Below are positions 1 to 64,000 of a DNA stretch of 64,000 nt, in pieces (position 1 is the stretch's first letter; every line of letters begins with the position of its first letter). The notes beneath the pieces are model-generated. The model saw nothing but the letters and a program-made list of their open reading frames with translations, ran no database searches and was not told the origin of the DNA. This stretch comes from an uncultured delta proteobacterium (GTDB taxonomy: Bacteria > Myxococcota > Myxococcia > Myxococcales > Myxococcaceae). A program made the position numbers and the translations under genes. The stretch covers positions 1-64,000 of the forward strand of contig CAVZMH010000014.1 of NCBI GenBank assembly GCA_963776345.1, written 5' to 3'.

Positions 1-678
1 GAAGAGTTCCAGCTCGTGGGCGGCGACGGCGATGGTGGAGAGCGGGGAGCCGAGCGCGTGCGCCGTCCCCGCGGCGAGCGTGGCGAGCGAGGCCAGCCGG
101 TCGCGCCGGACGGCCCGCTCGCGCTCGCTGGCGAGCTCCGCCTCGCGCTCGGCCAGGGCCCGGCGGACCCGGAGCACGAAGACCACCAGCATCCCGCCGG
201 CGAGCGCGAAGGCGACCCACATGCCCCGGAGATGAAGCCGCATCATCTCGGCGTGACCGAGCGTGGCGCCCGGGCTCCAGGGCACGGGGAGGAAGAGCGC
301 GCCGAAGCAGAGGAGGACCAGCCCCAGCAGCGCCCAGGTCAGCCCCGGGGTGAGCACCACCGCGCCGAGCGCCACGTCCACCAGGTACAGGACGCTGAAG
401 GGGTTGCTCGGGCCACCGCTGAGCGCGAGCAGCACGGTGAGGAGCAGCGTGTCGAGCGCCATGAGCCCGGCGACGGTGGTCGCCCGGACCCTCCGGTGCC
501 GGCGCACCCGGAGCGCCAGCGCGACGTTGCTCGCCACCTGGAGGGCCCACACCGCGGCCACCGCCAGCGGAGGCACCGGGATGTGGAAGACCGATCCGGC
601 GGCCAGCGCGAGGAGCAGGAACAGGACGGCGGCCGCCCAGCGGAGCCGGACCAGCCAGGAGACGTCGACGGGCTGCAT
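1..678 (-). CDS. RegB/PrrB/ActS-type membrane sensor histidine kinase, N-terminal part (runs off window edge)
   Basis: Not in the ORF track. Manual minus-strand translation from ATG at 678 gives MQPVDVSWLVRLRW, several TM segments, SGGPSNPF, HLRGMWVAF, then H-box-like RLASLATLAAGTAHALGSPLSTIAV. Confidence 0.8.
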   Translation of the reverse strand, partial: MQPVDVSWLVRLRWAAAVLFLLLALAAGSVFHIPVPPLAVAAVWALQVASNVALALRVRRHRRVRATTVAGLMALDTLLLTVLLALSGGPSNPFSVLYLVDVALGAVVLTPGLTWALLGLVLLCFGALFLPVPWSPGATLGHAEMMRLHLRGMWVAFALAGGMLVVFVLRVRRALAEREAELASERERAVRRDRLASLATLAAGTAHALGSPLSTIAVAAHELELF

Positions 679-853
679 GGGCTTCGGGCTCTTCTACTCC
701 GAAGCGGAGGAGGCGCAGCCCGGGTCTCCGTCTAGGGGAGGCGGGGGAACCACGGACTGGCTCCTGGCGGACGCGGTGAGGGCGGCGTGCGTCGGCCACT
801 CGAGAGCCCGCCGCGGCGGAAGCGTCAGCCTCCGCCGCGGCCGCCTCATCCTC

Positions 854-3800
854 TCAGGGCGAGAACGTCTCCGACCGCGTCGAGGTCACCTCCGACGACT
901 GGAACGGGAAGTTGAAGTACTGGTTCAGCACCCACTGGGTGAGCATCGTCGGCTGGTTCGTGGGGAACGCCTCCTCGCTCTCCACGCCCGGGAGCTGCAT
1001 GAAGGTGTTCGCCGCCGTCCCGTCCATCGCCGCCAGCCCAGCGGACGTTCCCGCCCGAGCGATAGGCGAACGAGAGGTTGGCCGAGCTCCGGCCGGTCGG
1101 AGCGCCCACGTCCACCGTCCACGCGCCGCCGGGACGCGCGTACGGGCCCGGGCCGGAAGCCGGGGTCGATCAGCGGATAGCCGGGCACGATGAAGGGGAA
1201 GCTCGACGGTGTGCACGCGGCCCCACCGCCAGTTGGCGACGTCGCCGTAGGCGCCCTTCAGCTGCGCGTAGGCACAGCCGAGCGCGTCGGTCACCTGCGT
1301 GACGCAGGTCTTGTTGTTGACCGTCTGGCCCCTGGCGTTCACGTCCCGGCAGAAGACGTTGTTGGGGTTCGGCACCTGGCCCGAGAGCAGGGTCAGCAGC
1401 GCCCGGACCTCGTTGCCCGCGCTCCGGCCCACCCCCGCCACCGCCTCCTCGTCGGTGAAGGTCGTCTCCAGCACCCGGCGGAGGAAGGTGTGGAACAGCA
1501 TGCACGCCGCCGAGTTCGCCGAGCCGGTGGCGCTCGAGTCGTTGAGCGCGCGCCGCCGGATCGAGCGAGCCCGCCGCGAGCCCGGTGGGGCAGTCGAGGG
1601 GGTCCGGCCCCATGCCCCACTGGTCGAGCATGAATGCCGCGGCGCTCACGTTCGGGTCGTTGAGGGCGGGGGAGCTCACGGCGATCAGTGCGTGGATGAA
1701 TGCCACGAAGGGCCGGGCGACGATGGCCACGTGGTCCGCCTGCAGCGCCTGCATGTCGGCGAGGGTCACCTTGCCGCCGTTCGCCGTCTTGGCGTCCAGC
1801 ACCTCCTGGATGCGCGCGATGCGGAACCCCAGGTCGTCCCACTCGTAGCTCAGGTACGGCACGCCGCCCGGGTTGTTCGAGTACGGGTCGTTGTCCACCG
1901 AGACGCCCAGCGGATCGGCGTTGGCGGTCGCCAGGTAGCCCTTGGTCGAGCCGATGGCCTTGGGAAGCTTGTCGTCGGGCACGCAGAGCAGCCCGCCGTC
2001 CGGGCCGGTGGCCCACTCGAAGTTGCCGCGCCCGTCCACCGGGATCGACCGGGTACGGGTACACGGCCTTGCTCGCCGCCCAGGGCCGCTGCGGCACGCA
2101 GGCGTGCGGGACGTAGCCGATGGCCCCGGTGTCGTCGGCCAGCACGAAGTTCTGCGCTCCGGTGAAGTAGCCGGTGTACCGGCCGCCGTCGGGCGCCGGG
2201 TCACCCTCGAGCGCCTGGCGGGCGTCGTCCACGCTGGCCGCGTTGTTCAGGCGGAAGAAGGCGTGCAGGTCGTCGCTCTGGCTCTCCTGCCCGGTCCACC
2301 GCGCGCGTGATGGCGATGCCGTGCGCCGCGTCGAGCGAGATGACCGGCCCGTGCGGCGGCGCCACCAGGACCGGCGTGGGGTTGGTGACCGAGGCGAGCC
2401 CGGTGGCGGTGCGGAACTTGTAGGTCTGCGGCACGACGATGAACGGCACCGTGTTGCCCTTGAAGGAGATCCCCACCGGCGTCTGGCCCTGGAAGACCAG
2501 CGTCTCCACGTAGAGGTCGGTCACGTCGTAGCCCACCACCGTCACGCCCCACCCCACGTGCGAGCCGCGGCCCGATGAGCGTCACCGGCACCCCGGGGAA
2601 GCTGGCGCCCATGACGTTCAGCGAGTCCTCGCTCCCGATGAGGTGCGCGAGGTGGAAGTTCGAGGGGTAGTTGAGCGAGAGGTGCGGGTCGTTGGCCACG
2701 AAGGCCTTCCCGAGGTCGGTGTGGGCCGCGTCGACCACCCAGTTGTTGGACCCGGCTGGCGAGCCCATCAGCTCCCGCAGCTCGCGGATCGCCCCGAGCG
2801 TCCTCGACGCCCCGTCCAGGGCCGCGCCCGCGGCGCGCAGCGACTCGAGCGTCTGCGGCGAGGCCGCCACCAGGCTCGGCGCGTTGGGGGCGCCGCTGCC
2901 GGCGAGGGTGAAGGCCTCGATCGGCGACTTGGCCTGGATCCACAGGCCGATGCTGAGGTCTCGGTCCGCCGTGTTCCCGGCGTAGATCGTCGACCAGGTC
3001 TGCGCCCACTTCCCGTAGTCGCCCTCCTGCTCCGCGGTCTCCGAGAGCTGGAACTGGAAGAGCCGCGCCACCGCCACCGTGTCCACGTCGCTCCAGTCCG
3101 GGAGGTCGTCGGTGCTTGGTCGGGTCGATGACGTACAGGAGCTGCTTGTAGGCGGCCGGGAGCTTCGTCGGGTCGGCGCGGACCTGGGCGATGAAGGCGT
3201 TGACCCCGGCGGTGTAGGCCGCGAAGCGCGGCGCCATCGCCGTGTCGGTCAGCCAGTGGGCGTAGAGCGCCTCGGGCATCGCCTGCCCGTCCCGGGTGGT
3301 GAAGAAGGTGCGGAGCGCCTGGTCCTGCGAGAGCGCCGCGTCACCGACCAGCTCGGAGAGGTGACCCCGCGCGGCGCGGCGGAAGAAGTCCATCTGGAAG
3401 AGCCGGTCGCGGGCGTGGATGAACCCCAGCACCGCGTAGCAGTCAACCGACTTGGTGCAGTTGAGGGTGGGGATGCCGCGCTCGTCGTAGCTGACGGTCA
3501 CCGAGGCGTTGAGCCCCGCGATGCCGCCGGTCGTGGACGTCGGCTTGGTGATGGTGATGGTGACGGTCTGCTTCTGGTCGGCCGCGTCACTCAGCGAGGC
3601 GACCAGCTTGGCGGTCTTGGCATTCGGGTCGTAGGTCGACGGCGCGGTGTAGACCGTCTCGGCGCCGGAGGTCGTGCTGATGGACCCCGGCCCGCTGAGC
3701 GCCCAGAGGATGGTCCCGGTCGAGTCCTGCGCCTGGGCCTGGAATCCGTACGAGGTCCCGATCGGGACGGACACTGCGTTGTCCTGAACCAGGGCGAGGT

Positions 3801-3867
3801 GCGGGCTGTTGCACCCCGCCAGCAAGGCCGCCGAGACGGCGACCGCGGCCCAAACGATGCGCTTCAT
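854..3867 (-). CDS. Penicillin acylase family (Ntn-hydrolase) lipoprotein, broken by about 7-8 apparent frameshifts
   Basis: Lipobox LLAGC, YDERGIPT, HARDRLFQMD, beta-chain start GSNNWVV, ANDPHL, YLATANAD, WRWGRVH, spread across consecutive minus-strand ORFs (2542..3867, 2247..3086, 2201..2557, 1393..2232, 1170..2204, 854..1501). Confidence 0.85.
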
Positions 3868-3995
3868 CGACGACCCCTCCGGTGACTCCCCCGTGAATCG
3901 CGCATCTCGTCATGATCGATTCCGAAGTCAAGGACGTTCGGGGTCCATCACCGCGCGCGTGACACACGGCGGCAAGCGGCTGCAAGCGTGCGGCG

Positions 3996-5552
3996 TCAGT
4001 CCGGGCCGGACTTCACCGCACGCGCCGGCTTCAACGCCCGGCCGGTCGGGTCCCGGAGGGCGATGGCCCCGAGGCCCAGCGCCTCCAGCCGCGGACGGAG
4101 CTCGGCCAGCGGACCCACCACCACGATGGAGAGCGTCCGGGTGTCGAAGCGCGCCCGCGCCGCCCGGGCCACGTCCTCGCGGGTCACCGCCTCCACCTTC
4201 TGCACGTACTGAGCGAAGTAGTCCGGCGGGCGACCGAGCGCGACCAGCCTCCCGAACGCCAGGGCGGTGTTGCTGGTGGACTGGAACTCTGCCGGCAGGC
4301 TCTGGATCAGGCCCGACTTCGCGTCCGCGAGCTCGGACGCATCGACGCCGCCCTCGCGCAGCCGGTCGATCTCGTTGAGGAGCTCGCGGAGCGCCTCGGG
4401 CGTCTTGTCCGCGACGACCGGCGCGATGGCCACGAAGAGCCCCGGCTCGCGCCGGACGTCGAAGGCGCTGTACGCCCCGTAGGTGTAGCCCTTGCCCGAG
4501 CGGAGGTTGGCGTTGAGCCGGGACTTGAAGCCGCCGCCCAGCACGGTGGCCGCGAGCTGCGCCGCGTAGAGGTCCGCGCTGCCCGCGCCGAGGCCCAGCT
4601 CGCCGACCCAGAGCTGGCTCTGCGCCGCGCCGGGCCGGTCCACCACCGTCACCGCCCGCGGGCCCTTGTGCGCGGCGGGCGCGAGCGAGCGCCGCTTCGG
4701 GAGCGCCGCCGGCTTCCAGGCGCCAAAGCGTCGCTCGAGCTCGGGCATCAGCTCGGCCGGGCGCACGTCGCCCACCACCACCAGGACCGCGTTGTTGGGC
4801 CGCACCCACGCGCGGTGCCAGGCGGCGAGCTGGTCGGCCCGGGCCGCCTGGGTCGAGGCGACGGTGCCGATCGGGGGAGACGCCCACGGGTGGCCCTCGC
4901 CGAACACCGTGCGGTTGAGCACCGTCTTGCCGATCTGCGCCGGGTCCGCCTCGAGCTGGGCCAGGTCTCCGAGCCGCAGCGCCCGGACCCGCTCGAGGTC
5001 GGGCTTCTTGAACGCCGGCTTCAGCACGCAGTCGCTGAAGACGTCCAGCACCGGCGCGAGCGAGGCCGAGGGGAAGGACACCCCGGCGACGAGCGAGTCC
5101 TTGTCCGCCTGGCTCCGGAACTGCGCCGCCTGGTCCTCGAACGCCGCGGCGATGGCCGGCGCATCCCGCATCGCCGTGCCCTCGTCCAGCATGTCGGACA
5201 CGAAGCTCGCCGTGCCCGGCCGTCCGGCGGGATCGGTGTCCGCGCCGGCGCGGACCACCAGCTCCACGGTGGCCAGCGGGAGCTGGTGCTGCTCGACGAT
5301 CCACACCGCGAGGCCGTTCTTGAGGGTCTTCACCGTGGGCACCGGCGCCTTGAAGACCACCGGCGCCGCGGGCTCGGGGAGGGTCTGCCGGAACGGGGCG
5401 TCCGGAGTGCCGGTCCCGGACACCCCGGCGTCCGCCCGGGCCGCGGCGGAGGCGCTCGCGGAGGTCGCCGTCGTGCCCGGCGTTGCGCAGCCGAGGAGCA
5501 GGGCCGGGGCGAGGAGGGCGGCGCGGGCGAGGCGGGTCATGGAGGTCCTCAT
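3996..5552 (-). CDS. M16 (pitrilysin/insulinase) family protein, non-catalytic partner subunit, probable lipoprotein
   Basis: C-terminal half of ORF 3996..6923: LLLGC, LKNGLAVWIVE, LGGGFKSRLNANLRSGKGYTYG; no HXXEH; ATG overlaps the upstream stop. Confidence 0.8.
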   Translation of the reverse strand: MRTSMTRLARAALLAPALLLGCATPGTTATSASASAAARADAGVSGTGTPDAPFRQTLPEPAAPVVFKAPVPTVKTLKNGLAVWIVEQHQLPLATVELVVRAGADTDPAGRPGTASFVSDMLDEGTAMRDAPAIAAAFEDQAAQFRSQADKDSLVAGVSFPSASLAPVLDVFSDCVLKPAFKKPDLERVRALRLGDLAQLEADPAQIGKTVLNRTVFGEGHPWASPPIGTVASTQAARADQLAAWHRAWVRPNNAVLVVVGDVRPAELMPELERRFGAWKPAALPKRRSLAPAAHKGPRAVTVVDRPGAAQSQLWVGELGLGAGSADLYAAQLAATVLGGGFKSRLNANLRSGKGYTYGAYSAFDVRREPGLFVAIAPVVADKTPEALRELLNEIDRLREGGVDASELADAKSGLIQSLPAEFQSTSNTALAFGRLVALGRPPDYFAQYVQKVEAVTREDVARAARARFDTRTLSIVVVGPLAELRPRLEALGLGAIALRDPTGRALKPARAVKSGPD

Positions 5553-6887
5553 TGCGCCGAGGCCTGGGGGGCGGCGGGGTTGACGGTGAGCACCACGCGG
5601 GCGTCGCGGGCCAGCGTCTTCCGCGCGCTGTCCTGGACCTGCGCCGGGGTGACCGCACGGTAGCGGGAGACCACCTGGTTCACGAAGCCCGGGTCCCCGC
5701 GCCACATCTGGAAGGCATTGAGCAGATCCGCCCGGCCGCCGTTGCCGTTCAGCCGCTCGAGCCCGCGGTACAGCCGGGCCTCGATGTTGCGCTGGGCGCG
5801 GCGAAGCTCGGCGGCGGTCGGCGGCGTCCCGGCCAGCCGGTCCAGCTCGGCGTCGAGCAAGGTCTCCACCTCGGCCGGGAGGTGCCCGGGCTTCACCGTC
5901 ACCCGGATCTCCGAGGCGGACTGCCGTAGGTGGACTTGTCGGTCGAGATGTCCACGTCCTGGGCCACCTGCCGGTCGAAGACCAGCGCGCGGTAGAGCCG
6001 GCCGGTCTTCCCGCCGGCGAGGAGTCTCCTGCACCACGTCGTAGGCGAACCCCTCGTCGCTCCAGGCGGGCGGGGCGATGACCCCGACCAGGACGCGCGA
6101 CAGCTGCACGTCGTCGGTGAGCGTCTCGCGCGTCTGCCGGGTGATGGGCTGGGTCTGCACCGCCGGGGCGGGCGGCCTCGGCGAGCGGGGGATGGGACCG
6201 AAGTACTTCTCCACCAGCGCCCGCGCCTGGGCCGGGTCGAAGTCCCCGGCGATGACCAGCGAGGCGTTCGCCGGGACGTAGAAGGTGCGGAAGAACGCCT
6301 TCACGTCCTCGAGCGTGGCGGCCTGGAGGTCCTCGTGCGAGCCGATGACCGCGCCGAAGTAGGGGTGCGGCCGCGGGAACAGCAGCTCGACCAGGCGCAC
6401 CTCGGCCTTGCCGTAGGGCGTGTTCTCCACGCTCTGCCGCCGCTCGTTGCGGACCACGTCGCGCTGGGTGTCGAGCTTGGTCTGGTCCAGCCCGTCGAGG
6501 AGGAAGGCCATCCTCTCGCTCTCCAGCCACAGTGCGAGCTCCAGCCGGTTGGCGGGCAGCGTCTCGTAGTAGTTGGTCCGGTCGTTCGAGGTGCTGGCGT
6601 TGCAGGTCCGAGCTGCCCGCCGCCTCGAGCAGCCCGGCGAAGTCCTGCTCGTTCCCCGGGCGGTGCTTCGAGCCCTGGAACATGAGGTGCTCGAAGAGGT
6701 GGGCGAAGCCGCTGCGCCCCGGGGTCTCGTTGGCGGCACCCACGTGGTACCAGAGGTTGACGGCCACCGTCGGCAGCCGGCTGTCCGGGGTGAGGATGAC
6801 GGTGAGCCCGTTGGGCAGGGTGTAGGTCTCGAGCTGGACCAGCGGCGGCGAGGCGGCGAGCAGGAGGCTCGCGAGCAGGGCGGTCAT
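5549..6887 (-). CDS. M16 family zinc peptidase, catalytic subunit (frameshifts near 6600 and 6020-5930)
   Basis: TLPNGLTVIL, GFAHLFEHLMFQGS (HXXEH), NASTSNDRTNYYE, VVRNERRQ, HPYFGAVIGS. Confidence 0.85.
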
Positions 6888-6961
6888 GGGTGTCCCGGGC
6901 GACGACGGGGTGCGCGGCACCATTGCACCATTCGCCGCGGCGGTGTGGCAGCGTGCGACCC

Positions 6962-7594
6962 ATGCCGCTCACCACGGCCGCGCTCACCCCGGCGCTCTGG
7001 GAGGATGTCGAGACGCTGTTCGGGCCGCGCGGGGCCTGCGCCGGGTGCTGGTGCATGTTCTGGCGGCTCGAGCGCGGGGAGCGCTTCGACGAGCTGAAGG
7101 GCGAGCGGCTCAAGGCGCGGCTCCGCGCCGGCGTCCTCCGGGGCGAGGTGCACGGCGTGCTCGCCTACGACGACGGCGCGCCGGTCGGCTGGGCCACGTT
7201 CGGCCCGAGGATGTCCTTCCCGCGGCTGCAGCGCTCGCCGTCCCTGGCCTGCGACGACGCGGACCGGGTCTGGAGCATCCCCTGCTTCTTCGTGCGGCGC
7301 AGCCACCGCGGGCGGGGCGTGGGGCGGGCGCTGCTCGAGGCCGCGGTGGCCGAGATGCGGCGCCGGGGCGTCTCGCTCGTCGAGGGCTACCCGGTGAAGC
7401 CCACCGCCTCGGGGGACCCGCTCCCCGCCGCCTTCGCCTACACCGGGACCCGGCCGCTGTTCGACGCCGCCGGGTTCCGGCTCGAGCCGGGCGCCGGGGC
7501 GCACTCCCGGCATCGCGTCCGCCGGTCGCTGCGTCCTGGCTCGCCCGTCACCCCGCGCTCGACGCCTCGCGGGCCGGGCCGCCGTCCGCGATGA
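6962..7594 (+). CDS. GNAT family N-acetyltransferase
   Basis: CAGCWCMFWR, VWSIPCFFVRRSHRGRGVGRALL, VEGYP. Confidence 0.85.
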   Translation: MPLTTAALTPALWEDVETLFGPRGACAGCWCMFWRLERGERFDELKGERLKARLRAGVLRGEVHGVLAYDDGAPVGWATFGPRMSFPRLQRSPSLACDDADRVWSIPCFFVRRSHRGRGVGRALLEAAVAEMRRRGVSLVEGYPVKPTASGDPLPAAFAYTGTRPLFDAAGFRLEPGAGAHSRHRVRRSLRPGSPVTPRSTPRGPGRRPR

Positions 7595-7663
7595 GGCTCG
7601 AGGGGCAGCGCGAGGTCGGCGCGACGCTCGAGCTGGCCAGCCGCGCGGCGAGGTGACCCGTGC

Positions 7664-8354
7664 CTACGACGACGGCGTCAGCTGCCCGAAGAGGAGGTTG
7701 AGGGCCAGCGCCAGCACCGCGGTGTTGAAGGCGAACGAGAGGAGCGCGTGGCCCAGCGTCGCTCGCCGCAGCCGGTGCTGGGTCACCGTCACGTCCGACA
7801 CCTGGAAGCACATCCCGACGGTGAAGGCGTAGTAGGCGAAGTCGAGCAGGCACGGCATCTCGGTCCCGGGGAACCCGAGCCCGCCGAGGTCGCCGTCGTC
7901 GCGGTAGTACAGGTGCGCGTACCGCATGGTGTACGCGGTGTGGCAGACGAACCACGCGGTCGCCACCGCCAGGAGGCAGAGCAGCACCAGCTCCCGCTCG
8001 GCCCGCGGGGCCATCGTCCGCGCGTTCCGGAGCGCCACCGTCGCCGCGAAGACGCTGACGGTGCTCCCGAGCACCACCACCGCCCAGACGAAGCTCCGGC
8101 CCACGTCCTCGGCGGCGGCGTGCCGGGCGGTGTCCTCGGGGCCCGCGGCCAGGATGATGCGCCACACCAGGCCGAGCAGGAGCACGGCCGCGGCATCCCA
8201 GGCGGCCACGGTGCGGAGCGGCCCGCCGACCGCGCCCGGGATGACGGCCGCCGTCACTCCCCCGGCGACGACCGCGAGCAAGCAGCCGGCCCACGGCGCG
8301 CCGTGGGCTCCAGAAGGCAGCCCGGGCGGGGAGGGTCTGGGCTCCAGCGGTCAC
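7664..8354 (-). CDS. DUF1345 family membrane protein (probable frameshift near 8280)
   Basis: RYAHLYY, GLGFPG, DFAYYAFTVGMCFQVSDV, HALLSFAFNTAVLAL; the likely N-terminus (FWSPRRAVGRLL) is in another frame. Confidence 0.8.
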
Positions 8355-8465
8355 CGGGCGCTCCGGCCGAGGCTCATCGGCCCGCAAGCGTACACGGCCC
8401 GGCGCCTCCCGAGGGTGCTGGTGCGCACGCGGGTTGCGTGAGGCCGGAGTCCGGGGTCTGCCCGC

Positions 8466-9932
8466 TCAGGCGCTCTTCTGCAGCCGCGGCGCCGACTCGG
8501 CCAGCCGGTGCGCGATTCCCCCGAGCGTCCGCACCGCCGCCTCGACCTGCTCGAGGTCCGGGTTCCCGGTGTTGAGCCGGATGCAGCTCCGGTAGCGCCC
8601 GCTGGAGGAGAAGATGGGGCCCGGCGCCACGCTGATGCCACGCCGCAGCGCCTCCTCGTGGAGCTGCAGCGCGTCCACGCTCGCCGGCATCTGCACCCAG
8701 AGGATGGCGCCGCCCTCGGGACGGGTCATCCGCGTGCCCTCGGGGAAGCTGCTGCAGACCAGGTTGCGCATGTGCTCCATCTGCTTCGCCAGCTCGCGCC
8801 GCAGCGTGCGCAGGAAGCGGTCGTACCCGCCCTGCTGGAGGAACTCGGCGATGGCCATCTGCGGCAGGGTGGGCGTGGCCACGGTCTGGGCGAACTTGAG
8901 CAGCTCGAACCGGTCGCGGAACCGCCCCGGGGCCGCCCAGCCCACCCGGAACCCGGCGGCCAGCGTCTTGGAGAAGCTCGAGCAGTACAGCACGTTGCCG
9001 GTCCGGTCGAAGCTCTTCGCCGCCCGCGGCCGCGAGGGGCCGAAGTAGAGGTCGCCGTAGATGTCGTCCTCGATGAGCGGCACCCCGGCGCGCTCGCACA
9101 TCCGCACCAGGGCCTCCTTCTTCTCGTCGGGCATGCAGCCGCCGAGCGGGTTGGAGAAGTTGGCCACCACCAGCACCGCCTTGATGGGCTGCCGCTTCAT
9201 CGCCGCCTCGAGCGCGTCGAGCTGCATGCCTTCCCGGGGATGGGTGGGCATCTCCAGCGCCTTCAGCTCGAGCATCTCCAGTACTTGAAGGGTCCCGTAG
9301 TACGCCGGCGACTCCACGGCGACGATGTCCCCGCGGCAGCAGGTGGCCAGCAGGCTCAGGTGGACGGCCTCGGCGGCGCCGATGGTGGTGACGAAGTCGT
9401 CGGGCCCGAGCTGGCAGCCCCAGGCCATCGAGCGCCGGGCCAGCTGCTGCCGGAGCGCGGGCCACCCGGGCGGCATGTCGTACTCGGTCCCGACGCCGCC
9501 CGCCTCGCGGGCCAGCGCGGCGATGAGACGGGAGAGCTTCCGGGTGGGGAGCAGCTTCGAGTGCGGGCGCGCGCTGCCGAGGTTGACGATGCGCTCGTTG
9601 CCGGCGGCGATGTACATGCGCCGGACCAGCTCCACCACGCTCGGCTCCCGCGCCGACGCCGGCGGGCGGCTCACCGGCGGCTCGGGAACGGGCGGACGCC
9701 GGAGCAGCCGGACGTAGTGGCCGGACTGGGGCTTGGCCTCCACCAGGTCCCAGGCCTCGAGCTGCTGGTACGCCTGGAGCACGGTGGAGATGCTCACCCG
9801 TTCCTGCTGGCTCAGCTCGCGGACCGAGGGGAGCCGGTCTCCCGCCGCGAGGATGCCGGCGTGGATGGCGTCGCGCATGCGGGCGGCCACCTGCTCGAAC
9901 AGGAGCGGCTTGTGGGCGCGGACGACGGCCAT
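8466..9932 (-). CDS. MocR/GntR family regulator with PLP-dependent aminotransferase domain
   Basis: N-terminal GntR wHTH (GDRLPSVRELS, STVLQAY), NFSNPLG, IEDDIYGDL, SSFSKTLAAGFRVGW. Confidence 0.93.
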   Translation of the reverse strand: MAVVRAHKPLLFEQVAARMRDAIHAGILAAGDRLPSVRELSQQERVSISTVLQAYQQLEAWDLVEAKPQSGHYVRLLRRPPVPEPPVSRPPASAREPSVVELVRRMYIAAGNERIVNLGSARPHSKLLPTRKLSRLIAALAREAGGVGTEYDMPPGWPALRQQLARRSMAWGCQLGPDDFVTTIGAAEAVHLSLLATCCRGDIVAVESPAYYGTLQVLEMLELKALEMPTHPREGMQLDALEAAMKRQPIKAVLVVANFSNPLGGCMPDEKKEALVRMCERAGVPLIEDDIYGDLYFGPSRPRAAKSFDRTGNVLYCSSFSKTLAAGFRVGWAAPGRFRDRFELLKFAQTVATPTLPQMAIAEFLQQGGYDRFLRTLRRELAKQMEHMRNLVCSSFPEGTRMTRPEGGAILWVQMPASVDALQLHEEALRRGISVAPGPIFSSSGRYRSCIRLNTGNPDLEQVEAAVRTLGGIAHRLAESAPRLQKSA

Positions 9933-9964
9933 GAGTGACTCCTCGGGTGTCGGATGAGCTGGGC

Positions 9965-10035
9965 TCTGTATTCACGCCATGCCCGGTCGACCAGTACAGA
10001 TGCAGCGAATGGGGCCCAAACAGCAGCTGTGCTGT
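9965..10035. promoter_or_regulatory. Candidate operator in the divergent MocR promoter region
   Basis: Inverted repeats TCTGTA(9965-9970)-N24-TACAGA(9995-10000) and ACAGCA(10020-10025)/TGCTGT(10030-10035), in a locally AT-richer intergenic region. Confidence 0.35.
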
Positions 10036-10211
10036 GCTGCGTCGTAGACCAGGACCCCGGGTGGAATGAGCCGGGCCGGTGCGCGAAGCTCGTGGACGGC
10101 TCCGACCGGCGCGGCCGATGTGCGGCGAGCGTCCGCGTGGTGGACCCCGTGGGGCCACCGCACGTTGCGGTCGCACCCCCCGTGAGATAGGACCCCCGGC
10201 CGCCCAATCCG

Positions 10212-10616
10212 ATGACCGCTGGACGGACATTCCCGCGCTGGACGTGGTCGTGCGCGGCGGTGCTCGTGCTGCTCCAGCTCGCCGGGACGGTCCACCTGGC
10301 GGCGGCGCCCCACGGCGTCTGCTGGGAGCACGGCGTGGTGGTGGACGTCGACTCCGCCCCGCCGGCACAGCTCGACACCGCCGCCGCTCCTGCGCGGACC
10401 GGCGTCGAGCGCGCGCCCGTGGCGGTCGTTCGCTCCGACGCGCATCCGCACTGCCCGGCGCTGTGGGTGCTGCGGGCGGCGCGTGCGGAGGTCGGGGTCT
10501 CGGCGGCTCCGGTGGTCGGCGCGATCGAGCACGCGTCCATCCCTGGACCCGAGCCGGTCGCCGCCCCCGCGGGGTGGGCGCTCCGGCGCGCGCCGAAGCA
10601 GTCGCCGCCGGTCTGA
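10212..10616 (+). CDS. Small exported Cys/His leader protein (DUF2946/CruR/CutF-like) upstream of TonB-dependent receptor
   Basis: Hydrophobic N-terminus, HGVCWEHG and HPHC motifs, C-terminal LRRAPKQSPPV*. Confidence 0.65.
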   Translation: MTAGRTFPRWTWSCAAVLVLLQLAGTVHLAAAPHGVCWEHGVVVDVDSAPPAQLDTAAAPARTGVERAPVAVVRSDAHPHCPALWVLRAARAEVGVSAAPVVGAIEHASIPGPEPVAAPAGWALRRAPKQSPPV

Positions 10617-10635
10617 CGCTCGGCGTTGGTCCCTC

Positions 10636-10671
10636 GCACCGCCGCGCTCCCGCCCTGGGAGCACGGCGTGC
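10636..10671 (+). promoter_or_regulatory. GC-rich stem-loop between leader ORF and TonB receptor
   Basis: gcaccgccgcgctccc-gccct-gggagcacggcgtgc pairs with one bulge and one mismatch; no U-tract. Confidence 0.45.
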
Positions 10672-10714
10672 CCGCGCCGTCCCGCGCCGTCCCCAGCCCC
10701 ACCCGAGAACCCGA

Positions 10715-13109
10715 ATGTCCTGCAGCACGCACCGCCTGTCGCTTCGCGGAAGACGCGCCGTCCTGACCGCCCTGGTGGCGGCCGGGTGGAGCCTGCCCGC
10801 GCTCGCCGCCAACCTCGGCATCGTGCACGGGTCGGTGCACGACGAGGCCGGCAAGCCCATCCCCGGCACCCAGGTGACGCTGCTCCGGGGCACGGTGACC
10901 CTGGACCGGCACACCACCGACGCCACCGGCCACTTCGAGCTGGAGCAGGTCCCGTTCGGGAAGTACCGGCTCACCTTCTCCGCGCCCGACGGGCGGATGG
11001 ACGACCGCGAGGTGCTCATCGCCTCGGGTGACGTGCTGGAGCTCGACGTCATGCTCCCCACGCTGGAGGAGACGGTCACCGTGGTGGCTCCGAAGCGGGA
11101 GGCGCCTCGGCCGTCGACCACCACCAGCTCCGCCACGCAGATCCAGCGCGAGGACATCCAGGCGCGCCCGCGCGGAGACTCGGCCTCGGTCAACGAGATC
11201 CTCGCCACCCAGCCAGGCTTCGTCTACGACGCCCTGGGCCAGCTCTACGTGCGGGGCAACCACGCCAATCTCCAGTACCAGCTGGACGGCGTCCCGCTGC
11301 CCGACTCCGTCTCGGGCCTCTTCGGCCAGTTCCTCTCGCCCAAGCTTGTGGAAAACATCGAGGTCATCACCGGCGGGCTCCCCGCCGAGTACGGCCAGCG
11401 GCTCTCCGCGGTGGTGAACCTGAACTCGCGACGGCCGCCACCTGAGGGCGAGGGACAGGCCGAGCTGCTCTACGGAAGCTTCGACACCTGGACCCCCAGC
11501 GCCTTCTGGGGCCAGAAGCTCGGCTCGGTCTCGGTCATGACCGGCGGCAGCCTCACCTGGACCGACCGGGGGCTCGATCCCCCCAACCCCACGACCTACC
11601 TGCACGACGCCTCGCAGCAGGGCCGGGTGTTCGCCAAGGTGGACGTTGACCTGGGCGACCGGGATCACGTCTCGACACTCCTCAGCTACTCGCACAACCA
11701 TTTCCAGATCCCGGTGGACCCCACGCTCCAGCCCGGGGCGACCGAGCCAGACAAGTACGGCAATCCGCCACCTCCGTACTTCCCCCCGGACACCCAGCAG
11801 ACCGAGACCGAGAACGACCTCTTCGGGATCGCCTCGTACCGGCACGACTTCGACTCCGCGAAGTCGCTGCGCGTCGCCGGCTACGTCCGCCACTCCACGG
11901 CCAAGTTCTTCGGCGACCCGGAGCACGCGCTCGGGCCGACGCAGGAGCACTGTCCGGCCGGCTCCACGGACCCGCTGGACTGCCCCGGGGCGAGCAACGT
12001 GAATCGCCGGGCCGACCACGTCGGGCTGGTGGCGGACTACCTCCAGCGGCTCGGGGACCAGCACACGCTCAAGTTCGGGCTCAGCCTGGACCAACTCTGG
12101 GGGTCGACCGCCTACGACGCGTACGCGCGGACCTTCGCCCAGCCACCCGAGTTCATCCGGACCGGCCAGGGAGCGGACGAGCCCACGGCGACCTCGGGCG
12201 GTGCCTACGCTCAGGATCGGTTCACCGTCGGAAAGCTGACGCTGACCGGCGGGCTCCGCCTGGACTTCCAGAGTGCATCGGTCGGAGCGGGCAGCGACCG
12301 GGTGACCGACCTCGGCGTGAGTCCACGGCTCGGGGCGGCCTGGGCCTTCACTCCCGACGTGGTGGCCCACGCCTTCTTCGGCCTCCTCTGGGTTCCCCCC
12401 TCGGTGACCGACGTCGCGGCGGGCGCCCGGCTGTCGGGCAAGGTCTCTCCGAACCAGCCCGTCCCGTACGACCTCCGCCCGGAGAAGGACCGCTACGCCG
12501 AGGTGGGCCTCAAGGCCCGTGTCATCCCCGCGCTGACGCTCGGGCTCACGCTCTGGGGTCGGCTCTCGACCGACCAGCTGGACGAGACGGAGATCGGCGA
12601 ACACCGGCATCACCACTCCCTACAACTTCGCCGAGGGGCGCGCCGGCGGCATCGAGGCCACCGTCGACGCGGTCATCACCCAGAAGCTGACCGCCTTCGG
12701 CAACGTGAGCTTCGGCGCGGCGCAGGGGAAGGGCATCGCGACCGCGACGTACCTCTTCGATCAGGCCTCTCTCCAGAACACCGCCTGGCAGACGCTCGAT
12801 CACTCGCAGACCTGGACCGCGAACGCCGGGGCGAATTACCGGGATGGACCGACGCTGGTGTCGATGCTGGTCGCCTACGGCAGCGGACTTCGCACCGGCG
12901 CCGACAACCTGAGCCACGTCCCCGGGTGGGTCCGGGTGGACCTGACCCTGGCGCACGATTTCCTGAACCTTCCGCTCAGGCCCACCCTGGCCATCGACGT
13001 GGTGAACCTCTTCGACGCCCAGTACGCCTATCGGCTCTACAACGGCTTCAACGGGAGCCACTGGGCACCGGGCCGCAGCGTGTACGTGCGGGCCTCGGTG
13101 AACTTCTGA
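10715..13109 (+). CDS. TonB-dependent outer-membrane receptor with N-terminal carboxypeptidase-regulatory-like domain (frameshift near 12600)
   Basis: Signal peptide, GSVHDEAGKPIPGTQV, plug (LYVRGNHANLQYQLDGVP, IEVITGGLPAEYG), C-terminal DVVNLFD..GRSVYVRASVNF in ORF 12705..13109. Confidence 0.9.
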
Positions 13110-13219
13110 CTCGCACCCGGAGCGGGGTGCGAGGTGTGCGGGGCAGGTGTGCGTTCATTGACGCACTCCGCGATTCCGGACCCGAGCCGTTTCCCGGGTA
13201 ACCTTCGAGGACTCCCGGG

Positions 13220-13663
13220 ATGCGCGCCCTCGAGATCTTCGACACCGACGAGCACGGCAAGCTGGGCGGGAGCCTCGCGGAGATCCTGCGGCTGGCGAAC
13301 CCGCCGGCCTCCCGGCTGCACTGGACGCTCCGGTACATCGAGGCTCGCGACGACGTGAGCGCGGTCTGGCCGGCCGGGCTGAAGGATCTCGAATCCCAGG
13401 CCTCCTCGCGGAAGTTCGGGCTCGAGCTGACGTGGGAGCAGCTGACCGCGCTCGCCGCGGTGCTCCATGCTCCGGTGGACGTGCGGCTCGACGGGTGGGT
13501 CCGCGTGCCGCGGCCCGGCGAGGCGCCCGGCGAGCTGCGCATGCGCATCGAGGTGCTGGACTCCACCCTCTTCCGGGTGGCGGCGACTGACCGGAGGGTG
13601 CTCACCAGGCTGGAGCAGCGGTTCAAGGACACCCGGGCCGTCGAGCTGAGCGAGATGTACTGA
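13220..13663 (+). CDS. Hypothetical protein
   Basis: 147-aa ORF with normal globular composition and GAGG upstream; no family recognised. Confidence 0.6.
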   Translation: MRALEIFDTDEHGKLGGSLAEILRLANPPASRLHWTLRYIEARDDVSAVWPAGLKDLESQASSRKFGLELTWEQLTALAAVLHAPVDVRLDGWVRVPRPGEAPGELRMRIEVLDSTLFRVAATDRRVLTRLEQRFKDTRAVELSEMY

Positions 13664-13714
13664 GATGCCGTCAGCCCTGCCAGCGGTTCTGCGGGCGCCC
13701 CCCTGGTGCGGGGA

Positions 13715-14362
13715 CTAGCGCTCCCCGCCCGCAGGCAGGTCCACCGAGTCGATCGTCGCCCCCACCCGGCCGAGGAGCTCCCAGGCCCAGCCCACCGCCT
13801 CGTCCACCAGCCCGCCGACGGCGACCGCGCCCCAGACGAGGGTCAGGGTGGTGGTGGTGGCGTCGGAGGTCTTGGTGCGCTCCGAGTCTTTCACCGCGTT
13901 GGCGCACGGACCCTCGGCATCGAAGAGGCAGAGCAGGCCGGCGAGGTCGATCTCCTGGCCCGCGGCGTTGAAGACGTAGCGGGAGCCCTCCGGCGCGACG
14001 TCCACCCGCACCGGCGCCCGCAGCCGCTCCACGTCCACCACGCTGATCGGCAGGCCGGAGTGGAGGGAGACCGCGTTCCCCACGTCGACCGCGGCGTTGA
14101 TGGGACCGAGCTTCCCCTCGGCCGCGGCCCGGACCAGGTACTCGGAGGCCGGTTTCCCCCGGCCGGTGGGCTTGTAGCCGCCGTGGCGGAGCAGGTCGCG
14201 GATCGCCACCCGGACCTCCTCGCTGCCGCGCACCGGCCCGCGAGCGCCGGGCGCGAGCAGGTCGCGGTAGGGGTCGCGCGGGAGCTTGCCCAGCGGCGCC
14301 GGGAACTGCGTGACGAAGGCGCGCAGCGCGAGCAGCGGGTGAGGGGCGACGGTCAGCTCCAC
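13715..14362 (-). CDS. B3/4 domain protein (PheRS beta-subunit editing-like)
   Basis: RDLLRHGGYKPTGRGKPASEYL, INAAVDVGNAVSLHSGLPISVVD, GPCANAVKDS; probable GTG start at 14362. Confidence 0.85.
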   Translation of the reverse strand: MELTVAPHPLLALRAFVTQFPAPLGKLPRDPYRDLLAPGARGPVRGSEEVRVAIRDLLRHGGYKPTGRGKPASEYLVRAAAEGKLGPINAAVDVGNAVSLHSGLPISVVDVERLRAPVRVDVAPEGSRYVFNAAGQEIDLAGLLCLFDAEGPCANAVKDSERTKTSDATTTTLTLVWGAVAVGGLVDEAVGWAWELLGRVGATIDSVDLPAGGER

Positions 14363-14414
14363 GGACGGGCGAGCGTACGCCTTTCGAGCGTCGTCGTGTG
14401 CTAGCGAGGGGCCC

Positions 14415-15036
14415 ACGTCCCCGACTCGACCCATCGCCGCGGAGCTGCTGAGCGGAGCCGACCTGTACCGCACGGTGGTGCTGGAGAAGATGGCCGGGGC
14501 CCGCGAGTCGGTGTGGATCGCCACCGCCAACGTCAAGGCGATGATGATCGAGCAGCCCCAGGCTCGGGGCAGGCCGGTTCGCCCCCGTGCTCGCGCTGTT
14601 CCGCACGCTCGCCCGGCGCGGGGTGGAGCTGCGACTGCTGCACGCCGAGCTGCCGAGCCGCCCGTTCCGCGCCGCCTTCGACCGCTCGAGGACGCTGGTC
14701 CGCGGCGGGCTCCAGCTGAAGATCTGCCCCCGGGTCCACTTCAAGTGCGTCCGGGTGGACGGGGCCTGGGTGTACCTGGGGAGCGCGAACCTGACCGGCG
14801 CCGGCCTCGGAGCGAAGCACCCGGACGCGCGGAACTTCGAGCTGGGGTTCGTCACCGAGGACTTCGACACCATCGACCGGGTCACCGCGCTGTACGAGTC
14901 GGTGTGGTCGGGAGCGGAGTGCGGGCGCTGCCGGCTGCGGTCGGTGTGCCCGGATCCGATCGGTCCGGCCGTTCCCCGGCCGAGGAGGAGCGACGGCATC
15001 CGGCTCGGGCGCGCGCGGCGGCTCCGGCGCGGCTGA
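14415..15036 (+). CDS. Single-HKD phospholipase D/nuclease-like protein (frameshift near 14575; start uncertain)
   Basis: ARESVWIATANVK in one frame, then HFKCVRVDG..YLGSANLTGAG..RNFELG and C-terminal CGRCRLRSVCPDP. Confidence 0.75.
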
Positions 15037-15134
15037 GCTGCCACGCGGTCCGCGGCGGTATGCTCCGGGGCCGTGAGTGCCCGTGCCTCTCGCGCGTGCG
15101 TGCCGCCGGCGTCCGGCCTCGACCGGAGCCGGAC

Positions 15135-16196
15135 GTGAGCCGCGCCGAGCGCCCCCAGCTCCTCGGCGCGGTCGCCGGGCTCCTCTCGGCCGTCCTCTTC
15201 GGCGCCAGCGTGCCCATCACCAAGCGGCTGCTGCCCGAGGTCGCGCCGATGCTGCTCGCCGGCCTCCTCTACCTCGGCGGAGGGCTGGCGGTGGGCGCCG
15301 TGCGGCTCGCAGCCCACCGCCGCATCGTCGAGGCGGGCCTCGGCCGCGCCGACCTGCCGCGGGTGCTGGCCATCGTCCTGCTCGGCGGCGTGCTGGGCCC
15401 GCTGGCGCTGGTCCACGGGCTGCGGACCGTGTCCGGCGTGAGCGGCGCGCTCCTGCTCAACCTCGAGGGACCTCTCACGGTGCTGGTCGCGCTCACCCTC
15501 TTCGGCGAGCACCTCGGGCCGCGCGCGGCGCTCGCGGCGGGCCTGGTCTTCCTCGGCGCGTGCCTGCTCGCCGTCCCCGGCGCCGGCGCGGGCTCCGCAC
15601 GTCTCTCCGGCGTCCTCCTCCTCGCCGCGGCCTGCGCCGCCTGGGCCGTGGACAACAACCTCACCCAGGGCCTGGCCGGGAAGGACCCCTGGCAGCTGGT
15701 CATCGCCAAGACGCTCGGGGCGGGCACGGGGATGGTCTCGCTCGCGCTCGTCCTCGGGGACGCCCTTCCCGGGACAGGCGTGATGGCCTCCGCGCTGGTG
15801 CTCGGAGCCCTCGCCTACGGAGCCAGCGTGCTGCTCGATGCCTTTGCGCTGCGGCTCCTCGGCGCCGCCCGCGAGGCCGCGTTCTTCGCCACCGCGCCGT
15901 TCGCCGGGGCGCTCCTCTCGGTCCCCGTCCTCGGCGAGCAGCTCGGCTCGGTCCAGCTCGCCGCGGGCGCGGTGATGGTCATCGGCGTCGGCATCCTGGT
16001 CCGCGAACGGCACGGGCACGAGCACAGCCATGAGGCGCTCGAGCACAGCCATCGGCACGTGCACGACGCGCACCACCAGCACCCGCATCCCGAGGGCGTG
16101 GCCCAGGCCGGGCCGCACGCGCATCCGCACCGTCACGCACCGCTCACGCACGCACACGCGCACGTCTCGGACGCGCACCACCGTCACGCGCACTGA
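15135..16196 (+). CDS. EamA/DMT family transporter with His-rich C-terminal tail
   Basis: Ten-TM pattern, LLLNLEG, WAVDNNLT, LRLLGAAR; last 61 residues contain 23 His. Confidence 0.88.
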   Translation: MSRAERPQLLGAVAGLLSAVLFGASVPITKRLLPEVAPMLLAGLLYLGGGLAVGAVRLAAHRRIVEAGLGRADLPRVLAIVLLGGVLGPLALVHGLRTVSGVSGALLLNLEGPLTVLVALTLFGEHLGPRAALAAGLVFLGACLLAVPGAGAGSARLSGVLLLAAACAAWAVDNNLTQGLAGKDPWQLVIAKTLGAGTGMVSLALVLGDALPGTGVMASALVLGALAYGASVLLDAFALRLLGAAREAAFFATAPFAGALLSVPVLGEQLGSVQLAAGAVMVIGVGILVRERHGHEHSHEALEHSHRHVHDAHHQHPHPEGVAQAGPHAHPHRHAPLTHAHAHVSDAHHRHAH

Positions 16197-16350
16197 GGCA
16201 CACGGCGGGGGGACGCGTGGAGCGGGCCCCCGAGGATGAGGAGCCGGACGGCGCCCCCCTGGCGGAAGGTGGAGGATCGGTGCGGAAGGGTGGCGCTCGG
16301 CCCGCGGGACCGGCAGATTCGGTCGTCCCCCCCGGGGCAAGGACGAGGAC

Positions 16351-17259
16351 GTGAGCGATCGCTTCGAGGCGGACGTGCAGAGGATGCAGCGGGCGCTGGC
16401 GGCCGAGGTCGACCGCCGGGCGCGCCGGGAGACCCGTCGTGAGGAGCGCCGCGACCGTCGTGCCACGCGCCGGGCCGCGCGCCGCCGGAGCCCGAGGAGC
16501 GGCACCTTCCTGCTCGTCGCCGCGGCCATCCTCACCGTCCTGGTGGTCGAGGGGGCCCCGTACTGGCTGCTCTTCCTGGTCCTGTGGATGGCGTTCGAGG
16601 GCACCCGCCGCCTCGTCGGCCGCCGCGCCCCGGAGGCGGAGGGCGAGGCCACGCCGCTGGCCGAGACCGGGGTGGACGCCCGTCTGGCGCGGGTGGACGC
16701 GCTCTGCGACCAGCTCCTCGCGGACATCCGCAGCGCCCCGGCGGTGCTCCGGGAGATCGTCCAGAGGCCCGAGGAGGCGGTGCAGGCGCTCCGCGACGGC
16801 GTGCACGCCCTCGAGCGCCGCGAGCGGGAGATCCGCTCCCTCGCCCGCCCCGAGGACGACGCGCGCCTGCAGTCCGAGCGCGACTCGCTGCAGCGCCGCC
16901 TCGCCGCGGAGCAGGACGCCGTCACCCGGCAGCGGCTCGGCCAGGCCCTCGAGGCGCTCGAGCAGCAGCGCAGCCAGCGCGCCTCGCTGCTCACCGCCGC
17001 CTCCCGCCTCGAGGCCGAGCGCACCCGGCTGCTCTACACGCTGGAGGGGCTGCACACCCAGGTGCTCGCCGTCCGCTCCACCGCCGAGGCAGGCCAGGAG
17101 CAGGCCGCGGCCGAGCGCCTCCGCCTGAGCCTGGACACGCTCTCCAGCGAGGTCTCCGCGGTGGCCGGGGCGCTGGAGTCGGTGCAGGCCGTCGACGCCG
17201 GCGCCGTCTCCTCCGCCGAGGTCCGTGCGCCCGGCAGCCGGGTCCCGGAGCGCAGCTGA
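16351..17259 (+). CDS. Hypothetical membrane-anchored coiled-coil protein
   Basis: Two TM segments followed by long helical heptad-like region; stop overlaps the next ATG. Confidence 0.7.
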   Translation: MSDRFEADVQRMQRALAAEVDRRARRETRREERRDRRATRRAARRRSPRSGTFLLVAAAILTVLVVEGAPYWLLFLVLWMAFEGTRRLVGRRAPEAEGEATPLAETGVDARLARVDALCDQLLADIRSAPAVLREIVQRPEEAVQALRDGVHALERREREIRSLARPEDDARLQSERDSLQRRLAAEQDAVTRQRLGQALEALEQQRSQRASLLTAASRLEAERTRLLYTLEGLHTQVLAVRSTAEAGQEQAAAERLRLSLDTLSSEVSAVAGALESVQAVDAGAVSSAEVRAPGSRVPERS

Positions 17260-18290
17260 TGTCCGGGCCCCAGGCCGCCGTCCCGTCTGCGGACGCGAGC
17301 ACCCCGCCGGCGCCGCCATTCACTCCCACCGTGCCGTTCCGCCCGGCCTGGGGCGCCGCCGGCCCCCAGCGCCAGACGCTGCTCGCGCACCTGCTCCGCC
17401 GCCCGCGCCCGCCCCCGCTTCGCCGCGAGCGGGTGGACACCCACGACGGCGACTTCCTCGACCTCGACTGGCTCGAGGCCCCGCCGGACGTGCCGCACGT
17501 GCTCGTCCTCCACGGGCTGGAGGGAAGCCCCTCCTCCGGCTACGTGCGCGCCACCCTGAACGAGATCGCCCGCCGCGGCTGGGGCGCGGTGGCGATGGCC
17601 TGGCGGAGCTGCAGCGGCGAGCCCAACCGCGCGCTCCGCTCGTACTGCTCGGGTGAGACCGAGGACCCCCGCTTCGTCAGCAACCGGATCCGCGAGGCCG
17701 GCATCCGCGGGCCGCTGTTCGCCATCGGCTACTCGCTGGGGGCCAACGCGCTCTTGAAGCTGCTGGCCGAGACCGGAGAGGCCGCACCGCTCGACGGCGC
17801 GGTGGCGGTGAGCACCCCGTTCGATCTGGCCGCCTGCGCCCGCGCCCTCGACGCGCCGTGGAGCGGGGGAGCGCTCTACCGCCGCGTCTTCCTCAAGACG
17901 CTCCGGGTGAAGGCGCTGGGAAAGCTCCGCGAGCACCCCGCGTCGGGGCTCTCGCCCGAGGGGGTGCGGCGCGCGCGCACGCTCCACGCCTTCGACGACG
18001 CGTTCACCGCGCCCAGCAACGGCTACCGCGACGCGGACGACTACTACGCCCGCGCCTCGTCCGGGCCGCTCCTCGGCCGCATCCGCCGCCCGGTGCTGTG
18101 CATCAGCGCCGAGGACGACCCGATGATCCCCGTGGAGACGCTGCCCGCCTCCATCCCCGGGCGGTACGTGCAGCTGCTCCGGACCGCCAGCGGCGGCCAC
18201 GTGGGCTTCCTCTCCGGCAGCCTGTTCCGGCCACGCTTCTGGGCCGAGTCCCAGGCCGTCGAGTTCCTCGCCCACCTCGCCGGGGGCTGA
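17259..18290 (+). CDS. YheT-like alpha/beta hydrolase
   Basis: DGDFLDLDW, LHGLEGS, RSCSGEPN, GYSLG nucleophile elbow, FDDAFTAP, GGHVGF. Confidence 0.9.
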   Translation: MSGPQAAVPSADASTPPAPPFTPTVPFRPAWGAAGPQRQTLLAHLLRRPRPPPLRRERVDTHDGDFLDLDWLEAPPDVPHVLVLHGLEGSPSSGYVRATLNEIARRGWGAVAMAWRSCSGEPNRALRSYCSGETEDPRFVSNRIREAGIRGPLFAIGYSLGANALLKLLAETGEAAPLDGAVAVSTPFDLAACARALDAPWSGGALYRRVFLKTLRVKALGKLREHPASGLSPEGVRRARTLHAFDDAFTAPSNGYRDADDYYARASSGPLLGRIRRPVLCISAEDDPMIPVETLPASIPGRYVQLLRTASGGHVGFLSGSLFRPRFWAESQAVEFLAHLAGG

Positions 18291-18305
18291 TCGGCCCGCG
18301 GCGTC

Positions 18306-18890
18306 TCACCGGCGGGCGGCGAGGAAGCACCCCTGGACGTGGTCGTCCACCAGCCCGCAGGCCTGCATGAAGGCGTAGCAGATGGTGGAGCCCACGAAGC
18401 GGAAGCCCCGCGCCCGGAGCGCCGCGCTGAGCGCGTCCGACTCGGGCGTGGTCGCCGGAACCTGCTTCAGGGTGCGCGGGCGCCGGCGGATGGGCTTCCC
18501 GCCGACGAAGCTCCAGGCGAAGGAATCGAACGAGCCGTGCTCGCGCTGCACCCGGAGGAACGCCCGGGCGTTCTCCAGCGCCGAGGTCACCTTGGCCCGG
18601 TTCCGGACGATGGCAGGGTCCTGGAGGAGCGCCTCGACGCGCGCCGGGCGGAAACGCGCCACGCGCTCCGGGTCGAAGCCGGCGAACGCGCGGCGGTAGC
18701 CCTCGCGCTTCCGGAGCACCGTCCACCACGAGAGGCCGGCCTGGGCGCCCTCGAGGACCAGGAACTCGAAGAGCGTGCGGTCGTCGTGCACCGGGCGACC
18801 CCACTCCTCGTCGTGGTAGCGGATGTAGAGCGGCTCCTCGGTCACCCAGCCGCAGCGGGGCCGGGCGCGGAGGCCTGGCTCAGGGGCCAT
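18306..18890 (-). CDS. tag: DNA-3-methyladenine glycosylase I
   Basis: RCGW, YHDEEWG, LEGAQAGLSW, IVRNRAK, FVGSTICYAFMQACGLVDDH. Confidence 0.95.
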   Translation of the reverse strand: MAPEPGLRARPRCGWVTEEPLYIRYHDEEWGRPVHDDRTLFEFLVLEGAQAGLSWWTVLRKREGYRRAFAGFDPERVARFRPARVEALLQDPAIVRNRAKVTSALENARAFLRVQREHGSFDSFAWSFVGGKPIRRRPRTLKQVPATTPESDALSAALRARGFRFVGSTICYAFMQACGLVDDHVQGCFLAARR

Positions 18891-18977
18891 CGTGCACTCT
18901 CATCGGTCCGGGGCCCGTGCCTAGACGAGTCCGGAGCGGGAGCGCAAACGGCGCGGGAGGCGAACCGTTCGCCGCGG

Positions 18978-20465
18978 TCAGGGACTCCGGGGGCGCACCG
19001 GGGCGAGCCGTGCGTCGGGCCCGGCATAGCGCAAGGTCGCCACGCTCCAGCCGGGCGGCGTCCGCGGACAGAACGGGCCGCAGATCTCCACCTGGTGGCC
19101 CTGGCAGGCCGGCTCGGTGCGCGCCAAGGAGCGCAGGCTCTCGGGGAAGGCGACGACCTGCACCTCGAGCGCGATGCCGGGGGTGGGCGCGGCGCACGCC
19201 TCGGCCAGCGCCCGCCGCTGGGCCCCGAGGGTGAGCCCGTAGTGGATGCCCCGGGTCCCCCCGTGCTCGCCGATCCACCCCATCCACGAGCGCTGGAGGG
19301 CGAACCCCCAGAGCCCGACCCCCAGCGCCAGGGCCGCGAGCGCCCGGGCCCCGCCCTCCCGTCCGGGCCACAGCGTTGCGACGGCGAGCGCCCAGCCGGC
19401 CACCGGGATCCACAGCACCGGCTGCTGGTAGTGCGGCTCGGGAGGAAGCGCGAGCAGGCCGAGGAAGGCGGCGTGCAGGCCCCAGGTCCAGAGGCCGAGC
19501 CGCGCCACGCGCCGGAGCCCGGGCGAGGGGGAACGGCGCCCGAGGACGAGCCCGAGGAGCGCGCCCACGCCCACCACCGTGGCCACCGGCGGACCGAGGA
19601 CCCGGAGGGCGGCCCCCGGCGCGCTCTCCCGGGTGAAGCGGGCCCAGTCGGCGTCGAAGAAGTAGCCCAGCCCCAGCCCGGCGGTCTGCGCGAACGGCGC
19701 GCCCAGCGCCTCGACCGCGCGACCGAGGCGGTCGAGGACGCCCACCGCCGCGACGGGCGCCGGCGCGGAGCCCTCGTGGAGGAGCGCCCGGGCGTAGGGG
19801 AGCATCACCACCGCGGCCGCGAGCACCCCGGCGCCGAGCGGCAGGAGCCGGTCTCGCCACGCGCGCCGCTCGCCGAGGAGCACCGCCACGACGGCCACCG
19901 CGAGCGGCACGGCCATGAGGTGCGTCCCCAGCGCGAGCCCGAGGAGCACGCCCGCCAGCGCCCCCGTCCCGGCGCGCACCGGGCCAGGGCGGGCGAGCAC
20001 CGCGGCGGTGAGCGCGGCGAATCCGGCGAGCAGCGAATTGTCCCAGCCCTGCCGGCTCCAGAGGAAGGCGAAGGGCGAGGCGGCGGCGAGCCAGAGCGCG
20101 ACGCCCAGCACCAGGGGGGGCGCCTCCGAGCGGCGGGCGAGCGCTCCCGAGAGCAGCGCCACCGCGCCGGTGAGGAAGAGCCCCGCGGCCAGGATGCCCG
20201 CCTCGGGCCGGGGACCCGCCACCCGGTGGACCGCGGCGTAGAACCAGAGCGGCGCTGGCCCGTAGCGCACGCCGCGGGTGCCCCGGAGCACCGAGATGGC
20301 CGCCCAGTGCCCGTCCCGGGCATCGCGCGCGGCCGCGTCTTGCAACTGAGGCTCGTCGAGCACGTACGAGCCCAGGTCCCGGTCGACGAAGCGCGTCCCG
20401 AGCGCGAGGAGCGCCCCGGCGACGAGGAGCCACGCCGGCCACCATCGAAGGGCTGCGGAGCGCAC
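18978..20465 (-). CDS. Polytopic membrane protein, possibly ArnT/PMT-like glycosyltransferase
   Basis: Many TM segments; LDEPQL after TM1, YGPAPLWFY, WSRQGWDNS, GTHLMA. Confidence 0.6.
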   Translation of the reverse strand: MRSAALRWWPAWLLVAGALLALGTRFVDRDLGSYVLDEPQLQDAAARDARDGHWAAISVLRGTRGVRYGPAPLWFYAAVHRVAGPRPEAGILAAGLFLTGAVALLSGALARRSEAPPLVLGVALWLAAASPFAFLWSRQGWDNSLLAGFAALTAAVLARPGPVRAGTGALAGVLLGLALGTHLMAVPLAVAVVAVLLGERRAWRDRLLPLGAGVLAAAVVMLPYARALLHEGSAPAPVAAVGVLDRLGRAVEALGAPFAQTAGLGLGYFFDADWARFTRESAPGAALRVLGPPVATVVGVGALLGLVLGRRSPSPGLRRVARLGLWTWGLHAAFLGLLALPPEPHYQQPVLWIPVAGWALAVATLWPGREGGARALAALALGVGLWGFALQRSWMGWIGEHGGTRGIHYGLTLGAQRRALAEACAAPTPGIALEVQVVAFPESLRSLARTEPACQGHQVEICGPFCPRTPPGWSVATLRYAGPDARLAPVRPRSP

Positions 20466-20515
20466 CGTCCTCGATGATCCCCTGCCACGAACGGGTGCGC
20501 TAGAAGGACCGCTCC

Positions 20516-22486
20516 ATGGCCCGGACTCCCGTGCGTCGGCTCGCCCTCGCCGTCCTCCTCCTCGCCGTCGCGGCGCGCGCCGAGGCGCCGCTCATCCCGC
20601 GCGAGGTGCTCTTCGGAAACCCCGAGCGGACCAAGCCCCAGCTCTCACCCGACGGGAAGCGGCTCGCCTGGCTGCAGCCGGACAAGGGCGTGCTCCAGGT
20701 CTGGGTGCAGACGCTCGGCAAGGAGGACGCGGCGCCGGTGAGCGCCGATCGGCAGCGCCCCATCCGGCGCTTCCAGTGGGCCCAGGACAGCCGCTCCATC
20801 CTCTACAGCCAGGACGTGAAGGGCGACGAGAACTGGCACGTGTACGGCGTGGACCTCGCCTCGAAGCAGGTCCGTGACCTCACGCCCTTCGACGGCGTGC
20901 GCGCCGACCTGGTCGCCGACAGCCCGCGCCGTCCGGCCGAGGTCCTGGTGCAGATGAACATCGAGGATCGCGCGCGGATGGACGTCCACCGCGTCGACCT
21001 CCGGACCGGCGCGGTGGTCCTGGACACGAGGAATCCCGGGACGGTGACCGCCTGGGCGGCGACGGACGATCTCCTGATCAAGGCCGCCGTCGCCTCCCGG
21101 CCCGACGGTGGACAGGAGCTGCTGGTCCGGGACTCGGCGAAGGGGACCTGGCGGACGCTCACCCGCGTCGGCCCGGAGGACCGGCTCGAGCTGCTCGATC
21201 TGACGGCGGACGGCAAGGGCGTGCTCTACGTGACCAGCGCCGGCGCGGAGACGGCCCGGGTGGTCCAGCGCGCGCTCGCCGGGGGGCCGGAGAAGGTCCT
21301 GGCCTCGAATCCCGAGGTGGACCCGTCGGACGTCTCGGTGCACCCGACCCGTCACGTGGTGGAGGGCGTGCTGTTCGAGCCGGCGCTCCCGGTCTGGACG
21401 CTCCTCGACCCGACGGTGAAGAAGGACTTCGACGTCTTCCCGCACCTCGCCCGCGGCTTCCCGGAGGTCGTCTCCCGCGATCGCGCCGACCGCACCTGGC
21501 TGGTGGCGTTCCGGGACGCGCAGGGACCCACGCGGTACTTCTCCTTCGACCGGACCTCGCTCCAGGGAAAGTTCCTCTTCGCCGACCGGCCGAAGCTCGA
21601 GTCGGTGGGGCTGGCGGAGATGAAGCCGGTCCGCTTCCCGGCCCGCGACGGGCTCACCCTGCACGGGTACCTGACCCGGCCCGCCGGAGCGAGCGCCGCC
21701 GGCCCGATGGTCCTCTTCGTCCACGGCGGCCCCTGGGGCCGGGACCACTGGCGGCTCGACCCCCACGCCCAGTGGCTCGCCAACCGCGGCTACGCGGTCC
21801 TCCAGGTGAACTTCCGCGGGAGCACCGGCTACGGCCGGAAGCTGATGAACGCCGGCGACCGCCAGTGGGGGAAGGACATGCACACCGACCTGCTCGACGC
21901 GGTGGACTGGGCGGTGAAGGAGGGCGTGGCGGAGAAGGGCCGGGTGGCGATCATGGGCGGGAGCTACGGCGGATACGCCACCCTGGCCGCCGCCGCGTTC
22001 AGCCCCGACGCGTTCCGGTGCGGGGTGGACATCGTCGGCCCGTCGAACCTCTTCACCTTGCTCCGGAGCATCCCGCCGTACTGGAAGCCGATGCGGGCGA
22101 TGTTCGACCGGCGCATCGGGAACATCGACGACCCCGCGGACAAGGCGCTGCTCGAGTCGGCCTCGCCGCTGTTCTCCGCGGAGAAGATCCGGATGCCGCT
22201 GCTCATCGGCCAGGGGGCGAACGACCCGCGGGTGAAGCAGGCCGAGTCGGAGCAGATCGTCTCCGCGCTGGAGAAGCATGGGCTCGGCGTGACCTACGTG
22301 GTCTATCCGGACGAGGGGCACGGCTTCGCCCGGCCGGAGAACTCGATGGACTTCAACGCCCGGGCGGAGGCGTTCCTCGGCCAGTGCCTCGGCGGGCGGG
22401 TCGAGCCGATGCAAGGCGAGCGGATCCCCGGCTCGACCGCGGTGGTGAAGGTCGTGGCGCCGAAGGCCGGCGCCGCCCCGAAGTGA
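20516..22486 (+). CDS. S9 family (prolyl oligopeptidase/acylaminoacyl) peptidase, secreted
   Basis: Signal peptide, LIPREVLFGNP, VHGGPW, NFRGSTGYG, GGSYGGY, GANDPRV, DEGHGF. Confidence 0.95.
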   Translation: MARTPVRRLALAVLLLAVAARAEAPLIPREVLFGNPERTKPQLSPDGKRLAWLQPDKGVLQVWVQTLGKEDAAPVSADRQRPIRRFQWAQDSRSILYSQDVKGDENWHVYGVDLASKQVRDLTPFDGVRADLVADSPRRPAEVLVQMNIEDRARMDVHRVDLRTGAVVLDTRNPGTVTAWAATDDLLIKAAVASRPDGGQELLVRDSAKGTWRTLTRVGPEDRLELLDLTADGKGVLYVTSAGAETARVVQRALAGGPEKVLASNPEVDPSDVSVHPTRHVVEGVLFEPALPVWTLLDPTVKKDFDVFPHLARGFPEVVSRDRADRTWLVAFRDAQGPTRYFSFDRTSLQGKFLFADRPKLESVGLAEMKPVRFPARDGLTLHGYLTRPAGASAAGPMVLFVHGGPWGRDHWRLDPHAQWLANRGYAVLQVNFRGSTGYGRKLMNAGDRQWGKDMHTDLLDAVDWAVKEGVAEKGRVAIMGGSYGGYATLAAAAFSPDAFRCGVDIVGPSNLFTLLRSIPPYWKPMRAMFDRRIGNIDDPADKALLESASPLFSAEKIRMPLLIGQGANDPRVKQAESEQIVSALEKHGLGVTYVVYPDEGHGFARPENSMDFNARAEAFLGQCLGGRVEPMQGERIPGSTAVVKVVAPKAGAAPK

Positions 22487-22504
22487 CGCTCGCGCCCGGG
22501 TCGC

Positions 22505-23668
22505 TCAGGCCGTCAGGGTGATGGCGGCGATCTCCGGCGGGCTTCCGATGCGCATCGGCGGCCCCCAGAAGCCCGTCCCGCGGTGCACGTACACGTGCCC
22601 GTCGCCGACCCGGTACAGCCCGGCCGAGTAGGTCCACAGCGCCGCGACCAGCCCGGTGATGGGGAACAGCTGCCCGCCGTGGGTGTGGCCCGAGAGCTGG
22701 AGCCCGATGCCCTTCGCGACGCCGTCCTCCACCGCCCGCGGCTGGTGGGCGAGCAGCACCGCCGGGTGCTCCGGGTCCCGGCCGGCCACCGCCGCCTCCA
22801 GGTCCCAGCCGCGCGGCCGGTCCCGCTGCCCGTAGTCGTCCACGCCGACGAGGTCGAGCCGGGCGTCGCCGTCGCGCAGGGTCACCGTGCGGTTTCGAAG
22901 CACGGTGAGCCCCATCCGCTCCAGCGCCACGCACCAGTCCGCGTCGCCCGAGTAGTACTCGTGGTTCCCGGTGATGAAGTACGTCCCGAAGCGCGAACGC
23001 AGGGCCTGCACGGCGGAGATGGTGTGCGCGATCTGGTCGACCCGGCCATCGACCAGGTCCCCGGTGAGCGCCACCAGGTCTGGCTTCAGCGCGTTGCAGC
23101 GCTGCACCATGTCCTCGAGGAACGGACGGCCGAGCACGTCGCCGATGTGGATGTCGCTCACCTGGACGATGCGCAGGCCGTCGAAGGCGCGGTGGAGGCG
23201 GGGCAGGCGCACGGCGAGCTCGTCGATGACCGGCGGCGCGAACGCCCGGCGCACGCCGTAGGCGCTGAAGCCCGCCGTGACCAGCCCCGCCCCGCCCACC
23301 GCTGCCCGGGCGAGGAACTGCCGCCGCTCGGTGGAGACCGGGGCCGCGCCGTTCCGCCGCCGGCGCCAGCCGTCCACCCGCCGCCAGAGTTGGAAGGCGG
23401 CGAGCGACATCCCGAGGTACAGGCCCACCCCCATCCAGCACCACGCCGCGAAGGCCAGGGCGTCGCCCCACGGCGTGTGGAAGCGGGTGAACACCGACCG
23501 GGCGAGGAAGAGCGAGGCGCCGGCGAAGGCGAGCGCGATGGCCCCGGCGCGGCGGATGCGCGCGTCGCTGGTCGTGTCCCGGAACAGCCGGCGGTACAGG
23601 TAGAGGTGCCCCCCGACCACCACCGCCAGGACGATGGCGAAGAAGAGCGCGATGCGGAGCACGTACAT
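22505..23668 (-). CDS. Membrane-bound metallophosphoesterase (YkuE/YaeI-like)
   Basis: SDIH, TGDLVD, GNHEYY, LAHQP, SGHTHGGQ. Confidence 0.93.
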   Translation of the reverse strand: MYVLRIALFFAIVLAVVVGGHLYLYRRLFRDTTSDARIRRAGAIALAFAGASLFLARSVFTRFHTPWGDALAFAAWCWMGVGLYLGMSLAAFQLWRRVDGWRRRRNGAAPVSTERRQFLARAAVGGAGLVTAGFSAYGVRRAFAPPVIDELAVRLPRLHRAFDGLRIVQVSDIHIGDVLGRPFLEDMVQRCNALKPDLVALTGDLVDGRVDQIAHTISAVQALRSRFGTYFITGNHEYYSGDADWCVALERMGLTVLRNRTVTLRDGDARLDLVGVDDYGQRDRPRGWDLEAAVAGRDPEHPAVLLAHQPRAVEDGVAKGIGLQLSGHTHGGQLFPITGLVAALWTYSAGLYRVGDGHVYVHRGTGFWGPPMRIGSPPEIAAITLTA

Positions 23669-23749
23669 GGGCCGGGCCCGATGCTAACCAGCCGGGGAGC
23701 GCGCTTCATCCCGCTCGAGCGAGCGGCCGTCGCCTGCTCGACCCCGGGC

Positions 23750-24157
23750 TCAGAACAGCGCCCGCAGCACCAGGTAGGCGCCGAGCACCATCGCGGTCAC
23801 CCCCAGCTTCTCGCGGTAGGGCTGCAGCTTGCGCGTCCACCGGTCGAGCGTGGCCTGTGCGCCCGGGCTCTTCGTCCAGCTGCGGAAGATGCCCACGCCG
23901 AGGAGCAACCCGAGCGAGAGGAGCAGCGCTCCGTCCACCGCGCGCAGCAGCCAGAAGTTGAACCAGCGGAGCACCGGCAGCTCGAGCAGCACGAAGAAGA
24001 GCCGCCAGGCGCCGAGCACCGCGCCGACGACGCCGATCCACCCCTGGTAGGGCTCCAGCTCGGTCAGGACGCGCGCGCCTCGACGGTCCCGGCGCACGAG
24101 CGTCGCGGCGCCCAGCGCGCCCACCCCCAGCAGCAGCAGTCCGTCCAGCAGGCCCAT
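23750..24157 (-). CDS. Hypothetical membrane protein
   Basis: 135 aa with four hydrophobic segments; internal PYQ/PYR repeat. Confidence 0.65.
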   Translation of the reverse strand: MGLLDGLLLLGVGALGAATLVRRDRRGARVLTELEPYQGWIGVVGAVLGAWRLFFVLLELPVLRWFNFWLLRAVDGALLLSLGLLLGVGIFRSWTKSPGAQATLDRWTRKLQPYREKLGVTAMVLGAYLVLRALF

Positions 24158-24200
24158 CTCGGTGGATGAGACGCGCCGGGGTGCCCGCCGATTGCGGCGA

Positions 24201-24755
24201 TCAGCTCACCGGGCCGATGTCGACGTTCAGGAGGAGGGACAGCTCGGCGAAGAAGTCGTCGATGTCCCGGGAACCGAGCGGGCCGCTCCAGGCGTGGACC
24301 AGCGTCCCTTTCGCGTCGAGCAGCACCACCGACGAGGCCCCCGGCGGAAGGCTCCACGGCGGGGAGGACAGGGTGCGGTTCCAGTCGACCAGCACCGGGA
24401 CGCCGTCCTTCCGCTCGGCGTCGCGGACCGCCGACAGGGCGAAGAGGCTGGCGGGGAAGAAGTCGAGCCCGTGCAGGTTCGCGACCCCCAGCACGTGTGC
24501 CCGCCCGATCAGCCGGTGGTGCCGGGCCCGGACGAACAGCTCGCGCTTGAGCGCCACGTTCTGCTCGACCGACCCCCTGTCCTCGTAGAAGAGGACGGTG
24601 GGCCGCCCGCGCCAGCGGGACAGCGACACCGGCGCGTCGGACGAGTCCCGGAGCTGCGCGTCCCAGCTTCGCCGCTCCGGAATGGCCCCCGCCGCCAGCG
24701 GCAGGGCGGCAACCAGGCTCACCACAATCAAAAAGACTCTCAGTGACATTGTCAT
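24201..24755 (-). CDS. Exported thioredoxin-like/YtfJ-like protein, divergent from the carotenoid operon
   Basis: Signal peptide (LRVFLIVVSLVAALPLAAGA), LSRWRGRPTVLFYED, VLVDW, VVLLDAKG; start 24749 or 24755. Confidence 0.6.
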   Translation of the reverse strand: MTMSLRVFLIVVSLVAALPLAAGAIPERRSWDAQLRDSSDAPVSLSRWRGRPTVLFYEDRGSVEQNVALKRELFVRARHHRLIGRAHVLGVANLHGLDFFPASLFALSAVRDAERKDGVPVLVDWNRTLSSPPWSLPPGASSVVLLDAKGTLVHAWSGPLGSRDIDDFFAELSLLLNVDIGPVS

Positions 24756-24766
24756 GGACCTCGGGT

Positions 24767-24816
24767 TACGCAAACTTTGAACATAGCATTGACAGAGTTG
24801 CAACAAACCATTAACC
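24767..24816 (+). promoter_or_regulatory. Carotenoid operon promoter with CarA/CarH-type operator
   Basis: Perfect TTGACA (24789-24794) within five 11-bp-spaced TnnACA-like units: TACGCA, TGAACA, TTGACA, GCAACA, TTAACC. Confidence 0.7.
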
Positions 24817-24845
24817 GATGGGCCTCCTGGAAGGGAAGGGATTCG

Positions 24846-25907
24846 ATGGCCCTCGCGTTCACCCAGCCGTCTGACGCCGCGCTGCTGTGGCTGCGCCACG
24901 TCCAGTCCGACGTCGAGAGGCGGCTGGCGGAGCTGCTCGACCTCGATGACGAGCAGGGCATCGACCCTCGCTGGAGCGAGGCCCTGGTTCGCACCCGGGA
25001 ATACGCGCTGCGGCCCGCGAAGCGATTGAGGCCGGCGCTGGTGGCGATCGGGCACGGTATGGGCTCGGGCCACGCGGACGTCCCGGACGGGCTGTGGAAG
25101 TTCGCCGCCGCGTTCGAGCTGCTCCACACTTTCCTGTTGATCCACGACGACGTCGCCGACGCCGCCGAGCACCGGCGGGGCAGCCCCGCGCTTCATCGCG
25201 TCCTTGCCGAGGGGAAGCTGGGAGAGGACCTGGCGGTGGTGGTGGGCGATCACCTCTTCGCCCGCTCCATCGAGGTGATGCTCGAGCCCGGGCTGCCCGG
25301 CGCCGCGCGCGCGGTGCGCTACTACCTGGGCATCTGCCGGCAGACCGCCGCGGGACAGTACCTGGACCTCGACCTCACCCGTGCGCCGCTGTCCGAGGTC
25401 ACGCTGTTCCAGACGCTCCGGGTCGCCCACCTCAAGACCGCCCGGTACGGCTTCGTGGCGCCGCTCACCTGTGGGGCGATGCTCGCCGGGGCGCCTCGGG
25501 CGCTGGTCGACGCGCTCGACCGCGTGGGCCGGCAGGTGGGGCTCGCCTATCAGCTGCGCGACGACCTGATCGGCCTGTTCGGCGACCCGCAGGTGGCGGG
25601 GAAGAGCACCGACGGTGACTTCGTCCAGGGGAAGCGGACCTTCCCGGTGGTGGCGGCCTACACCCGCGCGCCGCCGGCGACCCGTTCGGAGATGGAGGCC
25701 CTCTGGGCCGAGCGGCCGTCGGACCCGGTGGCGCTGGCCCGCGCCCGGACCCTGGTCACGGCGCACGGGGGGGTGGCCGCCACCGAGCGGCTCATCGAGC
25801 GCGCCACCCGCTCGGCGCGGCGGGCGCTGGCGGCGCTTCCCCATGGCGGCGGCTTCCGCGACCTCCTGGACTCGCTGGTGGTGACCCTCTCCCGGCGGCG
25901 GGCCTGA
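24846..25907 (+). CDS. crtE: Geranylgeranyl diphosphate synthase
   Basis: KRLRP, LLIHDDVAD (FARM), GQYLD, KTARY, YQLRDDL; first gene of the crt cluster. Confidence 0.88.
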   Translation: MALAFTQPSDAALLWLRHVQSDVERRLAELLDLDDEQGIDPRWSEALVRTREYALRPAKRLRPALVAIGHGMGSGHADVPDGLWKFAAAFELLHTFLLIHDDVADAAEHRRGSPALHRVLAEGKLGEDLAVVVGDHLFARSIEVMLEPGLPGAARAVRYYLGICRQTAAGQYLDLDLTRAPLSEVTLFQTLRVAHLKTARYGFVAPLTCGAMLAGAPRALVDALDRVGRQVGLAYQLRDDLIGLFGDPQVAGKSTDGDFVQGKRTFPVVAAYTRAPPATRSEMEALWAERPSDPVALARARTLVTAHGGVAATERLIERATRSARRALAALPHGGGFRDLLDSLVVTLSRRRA

Positions 25908-25913
25908 GCTCCG

Positions 25914-27446
25914 ATGGCGCGGCGTCTCTCGGCGGTGGTGGTGGGTGCAGGGGTCGGCGGGCTCGCCGCCGCCGCCCGTCTGGCCCACGCGGGCCTGGAC
26001 GTGCAGGTGTTCGAGCAGACGCCCGGGCCCGGCGGCCGCTGCGCGCAGCTCCAGCTCGACGGCTACACCTTCGACATGGGCCCCACCATCCTCCTCATGC
26101 CCGAGGTGGTGGAGCGCACCTTCCGCGACCTGGGCCGGAGGATGGAGGACTACCTCCGGCTGCACCGCTGCGACCCGAACTACCAGATCCACTTCCGCGA
26201 CGGCTCGTCGCTGACCTTCACCTCCGAGCTCACCCGGATGGGCGAGGAGCTGGAGCGCATCGAGCCGGGCAGCTTCGCCCGCTTCCTGGAGTTCCTCGCG
26301 CTGGGCCGGGTGCAGTACCGGACCAGCCTCGACCAGTTCGTCGGCCGGAACTTCGACCACCTGGGACAGTTCCTCACCCCGGCCAGCCTCCGCGGCATCT
26401 TCCGGGCGCGCGCCCACCGGCGGCTCTACTCGGTGGTCAGCGGCTTCTTCCGCGACGACCGGCTGCGGGCGGCGCTCACCTTCCAGACGATGTACCTGGG
26501 CATCTCGCCGTACCAGAGCCCGGCGGTGTACGGCCTGCTCCCGTTCAGCGAGCTGGGGGTGGGCATCTGGTTCCCCGAGGGCGGACTGCACGCGCTGCCG
26601 CGGGCGCTGGAGCGGCTGGCGAAGGATATGGGTGTCCACCTCGCCTACCGGACTGCGGTGCGATCCATCACCTTCGAGGGGAAGCGGGCGACGGGGGTGA
26701 CGCTCGAGGACGGCACCGAGGTGGCCGCGGACCTGGTCCTCTGCAACGCCGACCTGCCCTGGGCCTACCGGAACCTCATCGACCCGGGCGTGACGCGGCT
26801 CCGGCGGGCGGAGAAGCTCCGCTACACCTCCAGCGGCTACATGATGTACCTGGGGCTCGACCGGCAGGTGCCGGAGCTCGGGCACCACAACGTCTTCTTC
26901 GGGGGCGACTACCGGGGCTCGTTCGAGGACATCTTCGAGCGCTTCCGCGTCCCGGCGGACCCGAGCTTCTACGTCGCCGTCGCCAACCGGACCGATCCGT
27001 CGCTCGCGCCGGCGGGGCGGGACGGGCTCTACGTGCTGGTCCCGGTGCCCAGGCAGCACCCGTCGCTCGACTGGGCCACGGTGGGCCCGCGGGTGCGGGC
27101 GCAGGTCTTCGCCCGGCTCCGCGAGGAGGGGCTGGACCTCGAGCGCCACGTGGTCGCCGAGCGGGTCTTCACCCCCGACGACTGGGCGAGCCGCTTCTCG
27201 CTCGAGCACGGCAGTGCCTTCGGCCTCAGCCACCACTTCTTCCAGGTGGGCCCGTTCCGGCCGTCGAATCAGGACCCCACCGTCCGGAACCTCTTCTTCG
27301 TCGGCGCCTCCACCCAGCCGGGCACCGGGCTGCCGACGGTGATGCTCTCGGCCGAGCTGGTGGTGGAGCGGATGCGGCGCGAGGCGGCGGCGCTCGGCGC
27401 GAGGCTGGCCCCGGCTCCCCTGCTGGGCCCGGAGGCGATGGCGTGA
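25914..27446 (+). CDS. crtI: Phytoene desaturase
   Basis: VVGAGVGGL FAD motif, FDMGPTIL, FVGASTQPGTGLPTVMLS. Confidence 0.92.
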   Translation: MARRLSAVVVGAGVGGLAAAARLAHAGLDVQVFEQTPGPGGRCAQLQLDGYTFDMGPTILLMPEVVERTFRDLGRRMEDYLRLHRCDPNYQIHFRDGSSLTFTSELTRMGEELERIEPGSFARFLEFLALGRVQYRTSLDQFVGRNFDHLGQFLTPASLRGIFRARAHRRLYSVVSGFFRDDRLRAALTFQTMYLGISPYQSPAVYGLLPFSELGVGIWFPEGGLHALPRALERLAKDMGVHLAYRTAVRSITFEGKRATGVTLEDGTEVAADLVLCNADLPWAYRNLIDPGVTRLRRAEKLRYTSSGYMMYLGLDRQVPELGHHNVFFGGDYRGSFEDIFERFRVPADPSFYVAVANRTDPSLAPAGRDGLYVLVPVPRQHPSLDWATVGPRVRAQVFARLREEGLDLERHVVAERVFTPDDWASRFSLEHGSAFGLSHHFFQVGPFRPSNQDPTVRNLFFVGASTQPGTGLPTVMLSAELVVERMRREAAALGARLAPAPLLGPEAMA

Positions 27447-28429
27447 ACGCGCTGGTGCGCCAGGGCTACCGCACGGCGAAGGAGGTCACGCGGCGGCACG
27501 CCCGCAGCTTCTCCTTCGCCTCGGTGCTGCTGTTCGGCGCACGCCGGCGGGCGGCGTTCGCCCTCTACGCCTTCTGCCGGCGGCTGGACGACCTGGTCGA
27601 CCACGGCGACGGCGGGGCGGAGCCGCTCTCGCACCGGCTCGCGCGCGCCCGGGCGCTCATCGCCCAGCTGTACGTGGGTGCGCCGCACCTCGCCGACCCG
27701 GGCCGTGGCCCGGTGGCCGAGCGCGCGGCGGGGGCGCTCGCCGACGGCGCCTGGGACGAAGCCGAGCTCGCCGCCCTGCGGGACACGATCCAGCGCTTCG
27801 GCGTCCCCGAGCAGCCGTTCCAGGACCTGGTCTCGGGCATGGAGATGGACGTGGCCGGCCACCGGTACGTGACGTTCGCCGACCTCGAGCTGTACTGCTA
27901 TCGCGTCGCGGGGACGGTGGGCATCTTGATGGTCCCGGTGCTCGGGACGTCGGACCCGAGGTCCACCGCCGCGGCGGCGGACCTCGGTCGGGCGATGCAG
28001 CTGACCAACATCCTCCGGGACGTGCGCGAGGACCTCGCCCGCGGCCGGGTCTACCTCCCGGAGGACGAGCTCGCCGCCTTCGGCCTCTCCCGGGAGGACC
28101 TCGCCCGGGGCACGGTGGACGACCGCTGGCGCGCGTTCGTGCGCTGCCAGATTGCCCGGGCCCGCGCCTACTACGCGCGCGCCGCCGCCGGGGTGCAGTG
28201 GCTCAACGGCTTCGGTACCCGGCGCATGGTGAAGCTGATGGGCGCGCTGTACGGCGGCATCCTGGGCGACATCGAGGCGCGCGGGCACGACGTGTTCTCC
28301 GCCCGGGCGCACGTGCCCTTCGCGGCGAAGCTGCGGTACGCCCTCGCCACGCTCTTCCGGCCGTGGACGGTGCTGCCGCCGCCCCCGGAGGTACCCCCGG
28401 TTCCGCTCCTGCCCCGGGGGCTGGCGTGA
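27443..28429 (+). CDS. crtB: Phytoene synthase
   Basis: YAFCRRLDDLVD, GMEMD, YCYRVAGTVG, MQLTNILRDVRED. Confidence 0.95.
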   Translation: MNALVRQGYRTAKEVTRRHARSFSFASVLLFGARRRAAFALYAFCRRLDDLVDHGDGGAEPLSHRLARARALIAQLYVGAPHLADPGRGPVAERAAGALADGAWDEAELAALRDTIQRFGVPEQPFQDLVSGMEMDVAGHRYVTFADLELYCYRVAGTVGILMVPVLGTSDPRSTAAAADLGRAMQLTNILRDVREDLARGRVYLPEDELAAFGLSREDLARGTVDDRWRAFVRCQIARARAYYARAAAGVQWLNGFGTRRMVKLMGALYGGILGDIEARGHDVFSARAHVPFAAKLRYALATLFRPWTVLPPPPEVPPVPLLPRGLA

Positions 28430-29853
28430 GCCGCCCGCCCGAGATCGCCGTCGTCGGCGGAGGCATCGGGGGCCTGGTGGCCGCCGGCCTCCTCGCGCGC
28501 TCGGGGGCGAGGGTGACGCTCTACGAGCAGGAGCCCCAGCTCGGCGGCAAGGCCCAGCAGCTCACCGTGGGCCGCACCGTGCTCGACACCGGGCCCACGC
28601 TGCTGACCATGCCGGCCCTGGTGCGCGAGACCTTCGCCGCCCTGGACGCCGAGGCGCTGCTCCCGCGCCTGGTCACCCTCTCGCCGCAGTGCGCGTACCG
28701 GTGGGAGGACGGGAGCGGCTTCGTCGCCCACCCCGAGCTCGAGTCCACCCGCGACTCGGTGGAGGCGATGGCGCCGGGCGAGGGGCGCGGGGTGGAGACG
28801 TTCTACGCCGCCGCGGCCTCCATCCACCGGGCCGCCGGGGAGCCCTACCTCGAGGCGCCGTTCGAGGGCATGGCCGGCTTCTTCGGGCGGGTCATCCGCC
28901 GCGGTCCCTCGGCGGTCCTGCAAGGGATGCAGATGTCCACCCTGCACGACCTGGCGGCGCGGCACTTCCGCACCCCCCGGATGCAGCAGTTCGTCGGCCG
29001 CTTCGCCACCTACACCGGGGCGTCGCCCTACCAGGCCAGCGCGGCGTTCGCGCTCATCCCCCACCTCGAGCGGGTGGAGGGCGTGCACCACGTCGAGGGC
29101 GGGATGGGCGCGCTGGTGGACGCCCTGGAGCGGGCGGTGCGCCGGCTGGGCGTCGAGGTCCGTCTCGGCACCCGCGGGCGCTGGCTCCCGGCCGCCGGCG
29201 GCTGGCGCGTGGGACCGGCCGGCGACGAGGCTCCGGTCGACGCCGTGGTGGTGAACGCAGATCCCCTCGGCGCCTCCGGGGTCTCCGACGGGCCGCTGGC
29301 CATGTCCGGGTACGTGCTCCTGCTCGAGGCAGGGGTGCGATCGCGCCTCGCGCACCACACGGTCTTCTTCTCCCGGGACGCGGCCCGGGAGTTCGAGGAG
29401 ATCTTCTCCGGCCGCGTCCCCTCCGACCCGACCGTCTACGTCTGTCACCCCGCGTCGAGCGATCCGGGGATGGCCGCGCCGGGGACCAGCGGGCTGTTCG
29501 TCATGGCCAACGTGCCGGCGATGGGCGAGGCCTTCCCTCCCTGCGCCGAGACGCTCCGGGCCCGCTGCCTCGCGGTGGTGGAGGCGCTCGACCCGACGCT
29601 GCGCGGGCACCTCCGGATCATCGGCGAGCGGACGCCGGTGGACTTCCAGCGGCAGGGAGCGCCGGGCGGCTCGCTCTACGGCTTCCTGCCCCACGGGCGG
29701 TTCGGCCCCTTCCACCGTCCCCGCTCCCACGCCGCGCCGGGGCTGGTCTACGCCGGCGGCGGCACGCACCCGGGCGGCGGCGTGCCGATGGTGATGCTCT
29801 CCGGCCGGTTCGCCGCCCGGCAGCTGCAGGCGGATCTGAGGCTCCCGGCATGA
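28426..29853 (+). CDS. crtD: Carotenoid 3,4-desaturase (CrtI/CrtD family)
   Basis: VVGGGIGGL, DTGPTLLTMP, GRFATYTGASP, GGGTHPGGGVPMVMLSG; position between crtB and crtC. Confidence 0.8.
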   Translation: MSRPPEIAVVGGGIGGLVAAGLLARSGARVTLYEQEPQLGGKAQQLTVGRTVLDTGPTLLTMPALVRETFAALDAEALLPRLVTLSPQCAYRWEDGSGFVAHPELESTRDSVEAMAPGEGRGVETFYAAAASIHRAAGEPYLEAPFEGMAGFFGRVIRRGPSAVLQGMQMSTLHDLAARHFRTPRMQQFVGRFATYTGASPYQASAAFALIPHLERVEGVHHVEGGMGALVDALERAVRRLGVEVRLGTRGRWLPAAGGWRVGPAGDEAPVDAVVVNADPLGASGVSDGPLAMSGYVLLLEAGVRSRLAHHTVFFSRDAAREFEEIFSGRVPSDPTVYVCHPASSDPGMAAPGTSGLFVMANVPAMGEAFPPCAETLRARCLAVVEALDPTLRGHLRIIGERTPVDFQRQGAPGGSLYGFLPHGRFGPFHRPRSHAAPGLVYAGGGTHPGGGVPMVMLSGRFAARQLQADLRLPA

Positions 29854-30749
29854 GCGGGCTCGCCCCACTGCCGGACCGGGCAGGCGCCTACCGCTGGTAC
29901 TACGCCGACGTGGGCTGCGGCGAGGTGAGCGCCGTGGTCATCTTCCTGCTCGGCAGCCTCTTCTCCCCCCGCTACGCCGCACGGCGGCGAGCGCTGCCCG
30001 TCGAGCACTGCGCGGTCAACTTCGCGCTCTACGTGGGTGGCCGCCGCACGCAGTGGGTGCTGAGCGAGTACCCGGACGCCGCGCAGTCCGGGGGCGTGCT
30101 CTCCATCGGCCGCTCGCGGTTCCGGGTGAACGCCGACGGCTCGGTGGAGATCGAGGTCCGCGAGCGCCTGGCCCCCTTCGGCGGCGAGGCCCGCGCCGAG
30201 CTGGTGCTCCGGCCCACCGCGCCGGGCCTGGGGGTCGTCCCGCTGCTGCCGGACGGAAGCCACGTCTGGGAACCCCGCGCGCCCCGGTGCGACGCCGAGC
30301 TGCGGCTCCCGCTCCTCGGCCAGGTGCTGAAGGGCCACGGCTACCACGACGCGAACGCCGGGGATTCGCCGCTCGGCCCCACCTTGCCCTCCTGGTCCTG
30401 GACCCGGGTCCACGCTCCCGACCAGACGGCCATCGACTTCCGGCTCCCCGCCGGCGAGCGCATCACCGTGCGGACCGGTGAGCGCGGCACCTCGCTCGCC
30501 CGCGACCAGGCCCCGGTGCCCGAGGGGATGCCCACCCGCTGGGGGCTCCGCGTCCCGCGCACGCTGTCGGCCGGCGGACTGGAGGTGCCGGGCCCGGCCC
30601 TGGTGGAGTCCTCGCCCTTCTACGCGCGGCAGGTGGCGCGCTCGGGCGCGCTGCACGCCATCGGCGAGGTGGCGGACTTCCGCCGGTTCCGCTCGCCGCT
30701 GGTGCGGTGGATGGCGCACTTCCGGACCCGGGTGGAGCGCGCGGCATGA
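29850..30749 (+). CDS. crtC: Carotenoid 1,2-hydratase (hydroxyneurosporene synthase)
   Basis: GAYRWYYAD, GSLFSPRY, HCAVNFALY, GYHDAN, ESSPFYAR. Confidence 0.85.
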   Translation: MSGLAPLPDRAGAYRWYYADVGCGEVSAVVIFLLGSLFSPRYAARRRALPVEHCAVNFALYVGGRRTQWVLSEYPDAAQSGGVLSIGRSRFRVNADGSVEIEVRERLAPFGGEARAELVLRPTAPGLGVVPLLPDGSHVWEPRAPRCDAELRLPLLGQVLKGHGYHDANAGDSPLGPTLPSWSWTRVHAPDQTAIDFRLPAGERITVRTGERGTSLARDQAPVPEGMPTRWGLRVPRTLSAGGLEVPGPALVESSPFYARQVARSGALHAIGEVADFRRFRSPLVRWMAHFRTRVERAA

Positions 30750-31837
30750 GCACGCTCGCCGCCCTCGTCCTCGGCTGGACCGTCGTCGCCGCCCTGTTCA
30801 GCGCGGTGACGCTCTTCCGCGTGCTGCGGCAGCGGCAGGCTCGCGCCCGCCCGGCCGCCACACCGCTTCTCCTGCTCCGGCCCCTCGACGAGCCGACCGA
30901 GGGCGAGCTGGAGAACCTCGCCGTCCCGCTCCCGCCGGACCTCGCGCTGCGCCAGGTCGTCGTCTCGCCGTACCGGCCGCGGCTCCCGGACGCGGTCGAC
31001 TGGCACTACTCGGACCCGCCGTGCCTCAACCGCAAGGTGGGCCACGTGCTCTACGCCGTGGACACGCTCCGACGCCCCGGCGAGCAAGTCCTCGTCGTCG
31101 ACGCGGACGTGGCGGTGGACCGGGCGCTGCTCGAGGGGCTCTCCGGGGCGCTCTCCGCCGGCGCGGCGCTGTCGATGGCGGCCCCCGAGCCGGTGGGCGG
31201 CACGGGGCTCGGCGCGGCGGCGCTGCGTGGGCTGCTCCGCTCGAGCCAGCACAGCTTCGTGGCGCTCGACGTGATGAGCACCGGGTCCAAGGCGGTGTGC
31301 GGCAAGGCGCTCGGCCTGTCCGACGCGGCGCTCGAGGCGCTCCGGGCGCTGACCGGCCACATCGGCGAGGACCTGGAGCTCGCCCGGGAGCTGCACGAGA
31401 GAGGGCTCACGGTGGTGCGGGCCCCCGTCGCGGCGCGGATGCCGCTGCGCGGGCCGACGTCGCCCGGAAGCGCGTTCCGCCGCTTCCGCCGCTGGATGCA
31501 GGTGCTCCGGGCGCACCGGCCGGCGCTGTTCCCCACGGTGCCGCTCCTCCTCGCTCCGACCCCGCTGCTCCTCGTCCTCGCGGTCCTGGTGGGCTCGCCC
31601 GCCGTGGTCACCGCGCTCGCCCTGCTCCTGGCGCTACGCATCGCGCTCGGGCTGGCGCTCACCCGCGGCTGCCCCGACGCGGCCGAGGGCGGCTGGGAGT
31701 GGCTGCTCGGCGAGGCGCTGCTCCTCGCCGCCTGGGTGGGTGCGCTCGGCGGCCGCACCGTCGACTGGCGTGGGGGGTCCTTCACCCTGCGCCCGGGGGG
31801 ACGGATGGAGCGCGCGCTCCGGGGAGGCGAGTCGTGA
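30746..31837 (+). CDS. GT2-type glycosyltransferase, probably for carotenoid glycosylation
   Basis: LNRKV, VVDADV (DxD), HIGEDLEL, RRWMQV; position in the crt operon. Confidence 0.75.
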   Translation: MSTLAALVLGWTVVAALFSAVTLFRVLRQRQARARPAATPLLLLRPLDEPTEGELENLAVPLPPDLALRQVVVSPYRPRLPDAVDWHYSDPPCLNRKVGHVLYAVDTLRRPGEQVLVVDADVAVDRALLEGLSGALSAGAALSMAAPEPVGGTGLGAAALRGLLRSSQHSFVALDVMSTGSKAVCGKALGLSDAALEALRALTGHIGEDLELARELHERGLTVVRAPVAARMPLRGPTSPGSAFRRFRRWMQVLRAHRPALFPTVPLLLAPTPLLLVLAVLVGSPAVVTALALLLALRIALGLALTRGCPDAAEGGWEWLLGEALLLAAWVGALGGRTVDWRGGSFTLRPGGRMERALRGGES

Positions 31838-32157
31838 CCTACGCCCGCTTCCTCGGCCTGTTCGTGGCCCTCCCCCTCGGCGTGCTCCTGGCGCTCTGGT
31901 GGTCGGGGACGGTGAAGCGGCTCCCCTGGAAGGGGATGCTCCAGCTCCTGCTGGTCGTGTACCTGGCCACGGCGCCCTGGGACAACGCGGCGGTGAAGCA
32001 CGGGCTCTGGGACTTCCCTGAGGGGAAGACCTGGGGCATCCGGATCGGCTACCTGCCGCTCGAGGAGTACCTCTTCTTCGGGCTGCAGACGCTCCTCACC
32101 GGGCTCTGGGCGGGGCGGCGGCTGCTCGCGCTGGGCGACCGCGGGGTGGCGGCATGA
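31834..32157 (+). CDS. crtYc: Heterodimeric lycopene cyclase subunit
   Basis: TYARFL, PWDNAAV, GYLPLEEYLFF. Confidence 0.8.
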   Translation: MTYARFLGLFVALPLGVLLALWWSGTVKRLPWKGMLQLLLVVYLATAPWDNAAVKHGLWDFPEGKTWGIRIGYLPLEEYLFFGLQTLLTGLWAGRRLLALGDRGVAA

Positions 32158-32492
32158 ACGGCCCGACCGCCTACCTGGCGCATCTCCTGGTCTGGGCGCT
32201 GCCGGTCATCGGGGTGCAGCTCGCGGTCATCTCCTGGCGGTACCGGCGGCACACCTGGGCGGTGCTGCGGGCCGTGCTCCCGCCGGCGCTGGTCGTCACC
32301 GCCTGGCTCGTCGCCGGGGACCACCTGGCCATCCGCGCCGGGGTCTGGCAGTTCGGCGAGGGGAAGCACCTCGGCGTGTACCTCGGCGCGGTGCCCATCG
32401 AGGAGGCGCTGTTCTTCCTCCTGACCAACCTCCTGGTCGTCTTCGGTCTGGCGCTGTTCTGGCCCCGGGGCGCGGCGGAGGTGACTCCGTGA
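32154..32492 (+). CDS. crtYd: Heterodimeric lycopene cyclase subunit
   Basis: GDHLAIRAGVW, VPIEEALFF. Confidence 0.8.
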   Translation: MNGPTAYLAHLLVWALPVIGVQLAVISWRYRRHTWAVLRAVLPPALVVTAWLVAGDHLAIRAGVWQFGEGKHLGVYLGAVPIEEALFFLLTNLLVVFGLALFWPRGAAEVTP

Positions 32493-33175
32493 TTCCCGCC
32501 TGCAAGGGCTGCCTCCGCCAGCACCTGGTCGACGCGTACGTCCGTCGCAAGGTCCGCGCGTCCTTCCGCGCGGTGTGGCTCCGGGGCGAGCTGCCGCCCG
32601 CGCCGGGAGGGCTCGTGGTCTACGTGAACCACACCAACTGGTGGGACGGCTTCGTGGTGCACCAGCTCGGCAAGGCGGCGGGCTGGGACGGGTACGCGCT
32701 GATGGAGGAGAGGAACCTCGCCTGCTACCCCTTCCTCCGGCACATCGGGGCGTTCTCGGTGCGGCGGGGAGAGGCGGCCTCGTCGCTGGAGACGCTGCGC
32801 TACGCGCGGGGCCTCCTGCGCCAGCCCGGGGCGGCCATCTTCGTCTTCCCCGAGGGCGAGCACCGGCCGCCGGGAGAGCTCCCGCTCCGGCTCGAGCGCG
32901 GGGTGGAGACCCTGGCCCGGATGAGCCAGGTGCCGTCGGTGCCGGTGGCCATCCGCTACGCCTTCTTCGAGCACGAGCGGCCGGACGTGCTCCTCGACAT
33001 CGGCACGCCGCACCCGCCGCTGCGGCTCGCGGACTACCAGCGGCGGCTGGAGGAGCGGGTGGCAGCGCTGCAGGCGGTGACGCGGCTCGAGGGATTCCGC
33101 CCGCTCCTGGAGGGCCACCGCGGCGTCGCCGAGCGCTGGGACGCCGTCCGGGGCCTGGGCGAGGGAGGGCGATGA
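32489..33175 (+). CDS. Lysophospholipid acyltransferase family protein, probable carotenoid glycoside acyltransferase
   Basis: NHTNWWDG (HxxxxD), FPEG. Confidence 0.8.
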   Translation: MIPACKGCLRQHLVDAYVRRKVRASFRAVWLRGELPPAPGGLVVYVNHTNWWDGFVVHQLGKAAGWDGYALMEERNLACYPFLRHIGAFSVRRGEAASSLETLRYARGLLRQPGAAIFVFPEGEHRPPGELPLRLERGVETLARMSQVPSVPVAIRYAFFEHERPDVLLDIGTPHPPLRLADYQRRLEERVAALQAVTRLEGFRPLLEGHRGVAERWDAVRGLGEGGR

Positions 33176-34023
33176 GCCTGCGCATCCGCACCATCGCCCG
33201 CCTCACCGGCGTGCGCGAGGCGACGCTCCGGGCCTGGGAGCGCCGCTACGGCTTTCCCCGGCCGGCCCGCGGGGAGAACAACTACCGGGAGTACTCCCGC
33301 GACGAGGTGGAGGCGGTGCGCCGGGTGGCGCAGCTGCTCCAGGAGGGCTTCTCGGCCTCCGAGGCCATCGAGCAGGTGCGCCGCGTGCCGCTGGGCGAGC
33401 TGCCCATCGGCGCGCAGCTCCGCGAGCGCTTCTGGTCCGCGGTGGCCGTGCTCGACACCGAGGCCGCGGACAGGGCCCTGGAGGACGCCTCGGCGGTGAT
33501 GACCCCCACCGCCCTCTGTGACGGGCTCCTCCTCCCGCTGCTCCGCGAGATGTCCGACCGGCTGGACGTGGCCCGCGAGCACCTCGCCTCGGCGCTCGTC
33601 CGTCAGCGGCTCCGCGCGCTGGTCCTCGCGCCCGGGCCGAGCACCGGGCCGCGCGCGGTGCTGGCCTGCCCGGCGGGGGAGACCCACGAGGGTGGCCTGC
33701 TCGGACTGGGAGTGCACCTCAGGTCGATGGGCTGGACGCTGGCGGTGCTGGGAGCCGACACGCCGGTCGACGCCATCGCCAGCGCGGCGAGGACCCTCCA
33801 GGCCGACGTGGTGGCGCTCTCGCTGGTCATGCCCCGGACGCCGGTGGAGCTCGAGGCCACCCTGGCCGAGGTGGTGCGGGCGGTGCCCTGCCCGGTGGCG
33901 GTGGGCGGCCCCGGGGCCAGGGACGAGGTACGCCGGGTGCTGGCCGCAGGCGCCCACTTCGTGGAGAACGCGCAGGACCTGGGCGAGGTGGCCTCGGCCC
34001 GGCTGCGCCCCGCCGCCCGCTAG
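33172..34023 (+). CDS. carA: MerR-family carotenogenesis repressor with B12-binding-like domain
   Basis: [31 protein letters not shown] closely resembles the M. xanthus CarA N-terminus as I recall it; [20 protein letters not shown]. Confidence 0.8.
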
Positions 34024-34037
34024 GCTACGAAGTTGCC

Positions 34038-34829
34038 ATGGCGAACCGGGTGGTGCTGGTGACCGGAGGCTCCCGCGGGGTGGGGCGGGCCGTCTCCCTG
34101 GTCCTCGCGGCCGAGGGCTGGGACGTGGTGGCGACGTACCGGCGGGACGAGGAGGCGGCGCGCGCGCTCGAGGCGGAGGTGACGGCGCTCGGGCGGCGGG
34201 CGCTGGTGCTCCGCGCGGACCAGCTGGAGCCCGGGAGCCTGGAGCCGGTCTTCGCCCGGACCCGCGAGACGTTCGGGGGGCTGGACGCGCTGGTGGCCAA
34301 CGCGGCGAGCACCGCCTTCGTGCCGCTGCTGGCGATGAAGCCGCACCAGATGGACAAGACGTTCGCGGTGACGGTGAAGAGCCTGGTGCTCCTCGCGCAG
34401 CTCGCGGTGCCGCTGATGCAGGGGCGCGCCGGAGCGAGCATCGTCGCCGTGTCCGGGATGGACAGCCGGATGCCGCTGCCGTTCCACGGCTTCCTCGGGG
34501 CGATGAAGGGGGCGATGGAGGTGCTGGTGAAGTACCTCGCCGCGGAGCTGGCGGCGGACCGCATCCGGGTCAACGCGGTCAACCCCGGCTACATCGACAC
34601 CGACAGCTCCCGCTTCTACATGGGCCCGGCCTGGGAGGCCCTGGCGGCGAACGTGGAGTCGCAGGTCCCGGCGGGCCACATCGCCACGCCCGAGGAGATC
34701 GCCCGGCCCATCGCCTGGCTCCTCTCCGACGCCGCGGGGTACGTGAACGGGACGACGCTGGTGGTCGACGGGGGTCTCGAGGTGGCCTACGGCATGGCGG
34801 TGGGCGCGCGCATCGCGGCGAAGACGTGA
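34038..34829 (+). CDS. SDR oxidoreductase (enoyl-ACP reductase FabL-like)
   Basis: [27 protein letters not shown]. Confidence 0.85.
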
Positions 34830-35578
34830 GCGTCCGCCCGTCGCGGGCGAGCGTCGCCGTCACGGTGGCGTTCTGGGCGGTGGCGGGGGTGACGATGCCC
34901 GTGCTCTTCGTCCTGACCGGGCTCCTGTACCTGGTCACCGCCCCCCTGGACCCGGACCGGCGGGTGCTGCACGCCTTCGTCTGCCGGGTGTGCCACGGCT
35001 ACCTCCGCCTCAACCCCCTCTGGCGGGTCCGGGTGGAAGGCCGGGAGCGGATTCCGCCCGGTGCGGCGGTGCTGGTGGTGAACCACCAGTCGCTGGCGGA
35101 CGTGGCCGCGTGCATGGGCCTCCACCGGACCTTCAAGTTCGTCTCCAAGGCGTCGCTCTTCTCCATCCCGCTGGTCGGCTGGGCGATGTTGATGCTGCGC
35201 TACGTGCGGCTGGAGCGGGGGCGGCCGCATTCGACGCGTCAGATGCTCGAGGACTGCCGGCGCTGGCTCCGCCGCGGGGTGGCGGTGCTGATGTTCCCCG
35301 AGGGCACGTACGCACCCGGCGAGGCGCTGCTCCACTTCAAGCCCGGAGCGTTCCTCCTCGCGCGCGACGAGGGTGTCCCGGTGGTCCCGGTGCTCCTCTC
35401 CGGGACGCGGGACCTCGTCCTCGGCGACGGGCCGTGGATGGCGCCGCGGGTGGACATCCGCATCCGGGTGCTGGAGCCGGTGAAGGTCCCGCCCGGGGCG
35501 GACGCGCTGCACGTGGCCGGAGAGATGCGGGCGCGGTTCGCCCGGGAGCTGGGGCGGCCGCTGCACGTGCCGAGCTGA
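34826..35578 (+). CDS. 1-acyl-sn-glycerol-3-phosphate acyltransferase (PlsC-like)
   Basis: [27 protein letters not shown]. Confidence 0.88.
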
Positions 35579-35589
35579 CGGGGCCGGCG

Positions 35590-36201
35590 CTACTCGCCGG
35601 TGCAGCGCGAGTAGTTCGGCGTGCTGACGCAGGTGGTCCTGCCGTCGCTGGCGAGGTTCATGTTCTGCCCTGGCGTCGTGCCCTCGTAGTGCTTGCTCCA
35701 GGCCTGGCCTCCGCCCGAGCTGCGGTGGGCCTGCGCGAGGACCATCAGATTCCCGAGCGGAGGGCCACCCTCGAGCCCGTAGTTCCCCTGCGCGTCGACC
35801 CACCAGCGGCCGGGCCACACCTGGCCGATGAGCTGCTGGAGCCCGAGCACGTCCACCGGGTGCAGCTCGCGGCCGTTGACGAAGACACCGGTGAGCCTCC
35901 CCTGGCCGCCGCCCGATGCATCGGCCGGGAGCGGTCCGCCGAGGGCGAGGCCCGGAGGAAGGAAGGCCAGCGTCGGTCCGCCCCAGCGCCCCGAGGCCCC
36001 GGTGCGCGGGTCGTACCAGTACCCGCCGTCGTCGAGGCGGCCCACCCCGCGCTCCAGGCGCTCCAGGGTGGCGAGCTCCGAGGCGCCGAGGAGGCGGTTG
36101 TTGAAGCGGACCTTCCGCGTGGCCGCCGGCTTCGTCGCCGGGGCCTGCCGCGCCTCGGAGGCTCCGGCCATCAGGAGGAGCGTCAGGACCAGCATGCGCA
36201 T
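35590..36201 (-). CDS. Hypothetical secreted protein
   Basis: Signal peptide; GGYWYDPRTGASG, TGVFVNGRELHP, GRWWVDAQGNYG. Confidence 0.65.
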   Translation of the reverse strand: MRMLVLTLLLMAGASEARQAPATKPAATRKVRFNNRLLGASELATLERLERGVGRLDDGGYWYDPRTGASGRWGGPTLAFLPPGLALGGPLPADASGGGQGRLTGVFVNGRELHPVDVLGLQQLIGQVWPGRWWVDAQGNYGLEGGPPLGNLMVLAQAHRSSGGGQAWSKHYEGTTPGQNMNLASDGRTTCVSTPNYSRCTGE

Positions 36202-36315
36202 GGGACACCTCCGGGCGAGCGGCGGCATTCTCGCACCGGCGCGCGCCGGAGGCCCATCCGGCGCCCGGCGAGCGGCCAGGAGACCCCGGATTCCCCGGTA
36301 CCGCGGGGCCCCCGG

Positions 36316-36606
36316 TCAGAGCTCGATGCGGGGCTCGTCCGGGTTCGGCTTGTAGATCAGCACCGTGCGCCCGAGCACCTGCGCCACCAGGGCGCCCGTC
36401 GCGGTGGCGAGCGCCTGGGCCTGCTCCTGCCGGGTGTCGCGGTCCTCGGAGGCGAGCTTCACCTTCACCAGCTCGTGGTCCCAGAGCGCCTGCTCCAGCG
36501 CGGCGACCACGCCCGGGGTGACGCCCTCCTGGCCCACCTGCACCACCGCCGCGAGGTGGTGGCCGAGGGCACGGAGCTTGCGCCGCTGCTTTCCGTCGAG
36601 GGTCAT
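36316..36606 (-). CDS. yhbY: CRM-domain ribosome assembly RNA-binding protein
   Basis: GKQRRKLRALGHHL, VGQEGVT, HELVKVK, QVLGRTVLIY. Confidence 0.93.
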   Translation of the reverse strand: MTLDGKQRRKLRALGHHLAAVVQVGQEGVTPGVVAALEQALWDHELVKVKLASEDRDTRQEQAQALATATGALVAQVLGRTVLIYKPNPDEPRIEL

Positions 36607-36607
36607 C

Positions 36608-39091
36608 TCACTTCTGGCCGGCGATGCGGATCTCGCGCTGCGCGTCCACGTGCTGCGGATCCAGCGCCACGCAGCGCTTGAAGTGCTTCAGCGCGGTCGT
36701 GGCGTCGCCGGTGAGCTTGTACAGCTGGCCGATGAAGTAGTGCGCCGGGGCGCAGCGCTCGTTGAGCTTCAGCGACTGGTTCAGGTCACGCAGGGCCTCC
36801 ACCATCGCCACCTTCTTGTCCGGGAGGGTGAAGAAGCGGGCGTAGCCCCGCCAGGCGTAGAACTCGCCTTCGCGCGGATTGGCGGCGATGGCGTCGTCGA
36901 ACGTCTTCACCGCCTCGGGGAAGCGCCGGGCCCGCACCAGCGCCGTTCCCTTGTTGAAGGTCTCCTCGGCCTGGAGCACCGACTGCACGTCCACCTCGCC
37001 CGGTCCGCCGTCGGCGAGCGTCTCCTTGTAGCGGGCGCGCGAGGCGTCGTCGGCGAGCATCCGGTTGGCCTCGCCGATGGCGGCGAAGATCTCCGCCTTC
37101 GCCCGGCCCAGCTCGGGGGGAGCGTCGGGCGGAACGGTGTCGGGGTGGTACAGCTTGGCGAGCTTGAAGTAGGCCGCCTTCACCGCGGCCGCGTCGACGT
37201 TCTCGGGGACGCCGAGCACCTGGAAGTGGTTCTCCTTCCGGATCTTCTCCAGCTTGGCCTGGAGCGCGCGGAGCTCCGCGGTGAACCCGGGAGAGGCCGG
37301 CCGCGGCGTCGGCATCGGCGCGATGCGGGGCGGGTCGGCCTGGGGGAGCGACGCCAGCCCGGTCGGGGTGATCGCCGGGGCCCGCGGAGCCGCGGGAGCT
37401 TGCGTCGCCGCCGGGGCGGATGGCGCGGTGGGCTTGCGGGGCGGCGCCGGGGCGGCCGCGGCAGGCGCGGGCCGCGGGGGCGGCGTCGCGACCGGAGGGA
37501 CGGGAGTGGGCCGCGACGGGGCCGCGGGCTCGGGACGAGGCGGCGGGGCGGGAGGTGCGCGCAGCGTCACCTCGGGGAACGAGACCGCGTCCAGCTCGCG
37601 CAGGAGCAGCGCGACCCGGAGGATGGTGTCCATCTCGCCGGCGTTGCTCTGCGCGAGGTGCGCCAGCGAGCGGGTGCCGTCGAAGTAGCCCATGGCGCGC
37701 GTCTCCTGCGCGGTGAGGCGGAGGTCAGGCAGCGAATCGCCGGCGCTCCGGCGCACCACTGGCCGCTCGCGCACGTCCATCAGGCGCGACTTGAGGTCGG
37801 GAAGCGGGACCCGGCGGATGACCTCCGCCAGGAGCCCCCAGCGGTTGCCGAGCGGGACCACCTTGCTGGCCGGTAGCTCGAGCGCCTCGAAGCGGAAGCT
37901 CCCGCGCGGCGCGAGGTAGGCGTGGAGGAGGATGTCCGCCGCCCGCTGGGCCAGCGCGGGGAAGACCAGCCCGGGGTTCACGGCGCCGATGGTGAAGAGC
38001 GCAGCGAGCACGTCGTTGCCGTACTTGATCGCCTCGTGCTCGGCACGGGACACCTGATCCGCCGTGGCCAGCCGCTGGGCGACGAGGAAGGGGCCGATCG
38101 CGTCGGAGGCGTGCGTCGACTCGGCCGACTCGGGGTTCCCGCGCCGCATGTACACGGTGGCGGTCCGGTCCTCGAGGTCGAAGAAGAAGAGCCCGGTGGC
38201 GCTGGCCCGCGCGCCCTGGACGTAGACCTTCAGCGCGTTGGTCTCGGCGAGGTCCGCCCGGAGCAGGCTGAAGGTCGAGGTGAGCGGAGTGGCGGCCCGG
38301 GCGGGTGGCTTCGACGCTCCCGGCGGGGCGAGCTCGAAGGGCACCGCCTCGGCCCAGGCATCCTGCGGCTCGAGCGGCGCCTGCCCGCGCGTCGGCGGCG
38401 GGGTGAGAGGCTCGGCGGTGAGCACCGGAACGCTGCCGGTGGGCGTGCGTCCGGCCGCAGCCGCGGGCGCCGGAGCGATGGGCTCGGCAGGCGCGGCGGT
38501 GAGCACGGGAACGGTCTGGAAGGTCCCGGTGGGTGTCCGCCCTGGCGCCGGTGCCGGCGGCGAGGTGAGGGGCTCGGCGGTGATCACGGGAACGCTGTCG
38601 GTGGGCGTCCGTCCGGCCGCTGCCGTAGGCGCCGGAGCGACGGGCTCTGCGGGGGCGGCGGTGAGTACCGGGGGAGCAGCACTCGGTGCGGGAACGGGCC
38701 GTCCGGGCGCTGCGGGCCGGCCTCCCTTCGGTGCGCGGCCCACCGCCGGCGGCGTGCTGGCCCTGTCACCTGCCGCGTCCGTCTGCGCATCGGCGCCGAA
38801 GAGCGCGGCGTCGAGCTGACCCTCGACCGGGCCGGAGGACCCGGCCGGCGCGCCGGACTCCGCGTCGAGCTGGACGTCCCGGCGGTCGTCGTCTCCCCAG
38901 AGGTGGCGGGGGAAGTAGTCGCGCAGCTGCGGGAAGCGGTAGGGGAGCGCGTAGGACTCGCCGTCGGTCGAGACCTGGAGGAGGCCCTGGAGCACGCCGC
39001 CGTCGATGAGGAGCTCGACGGTGGAGGGCTCGATGGGGCCGAACACCTTCCCCTCGCGGTTCCGGACGAAGATCTGCGTGCCGCCCGTCAT
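36608..39091 (-). CDS. DnaJ-domain/TPR protein with Pro-rich linkers and DUF4388-like middle domain
   Basis: HFQVLGV..YFKLAKLYHPD J-domain followed by TPRs; typical myxobacterial architecture. Confidence 0.85.
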   Translation of the reverse strand: MTGGTQIFVRNREGKVFGPIEPSTVELLIDGGVLQGLLQVSTDGESYALPYRFPQLRDYFPRHLWGDDDRRDVQLDAESGAPAGSSGPVEGQLDAALFGADAQTDAAGDRASTPPAVGRAPKGGRPAAPGRPVPAPSAAPPVLTAAPAEPVAPAPTAAAGRTPTDSVPVITAEPLTSPPAPAPGRTPTGTFQTVPVLTAAPAEPIAPAPAAAAGRTPTGSVPVLTAEPLTPPPTRGQAPLEPQDAWAEAVPFELAPPGASKPPARAATPLTSTFSLLRADLAETNALKVYVQGARASATGLFFFDLEDRTATVYMRRGNPESAESTHASDAIGPFLVAQRLATADQVSRAEHEAIKYGNDVLAALFTIGAVNPGLVFPALAQRAADILLHAYLAPRGSFRFEALELPASKVVPLGNRWGLLAEVIRRVPLPDLKSRLMDVRERPVVRRSAGDSLPDLRLTAQETRAMGYFDGTRSLAHLAQSNAGEMDTILRVALLLRELDAVSFPEVTLRAPPAPPPRPEPAAPSRPTPVPPVATPPPRPAPAAAAPAPPRKPTAPSAPAATQAPAAPRAPAITPTGLASLPQADPPRIAPMPTPRPASPGFTAELRALQAKLEKIRKENHFQVLGVPENVDAAAVKAAYFKLAKLYHPDTVPPDAPPELGRAKAEIFAAIGEANRMLADDASRARYKETLADGGPGEVDVQSVLQAEETFNKGTALVRARRFPEAVKTFDDAIAANPREGEFYAWRGYARFFTLPDKKVAMVEALRDLNQSLKLNERCAPAHYFIGQLYKLTGDATTALKHFKRCVALDPQHVDAQREIRIAGQK
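38394..38673 (-). repeat. Imperfect 162-bp (54-aa) internal duplication in the Pro-rich linker
   Basis: PVLTAAPAEP(V/I)APAP(T/A)AAAGRTPT(D/G)SVPV(I/L)TAEPLT occurs twice; ctcggcggtg at 38411 and 38573. Confidence 0.7.
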
Positions 39092-39166
39092 CTGAAGACA
39101 CTCATACCCCAGCCGGGGCCGGGACCGTAACGCGCGATTCCGGGGCTGCGCGAACGCGCCGACGGA

Positions 39167-40666
39167 TCAGCGGCCCGGTCCTGGAGTCGCCCCGACCGCG
39201 CTGCACCGCGTGCGGTACTGCTCGAGGCGAGCCTCGAGATCGCGGCGGACCGCAGCGGGGACCCCGTCGGGCAGGGCGTCGATGGCGCGGGCCTGGCTGG
39301 CGACGGCCTCCGAGCACCGCCCCAGCTGTGCCTGCACCGCGGCCAGCGTGTCCAGCATGCTGGGGTCGTACGGCGCGAGCTGGATCGCCTTGCTGATGAG
39401 GGGCGCGGCCTCGGCGGCCTTGCCCTGCCCGGCGTAGAGCCAGGCCAGGTCGTTCAGCGGCGTCGGGTCGTCGGGCCGGAGGGCGATGGCCTTGCGGAAC
39501 GCAGCCTCGCGCTCGGCCGCAGCCGCGGGGGTCGACACCAGGGCCTGCCCGAGCGCGACCCAGCCGCGCCCATCGTCCGGATGGGCCTCGGTGATCCGCC
39601 GAGCCAGCGTGGCACGCTCCGCGGCGGGCGCCCCTCGAGCCTGGAGCAGGAGCGCGCTGGCGTTCGCCGGCTCGAGCTTGAGCGCCGCGGCGAGCTCGCG
39701 GTGGGCCTCCTCCTCGTGGGCGGGTCGATCGGAGGTCGATCGCGCAGCCGCCATGGCCACGCGGGCGCGCTCGGCATGCACGTCCGCCTCGGTGAGGGCA
39801 GCCTCCTTCATCGGCGTCGCCGGCTGCGTGAAGGGGGCCAGGAACTCGCTGTAGTTGCCGTGCTTGACGTACTGGTTGAGGGCGTCGTCCACGTCCGGAG
39901 TGTTCAGGCCCGGGAGGATGACCTTCCAGGCCTTGTCGGGGTCGATGCCCTTGGCAAGCAACCCCTGCAGCTGGTCGAACTGCGCCGGGTGCGCGTTGTA
40001 GAGCCAGTGCACCATCACCCAGCTCAGGCCGTAGAGCCCGTGCACCGTGGCCTCCGGCATCGCATCGAGCTTGCCCGACCACGCGAGGGCGTCCGCCACC
40101 CGCAGGCTCCGGAACGAGTTGTACTTCCGGATGGCCTCGAGATTGACCGCGCCGACGACCACCGTCTTGCCGTCCTCGCCAGGGCGGACGGTCTCCAGGA
40201 ACTGGGCGAGCCCTTCCGCAAACCAGCGCGGCTGCCGGCGGTAGACGCTCGCCGCGAGGTGGTGGACGAGCTCGTGCCGCAGGATGGAGGTGGTCTCCGG
40301 GGTGGCGAGGCTCGCCCGGTGCTCCCACTTCTCGGGGGTGCCGTACATCACGGCGAAGGGCGGCACCTCGTGGAAGAAGACCCCGGCGAGGTTCCGGCCG
40401 AAGTGGTGCTCGAAGTCGAGCCCGTTGGAGAAGACCGTCATCTCGATCCGGTCGCCCGCGGGCAAGGTGGCTCGCGGCCAGGCGGCGGCGATGATCTCCG
40501 CCCGGAAGCGCTCGGCGGCCAGGGCGGCCTCCCGCGCCGCGCCGGAGCCGAGGTCCGTCCGGAGAACGACGTGCGGCGCCTGGATCTCGCGCCAGCCGGA
40601 GTCGGCCCGCGCCACGCCCGACAGCAGCATTCCCAGAAGGACCGCCCGTTCGACAGCTCGTCTCAT
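39167..40666 (-). CDS. Secreted gluzincin-like (HEXXH) domain + TPR protein
   Basis: Signal peptide, LRHELVH..PRWFAEGLA, C-terminal TPRs (LNDLAW, LDTLA). Confidence 0.8.
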   Translation of the reverse strand: MRRAVERAVLLGMLLSGVARADSGWREIQAPHVVLRTDLGSGAAREAALAAERFRAEIIAAAWPRATLPAGDRIEMTVFSNGLDFEHHFGRNLAGVFFHEVPPFAVMYGTPEKWEHRASLATPETTSILRHELVHHLAASVYRRQPRWFAEGLAQFLETVRPGEDGKTVVVGAVNLEAIRKYNSFRSLRVADALAWSGKLDAMPEATVHGLYGLSWVMVHWLYNAHPAQFDQLQGLLAKGIDPDKAWKVILPGLNTPDVDDALNQYVKHGNYSEFLAPFTQPATPMKEAALTEADVHAERARVAMAAARSTSDRPAHEEEAHRELAAALKLEPANASALLLQARGAPAAERATLARRITEAHPDDGRGWVALGQALVSTPAAAAEREAAFRKAIALRPDDPTPLNDLAWLYAGQGKAAEAAPLISKAIQLAPYDPSMLDTLAAVQAQLGRCSEAVASQARAIDALPDGVPAAVRRDLEARLEQYRTRCSAVGATPGPGR

Positions 40667-40734
40667 GGGTCTCCCCCCTCGGACCTCGACTTTACTCCGG
40701 CGAGGCCGGTCCGTCGGGCTAGAAGGGTGCGGAC

Positions 40735-41103
40735 ATGGACTGGTTCCGCAGCGTCGTGGGGGTGGTGGTGGGGTTCGGCGTCTTCTTCATCGGGTCGCTC
40801 ATGCCGCGGGGCGCCGCCATGGAGCACCCCGGCAGCGCGCCCACTGCCGGGTTCGCCGCCGGGGCGATCGGCTACGGCGTGGTGTTCGCCGCCCTCGCCG
40901 GGTTGACCGCGGCCAGCATCGCCGGGCGCAAGCAAGTGCAGCACGCGGCGGTGGTGGCCGGGCTCATCGCGGTCGCGGCGCTGGCGCACCCCTGGCTCGA
41001 GCCCGGGGCGAACCCGCGCTGGCTGGACCTCGCCGCCGCGCTGCTGATGGCGCCGGCGGCGGTGTTCGCCGGGTGGGCGCGCGGGCGGCTGCAGCCGAGC
41101 TGA
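40735..41103 (+). CDS. Hypothetical membrane protein
   Basis: 122 aa, four hydrophobic segments. Confidence 0.65.
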   Translation: MDWFRSVVGVVVGFGVFFIGSLMPRGAAMEHPGSAPTAGFAAGAIGYGVVFAALAGLTAASIAGRKQVQHAAVVAGLIAVAALAHPWLEPGANPRWLDLAAALLMAPAAVFAGWARGRLQPS

Positions 41104-41122
41104 GGCGCCTCCGGGGCGGCGC

Positions 41123-42932
41123 CTAGACCAGCGCGCCGAGGCCGATGAGCGCCACCGCCAGGTAGAACAGCGACTCGCCGGCGATGAGCCCGCCGCCGAC
41201 CAGCGAGGTGGTGGACATGTCGGCCGGCAGCTCGTCGGTGGCGCCACCCTCCGTGGAGCCGCGTCGCCGGCCGAGCGTGTTCCAGATCGAGCTCAGGATG
41301 CCGCCGGCGCCCCACCAGAGCGCGGTGGGCAGCTCGACGAAGGTGCCGAAGGCGTAGGCGTACGGGCTGGGCAGGAGCACCGAGTCGGCGGTCCAGCCCA
41401 CGGCGAAGCCGAGCCGCGAGCGCTCGACGAAGCTCCGGTACCGGGTGCTCGCCCGGAGGAGCTTCCTGAGCACCTCGACGACCAGGCCCAGCGCGAACCC
41501 GACCTCGAGCGCCACCAGCTGGTGCGTGGGCAGCCGGCCCAGACCGCGGATCGCCCCCACGAACTTGTAGGTCATCGCCGATTGCCACTGGCCGACCTTC
41601 GCCTCGGGGTGGTCGAAGCTGTTCAGCGCCAGCACCGGGTAGGCGTGCATGAAGACGCGGGCCAGCACCACGCAGAGCACCGCGCCCATCCCGATGCCGA
41701 GGACCTGGTAGTAGAACTGCACCCGGCGGTCGGTCCCGAGGCGCCAGCCGGTGGACCGATCCTGCTGCATGTCGACCCCGACCGAGCTGCAGATCAAGAG
41801 CACGGTCGCCGCGGTCATCGCCACCACCGGGTTGCGCAGGCCCATCGCCGACATCAGCAGCACCGAGACCACGAAGGCGCTGGAGATGGGGTTCTGGTCG
41901 CTGACCCCGGTGGAGATGCCGTTGATGAAGACGAAGAGGATGCTCAGGCCGAGGCCGAAGAGGATGTAGCGGGCCGGCTGGTGCATGACCCCGGTGGCGA
42001 CCGCCACCACCGCGCCGGCCCAGAAGAGCACCCAGAGGATCAGCATCCGGGTGGGGAAGCCGCCGCGCTCCGATGTCTCCCGTCCCGCCGGCTGGTGCTG
42101 CGGCGCGCGCTCGGGCGATCGCCTGGCGAGCGATGAGCGTCAGGTCGACCAGGGCCGCGCCCATGATGGAGGCCAGGCCAACCAGGAAGCCGAGGCGGCG
42201 GAACGGCTCGTTCGCGCCGAGCCAGCCATTGGCGCGGAGCCACGGGGTGAGCAGCCATCCGATGAGCCCCACCACCGAGGCGGGCACGGCGATGCGCGAG
42301 CCGACGATGAGGCCTGCGCCCACGTTGGACATGGAGAGCCCGCTCGCGCCAAGCCACGCCACCCGGTCGATGAGCCAGCCTCCGACGGCGCCGAGCCCCG
42401 CGCCCGAGGCGAGGCTGCGCACCGAGCGCTGGAGGAGCGTCTTGTCGGTGAGCGCGCGGATGATGTTGGCGACGGCGTACCCGGACGGGTAGTCGAGCTG
42501 CATCCGGTCGACGAGGATGGGCGTGTAGAGCATCCCCAGCCCCACGCCGAACATCCCCACGCAGGAGATGAAGAGCATCAGCTGCCAGGCGGGCGGCATC
42601 TCCATCCCCAGCCACACCGCGGCCTGGATCAGCACCGCCATCGCGCCGAGCGAGGCGACCGAGGCGGCCATGGTCTGCATGTAGTTGGCGCCGTGCCGGC
42701 CCTGGGCGCCGTAGGGGTAGGTGACGACGCTGCCGAGGATGCCGGCGAGGATCTGCCCGGGGACGAAGATCCCGAGGGTGAAGTTCATGTACGCGGCGGC
42801 CACCCCGCCGAGCGGGCCGAGGATGAGCAGCGCCACCGCGGCGAGCATCAGGTGAAAGCCCACGGTCCCGGGGCGGGGCAGCCAGCGAAACCGCACCTGC
42901 ATCTCGTCGCCGCTCGACACCGTCGTGTCCAT
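41123..42932 (-). CDS. OPT/YSL family oligopeptide transporter (frameshift near 42060)
   Basis: NYMQTMAAS, LDYPSGYAVA, SDQNPISSAF, DMQQDRSTGWRLG, GGGLIAGES. Confidence 0.85.
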
Positions 42933-43345
42933 CCACTCTCCCGCTCGGGGTGAGCGGGCGACCTTCGCACAACGCGCCCCCTCGGGCTCCGGGCACTTGC
43001 GGGTACGTTTGACAGGGACTCGCCGCTCTGGCACTTCCGCGTGCCGCAGCTCCCCGGCCCCGAAGCTGCCTGTGCTCGAAAGGAGGCCACGATGGCGCGC
43101 CTCCCGAGCATCAAGCCGACGAGGCACTGAACAAGACGAAGTCGACCGACGTCTCCCGTCCGGCGTGACGGCGCGACGTCACGTGGCGAGCGGCCCAGTG
43201 GTGCGCGGATGCGCGCGCACGCCCGGGGGATCCGCGGAGTCGCCGCGATCGTTCAACCGGAGATCCGCTGCGCGGGCCCTCGGGGGTCCGCGTGCGCGGA
43301 ACGTCCGCTCGCGCCCTCGTACGGGCCGTGGGCCGGGGGTGAGCC

Positions 43346-43954
43346 ATGGTGTCGGGAACGAAGCTGGAGGCGCTCCTCGGGAAGATCCGGAGGGCGCTCG
43401 ACGAGAGAGGAAGCGCGGAGGCGGCGGAGACGCTGTTCCGCGAGGTGATCGCCGAGGCCCAGCGGCTGGGATTCGCCTCGGCCTACGTGCACTACGTGCT
43501 GGCCGGGGCGCTGGACCGGATGGGAAAGCTGGAGATGGCATTCGACGAGCTCAAGAAGGCAGTGCAGGCCGACCCGCTCGCGCTCCCGGTGCGCCATGCG
43601 TTCCAGGACGTGGCGGCACGGCTGCGCGCTGCGCTCGCCGACCCGACCCGGGCGGCGGACGACGCCGACATCCCGCGTCTGTACACGCTGCTGGTGGAGG
43701 CGGGCGAGGCGGACCTCGAGGCGCATCTCACGATGGTGCGCTTCGCGCTCGCCACCGCGCAGCTCGAGCGGGCGCGCACGCTGGCCGAGGCGGTCACCAC
43801 GCTTCTCCCGGCGGCCCGGGAGGCCTGGGCGGCGCTGGCCCGGGTGGCCCGGGCGCAGGGGGACGTGGCGCTGGCGGCGAAGGCGGACGCCGAGGCCGCG
43901 GTGGCCGAGGTGCAGGCGCCGCTCTTCGGCGTGGTGGGAAAGGCGACGGCATGA
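43346..43954 (+). CDS. TPR-like helical repeat protein
   Basis: SAYVHYVLAGALDRMGKLEMAF..AVQADP; helical composition. Confidence 0.7.
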   Translation: MVSGTKLEALLGKIRRALDERGSAEAAETLFREVIAEAQRLGFASAYVHYVLAGALDRMGKLEMAFDELKKAVQADPLALPVRHAFQDVAARLRAALADPTRAADDADIPRLYTLLVEAGEADLEAHLTMVRFALATAQLERARTLAEAVTTLLPAAREAWAALARVARAQGDVALAAKADAEAAVAEVQAPLFGVVGKATA

Positions 43955-44270
43955 GCCGCCGCGATGCAATCGATGGGGTGGCGGGGCGCAGCGCGGGCCC
44001 CGCCGCCCGCCGTGCCGAGCGCGCGAAACCTCAACTGGGAGGACGGCGAGCTGGCCGACGTGTTCCCGCGGTCCGCGCTCGAGGGTGCCGAGGCGGGGAG
44101 AAGAACCTCTTCTCGCATCTGACGATGAGTCGGTTCGCCCCGGTCGCCGGGCAGCCCGGGGGGCGCGCTCGCGTTGGCCGAGGCCGTCGCGGCGCTCGAC
44201 CCGGGTGAAGCGCAGGCGTGGACGGTGCTTGCCTCCGGGGCGGGGAGAAGGCCCGGGGCCTCCCGGCAGG
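43951..44270 (+). pseudogene. Degenerate paralog of the upstream TPR gene's C-terminal half (or low-quality consensus)
   Basis: ATG overlaps the upstream stop. Frame-hopping gives EKNLFSHLTMSRFA..ALALAEAVAALDPGEAQAWTVLA, versus upstream EADLEAHLTMVRFA..ARTLAEAVTTLLPAAREAWAALA. Confidence 0.5.
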
Positions 44271-44271
44271 G

Positions 44272-44350
44272 AAGGGGTGAACTGGTCAAGAAACGCACTT
44301 GTCTATTTCCTGGAAATAGTCAGGTGCGTTTCCTGTCTAGTTGACCCCTT
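44272..44350. repeat. 79-bp imperfect palindrome (REP-like)
   Basis: 39-nt arms around T44311 with 33/39 complementary positions; AT-richer than flanks; between convergent genes. Confidence 0.85.
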
Positions 44351-44604
44351 TGTTCCGCGCGCCTCCGGCCACATCCCAAGCCGTTCCCGGCCGGGGACGA
44401 GCGGGTTCCCGTTGAGCGCCCGGAGCGTGCGCGCACGCCGGCCGGAATTGCAGCACTGGCAGCGCTCTGGCCGCCGCCGTTCCGTTATCGAGAGCGGTCC
44501 CGGCCGCGGCCCCGAGCGCCGGAGGCGCGCGCAGGCCGGACGGGAATGCGCCCCGCTCCCGGCACCCGGCACGCCGTCCTGCCAGGGCCCTCCTGCTGCC
44601 GCGC

Positions 44605-46257
<1,653 letters not shown>

Positions 46258-46260
46258 GGC

Positions 46261-46782
46261 CTACTCCACGGTGAGCAGCTTGGCGTTGGCCTCCACCGCG
46301 CTGCCCTCCTTCGCGAACACCTCGATCACGGTGCCCGCCTTGGGGCTCTTCAGCTCGTTCTCCATCTTCATCGCCTCGACCACCACCAGGCCCTCGCCCT
46401 CGGCCACCTGGGCGCCGGGAGCCACCAGCACCCGCACCACCTTGCCCGGCATGGGCGCGGTGACGATCACCTTGCCGCTCACGCTGAACCCTGCGGCCCC
46501 GGCGCGCAAGCGGACCGAGCGCTCGTCGGCCACGTCCACCGTGAGCAGCTCGAAGCCGACCAGGACCTGGACCTCGTCGCCCGACTCGTCGAGCTCGACG
46601 TCGTGCGAGCGCCCGTCCACCAGGAGCGAGACCGCGCCGTGCGCCAGGACCAGCGCGTCGACGGTGTGCGCGGTGCCGTCGATGGTGAGGACGTACCGGC
46701 CCCCGCCCAGGGCCTCGATGTCCACGGGGACCGAGTCCTTCGCTCCGCGGACGCGCGTGACGTAGCGCTTGGGTGCGCTCAT
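46261..46782 (-). CDS. Biotin carboxyl carrier protein
   Basis: APMPGKVV, VEAMKMENE. Confidence 0.93.
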   Translation of the reverse strand: MSAPKRYVTRVRGAKDSVPVDIEALGGGRYVLTIDGTAHTVDALVLAHGAVSLLVDGRSHDVELDESGDEVQVLVGFELLTVDVADERSVRLRAGAAGFSVSGKVIVTAPMPGKVVRVLVAPGAQVAEGEGLVVVEAMKMENELKSPKAGTVIEVFAKEGSAVEANAKLLTVE

Positions 46783-48293
46783 CGCCGGCTCCCGCGCGCC
46801 CGCTGCCGCCACGGGGAGGGACCCGAGGTCCTGGTCTCCGGCGCCAGGGTGCGCTGCCTCCGCGCATCCCGCTGGTAGGCGTCCACCACCGCGGCGAGCA
46901 GCGCCACCTCGCCGAGGGCGTGATCGTGACGCCCGAGCAGGGCGGTGTGGGCCCGGGGCAGGAAGCCGGTGTCGTAGTTGCCGCCCACGAAGTCGGGGTG
47001 CTCGAGAACCGCGCGCAGATAGCGGATGTTGGTGGTGATGCCCTTCACCACGTACTCGTCCAGGGCACGCTTCATCCGGGCGACGGCCTCGGGCCGGGTC
47101 GGCGCCCAGACCGAGAGCTTGGAGATCATCGGGTCGTAGGCCGTGGGCACGGTGTAGCCCGGGTACACGCCCGAGTCGTCGCGCACGTTCGGCCCGGAGG
47201 GCGCGCGGAGATAGGTGATGCGCCCGGGGCTGGGCATGAAATTCTGCCCCGGGTCCTCGGCGTAGACGCGCACCTCGATGCTGTGACCGTGCGGCGGCTG
47301 GGTGCGGAACCCGAGCGCCTCGCCGCGGGCGACGCGGATCTGCCAGGCGACCAGGTCCAGGCCGGTGACCCACTCGGTCACCGGGTGCTCCACTTGAAGG
47401 CGGGTGTTCATCTCCAGGAAGTAGAAGTGGCGGTGCCTGTCGACGAGGAACTCCACCGTGCCCGCGCCGACGTAGCTCACCGCCCTCGCCGCCTTCACCG
47501 CCACCTCGCCCATCGCCGCGCGCATCTCGGGGGTGAGGATGGGGGAGGGCGTCTCCTCGATGACCTTCTGGTGCCGCCGCTGCGCCGAGCACTCCCGCTC
47601 GTTGAGGTGCACCGTGTTCCCCGCCTGGTCGGCGAAGACCTGGATCTCCACGTGGTGCGGCTCCTCGAGATATTTCTCGAGGTACACGGCGTCGTTGCCG
47701 AAGGCGTTCAGCGCCTCGCTCTGGGCCGAGCGCCATGCCGAGTCGAACTCGGCCGCGCGCTCCACCCGCCGCATCCCCTTCCCGCCGCCGCCGCCAGCGG
47801 CCTTGAGCATCACCGGGAAGCCGATCTTCTGGGCGTAAGCGCGGGCCTCGGTGACCGACGGGAAGGGCGCCGTGCTGCCGGGCACCACCGGGACACCGGC
47901 CTTCTCCATGTTCGCCCGGGCCCGGGTCTTCTCGCCCATGGCGTCCATCGCCGAGGCGGGCGGGCCGATGAAGACCAGCCCGGCCGCGTCGCAGGCCCGG
48001 ACGAAGGCGGCGTTCTCGCTCAGGAACCCGTACCCGGGGTGGATGGCGTCCGCGCCGGAGGCCTTCGCGGCATCGAGGACCCGCTCGAAGCTCAGGTAGG
48101 ACTCGCGCGAGGGTGGGGGGCCGACCCGGAACGCCTCGTCGGCCATGCGCACGTGGAGCGCGGCGCGGTCCGCGTCCGAGTAGACGGCCACGGTGGGGAT
48201 GCCGAGCTCCCGGCACGAGCGGATGACCCGGACGGCGATCTCCCCTCGGTTGGCGATCAGGACCTTCCGGATGGGTCTGGTTCCCGGGGCCAC
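46779..48293 (-). CDS. Acetyl/propionyl-CoA carboxylase, biotin carboxylase subunit
   Basis: KVLIANRGEIA, HPGYGFLSEN, GGGGKGMR, ERECSAQRRHQK, EMNTRLQVEHPVTE. Confidence 0.95.
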   Translation of the reverse strand: MAPGTRPIRKVLIANRGEIAVRVIRSCRELGIPTVAVYSDADRAALHVRMADEAFRVGPPPSRESYLSFERVLDAAKASGADAIHPGYGFLSENAAFVRACDAAGLVFIGPPASAMDAMGEKTRARANMEKAGVPVVPGSTAPFPSVTEARAYAQKIGFPVMLKAAGGGGGKGMRRVERAAEFDSAWRSAQSEALNAFGNDAVYLEKYLEEPHHVEIQVFADQAGNTVHLNERECSAQRRHQKVIEETPSPILTPEMRAAMGEVAVKAARAVSYVGAGTVEFLVDRHRHFYFLEMNTRLQVEHPVTEWVTGLDLVAWQIRVARGEALGFRTQPPHGHSIEVRVYAEDPGQNFMPSPGRITYLRAPSGPNVRDDSGVYPGYTVPTAYDPMISKLSVWAPTRPEAVARMKRALDEYVVKGITTNIRYLRAVLEHPDFVGGNYDTGFLPRAHTALLGRHDHALGEVALLAAVVDAYQRDARRQRTLAPETRTSGPSPWRQRARGSRR

Positions 48294-48367
48294 GCCGTTC
48301 GCTTAGCACGGGCGAGGGTGACCGGGCGCTCAGGGACACCGAGATCTCGCTAAGGTCCGTTCCCGCG

Positions 48368-49492
48368 TTGGCCGGACCTCACCACGTCGTCCTCGTCCCG
48401 GGCTTCTTCGGCTTCGCCAACCTGGGCGACTTCACCTACTTCGGGCACGTGCGCGAGCTGCTCGGCGAGGTGGGCCCCCCGGCCGGCCTCGACGGGGAGG
48501 TCCGCATCGTCCTCACCGAGCCGTCGTCCTCGCTGCCCCGCCGGGCCGCGCTCCTCGCCGAGGCGATCCACCGCCTGCTCGAGCAGCGCGGGGGGGTGGT
48601 GAGCATCGTCGGCCACTCCACCGGCGCGCTCGACGCGCGGCTGATGCTCAGCCCCGGCTCCATCCTCCCCACCAAGGTGGACGTCGAGCAGTGCGCCGCC
48701 GCGGTGCACGGGGTGGTCGGCGTGTCCGCACCCCACCATGGCACGCCGCTCGCCCAGCACTTCACCTCGCTGTTCGGGGGCCAGCTGCTGAAGCTGCTCT
48801 CGCTGGCCACGGTGTACTCGCTTCGCACCGGGCGGCTCCCGGTGGGCGTGGCGCTCCGGCTCGCGCGCCTGCTCCGCCGGAAGGACGCAACCCCCACCGG
48901 CGTGGTGGACCAGCTCTACCTCCAGCTGCTGTCCGACTTCGCCGGCAAGCGCCGCCGCGCCATCGAGCAGTTCTTCTCCAGCGTGCACAGCGACCAGGGG
49001 CTGGTGCCGCAGCTCGCCCCGAGGGCCATGGAGCTCTTCAACGCCGCGACCGCCGACCGCCCGGGCGTCCGCTACGGCGAGGTGGTGACCCGGGCGCGTC
49101 CCCCGGGGCTGCGCTCGCTCACCCGGGCCGGGTTCAGCCCCTACGCCCAGACGACCCACGCGCTCTACGTGGTGCTGTACCGGCTCGCCCGCGGCCGACC
49201 CACCGATCCGCCCGGGCATCTCTCGCCCGAGCACCGGAAGTTCCTCCGCCGCGCCTACGGGAAGGCGCCCGACCACACCGCCAACGACGGCATCGTCCCC
49301 ACGCTGAGCCAGGTGCGCGGCCAGCTCGTCGCGGCGGTGTGGGCGGACCACCACGACGTGCTCGGGCACTTCCACAAGCCGCGGCACGTCCCGCCGCACT
49401 TCGACTGGGTCGCCTCGGGCACCGGCTTCGACCGGGAGCACTTCGAGGCGGTGTGGAAGGCGGTGGCGCGCTTCCTCGGCGAGGCGCGCTAG
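48368..49492 (+). CDS. Lipase/esterase (alpha/beta hydrolase)
   Basis: VLVPGFFGF, GHSTG nucleophile elbow, PHHGTP, NDGIVP, DHHDVLGH. Confidence 0.85.
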   Translation: MAGPHHVVLVPGFFGFANLGDFTYFGHVRELLGEVGPPAGLDGEVRIVLTEPSSSLPRRAALLAEAIHRLLEQRGGVVSIVGHSTGALDARLMLSPGSILPTKVDVEQCAAAVHGVVGVSAPHHGTPLAQHFTSLFGGQLLKLLSLATVYSLRTGRLPVGVALRLARLLRRKDATPTGVVDQLYLQLLSDFAGKRRRAIEQFFSSVHSDQGLVPQLAPRAMELFNAATADRPGVRYGEVVTRARPPGLRSLTRAGFSPYAQTTHALYVVLYRLARGRPTDPPGHLSPEHRKFLRRAYGKAPDHTANDGIVPTLSQVRGQLVAAVWADHHDVLGHFHKPRHVPPHFDWVASGTGFDREHFEAVWKAVARFLGEAR

Positions 49493-49520
49493 AGGACCCG
49501 ATCGGCGGCCCGTGCGGAGC

Positions 49521-50477
49521 TCACGCGGCCGACGGTGGCACCGAGGGAGCCGGGGTGGAGGCCGGCTCGGCCTGGGCCGCACCGGCGCCCGGGCGCAGGC
49601 GCGCGGCGATCCACCGCATCCAGCCCGGGGTGATGATCTGCTCGCGCCGGATGGCGACGACCAGGAAGGCGGCGCCCAGGGCGGTCCCGAGCACCATCGC
49701 CGGGAGCCCCGCCTCGGGCCCGAACGCCCCGCCGGTCAGGAGCGACGGCCCGGGGAACGTCGCCTGCGCCAGCACGCCGATGTCGTTGCCGGAGACCAGC
49801 GAGCCCCACACCGGGCCCTCGACGAGGTTCCACGCCCAGTGGATGCCGATGGGGAGCCAGAGCGAGCGGGTGGCCACGTAGGCCGCGGCGAGCAGCCCTC
49901 CGGCCTCGATGGCGATGGCGACGCTGCTCATCCAGGTGGCGCCCGGATTCCCGCGGTGCCCGAAGCCGAAGAAGAGCGCGCTCACCAGCATCGCCAGCCA
50001 GGTCCCGATGCCCTGCTCGAGGAGCCGGAAGACGATGCCCCGCATCGCGACCTCCTCGAAGATTCCCACCGCGAGGAACAGGAGGACCACCTTGCCGAGC
50101 AGGAGCGCGCGGCCGGTCCCCTCGGGCAGCGGCGCCCAGCCGAGGATGCGGTAGCTGCCTGCCAGCGCCAGCACCCCGGTCACCGCGGTGAGCAGCGCCG
50201 CGCCGAGCAGGAAGCCGCGCAGCGTGTCCGGCACCGCGCGTGCCGGAGCGAGCCCCGCATCGCGCGGCCGCCTGCCCTCGAAGAGGAGGAGGCCGAGCGT
50301 GAAGACCACCAGGGTCATCACCGCGTTCCGGACCGAGCCCGCCAGCGTGACGTTGGGCAGTCTGGCGACGGACGGAGCGACCCAGTGCAGAAGGCGCACC
50401 AGCAGATAGGCCAGGACACCGGTCCAGACCAGTCGCGGGAGGGGGGCGAGGAGGATGCGTCGGAGCAGTGCAGGCAT
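49521..50477 (-). CDS. CPBP (CAAX/Abi) family intramembrane metalloprotease
   Basis: FEEVAMRG, FGFGH, IHWAWN, LTGGAFGPEAG. Confidence 0.92.
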   Translation of the reverse strand: MPALLRRILLAPLPRLVWTGVLAYLLVRLLHWVAPSVARLPNVTLAGSVRNAVMTLVVFTLGLLLFEGRRPRDAGLAPARAVPDTLRGFLLGAALLTAVTGVLALAGSYRILGWAPLPEGTGRALLLGKVVLLFLAVGIFEEVAMRGIVFRLLEQGIGTWLAMLVSALFFGFGHRGNPGATWMSSVAIAIEAGGLLAAAYVATRSLWLPIGIHWAWNLVEGPVWGSLVSGNDIGVLAQATFPGPSLLTGGAFGPEAGLPAMVLGTALGAAFLVVAIRREQIITPGWMRWIAARLRPGAGAAQAEPASTPAPSVPPSAA

Positions 50478-50585
50478 TCGGGACCGGGGTGACAGACGGC
50501 CAGGAGGCGCGCCGATTGCCTAGTCCGGGGCGCAGGAGTCTCGCCAGCCTCCAGGCGACCGTCCGCAGGCCGTGCGCCCGCGGGC

Positions 50586-50936
50586 TCAGCCGCTGATCGG
50601 GAAGATCAGGCGCAGCCGCTGGAACATCTGCCGCGGGCACTCGACCGGCCGGTTGCACGACCGCGGCACCTCGCGGCGGCAGACGTGGACCTGCTTCTCC
50701 TCCGGCTCGCGGGCCGGAGGCGCCTCGCGGAGCAGCCCGGGCGCGGCGAGCACGCCCAGCCCGGCGGCCCTGGCCGCCGTGGTCCCGTGACCGCCGGCAG
50801 TCGCGACCAGGGTCGGGGCGAGGTGCGCCAGGACCGACGCCGCGCGCCAGGCCGAGGACGGAACCAGCGCGGCGCCGGCGAGGAGCAGGACCAAGGCGGC
50901 GATGGAGCAGGCGACGACCGGGGAGTCCTTGCGCAT
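50586..50936 (-). CDS. Small hypothetical membrane/secreted protein
   Basis: MRKDSPVVACSIAALVLLLAGAALV.. with Cys-containing C-terminus; co-oriented between the sdpB-like and CPBP genes. Confidence 0.45.
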   Translation of the reverse strand: MRKDSPVVACSIAALVLLLAGAALVPSSAWRAASVLAHLAPTLVATAGGHGTTAARAAGLGVLAAPGLLREAPPAREPEEKQVHVCRREVPRSCNRPVECPRQMFQRLRLIFPISG

Positions 50937-51054
50937 GGCGTACCTCGCGGTACCCGGGGAAATGTCACGGGGCCCGGGCCGGGGCAAGGCGGGGTCGCAG
51001 GGGTTGCAGCCGGCCTGGCACCGGCTGCAGGGAAGCGCGCCCTGGCCCTCCGCG

Positions 51055-51972
51055 TCAGCCGCCGACGGGTGGTGCGTACGACACGTGCTCCACGGGCTTC
51101 GCGGTGCGCGGCGCCGGCCGCCGGGCGAGCTGCGGGAGCGCGAAGGGGCGCCACCACGGCCGCAGGTAGAGGACCAGCGCGGCGGACATCGCGATGGCGA
51201 ACGACGGCAGGCCATGGACCAGCGCGATCCCGAGGTGGAACACGATGGCCACCGGAAGCAGACGGAGGCGGAACCGGGTGGGCGCGACGAGGGCCGCGGC
51301 GAGGCATAGCTCGAAGACCAGCACGCTCCAGGTCAGCGGAACCACCAGCACCGTCGGGCCGATCCGGTCGGTGATCCAGCGCATGACGCCGACGGTTCCG
51401 AACTTCGGGTGGATCCACCAGTAGTAGAGCGCGGTGCCGTTCGCCCACTCCTCGGTGGGGAACTTCAACACCGCGGCGAAGAGGTAGATGACCGAGATCT
51501 GGAGGCGGAGGAGGAGCAGACCCGTCTGAGCGGTGATCGACGCCACGACTCCGCCGTCGCCCGTTCCCTGCCACTGCCAGACGCGCCGGTCGGTGAGCGC
51601 CACCGGGATGAGCAGCAGACTGAGCGTCGCGGCGACCTGGTCCCCGCCGTCGATGACCGAGGCCGAGGCGGCGAAGCTGTACGAGATCCACCAGTGCGGA
51701 ATGGCGGTGAGCCGGGGCCGCCAGCCCACGATGACCAGCACCAGCACCACGATCGCCAGGAGCTTCGCCAGGACCAGGTGATTCCGGGCGAGGAAGAAGA
51801 GGCTCGCCCCGGCGATGGCCCGGCGATCGATGATCCCCACGTCCTCGATGAGCAACGGCTGGAACAGCTGGTCGGTGGAGCTGGCCAGGAGCGTGAGGAG
51901 CGTCGCCGTGGCGAGCAGCGAGCGGCCCACGCCATAGACGTTCGTCCAGGGTCTATCCGCGCGGGTCAGCAC
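51055..51972 (-). CDS. sdpB: SdpB family (HTTM-domain) antimicrobial peptide maturation membrane protein
   Basis: PWTNVYGVGRSLLA, GWRPRLTAIPHWW, IDGGDQVA, LTDRRVWQW, RLQISVIY, EWANGTALYYW, FHLGIA. Confidence 0.88.
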   Translation of the reverse strand: MLTRADRPWTNVYGVGRSLLATATLLTLLASSTDQLFQPLLIEDVGIIDRRAIAGASLFFLARNHLVLAKLLAIVVLVLVIVGWRPRLTAIPHWWISYSFAASASVIDGGDQVAATLSLLLIPVALTDRRVWQWQGTGDGGVVASITAQTGLLLLRLQISVIYLFAAVLKFPTEEWANGTALYYWWIHPKFGTVGVMRWITDRIGPTVLVVPLTWSVLVFELCLAAALVAPTRFRLRLLPVAIVFHLGIALVHGLPSFAIAMSAALVLYLRPWWRPFALPQLARRPAPRTAKPVEHVSYAPPVGG

Positions 51973-52475
51973 TGGACGTTCAGCAAGGCATACGTCGCGG
52001 GGAGCGCGATCTTGCCGCTCGAGCGCGCCCAGGCCCAAGGGACCGGCGTGCGCGAGAGGAGCAGCACCTCACCGCAGAGCTGCGGATGCCGGGCGAGGTT
52101 TCTCACCGTCAGCCCGGGTCCGGTGGTCTCGGGAAATTGACCGGGCGCGAGGGTGGCACCCGACCACTCTGTCCCGATCTGCGAGACCAGGGTCCGGAGC
52201 TCGGAGCTGTGGTGCACCGGCCCGCGCCGGAGGCCAAGGAGGTTGCCTGCGCTGGCGAACGGCGCGTCGGCCTGCACCCAGGCGCCGTCGCGCCAGCGGA
52301 ACGCCTGGAGCCGGTCCTGGAGCGGCGCCGCGAAGTAGCCCCAGAACTGTGGGGCGATGGCGAGCATCTGCAGCCGCCGCGTGGTCGACGGCCGCAGAGG
52401 GGACTCCAGCCAGGCGACGCAGGTCAGGCAGACGATCGCTCCGGCGAGGATCGTCGCCACGCGCCGCGGGCGCAC
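51966..52475 (-). CDS. sdpA: SdpA family antimicrobial peptide system protein
   Basis: N-terminal TM, PQFWGYF, NLLGLRR, LCGEVLL..PVPWAWA; overlaps the sdpB-like start. Confidence 0.8.
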   Translation of the reverse strand: MRPRRVATILAGAIVCLTCVAWLESPLRPSTTRRLQMLAIAPQFWGYFAAPLQDRLQAFRWRDGAWVQADAPFASAGNLLGLRRGPVHHSSELRTLVSQIGTEWSGATLAPGQFPETTGPGLTVRNLARHPQLCGEVLLLSRTPVPWAWARSSGKIALPATYALLNVQC

Positions 52476-52476
52476 C

Positions 52477-53445
52477 TCAGCGCTCGCCGGAGGCGGGCCG
52501 CTCGAGCGTCATCGCGACCGAGTTCGCAAGCTGCTCGGAGAAGAGCCGGTTGTTGAAGAGCGCCCAGGCGGGCGCCACGGTGACGTCGGCGACGGGAAGG
52601 TTGCCCCGGACGCCCGCGACGGGAAGGTTGCCCCGGACGTCGGCGACGGGAAGGTTGCCCCGGACGTCGGCGACGGGAAGGTTGCCCCGGACGTCGGCGA
52701 CGGGAAGGTTGCCCCGGACGTCGGCGACGGGAAGGTTGCCCCGGACGTCGGCGACGGGAAGGTTGCCCCGGACGCCCGCGACGGGAAGGTTGCCCCGGAC
52801 GCCCGCGACGGGAAGGTTGCCCCGGACGCCGGCGACGGGAAGGTTGCCCCGGACGTCGGCGACGGGAAGGTTGCCCCGGACGTCGGCGACGGGAAGGTTG
52901 CCCCGGACGTCGGCGACGGGAAGGTTGCCCCGGACGTCGGCGACGGGAAGGTTGCCCCGGACGTCGGCGACGGGAAGGTTGCCCCGGACGTCGGCGACGG
53001 GAAGGTTGCCCCGGACGTCGGCGACGGGAAGGTTGCCCCGGACGTCGGCGACGGGAAGGTTGCCGGGGGCGCCCCGCACCGACGTCTGGTTCACGACCTG
53101 CACCGCGCGCGCGAGCATCGCCCGCACCGTGGCCGGGTTTCCGCTCCGCGCCGCCCGCGCGAACTCGGCCACGAACCCCGGCTGCGCGCTCTCGACCGCG
53201 TCGATGAGCCGCGCCCGCGCGTCGGACATCGCCGCCAGCTCGCCCTGGTCACTCACGTAGAGTTCGGGCCGCAAATGGTCGCGCGCCTCGGGGAGAACGC
53301 TGGCCAACGGCCCGCTCCCGAACACGACGCCCTCGAGGATCTGCCGATCCGTGAAGTCCTGATTGACCGCGACACCCTGCCCACAACCGAGCGCAGCAAC
53401 CCAGCAGAACGACGTCACGACGACCAGCTTCGCCGAGCGGTGCAT
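52477..53445 (-). CDS. SdpC-family precursor whose core region is 18 tandem GNLPVA(D/G)VR repeats
   Basis: Signal/lipobox-like N-terminus; SdpC-like pro-domain (FTDRQILEGVVFGSGPLASVLPE..PGFVAEFARAARSGNPATV); C-terminal LFSEQLANSVA; directly upstream of the sdpA/sdpB-like genes. Confidence 0.8.
   Translation of the reverse strand: MHRSAKLVVVTSFCWVAALGCGQGVAVNQDFTDRQILEGVVFGSGPLASVLPEARDHLRPELYVSDQGELAAMSDARARLIDAVESAQPGFVAEFARAARSGNPATVRAMLARAVQVVNQTSVRGAPGNLPVADVRGNLPVADVRGNLPVADVRGNLPVADVRGNLPVADVRGNLPVADVRGNLPVADVRGNLPVADVRGNLPVAGVRGNLPVAGVRGNLPVAGVRGNLPVADVRGNLPVADVRGNLPVADVRGNLPVADVRGNLPVADVRGNLPVAGVRGNLPVADVTVAPAWALFNNRLFSEQLANSVAMTLERPASGER
52579..53064 (-). repeat. Coding tandem repeat, 18 x 27 bp
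   Basis: Plus-strand unit ccggacgtcggcgacgggaaggttgcc with variants ccggacgcccgcg.. (x3) and ccggacgccggcg.. (x1); 486 bp, no spacers. Confidence 0.97.
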
Positions 53446-53615
53446 GTGGTCCCCCTGGTGAGGTCAGGCGTGCAGAACGTCATGAGACACACGAATGCCT
53501 ACCCTCGGCAAGTCCTCACCGACCCGCGGGGCTGTTTGCACCTCGGCTCTCCAGCCGGGATGGGTCAAATGGGACAGCGTGTGACGTTGTCACACCTGCA
53601 CAAGGCTACAGGTCG

Positions 53616-55178
53616 CTACAGGGGGATGTTCCCGTGCTTCCGGGCGGGGTTCTCCTGGCGCTTGTCCTTGAGCATCTCCAGCGCCCGGACCAGCTTCTCC
53701 CGCGTCTGCTCGGGACGGATCACCTCGTCGATGTACCCGAGCTCGGCGGCCTTGAAAGGATTGGCGAATTTCTCCCGGTAGTCGGCCACCAGCCGGGCGC
53801 GTTCGGCGGTCTGATCCGACGCCTTTGCCAGCTCGTTGCGGAAGATGATGTTCACCGCCCCCTCGGGCCCCATCACCGCGATCTCCGCCGTGGGCCAGGC
53901 GTAGTTCACGTCCGCCCGGATGTGCTTGCTGGCCATGACGTCGTAGGCCCCGCCGTACGCCTTGCGGGTGATGACCGTCACCTTGGGCACCGTGGCCTCG
54001 GCGAACGCGTAGAGCAGCTTCGCCCCGTGGGTGATGATCCCGCCCCACTCCTGCGCGGTCCCGGGGAGGAACCCCGGCACGTCGACGAAGGTCACCAGCG
54101 GGAGGTTGAAGCAGTCGCAGAGGCGCACGAAGCGCGCCGCCTTCACGCTGGCCGAGATGTCCAGCACGCCCGCGAGCACCGCCGGCTGGTTGGCCACGAT
54201 GCCCACCGAGCGCCCATTCAGTCGCGCGAAGCCCACCACGATGTTCCGCGCGTAGTGCTCGTGCACCTCGAGGAAGTGATGCTGGTCCACCACCGCCCGG
54301 ACGACCTCCTTGATGTCGTAGGGCTTGTTGGGGTTGGGCGGGACCAGCGTCCGGAGCGAATCGTCGGCGCGGAACGGATCGTCCTCGGAGGCGATGACCG
54401 GCGGATCCTCGGCGTTGTTCGAGGGGAGGTACGAGAGCAGCTCGCGGACCGTCAGGATTCCGGCCTGCTCGTTCTCGGCCGCGAAGTGCGCCACGCCCGA
54501 CTTCTGGTTGTGCGCCAGCGCCCCGCCCAGGTCGTCCTTGGTCACCTCCTCGTGGGTCACCGTCTTGATGACCTCGGGGCCGGTGATGAACATGTAGCTG
54601 GTGTCCTTGGTCATCACGATGAAGTCGGTGATGGCCGGCGAGTACACCGCCCCGCCCGCGCACGGGCCGAGGATCAGCGAGATCTGCGGCACCACGCCGG
54701 AGGCCAGCGTGTTGCGGAGGAAGATGTCCGCGTACCCGGCGAGGCTCTCCACGCCCTCCTGGATGCGCGCCCCGCCCGAGTCGTTGAGCCCGACGATCGG
54801 CGCCCCCACCCGGGTGGCGAGGTCCATCACCTTGCAGATCTTCTGGGCGTAGGCGCCGGACAGCGAGCCGCCGAAGACGGTGAAGTCCTGGGCGAAGACG
54901 AAGACCTGCCGGCCGTCGACCCGACCGTAGCCCGTCACCACCCCGTCGCCGGGGATGCGCTTGTCGCCCATCCCGAACTCGGCGCTGCGGTGCATGACGA
55001 ACTTGTCCAGCTCGACGAAGGTGCCGGGGTCGAGCAGGAGGTCCAGCCGCTCGCGGGCGGTGAGCTTCCCCGCCTCGTGCTGCTTGGCGATGCGCTCGGC
55101 TCCGCCGCCGAGCTCGGCCTGCCGCTCCAGGGCGTCCAGGCGGGCGCGGAGCGGGTCTGGGTCGGGAGGGGCATCCAT
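53616..55178 (-). CDS. pccB: Propionyl/acyl-CoA carboxylase carboxyltransferase (beta) subunit
   Basis: [64 protein letters not shown]. Confidence 0.93.
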
Positions 55179-55273
55179 GGTGGCAGGCGCTTTAGCACGT
55201 GTGCCAGGATGCTCCGCCGCTCGTCGGAGTCCCGGTGACCGGCCGGACCGGACGCTCGACGGCCCCTGCCCCG

Positions 55274-55861
55274 GTGACCCTGCCGATCCCCGTCCGCTGC
55301 AGCGCCCTCGTCCTGCTGGTGTCGCTCGTCGCCCGGGCCGAACCCGCGCCGGCCGCGGCGACGGAGCCCGTGACGCCGCTGGTGCGGGTGGGGGCCGAGA
55401 CCGGCGGTGGAATCGTCGGTGGGCTGCTGATCGGCGGGGCCGCGGCGTGGATCACCTACGCCACGCTGAACACGCAAGGAGACGACGCCTCGCGGCGGTC
55501 GGCGGCGCAGCTCGCGGGGGCGGTGGGCGTCTCGGTCGGCGCGCCGATCGGCGTCTCGCTCACCGGGAAGCTGCTCGGACGGGAGGGGAGCTTCATCATC
55601 AGCTGGCTCAGCAGCGTGGCCGGGCTGGGCGTGGGCTACGGCATCTACGGGCTGGTTCGCTCCGGGAGCGACAGCCCCGCGGCGAAGGCCACCTACGCGC
55701 TCACGCTCCTGCTCCCGGTGGCGGGCGCGGTCATCGGCTACGAGCTGTCCTCGTCCGGCGAGCCCCAGCCGAACACGGCCACCTCGGACCTCCCGGGGCT
55801 CCTGCCGGCGGTGGCGGTGGGCCCGGGCGGCGCGACCTTCGCGCTGGTCGGCCGGTTCTGA
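55274..55861 (+). CDS. Hypothetical exported/membrane protein
   Basis: Signal-like N-terminus, Gly-zipper TM segments, C-terminal FALVGRF. Confidence 0.6.
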
Positions 55862-55883
55862 GGCGCGGGGCGCGTCCGGGGGC

Positions 55884-58085
55884 TCACCCGTCCACGGCGC
55901 GGAGTCGCGGGTCGAGCAGCGCCTCCTCCCAGCGGGCGATGGCCGCCTTGCGCTCGGGCGCGGGCGCATCCGGCGAGTAACCCAGCGTGTCTCCCAGCGC
56001 GTCGGCCAGCTCCTCGGCCGCGGCCGAGCGGAGCCACGGCTCGGGGTGCCTGAGCGCGGCGAGCAGCCACTGCACCCGGCGGTGCCCCTTGTTCTCGGCC
56101 CACCACGCCATCCAGCCGTGGGTGCTGGTGCCGAACGAGGCCCGGGTGAGCTCGATCAGCGCCTCGGCCGCCGCCTGCGCCGAGAGCGCGTCGTCGCTCG
56201 CGGTCAGGCCGATGAGGCCCTCGATCGAGGCACGGTCGTGGAGCACGCCGAGCGCGCGGGCGGCGAGGACCCGCCGCTCGGGGTCCTTCGCCACCAGCTC
56301 CTGGCGCAGGTCGGGGAGCGCCGCCTGGAACCGGGGAAGCCGGCACAGCGCCGTCGCCGCCGCCCGCGCCGCCGAGGATACGTCTGGCTCGGGGTCGAAC
56401 AGCCCGCGCAGCACGCCGGGCACCAGCTCGGGGTACGGCAGGTTCCCCGCGGTGAGCAGCGCCACGTAGCGCGTGTCCGCGTCGGGGGCGTCGAGGAACT
56501 TCGCCAGCGCCCGGGCCCCGGCGGCGCCGAGCCGGGCGAGGCCGGCCGGGACGGGTCCCAGCTCATCCGGCGCGGGCAGCTCGACCACCGGCACCCGGCT
56601 CCAGGCGCTCGGGCCCGGGAACTGCGCGCCGAGCGCCCGTGCCGCGGCGTCCGGCGCGCGGGTGAGATCGGAGATGGCCGCCGCCCGTGCCGTGGCGTCG
56701 GCCCCCACCAGCCGCTCGAGCACCGGGCCGAGGTCGGCCGGCGCCGTCGCAGGCGGGGCACGGTCGAGACCCTCGAGCGTGCGCCTCGGCGCGCCGCCGA
56801 GGCCGAGCGCTCCGGGGGCCTCGGCCGAGGGCGGCTCGTCCTCCGGGAAGCGGCGCTGCTTCCGGAGAACGATCAGCTCGGCGAAGGCGGGGCCCAGGTC
56901 CTGGCAGAAGAGGATCAGCTCCGACAGCCGGCGCTGGCTCACCGGACGCTCCCCGCGGTCTCCGTAGAGCACGGCCACCAGGCGGCCGCGGACCTCGACC
57001 GGGAAGACGAAGACCGAGCGCGGGCGCCGGCCGAGCGCGTCCAGCACCTGCCGGGTGAGCGCGTCGCCGGGGACCGGTCCGGCGTAGCACGCGTGGGCGA
57101 GCGCGGTGGTGCGGAACACCGAGGGCACGTCGAGCGGGAACGAGACCTGCGCGACCGCGATGGCGTCCGCGCCCTCGCCGCGGGCGTCCCATCCCATGGC
57201 GGTCCCGCGCACCACGGCGAAGGCGGCCAGAAAGTCGAAGGTGCGCCGGGCATACCGGAGCACCACGTCCTTGAGCCCCTCGCGATCGCCGGCCACGGCC
57301 CGGAGCGCGGTGCGCGCCTCCGCCAGCGACCAATCCACCACCGGCTCCCGCCCGCGCGCGCCGTCCGCCGCCGTGCCGCGCGCCCGGCGCGGTCCCCGGG
57401 GCCGCGCTGGCTCGGGTTGCCAGGCGGGAAGCTCGGGCTCGGCCGCGGCGACGCCGGCCTCGAGCGCCTCCAGCAACGAGCCGGACGACTCCAGCGCGAG
57501 CGGCGGCTCGGGCTCGGGCGGAGGCTCGGGGCGGGGGTTCATCAGGGGGAGCGGCTCCTGGGCGACTGCCCGGGCCGCCTGCTCCGCCATCTCGGTGGCC
57601 AGCCGCTCCTCGAGCGTGGGCCCCAGCGTCCCGAGCAGCGCGGAGTCACGGGCCGGCAGCGGCGCGCCGTAGATCTGCGTGCGCCAGGCGCGGACCCGCA
57701 CGTCGGTCGAGACCCACGGCGCCACCGAGCGCCCCAGCTTCCGGACCAGGGCCTCCAGGCCGCGCATCGGCACCGGGTACGGGACGGCCACGTGGAGCAT
57801 CCCGTCCTCGACCGAGAGCGGGGCGAGGTTCAGCCGCTCGGCGTCCTCACGTGGCAGGGCGGCGGCCATCGCTGGATTGGGCACGTAGTCGGCGAGGTAG
57901 ATGGGCTGGAGCCCGCTCACCTCGCCCAGCGCGGTCACGAGATCCTGCTCGCGGACCGCGCCCATTTCCAAGAGAAGCGTGTCCATCGCCCCCCCCACCA
58001 GGGCCTGCGAGCGCAGCGCATCCTCGGCCCGCTCCGGGGTCAGCAGACCGCGGGCGACGAGGTGCTCTTCCAGACGTTCGGTCAT
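55884..58085 (-). CDS. Myxobacterial FrgA-like protein (GspE N-terminal-like domain, GAF-like region, HEAT repeats)
   Basis: RLEEHLVARGLL..GGAMDTLLLEMG N-domain, VFPVEVRGRLVAVLYGD, C-terminal HEAT repeats. Confidence 0.65.
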   Translation of the reverse strand: MTERLEEHLVARGLLTPERAEDALRSQALVGGAMDTLLLEMGAVREQDLVTALGEVSGLQPIYLADYVPNPAMAAALPREDAERLNLAPLSVEDGMLHVAVPYPVPMRGLEALVRKLGRSVAPWVSTDVRVRAWRTQIYGAPLPARDSALLGTLGPTLEERLATEMAEQAARAVAQEPLPLMNPRPEPPPEPEPPLALESSGSLLEALEAGVAAAEPELPAWQPEPARPRGPRRARGTAADGARGREPVVDWSLAEARTALRAVAGDREGLKDVVLRYARRTFDFLAAFAVVRGTAMGWDARGEGADAIAVAQVSFPLDVPSVFRTTALAHACYAGPVPGDALTRQVLDALGRRPRSVFVFPVEVRGRLVAVLYGDRGERPVSQRRLSELILFCQDLGPAFAELIVLRKQRRFPEDEPPSAEAPGALGLGGAPRRTLEGLDRAPPATAPADLGPVLERLVGADATARAAAISDLTRAPDAAARALGAQFPGPSAWSRVPVVELPAPDELGPVPAGLARLGAAGARALAKFLDAPDADTRYVALLTAGNLPYPELVPGVLRGLFDPEPDVSSAARAAATALCRLPRFQAALPDLRQELVAKDPERRVLAARALGVLHDRASIEGLIGLTASDDALSAQAAAEALIELTRASFGTSTHGWMAWWAENKGHRRVQWLLAALRHPEPWLRSAAAEELADALGDTLGYSPDAPAPERKAAIARWEEALLDPRLRAVDG

Positions 58086-58115
58086 TCGCCGGCCGCCATA
58101 CTAGGGCGGCGCGCG

Positions 58116-60271
58116 TCAGCCGGGACGGACGACGAACGTCTGGGTCAACTTGTCGTGCAGCGTCTGTCCGCGCCGGTCGAAGAGGGCCAGCCAGAACCCG
58201 GCGAGGAAGGGGACGAACGAGACCACCGCCAGCACCGCGCGGGCGATGGCCCGGCCAGGTGCCGGAGCCAGGCCGGTGCGGTCCACCAGGCGGATGCCGA
58301 GGAGGCGCCTTCCCGGGGTGCGGCCGTCCCAGAGCAGCGCGAAGGCGGCGGTGTAGACGAGGCCGAGCACCAGCGCGAGGGCGACGCACGGAGCGAGCAC
58401 CGCGTGGAGCTGGTGCACCCGGGCCATCACCCCGTCGATGCCGCTGAGCTGGGTGGTCGGGACTCCGTGCGGGGCGATGAGCGCCGCCGCCAGGCCGACG
58501 TAGACAGCCAGCACGGCGCCGACCAGCGTGCCGTCCACGATGAAGGCGGTGATGCGCTGCCACAGGGCGGCGGGGCGGGCGCGGACCTCGATGATCTCGG
58601 GGTCGGGCGCGACACCGGCCAGGTCCCGGGGTCGGTGGAGGCGAACGCCGGGGCGGGGAGAGGCTCGATGCGCGGCGTGCGCGTCGGGGTGGGGTGAGGG
58701 GACGGCGCGGGCGGTTCCGAGCCCAGCAGCTCGGTCATCATCGGCGAGGAGGGTGTGGTGGTCGCCGGGGTGAGCGGCGTCGGCCCTTCCGGGAAGCGCG
58801 GCTCGGTCGGGGGGAGAGGCTCGGTCCGCGGAGCGACGCCCATCAGCTCGGCCATCGTCGGCGACATCGGGGCCGGTCCGCGCCCGGGAGCCGGCCGTGG
58901 CTCCACGGGCGTCAGGATCGGCGGGCCCATGGCCGGCGTGGGCTCCTCGGTGAAGCGGGGTGTCCGCGCGGCCGCGGCGGGGGTCGACGGAGAGCTCGGC
59001 GCTCTCGCAGGCGCGGCCGGCCGATCGGCCTGCGCGGGCGTCGACGTGCGCGGGGTGAGGCCCGGCATCGGAGGCGTGGTCGGCGCCGCGACCGGCTCGC
59101 GTGCCGTGGCGGTCCTGGGGGCGGCGCTCGGTGCTGGAGCGGCGCCCGCGGCGGGTGCTGCGCGAGGCTGCGGTGTCGTCGTGAGGGGAGGGGTCCGCGT
59201 CGCGGCCGGGGGCACCGGCGCTGGCGGTCGTGGCTCCAGGGCGGCAAGAGGCATCGGCGCGGGCGGAGCGGCGCCCGTGGCCGGGCGGGCGGAGGAGCCG
59301 GGCCGGGGCTCCTCGGGAGAGCGTGGCATCTGGGACGCCGGGACGGACGGGGAGCTCGGCGCCCTCGGCGGGGGCAGTGGCTGCGTGGACCGTGCCGTCG
59401 ACGGAAGCGAGCTGCCGAGGGCTGGACCCGGCGCCGCCGCGGGGGTGGACCCGGGGACGGAACCTGCCGGGGGCGCACGGGGACCGGGGGGCCCGGAGGT
59501 GGAGGCCGTGGATGGCCCGGCGCCCGGTGCGGCAGGGCGCGGGGCCGCGGGCCAGGCAGCGGCTGCCGCCTGCGCCTGAGCGGTGCGCGGGTCCGGTGAG
59601 CGCGCGGTGGGCCCGGTTGCCGGCGGGGCCGGGGTGGCCGTCAAGGTGGGCGGGCGCGGCAACGGCGAGGAGCCCGCGCCGGTGGGGACGCTGCTCGCGC
59701 TCCGGGGTGGCGGGAGTCCCGCTCCGGCGGGCGCTGCCGGCGGTGCCGAGGGCGTCATCGAGCGCGGCCAGGACGGCATCGTGGTCGACGGGATCGGCGC
59801 CGGAGGGCGGCGCGGGCTCGCCGTCGGCCCGGCCGGGCTCGCCGTCGAGGACGGCGCCCCGGGGGAGGTCGTCGGGCGCGCACCAGGAATAGGCGTGGCG
59901 CCCGCCGGGCCTGGCGGCGCGCGTCCGGGAGCGGCTGCTCCTGCGCCCTGGCCCGGGGCGGCGCCGGGAGGGGGCCGCGGCACGGGTGTCAGCACCGGAG
60001 GCCGGGAGGCGAAGGCTGCGCCCGGTCGCGGGACGGGCGTCAGCATGGGGATGTGGTGGCCCGGCGTGGGTGCTCCCGGCGGCTCGAGCTGGAAGGGCGC
60101 GGGCGTTGCGCGCGACGGCGTCGGCGGCGGGGTCTGGCGACGGTCGAGCGAGAGGTCCCGGCTCAGGATCTCCGGCGGCGGCGGCGCGGGCATGCCCGGT
60201 TCGCAGGCCGTGCAGTCGCCGTGTGGCGGCAACTCGGCGCCGCATCTCAGGCACTTGGACACGTCGGGCAT
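58116..60271 (-). CDS. RDD family protein with N-terminal zinc ribbon and long Pro/Ala-rich linker (frameshift near 58625)
   Basis: KCLRC..CTAC at the N-terminus (ORF 58427..60298); RDD motifs WQRITAFIVD, TPGRRLLGIRLV, QTLHDKL in ORF 58116..60383. Confidence 0.78.
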
Positions 60272-60396
60272 GAAAGGCCGGATGCCCGGGGGACGCAAGA
60301 AACGGGCAGGCAGCCTGTTCGCCCGGGACCGGTCGCCCCCCGGGGAAAGGTGCCAAACACCTCGTTACCGAGGTGCCAATCACCTCGTGACCGACC

Positions 60397-61116
60397 TCAG
60401 CCGAGGAGCCCGTCGAGGTGACGGAGCACCGCCAGCGCGGCGAGCCCGGCAGTTTCCGTCCGGAGTACCAGGGGCCCGAGCGAGACCGGCACGCCGCCGG
60501 CGGCGCGCAGCGCCGCGACCTCCTCGCGCGCGAGCCCGCCCTCGGGGCCGACCACCAGCGCCACCGGCCCGTCTCCCGCCGCGCGGCCCAGCCGCTCCGT
60601 CCGCTCCTCCTCGTCGAGCACCAGCAGCCGCACGCCCGCGGTGAGCGCCCGCACCGCCTCGTCGAGCGGACGGAGCGCTGCCACCTCGGGAACGTCCGTC
60701 CGGCCCGACTGCCGCGCCGCCTCCTCCACGATGCGCTGCCAGCGCGCGTGCCGGGCCGCCAGCGCCTCGGGCTTCGGCCGCGCCACCGACCGTGCCGTCA
60801 GCACCGGCCACACCGCCGAGACGCCGAGCTCGGTCGACTTCTGCAGCAGCCAGTCCAGCTTGTCCCCCTTGGGCAGCCCCTGGAGGAGGACCACGCTCCG
60901 CCCCGCCACGCCCCGCCGCTCGTCGCCGAGCCGGATCACCGCCGCGCCCTCGTCGATCGACTCGAGCCACGCCGCCCAGGCCCGCCCGCGGCCGTCGAAC
61001 ACCTCCACCGCCTCGCCCGGCACCACCCGGGCCACGCGCAGGTGGTGCAGCACCGGGCCTTCCACCCGGAGGCGCTCGGGAACGGGCGTGGGGACCTCGA
61101 GGCGGAGGCGGAACAT
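60397..61116 (-). CDS. rsmE: 16S rRNA m3U1498 methyltransferase
   Basis: HHLRVARV, KGDKLDWLLQKSTELGV, EAARQSGR, VGPEGGL, LGPLVLRTETA. Confidence 0.95.
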   Translation of the reverse strand: MFRLRLEVPTPVPERLRVEGPVLHHLRVARVVPGEAVEVFDGRGRAWAAWLESIDEGAAVIRLGDERRGVAGRSVVLLQGLPKGDKLDWLLQKSTELGVSAVWPVLTARSVARPKPEALAARHARWQRIVEEAARQSGRTDVPEVAALRPLDEAVRALTAGVRLLVLDEEERTERLGRAAGDGPVALVVGPEGGLAREEVAALRAAGGVPVSLGPLVLRTETAGLAALAVLRHLDGLLG

Positions 61117-61124
61117 TCCCTGAC

Positions 61125-61982
61125 TCAGCCGACGCGGAAGTCGAGCCGCACCCAGTCGCCGATGCGGGCGCCGCCGTCGGACACCGCGCCCGCGCGCTCG
61201 AACGCCTCGCGCACCTCGTCCTCCTGGTGGATGAGCACCCCCGCCAGCACCAGGCGGCCGCGGGTGTGCCGGACCAGCGCCGGCGCGAGCTCCACCAGCG
61301 TGTTGGCCAGGATGTTCGCCAGCACCAGGTCGAAGGGTCCCTGGACCGCCTCGAGCGTGGCGCCGGAGAGCTCCACGCCCTCGATGCCGTTCGCCGCCGC
61401 GTTCTCCCGGGCCAGCGTCACCGACATCGGGTCGTTGTCCACGCCCACCACGCGGGCCGCCCCGAGCTTCCGGGCCATCAGGGCGAGCACGCCCGTCCCG
61501 GTGCCCACGTCGAGCACCGAGGCGCCCGGGTGTGCGGTGCAGAACGCCTCCACCGCGGCGAGGCACAGCGCGGTGGTCGGATGGTCCCCGGTGCCGAAGG
61601 CCATCTTCGGCTCGATGGTGAGCGCCACCGTCCCGCCAGGCGCGCTCTCCCACGGCGGCCCCACCCAGAGCCGGCCCACGCGCGTGGAGCGGATGCGCGA
61701 TCGCCAGGCCGTGGACCAGTCGGTGTCCGGCGCCTCCTCCAGCACTCCGCGGACTGCCGGCACCCAGGCCCGCACGTCCTCCAGCGCCGCCTCGGCCGGC
61801 GCGCGCCCGTCGAACCAGGCGACCACGATGGCCTCTCCTGGCGAGGGTCCGCGCACCCCGGGCATCGGCGGGGCCTCCCGGTCGCGGATCTCGAGGCCGG
61901 TGGCGCCCGCGTCCCAGAGGAGCGCCTCCACCCGCTCGGCCTCGGGCTCGGGCACGTCCAGGCTCAGCGAGACGGCGCTCAC
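61125..61982 (-). CDS. prmA: 50S ribosomal protein L11 methyltransferase
   Basis: EPKMAFGTGDHPTT, VLDVGTGTGVL, DLVLANIL. Confidence 0.93.
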   Translation of the reverse strand: MSAVSLSLDVPEPEAERVEALLWDAGATGLEIRDREAPPMPGVRGPSPGEAIVVAWFDGRAPAEAALEDVRAWVPAVRGVLEEAPDTDWSTAWRSRIRSTRVGRLWVGPPWESAPGGTVALTIEPKMAFGTGDHPTTALCLAAVEAFCTAHPGASVLDVGTGTGVLALMARKLGAARVVGVDNDPMSVTLARENAAANGIEGVELSGATLEAVQGPFDLVLANILANTLVELAPALVRHTRGRLVLAGVLIHQEDEVREAFERAGAVSDGGARIGDWVRLDFRVG

Positions 61983-62284
61983 CCGCCGCGGCCGCGGAGC
62001 TGGAGGGGAATCCAGGTGTCCGGGGTGCGGCTCTCGAGAATCCGGAACAGGCCGCGCTGCACGTATTGCTCGAAGTGCGGGCTCGCCCGGTGCGCCTCGA
62101 GCGCCTTCTCGTCGTCGTACTGCTCGTAGAGAAAGAAGCGGCGCGGCTCCTGGTGGCTCCGGTGCACCTGGTACATCCGGCAGCCCGGCTCGCTCAGGGT
62201 GGCCTCGGTCATCCGGGTGAAGAGGTCCACCGCCTCGTCGTCGCGGTTGGGGAGCACCACGTAGGTCACGGCCACGCAGATCAT
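61979..62284 (-). CDS. ABM-family putative quinol monooxygenase
   Basis: EPGCRMY, FFLYEQY..ALEAHRASPHF. Confidence 0.88.
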   Translation of the reverse strand: MICVAVTYVVLPNRDDEAVDLFTRMTEATLSEPGCRMYQVHRSHQEPRRFFLYEQYDDEKALEAHRASPHFEQYVQRGLFRILESRTPDTWIPLQLRGRGG

Positions 62285-62652
62285 CGCTCCGCTCCTCTCC
62301 GGAACAGCACCCGCGAGGCGAGCCGGCGGTTCCGGGCCACCAGCCAGTAGCCCAGCTCGACCGCCCACACCAGCGGCGGAAGCGAGAGCGCGCGCGACAG
62401 CAGACGGTGTCCGGTCCGCTCCAGCACCCAGAGACAGGCCCGGCCGGCCCGGAGCACGGTCCCGTCGGCAGTGACCACGTGCACCGCGCGGGAGCAGGCG
62501 GCCCGGAGCTCGGGCGTCATGGGGGGCGAGTCCGCCTGCTGGTACGGCACGGCCCGGAAGGAGTGGCCCGTGTCGCGGCGCTCCGCCCACTGGACGCCGC
62601 GGCGGCAGAAGCCGCAGTCGCCATCCCAGAGGAGGAGCGCCGGCGCGGTCAC
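62281..62652 (-). CDS. DCC family (DUF393) thiol-disulfide oxidoreductase-like protein
   Basis: WDGDCGFC, GYWLVARNR. Confidence 0.88.
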   Translation of the reverse strand: MTAPALLLWDGDCGFCRRGVQWAERRDTGHSFRAVPYQQADSPPMTPELRAACSRAVHVVTADGTVLRAGRACLWVLERTGHRLLSRALSLPPLVWAVELGYWLVARNRRLASRVLFRRGAER

Positions 62653-64000
62653 GGGCCCACCACCGCGACGGTCGCCCGGTCGAGCTGGATGACCCGCCGG
62701 GCGACGCGCTGCACGTCCTCGGCGGTGACCGCCTGGATGTGCTCGGCGTAGCGCTCGAAGTTGTCCAGCCCGAGGCCGTAGGCGGTGTCCAGCGCCAGCA
62801 GCGCCGCCCGGGCCGCGTTGCGCTGCAGCCCGATCTCGTGGGTGCCGACCAGGTGCGCCCGGGCCCGGTCCAGCTCGGCGGGGGTGACGCGCTCGTCGAG
62901 CACCTTGCGCAGCTCGGCCTCCATCCCGGCCTCGGCCGCCTCGCGCTTGTCGGCGCTGGTGCCGATGTAGACGGCGAAGTACCCGGGGTCGATGCCCTCC
63001 ACGGCCAGGCTGGTCACGCTGTAGGCCATGCTCCGCCGGTCGCGGAGCTCGGTGAACAGCCGCCCGCCCATCCCCGAGAGCACCGTGGAGAGCACCTCCA
63101 GCGCGTGCCGGTCCGGGTCGAACAAGGTGAGCCCCTGGAACCCGAGGACCACATGGGCCTGCGCCCGGGCGAGCGTGCGGTGGACGCGGCGGCGCTCGGT
63201 CGGAGGCGCCTCGCGCGCGACCTCGGGGAGAGGCTGCGGTCCCTTGCCGGCTGCGCCGAACAGCGCGCGCGCGCGCTCCACCACCTCCGCGACGTCCACG
63301 TCGCCGATGACCGCCAGCACCATCCGCGACGGGTCATGGAAGCGGCGGTGGTGGACCCGGAGCTGGTCGGCGGTGAAGCGCTCCACCGTCGCCCGCTCGC
63401 CGATCTGCGGCATCCGGTAGGGGTGATGCTGGAACAGCGTGCGGGAGAAGGTGTCGAAGGCCAGCGACGACGGCCGGTCCTCGCGCGCGGCGATCTCTTG
63501 CAGCAGGAGGTGTCGCTCGCGCTCCAGCTCCTCCTCGGGGAAGGCCGGGTCGAGCAGGCAGTCGGCGAGGAGGGGGAAGGCGCGGTCGAAGTGCCGCGAG
63601 AGCGCCTCGGCCCGGAGCGACACCGAGTTCCGTCCGCCCGCGCCGGAGATGGACCCCGCGCAGGCGTCCATCAGGTGCTGGATCTCCTCGGCGCCGAGGG
63701 ACGTCGTGCCTCGGGTGAGCATCCGCGAGAGCAGCGTGGTCAGCCCGTTGGTCTCCTCGGTCTCGAAGCGCAGGCCGCCGACGAACGCCGCGCGCATCGC
63801 GACCAGAGGCGTCGCCCGCTCCTCGCGGACCAGCAGCGTGGCGCCGTTGCCGAGGGTCTCGACGGTGATCTTCCCCGCCTCGGGCCCGGTGCCCTTCAGC
63901 CTGGGAATCGCCGCCGCCGGGGCCGTCTGCGCGCGGCGGGCCGGGGTGGTGACGCCGGGCTCGCGGGCCGCCTCGTCGAGCGCCGCCTGCACCTCGGGCT
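62649..64000 (-). CDS. M16 family peptidase, C-terminal half (begins beyond window)
   Basis: LGNGATLLV, HPYRMP, LSGMGGRLFTELRDRRSMAYSV. Confidence 0.85.
   Translation of the reverse strand, partial: PEVQAALDEAAREPGVTTPARRAQTAPAAAIPRLKGTGPEAGKITVETLGNGATLLVREERATPLVAMRAAFVGGLRFETEETNGLTTLLSRMLTRGTTSLGAEEIQHLMDACAGSISGAGGRNSVSLRAEALSRHFDRAFPLLADCLLDPAFPEEELERERHLLLQEIAAREDRPSSLAFDTFSRTLFQHHPYRMPQIGERATVERFTADQLRVHHRRFHDPSRMVLAVIGDVDVAEVVERARALFGAAGKGPQPLPEVAREAPPTERRRVHRTLARAQAHVVLGFQGLTLFDPDRHALEVLSTVLSGMGGRLFTELRDRRSMAYSVTSLAVEGIDPGYFAVYIGTSADKREAAEAGMEAELRKVLDERVTPAELDRARAHLVGTHEIGLQRNAARAALLALDTAYGLGLDNFERYAEHIQAVTAEDVQRVARRVIQLDRATVAVVGP

Follow-up and report, generated by a model that had tools for sequence, protein, structure and literature searches.

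The DNA analysed here, called the window below, is a stretch of 64,000 nucleotides from an uncultured member of the Myxococcaceae. Its minus strand carries, at 52477–53445, an open reading frame of 322 aa whose translation is an SdpC-type precursor. The precursor consists of an N-terminal part of 127 aa ending in QTSVR-GAP, an array of 18 units of the form GNLPVA(D/G)V(R/T) (aa 128–289; 13 GNLPVADVR, 4 GNLPVAGVR and 1 GNLPVADVT) and a tail of 33 aa. On translation, this layout matched a preliminary description of the window exactly. The array is encoded by 18 units of 27 bp at 52579–53064, with Asn-[Leu/Ile/Val/Met]-Pro in each unit, and was the top-scoring tandem repeat of the window in TRF (period 27, 17.9 copies, 98% matches, score 917; the runner-up array scored 230). 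The DNA of all 13 DVR units is identical, and the GVR unit occurs in two codon forms. TRF also found a weaker tandem repeat at 38413–38665 (period 81, 3.1 copies, 64% matches). Pfam matches on the array (Parecho_VpG, T2SSN, OB_cyt-4 and Chorion) were set aside as repeat-driven artefacts. The plus-strand ORFs 52349–53260 and 52357–53781 over the array were also rejected, since the homology to SdpC and the synonymous excess described below both lie in the minus frame.

The N-terminus of the precursor is basic-hydrophobic and was read as a putative signal peptide (53383–53445, minus strand) with a conserved lipobox-like ALGC, found as a pattern match by regular expression. G20-C21-G22 were invariant in 21 aligned homologs, and Cys21 is a probable lipoprotein anchor. 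The lipobox-like pattern was present in 29 of 34 N-termini of the clade, and a loose form of it was also matched by 45 of 104 ordinary SdpC proteins. The pro-domain (aa 22–127; 53065–53382) matched TIGR04032, the SdpC model, over aa 26–120 with an E-value of 3.3e-13 and 49.9 bits; the score lies under the cut-off of 99.2 because the match spans only positions 2–92 of the 172 in the model. PF26137 was precomputed on all 22 proteins found by searching with the pro-domain, and the three Atlas rows shown for the precursor all read Toxin_SdpC (scores 0.78–0.83), which we treat as a lead only. The SdpC pro-domain proposed earlier was therefore upheld by TIGR04032 and PF26137. In the AF2 model the pro-domain was helical (pLDDT about 80–93) and the tail formed two helices. 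The tail (PAW..LF.EQL..SVA; 52477–52578 with the stop codon) has L301, F302, E304, Q305, L306, S309 and A311 invariant in 21 homologs. Similar tails occur in distant SdpC proteins, and on sequence it appears to correspond to the segment behind the hydrophobic core of ordinary SdpC. A search of the PDB with an SdpC profile gave nothing better than E ≥ 0.04.

The next two genes on the same strand are sdpA (51966–52475, 169 aa), which starts two bases past the sdpC stop, and sdpB (51055–51972, 305 aa), which encodes an HTTM membrane protein and whose GTG start overlaps the sdpA stop. SdpA matched PF17418 above cut-off (E 7e-17) and reached 52 bits against TIGR04034, just under the cut-off of 53.1; SdpB matched TIGR04033 with 227 bits against a cut-off of 178. 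Both genes had already been suspected beside the precursor. Upstream, the pccB–sdpC intergenic region (53446–53615, minus strand) showed in alignment a GTGTGACAAC box, GGACTTG, TTCGTGTGTCT blocks and a purine-rich ribosome-binding site. The blocks were conserved across 27 distinct upstream regions, and the perfect palindrome of the window's own region was found in only 6 of the 27 aligned regions. The intergenic region is a putative promoter/operator of the cluster. A sigma-70 promoter and an intrinsic terminator were not found in 49400–53700.

The gene order pccB-sdpC-sdpA-sdpB was preserved in every relative as far as the contigs extend; many metagenome contigs stop within the array. Past sdpB the gene content differs among relatives, and a protease, cyclase or transporter of its own is not a constant part of the cluster. 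A gene for a CPBP/Rce1-like intramembrane protease lies at 49521–50477 (minus strand) and is syntenic downstream within the genus. The CPBP family is a class often linked to bacteriocin immunity. In several relatives, variable inserted DNA, up to several kb long, sets this gene apart from sdpB, and sigma-factor-like and large repeat-domain genes were seen in it by eye; weaker CPBP homologs were also found in genomes that lack sdpB. A conserved ORF of 116 aa (50586–50936, minus strand), situated between the CPBP gene and sdpB, has a hydrophobic N-terminus and, at the C-terminus, a motif of three Cys. Its frame gave no Pfam or NCBIfam match, and it is a possible immunity or accessory protein. 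In the six frames of the window's own genome (G000), no other ORF was found to have three Asn-X-Pro motifs inside 70 aa.

A search with the pro-domain retrieved 22 proteins from 324 candidates. All 21 homologs carried tandem units (3–10 Asn-X-Pro units each), which makes the array a family feature. The precursor was present in 10 of 12 genomes of the same genus, which comprises uncultured Myxococcaceae, with the locus syntenic; SdpB was above cut-off in 10 of the 12, partial in one and not found in one genome that is 68% complete. None of 24 genomes from the family's other genera gave a match to the same query, and one weak match (E 5e-4) came from another family. For a wider view of the clade, 84 sequences were collected, 22 without the anchor pattern were left out, and 47 of the 62 kept reached the tail. 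All 47 had at least two units. Two complete loci among those left out (L048 and L057) have a single unit, and near-identical loci have 2–4, so that copy number runs from 1 to 4 among the near-identical precursors L042–L059. Clade arrays comprised 1–19 units of 8–31 aa each. The highest counts were 19 (L066), 18 in the window as assembled, 14 or more (L030) and 13 (L065). A tree built from pro-domain and tail (71 rows and 120 columns, with a rough bootstrap) placed all 23 rows with arrays on one side of a branch with 98/100 support and a stem of 1.1. One sub-branch (P0030, P0033, P0034, L039–L063, L070, L072 and L073) lacks the lipobox Cys, has a copy number of 1–5 and carries long Pro-rich units of 26–31 aa still centred on A-N-[VILM]-P. 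Genome G004 holds two copies of the pccB-sdpCAB region on separate contigs (C16 and C17; L020 and L021) with several genes frameshifted in both, which is probably due to a mixed or error-rich assembly.

Across the class Myxococcia, a search for SdpC matched 27 of 301 genomes. Among the loci outside the genus, an ordinary hydrophobic core was present in 20 of the 22 that were read, and an Asn-X-Pro array in none of the 22. The other two carry different polar repeats. At L103/L118 (G111:C126:457768–458112, minus strand; same protein as P0146) a Tyr/Asp/Thr-rich repeat cargo (YDLTY, YDPTY) lies beside sdpA and sdpB. At L104/L119 (G092:C1:6306958–6307284, minus strand), adjoined by sdpA and sdpB, about every fifth residue of the cargo is Asn (NTDSG, NTESD). 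L120 (G104:C1, about 1876300–1877100, minus strand) is an ORF distantly similar to SdpC and rich in Pro and Trp in its C-terminal part, and no match to sdpA or sdpB was found within the 9 kb examined around it.

Perez Morales et al. 2013 is reportedly the primary SdpAB paper. The nearest known relatives of the locus are the SdpABC/YitPOM systems of Bacillus subtilis. According to the available text of PMC6818787, SdpAB is required to process SdpC to active SDP, a single hydrophobic toxin of 42 aa (C141–S182 of SdpC). Both systems have the SdpC pro-domain, the tail and adjacent sdpA and sdpB genes, with an N-terminal export signal that is putative here, and in both the cargo sits between pro-domain and tail. 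In contrast to the single hydrophobic toxin of B. subtilis, the cargo here is a polar tandem array free of Cys, as had been pointed out earlier, with an invariant Asn-[LIVM]-Pro; the putative signal is lipobox-like, the gene order is sdpC-sdpA-sdpB and no SdpI was found. The best 19-residue Kyte-Doolittle mean of the array was at most 1.25 in 25 of 25 clade representatives, whereas it was at least 1.6 in 91 of the 104 ordinary SdpC proteins. This agreed with the proposal that repeats stand in place of the hydrophobic core.

Descent from the Sdp system (TIGR04032/3/4 matches) and the CPBP-family gene downstream would fit released units that act as antibacterial SDP-like toxins by membrane depolarisation. 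Against this, the arrays of all 25 representatives lack a hydrophobic segment, and the main unit of the window is net neutral. Furthermore, SdpI (PF13630) was not found in G000, which is 98.4% complete, while the B. subtilis control was positive; another immunity protein is possible, as for other Sdp paralogs. Because the hydrophobic core is missing and SdpI was not found, the locus was classed as an Sdp variant and not as an SDP toxin system. The toxin function suggested in the preliminary description was left without support, and we consider it improbable.

The element common to the units is Asn-[Leu/Ile/Val/Met]-Pro, which the preliminary description had not singled out. Among 25 representatives with less than 85% identity in the pro-domain (L071 and L031 were left out as frameshifted or cut), it was the only shared element and occurred in 25 of 25. 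In an unbiased search over all gapped residue pairs, N-x-P recurred in all 25 representatives and the runner-up, R-x4-P, in 18; in 1000 within-unit shuffles, a control that ignores common descent, the maximum was 16. The remainder of the units varied widely, with examples such as ARPMNLPVD, SRGDQAFNIPVA, ADRSLNLPA and the Pro-rich 26–31-mers, and the share of Pro in the units ranged from 6 to 37%. Two N-[LIVM]-P motifs within the last 95 residues were found in none of the 104 ordinary SdpC proteins.

Near-identical unit variants in 21 arrays were compared codon by codon, leaving out pairs that differ at more than 4 bases. It was found that 51 codon changes were synonymous and 18 non-synonymous, although synonymous sites make up only 27%. 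This excess indicates that the unit peptide is under selection. In L065, one peptide is encoded by 6 DNA forms. These statistics overstate independence, because kin inherit motifs and several of the 21 arrays are closely related. The dN/dS of the pro-domain was 0.25–0.46 against 11 relative loci and that of sdpA 0.34–0.61 in 9 loci; sdpB was also below 1. Neighbouring pccB is under tighter constraint than the sdp genes, with values of 0.06–0.10 in intact frames.

Decay of sdpC, with DNA slippage having removed the core and left a neutral VNTR, or an expansion produced by the assembly, would account for 13 of 18 units being identical in DNA, for a copy number of 18 that comes from the assembly, and for frameshifts at some relative loci (G004). 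It would not account for a motif retained across diverged units with a synonymous excess, for intact sdpA and sdpB under selection, or for the conserved upstream elements. Depth was checked in assembled contigs of other samples (runs X1–X4), where it gives no copy number. In three of the four runs, from three studies, short repeat-only contigs were deeper than flank contigs (X2, up to 16 versus 2.6–4.1; X3, 27.6 versus 2.6; X4, up to 15.5 versus 3.5–4.7), which speaks against an artefact; in X1 the sole contig reached into the array from its tail end. Since the relatives L066 (19 units) and L065 (13) have arrays of different sequence, the architecture is not accounted for by faulty assembly. 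Neutral or artefactual repeats were therefore regarded as largely refuted, and we hold them to be highly improbable.

The preliminary description had also proposed that a VR|G junction, found before the array and between its units, could be a site of processing. As a conserved signal this junction was not borne out in the clade. The nearest Arg or Lys upstream of the Asn was 1–15 residues away, most commonly at −3 (weight 9.5 of 25), and Arg/Lys at −2 was found in one of 25 representatives, that of the window. Every linker held an Arg or Lys in 21 of the 25; the units of L029 have neither residue, and those of P0027 nearly none. Since 4 of the 25 representatives have linkers without Arg/Lys, release by one protease would not be general.

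Multi-core RiPP precursors, such as those of cyanobactins, fungal dikaritins/KEPs and repeat-core graspetides, likewise hold many similar short units per precursor, and in most clade members basic residues lie between the units as well. The arrays share with this group repeated cores and a conserved motif under selection. They differ in that no PatA/PatG-type protease, DUF3328 oxidase or ATP-grasp ligase is among the identified genes of the locus, in that there is no fixed cleavage motif, and in that the sole candidate enzyme is a membrane HTTM protein. In multi-core RiPP precursors generally, recognition sites are conserved and cores vary. Asn-X-Pro might on that analogy be a recognition or cleavage signal only, the products being the stretches between (here VADVRG/VAGVRG). 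In favour of this, the linkers differ between species but are held by purifying selection inside an array. SdpAB is moreover described as needed for processing in the available text of PMC6818787. On the other side, the linkers, of 5–28 residues, have no common chemistry. An origin of Asn-X-Pro as an ancestral leader–core junction was rejected, because N-x-P precedes the core in just 3 of 91 ordinary SdpC proteins. We judge it unlikely that the motif is a signal and nothing more.

The main alternative is that the precursor is never cut and is a lipid-anchored surface or periplasmic protein, displaying a repeat arm of variable length for adhesion, matrix or kin recognition. The arm could be extended, or a β-solenoid or amyloid-like, and might possibly be modified by SdpAB at each Asn-X-Pro. 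The lipobox-like signal in 29 of the 34 N-termini fits this alternative. If release of peptides were the sole task of the precursor, a lipid anchor would be uncommon, although many ordinary SdpC proteins match the loose pattern too. The differing copy number within near-identical precursors and the Asn-ladder look of the L104/L119 cargo at another Myxococcaceae sdpCAB locus also fit. AF2 placed one strand per unit over aa 141–271 (mid-array pLDDT about 80–86), which resembled generic β-helices, the only matches in VIA (Z up to 12.8), and this is weak evidence. The β-solenoid that the preliminary description had offered as an alternative thus did appear in the model; but AF2 is reported, in the available part of PMC11795689, to give confident and unrealistic solenoids for perfect repeats, the pTM was 0.46, Foldseek found no match to the precursor model at E ≤ 0.001, and one conserved solenoid would be a poor fit with units of 8–31 aa and Pro contents of 6–37%. 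As far as the available text of PMC6818787 goes, the cargo is excised in the known Sdp system. An uncut surface protein seems to us doubtful, while deserving to be taken seriously.

In the reading that we favour, release of modified peptides, SdpAB would carry out the modification. A profile of 71 SdpB sequences had human GGCX, the vitamin K carboxylase, as its sole match in the PDB (E 6e-6); single-sequence PDB searches with SdpB and SdpA found nothing. With the AF2 model of SdpB (pLDDT 90.5), the best 14 rows in Foldseek were all GGCX (probability 1.0, E 0.0025–0.05, TM 0.47–0.57), and in VIA GGCX ranked first (Z 8.6, rmsd 3.7, 185 aligned), a middling Z for a helical protein. K170, E221 and H246 of SdpB were invariant in 71 of 71 sequences and align with K218, D263 and H287 of GGCX. 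Likewise invariant were R156, Q158, Y163, W176, G179, F258 and M262, which the HMMER alignment pairs with R204, Q206, Y211, W223, G226, F299 and M303. SdpB is accordingly similar to GGCX in the predicted transmembrane fold and in the equivalents of K218 and H287. It differs in having Glu for D263 and, in 71 of 71 sequences, Ile for N290, and in that the match spans about residues 51–330 of GGCX without the C-terminal carboxylation region, residues 374–418 being missing. From model and alignment, SdpB is predicted to have the GGCX transmembrane fold with its catalytic Lys. For SdpA, a profile search of the PDB gave nothing, and an Atlas search gave unnamed clusters and DUF5819 at 27%, which was uninformative.

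In the available parts of the GGCX literature, K218 deprotonates vitamin K hydroquinone, H287 coordinates water at the quinone, and region 374–418 is essential for γ-carboxylation. The same K/E/I pattern and the same truncation as in SdpB are described, in the accessible text of 10.64898/2026.03.26.714578, for giant-virus vitamin K epoxidase domains without the carboxylation region. A bacterial relative of GGCX, MloH, α-carboxylates Asp according to the portion of PMC12186529 available, and this would imply deprotonation at Cα. Because the units of the window contain no Glu, carboxylation of Glu is not expected. The own genome encodes a VKOR domain in an open frame of 552 aa on a separate contig (G000:C7:63295–63687). 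A second weak SdpB/HTTM-like match (E 1.5e-5) was seen at G000:C22:347710–347817. Systems with a hydrophobic core have these same conserved residues in SdpB, with only 2 clade-specific columns, so that the residues bear on SdpAB in general and are no proof of Asn-X-Pro as its target. Of 91 ordinary cores, moreover, 24 have no Asn in the scored region. SdpB is a plausible candidate for the modifying enzyme.

Taken together, we favour the following explanation, which in our view is about evenly poised between right and wrong. Counting against it are the lack of a constant protease gene, the 4 of 25 representatives with linkers lacking Arg/Lys, the Ile at the N290 position of SdpB and the weaker constraint on the sdp genes than on pccB. 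SdpC would be an exported carrier, lipid-anchored in most members, in which pro-domain and conserved tail pair as a helical scaffold and the cargo between them loops out to SdpAB. In this genus the cargo would be a tandem multi-core array, with Asn-[LIVM]-Pro in a variable linker as the functional unit. SdpB, as a truncated membrane module resembling vitamin K carboxylase, would generate a strong base by oxidising a quinol at its Lys/Glu/His site and, with SdpA, would act at each Asn-X-Pro site. As to the reaction itself, we would guess first at an epimerisation, which leaves the mass unchanged; the next candidates are Asn-directed backbone cleavage and then oxidation or carboxylation at Asn. 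General proteases that cut mostly behind Arg/Lys would afterwards release many copies of short peptides, mainly GNLPVADVR in the window and different in each species, and these may serve as signals or inhibitors and not as a membrane-collapsing toxin.

No description of an SdpC with repeat cargo, or of the link between SdpB and the GGCX active site, was found in the literature searched; the supplements of Sdp and GGCX papers might list homologs. In the available text of the sources seen, SdpA and SdpB are called 'required' for SDP maturation (PMC6818787) or a putative exporter, and no chemistry is given there. New here is that the Sdp scaffold and maturation genes were retained genus-wide while the toxin was replaced by an array of short peptides. 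The natural substrate of the B. subtilis type is very hydrophobic and hard to analyse; here the substrate is soluble and repeated 18-fold. With one invariant Asn-X-Pro and an SdpB carrying the predicted catalytic Lys, this makes the SdpAB reaction directly testable.

The SdpC scaffold is evidently not bound to a hydrophobic toxin. Existing database labels are 'SdpC family antimicrobial peptide' for the precursors and HTTM for SdpB. Three unrelated polar repeat cargos occur in the Myxococcaceae (Asn-X-Pro arrays, Tyr/Asp repeats and Asn pentapeptides), and automatic 'antimicrobial peptide' labels may therefore conceal a broader peptide-modification platform. In a tentative extension, which we think possible without expecting it, SdpAB would represent a class of extracytoplasmic enzymes, so far unrecognised, that modify peptides in dependence on quinol and O2, and SdpC would be a general carrier of interchangeable cargo. 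Built on the active site of the vitamin K carboxylase, such an enzyme might for instance be an epimerase outside the radical-SAM family or might cleave the backbone at Asn. In this genus SdpC would then give rise to a new class of multi-core RiPPs, made of Asn-X-Pro peptides that are species-specific and maybe serve as identity signals.
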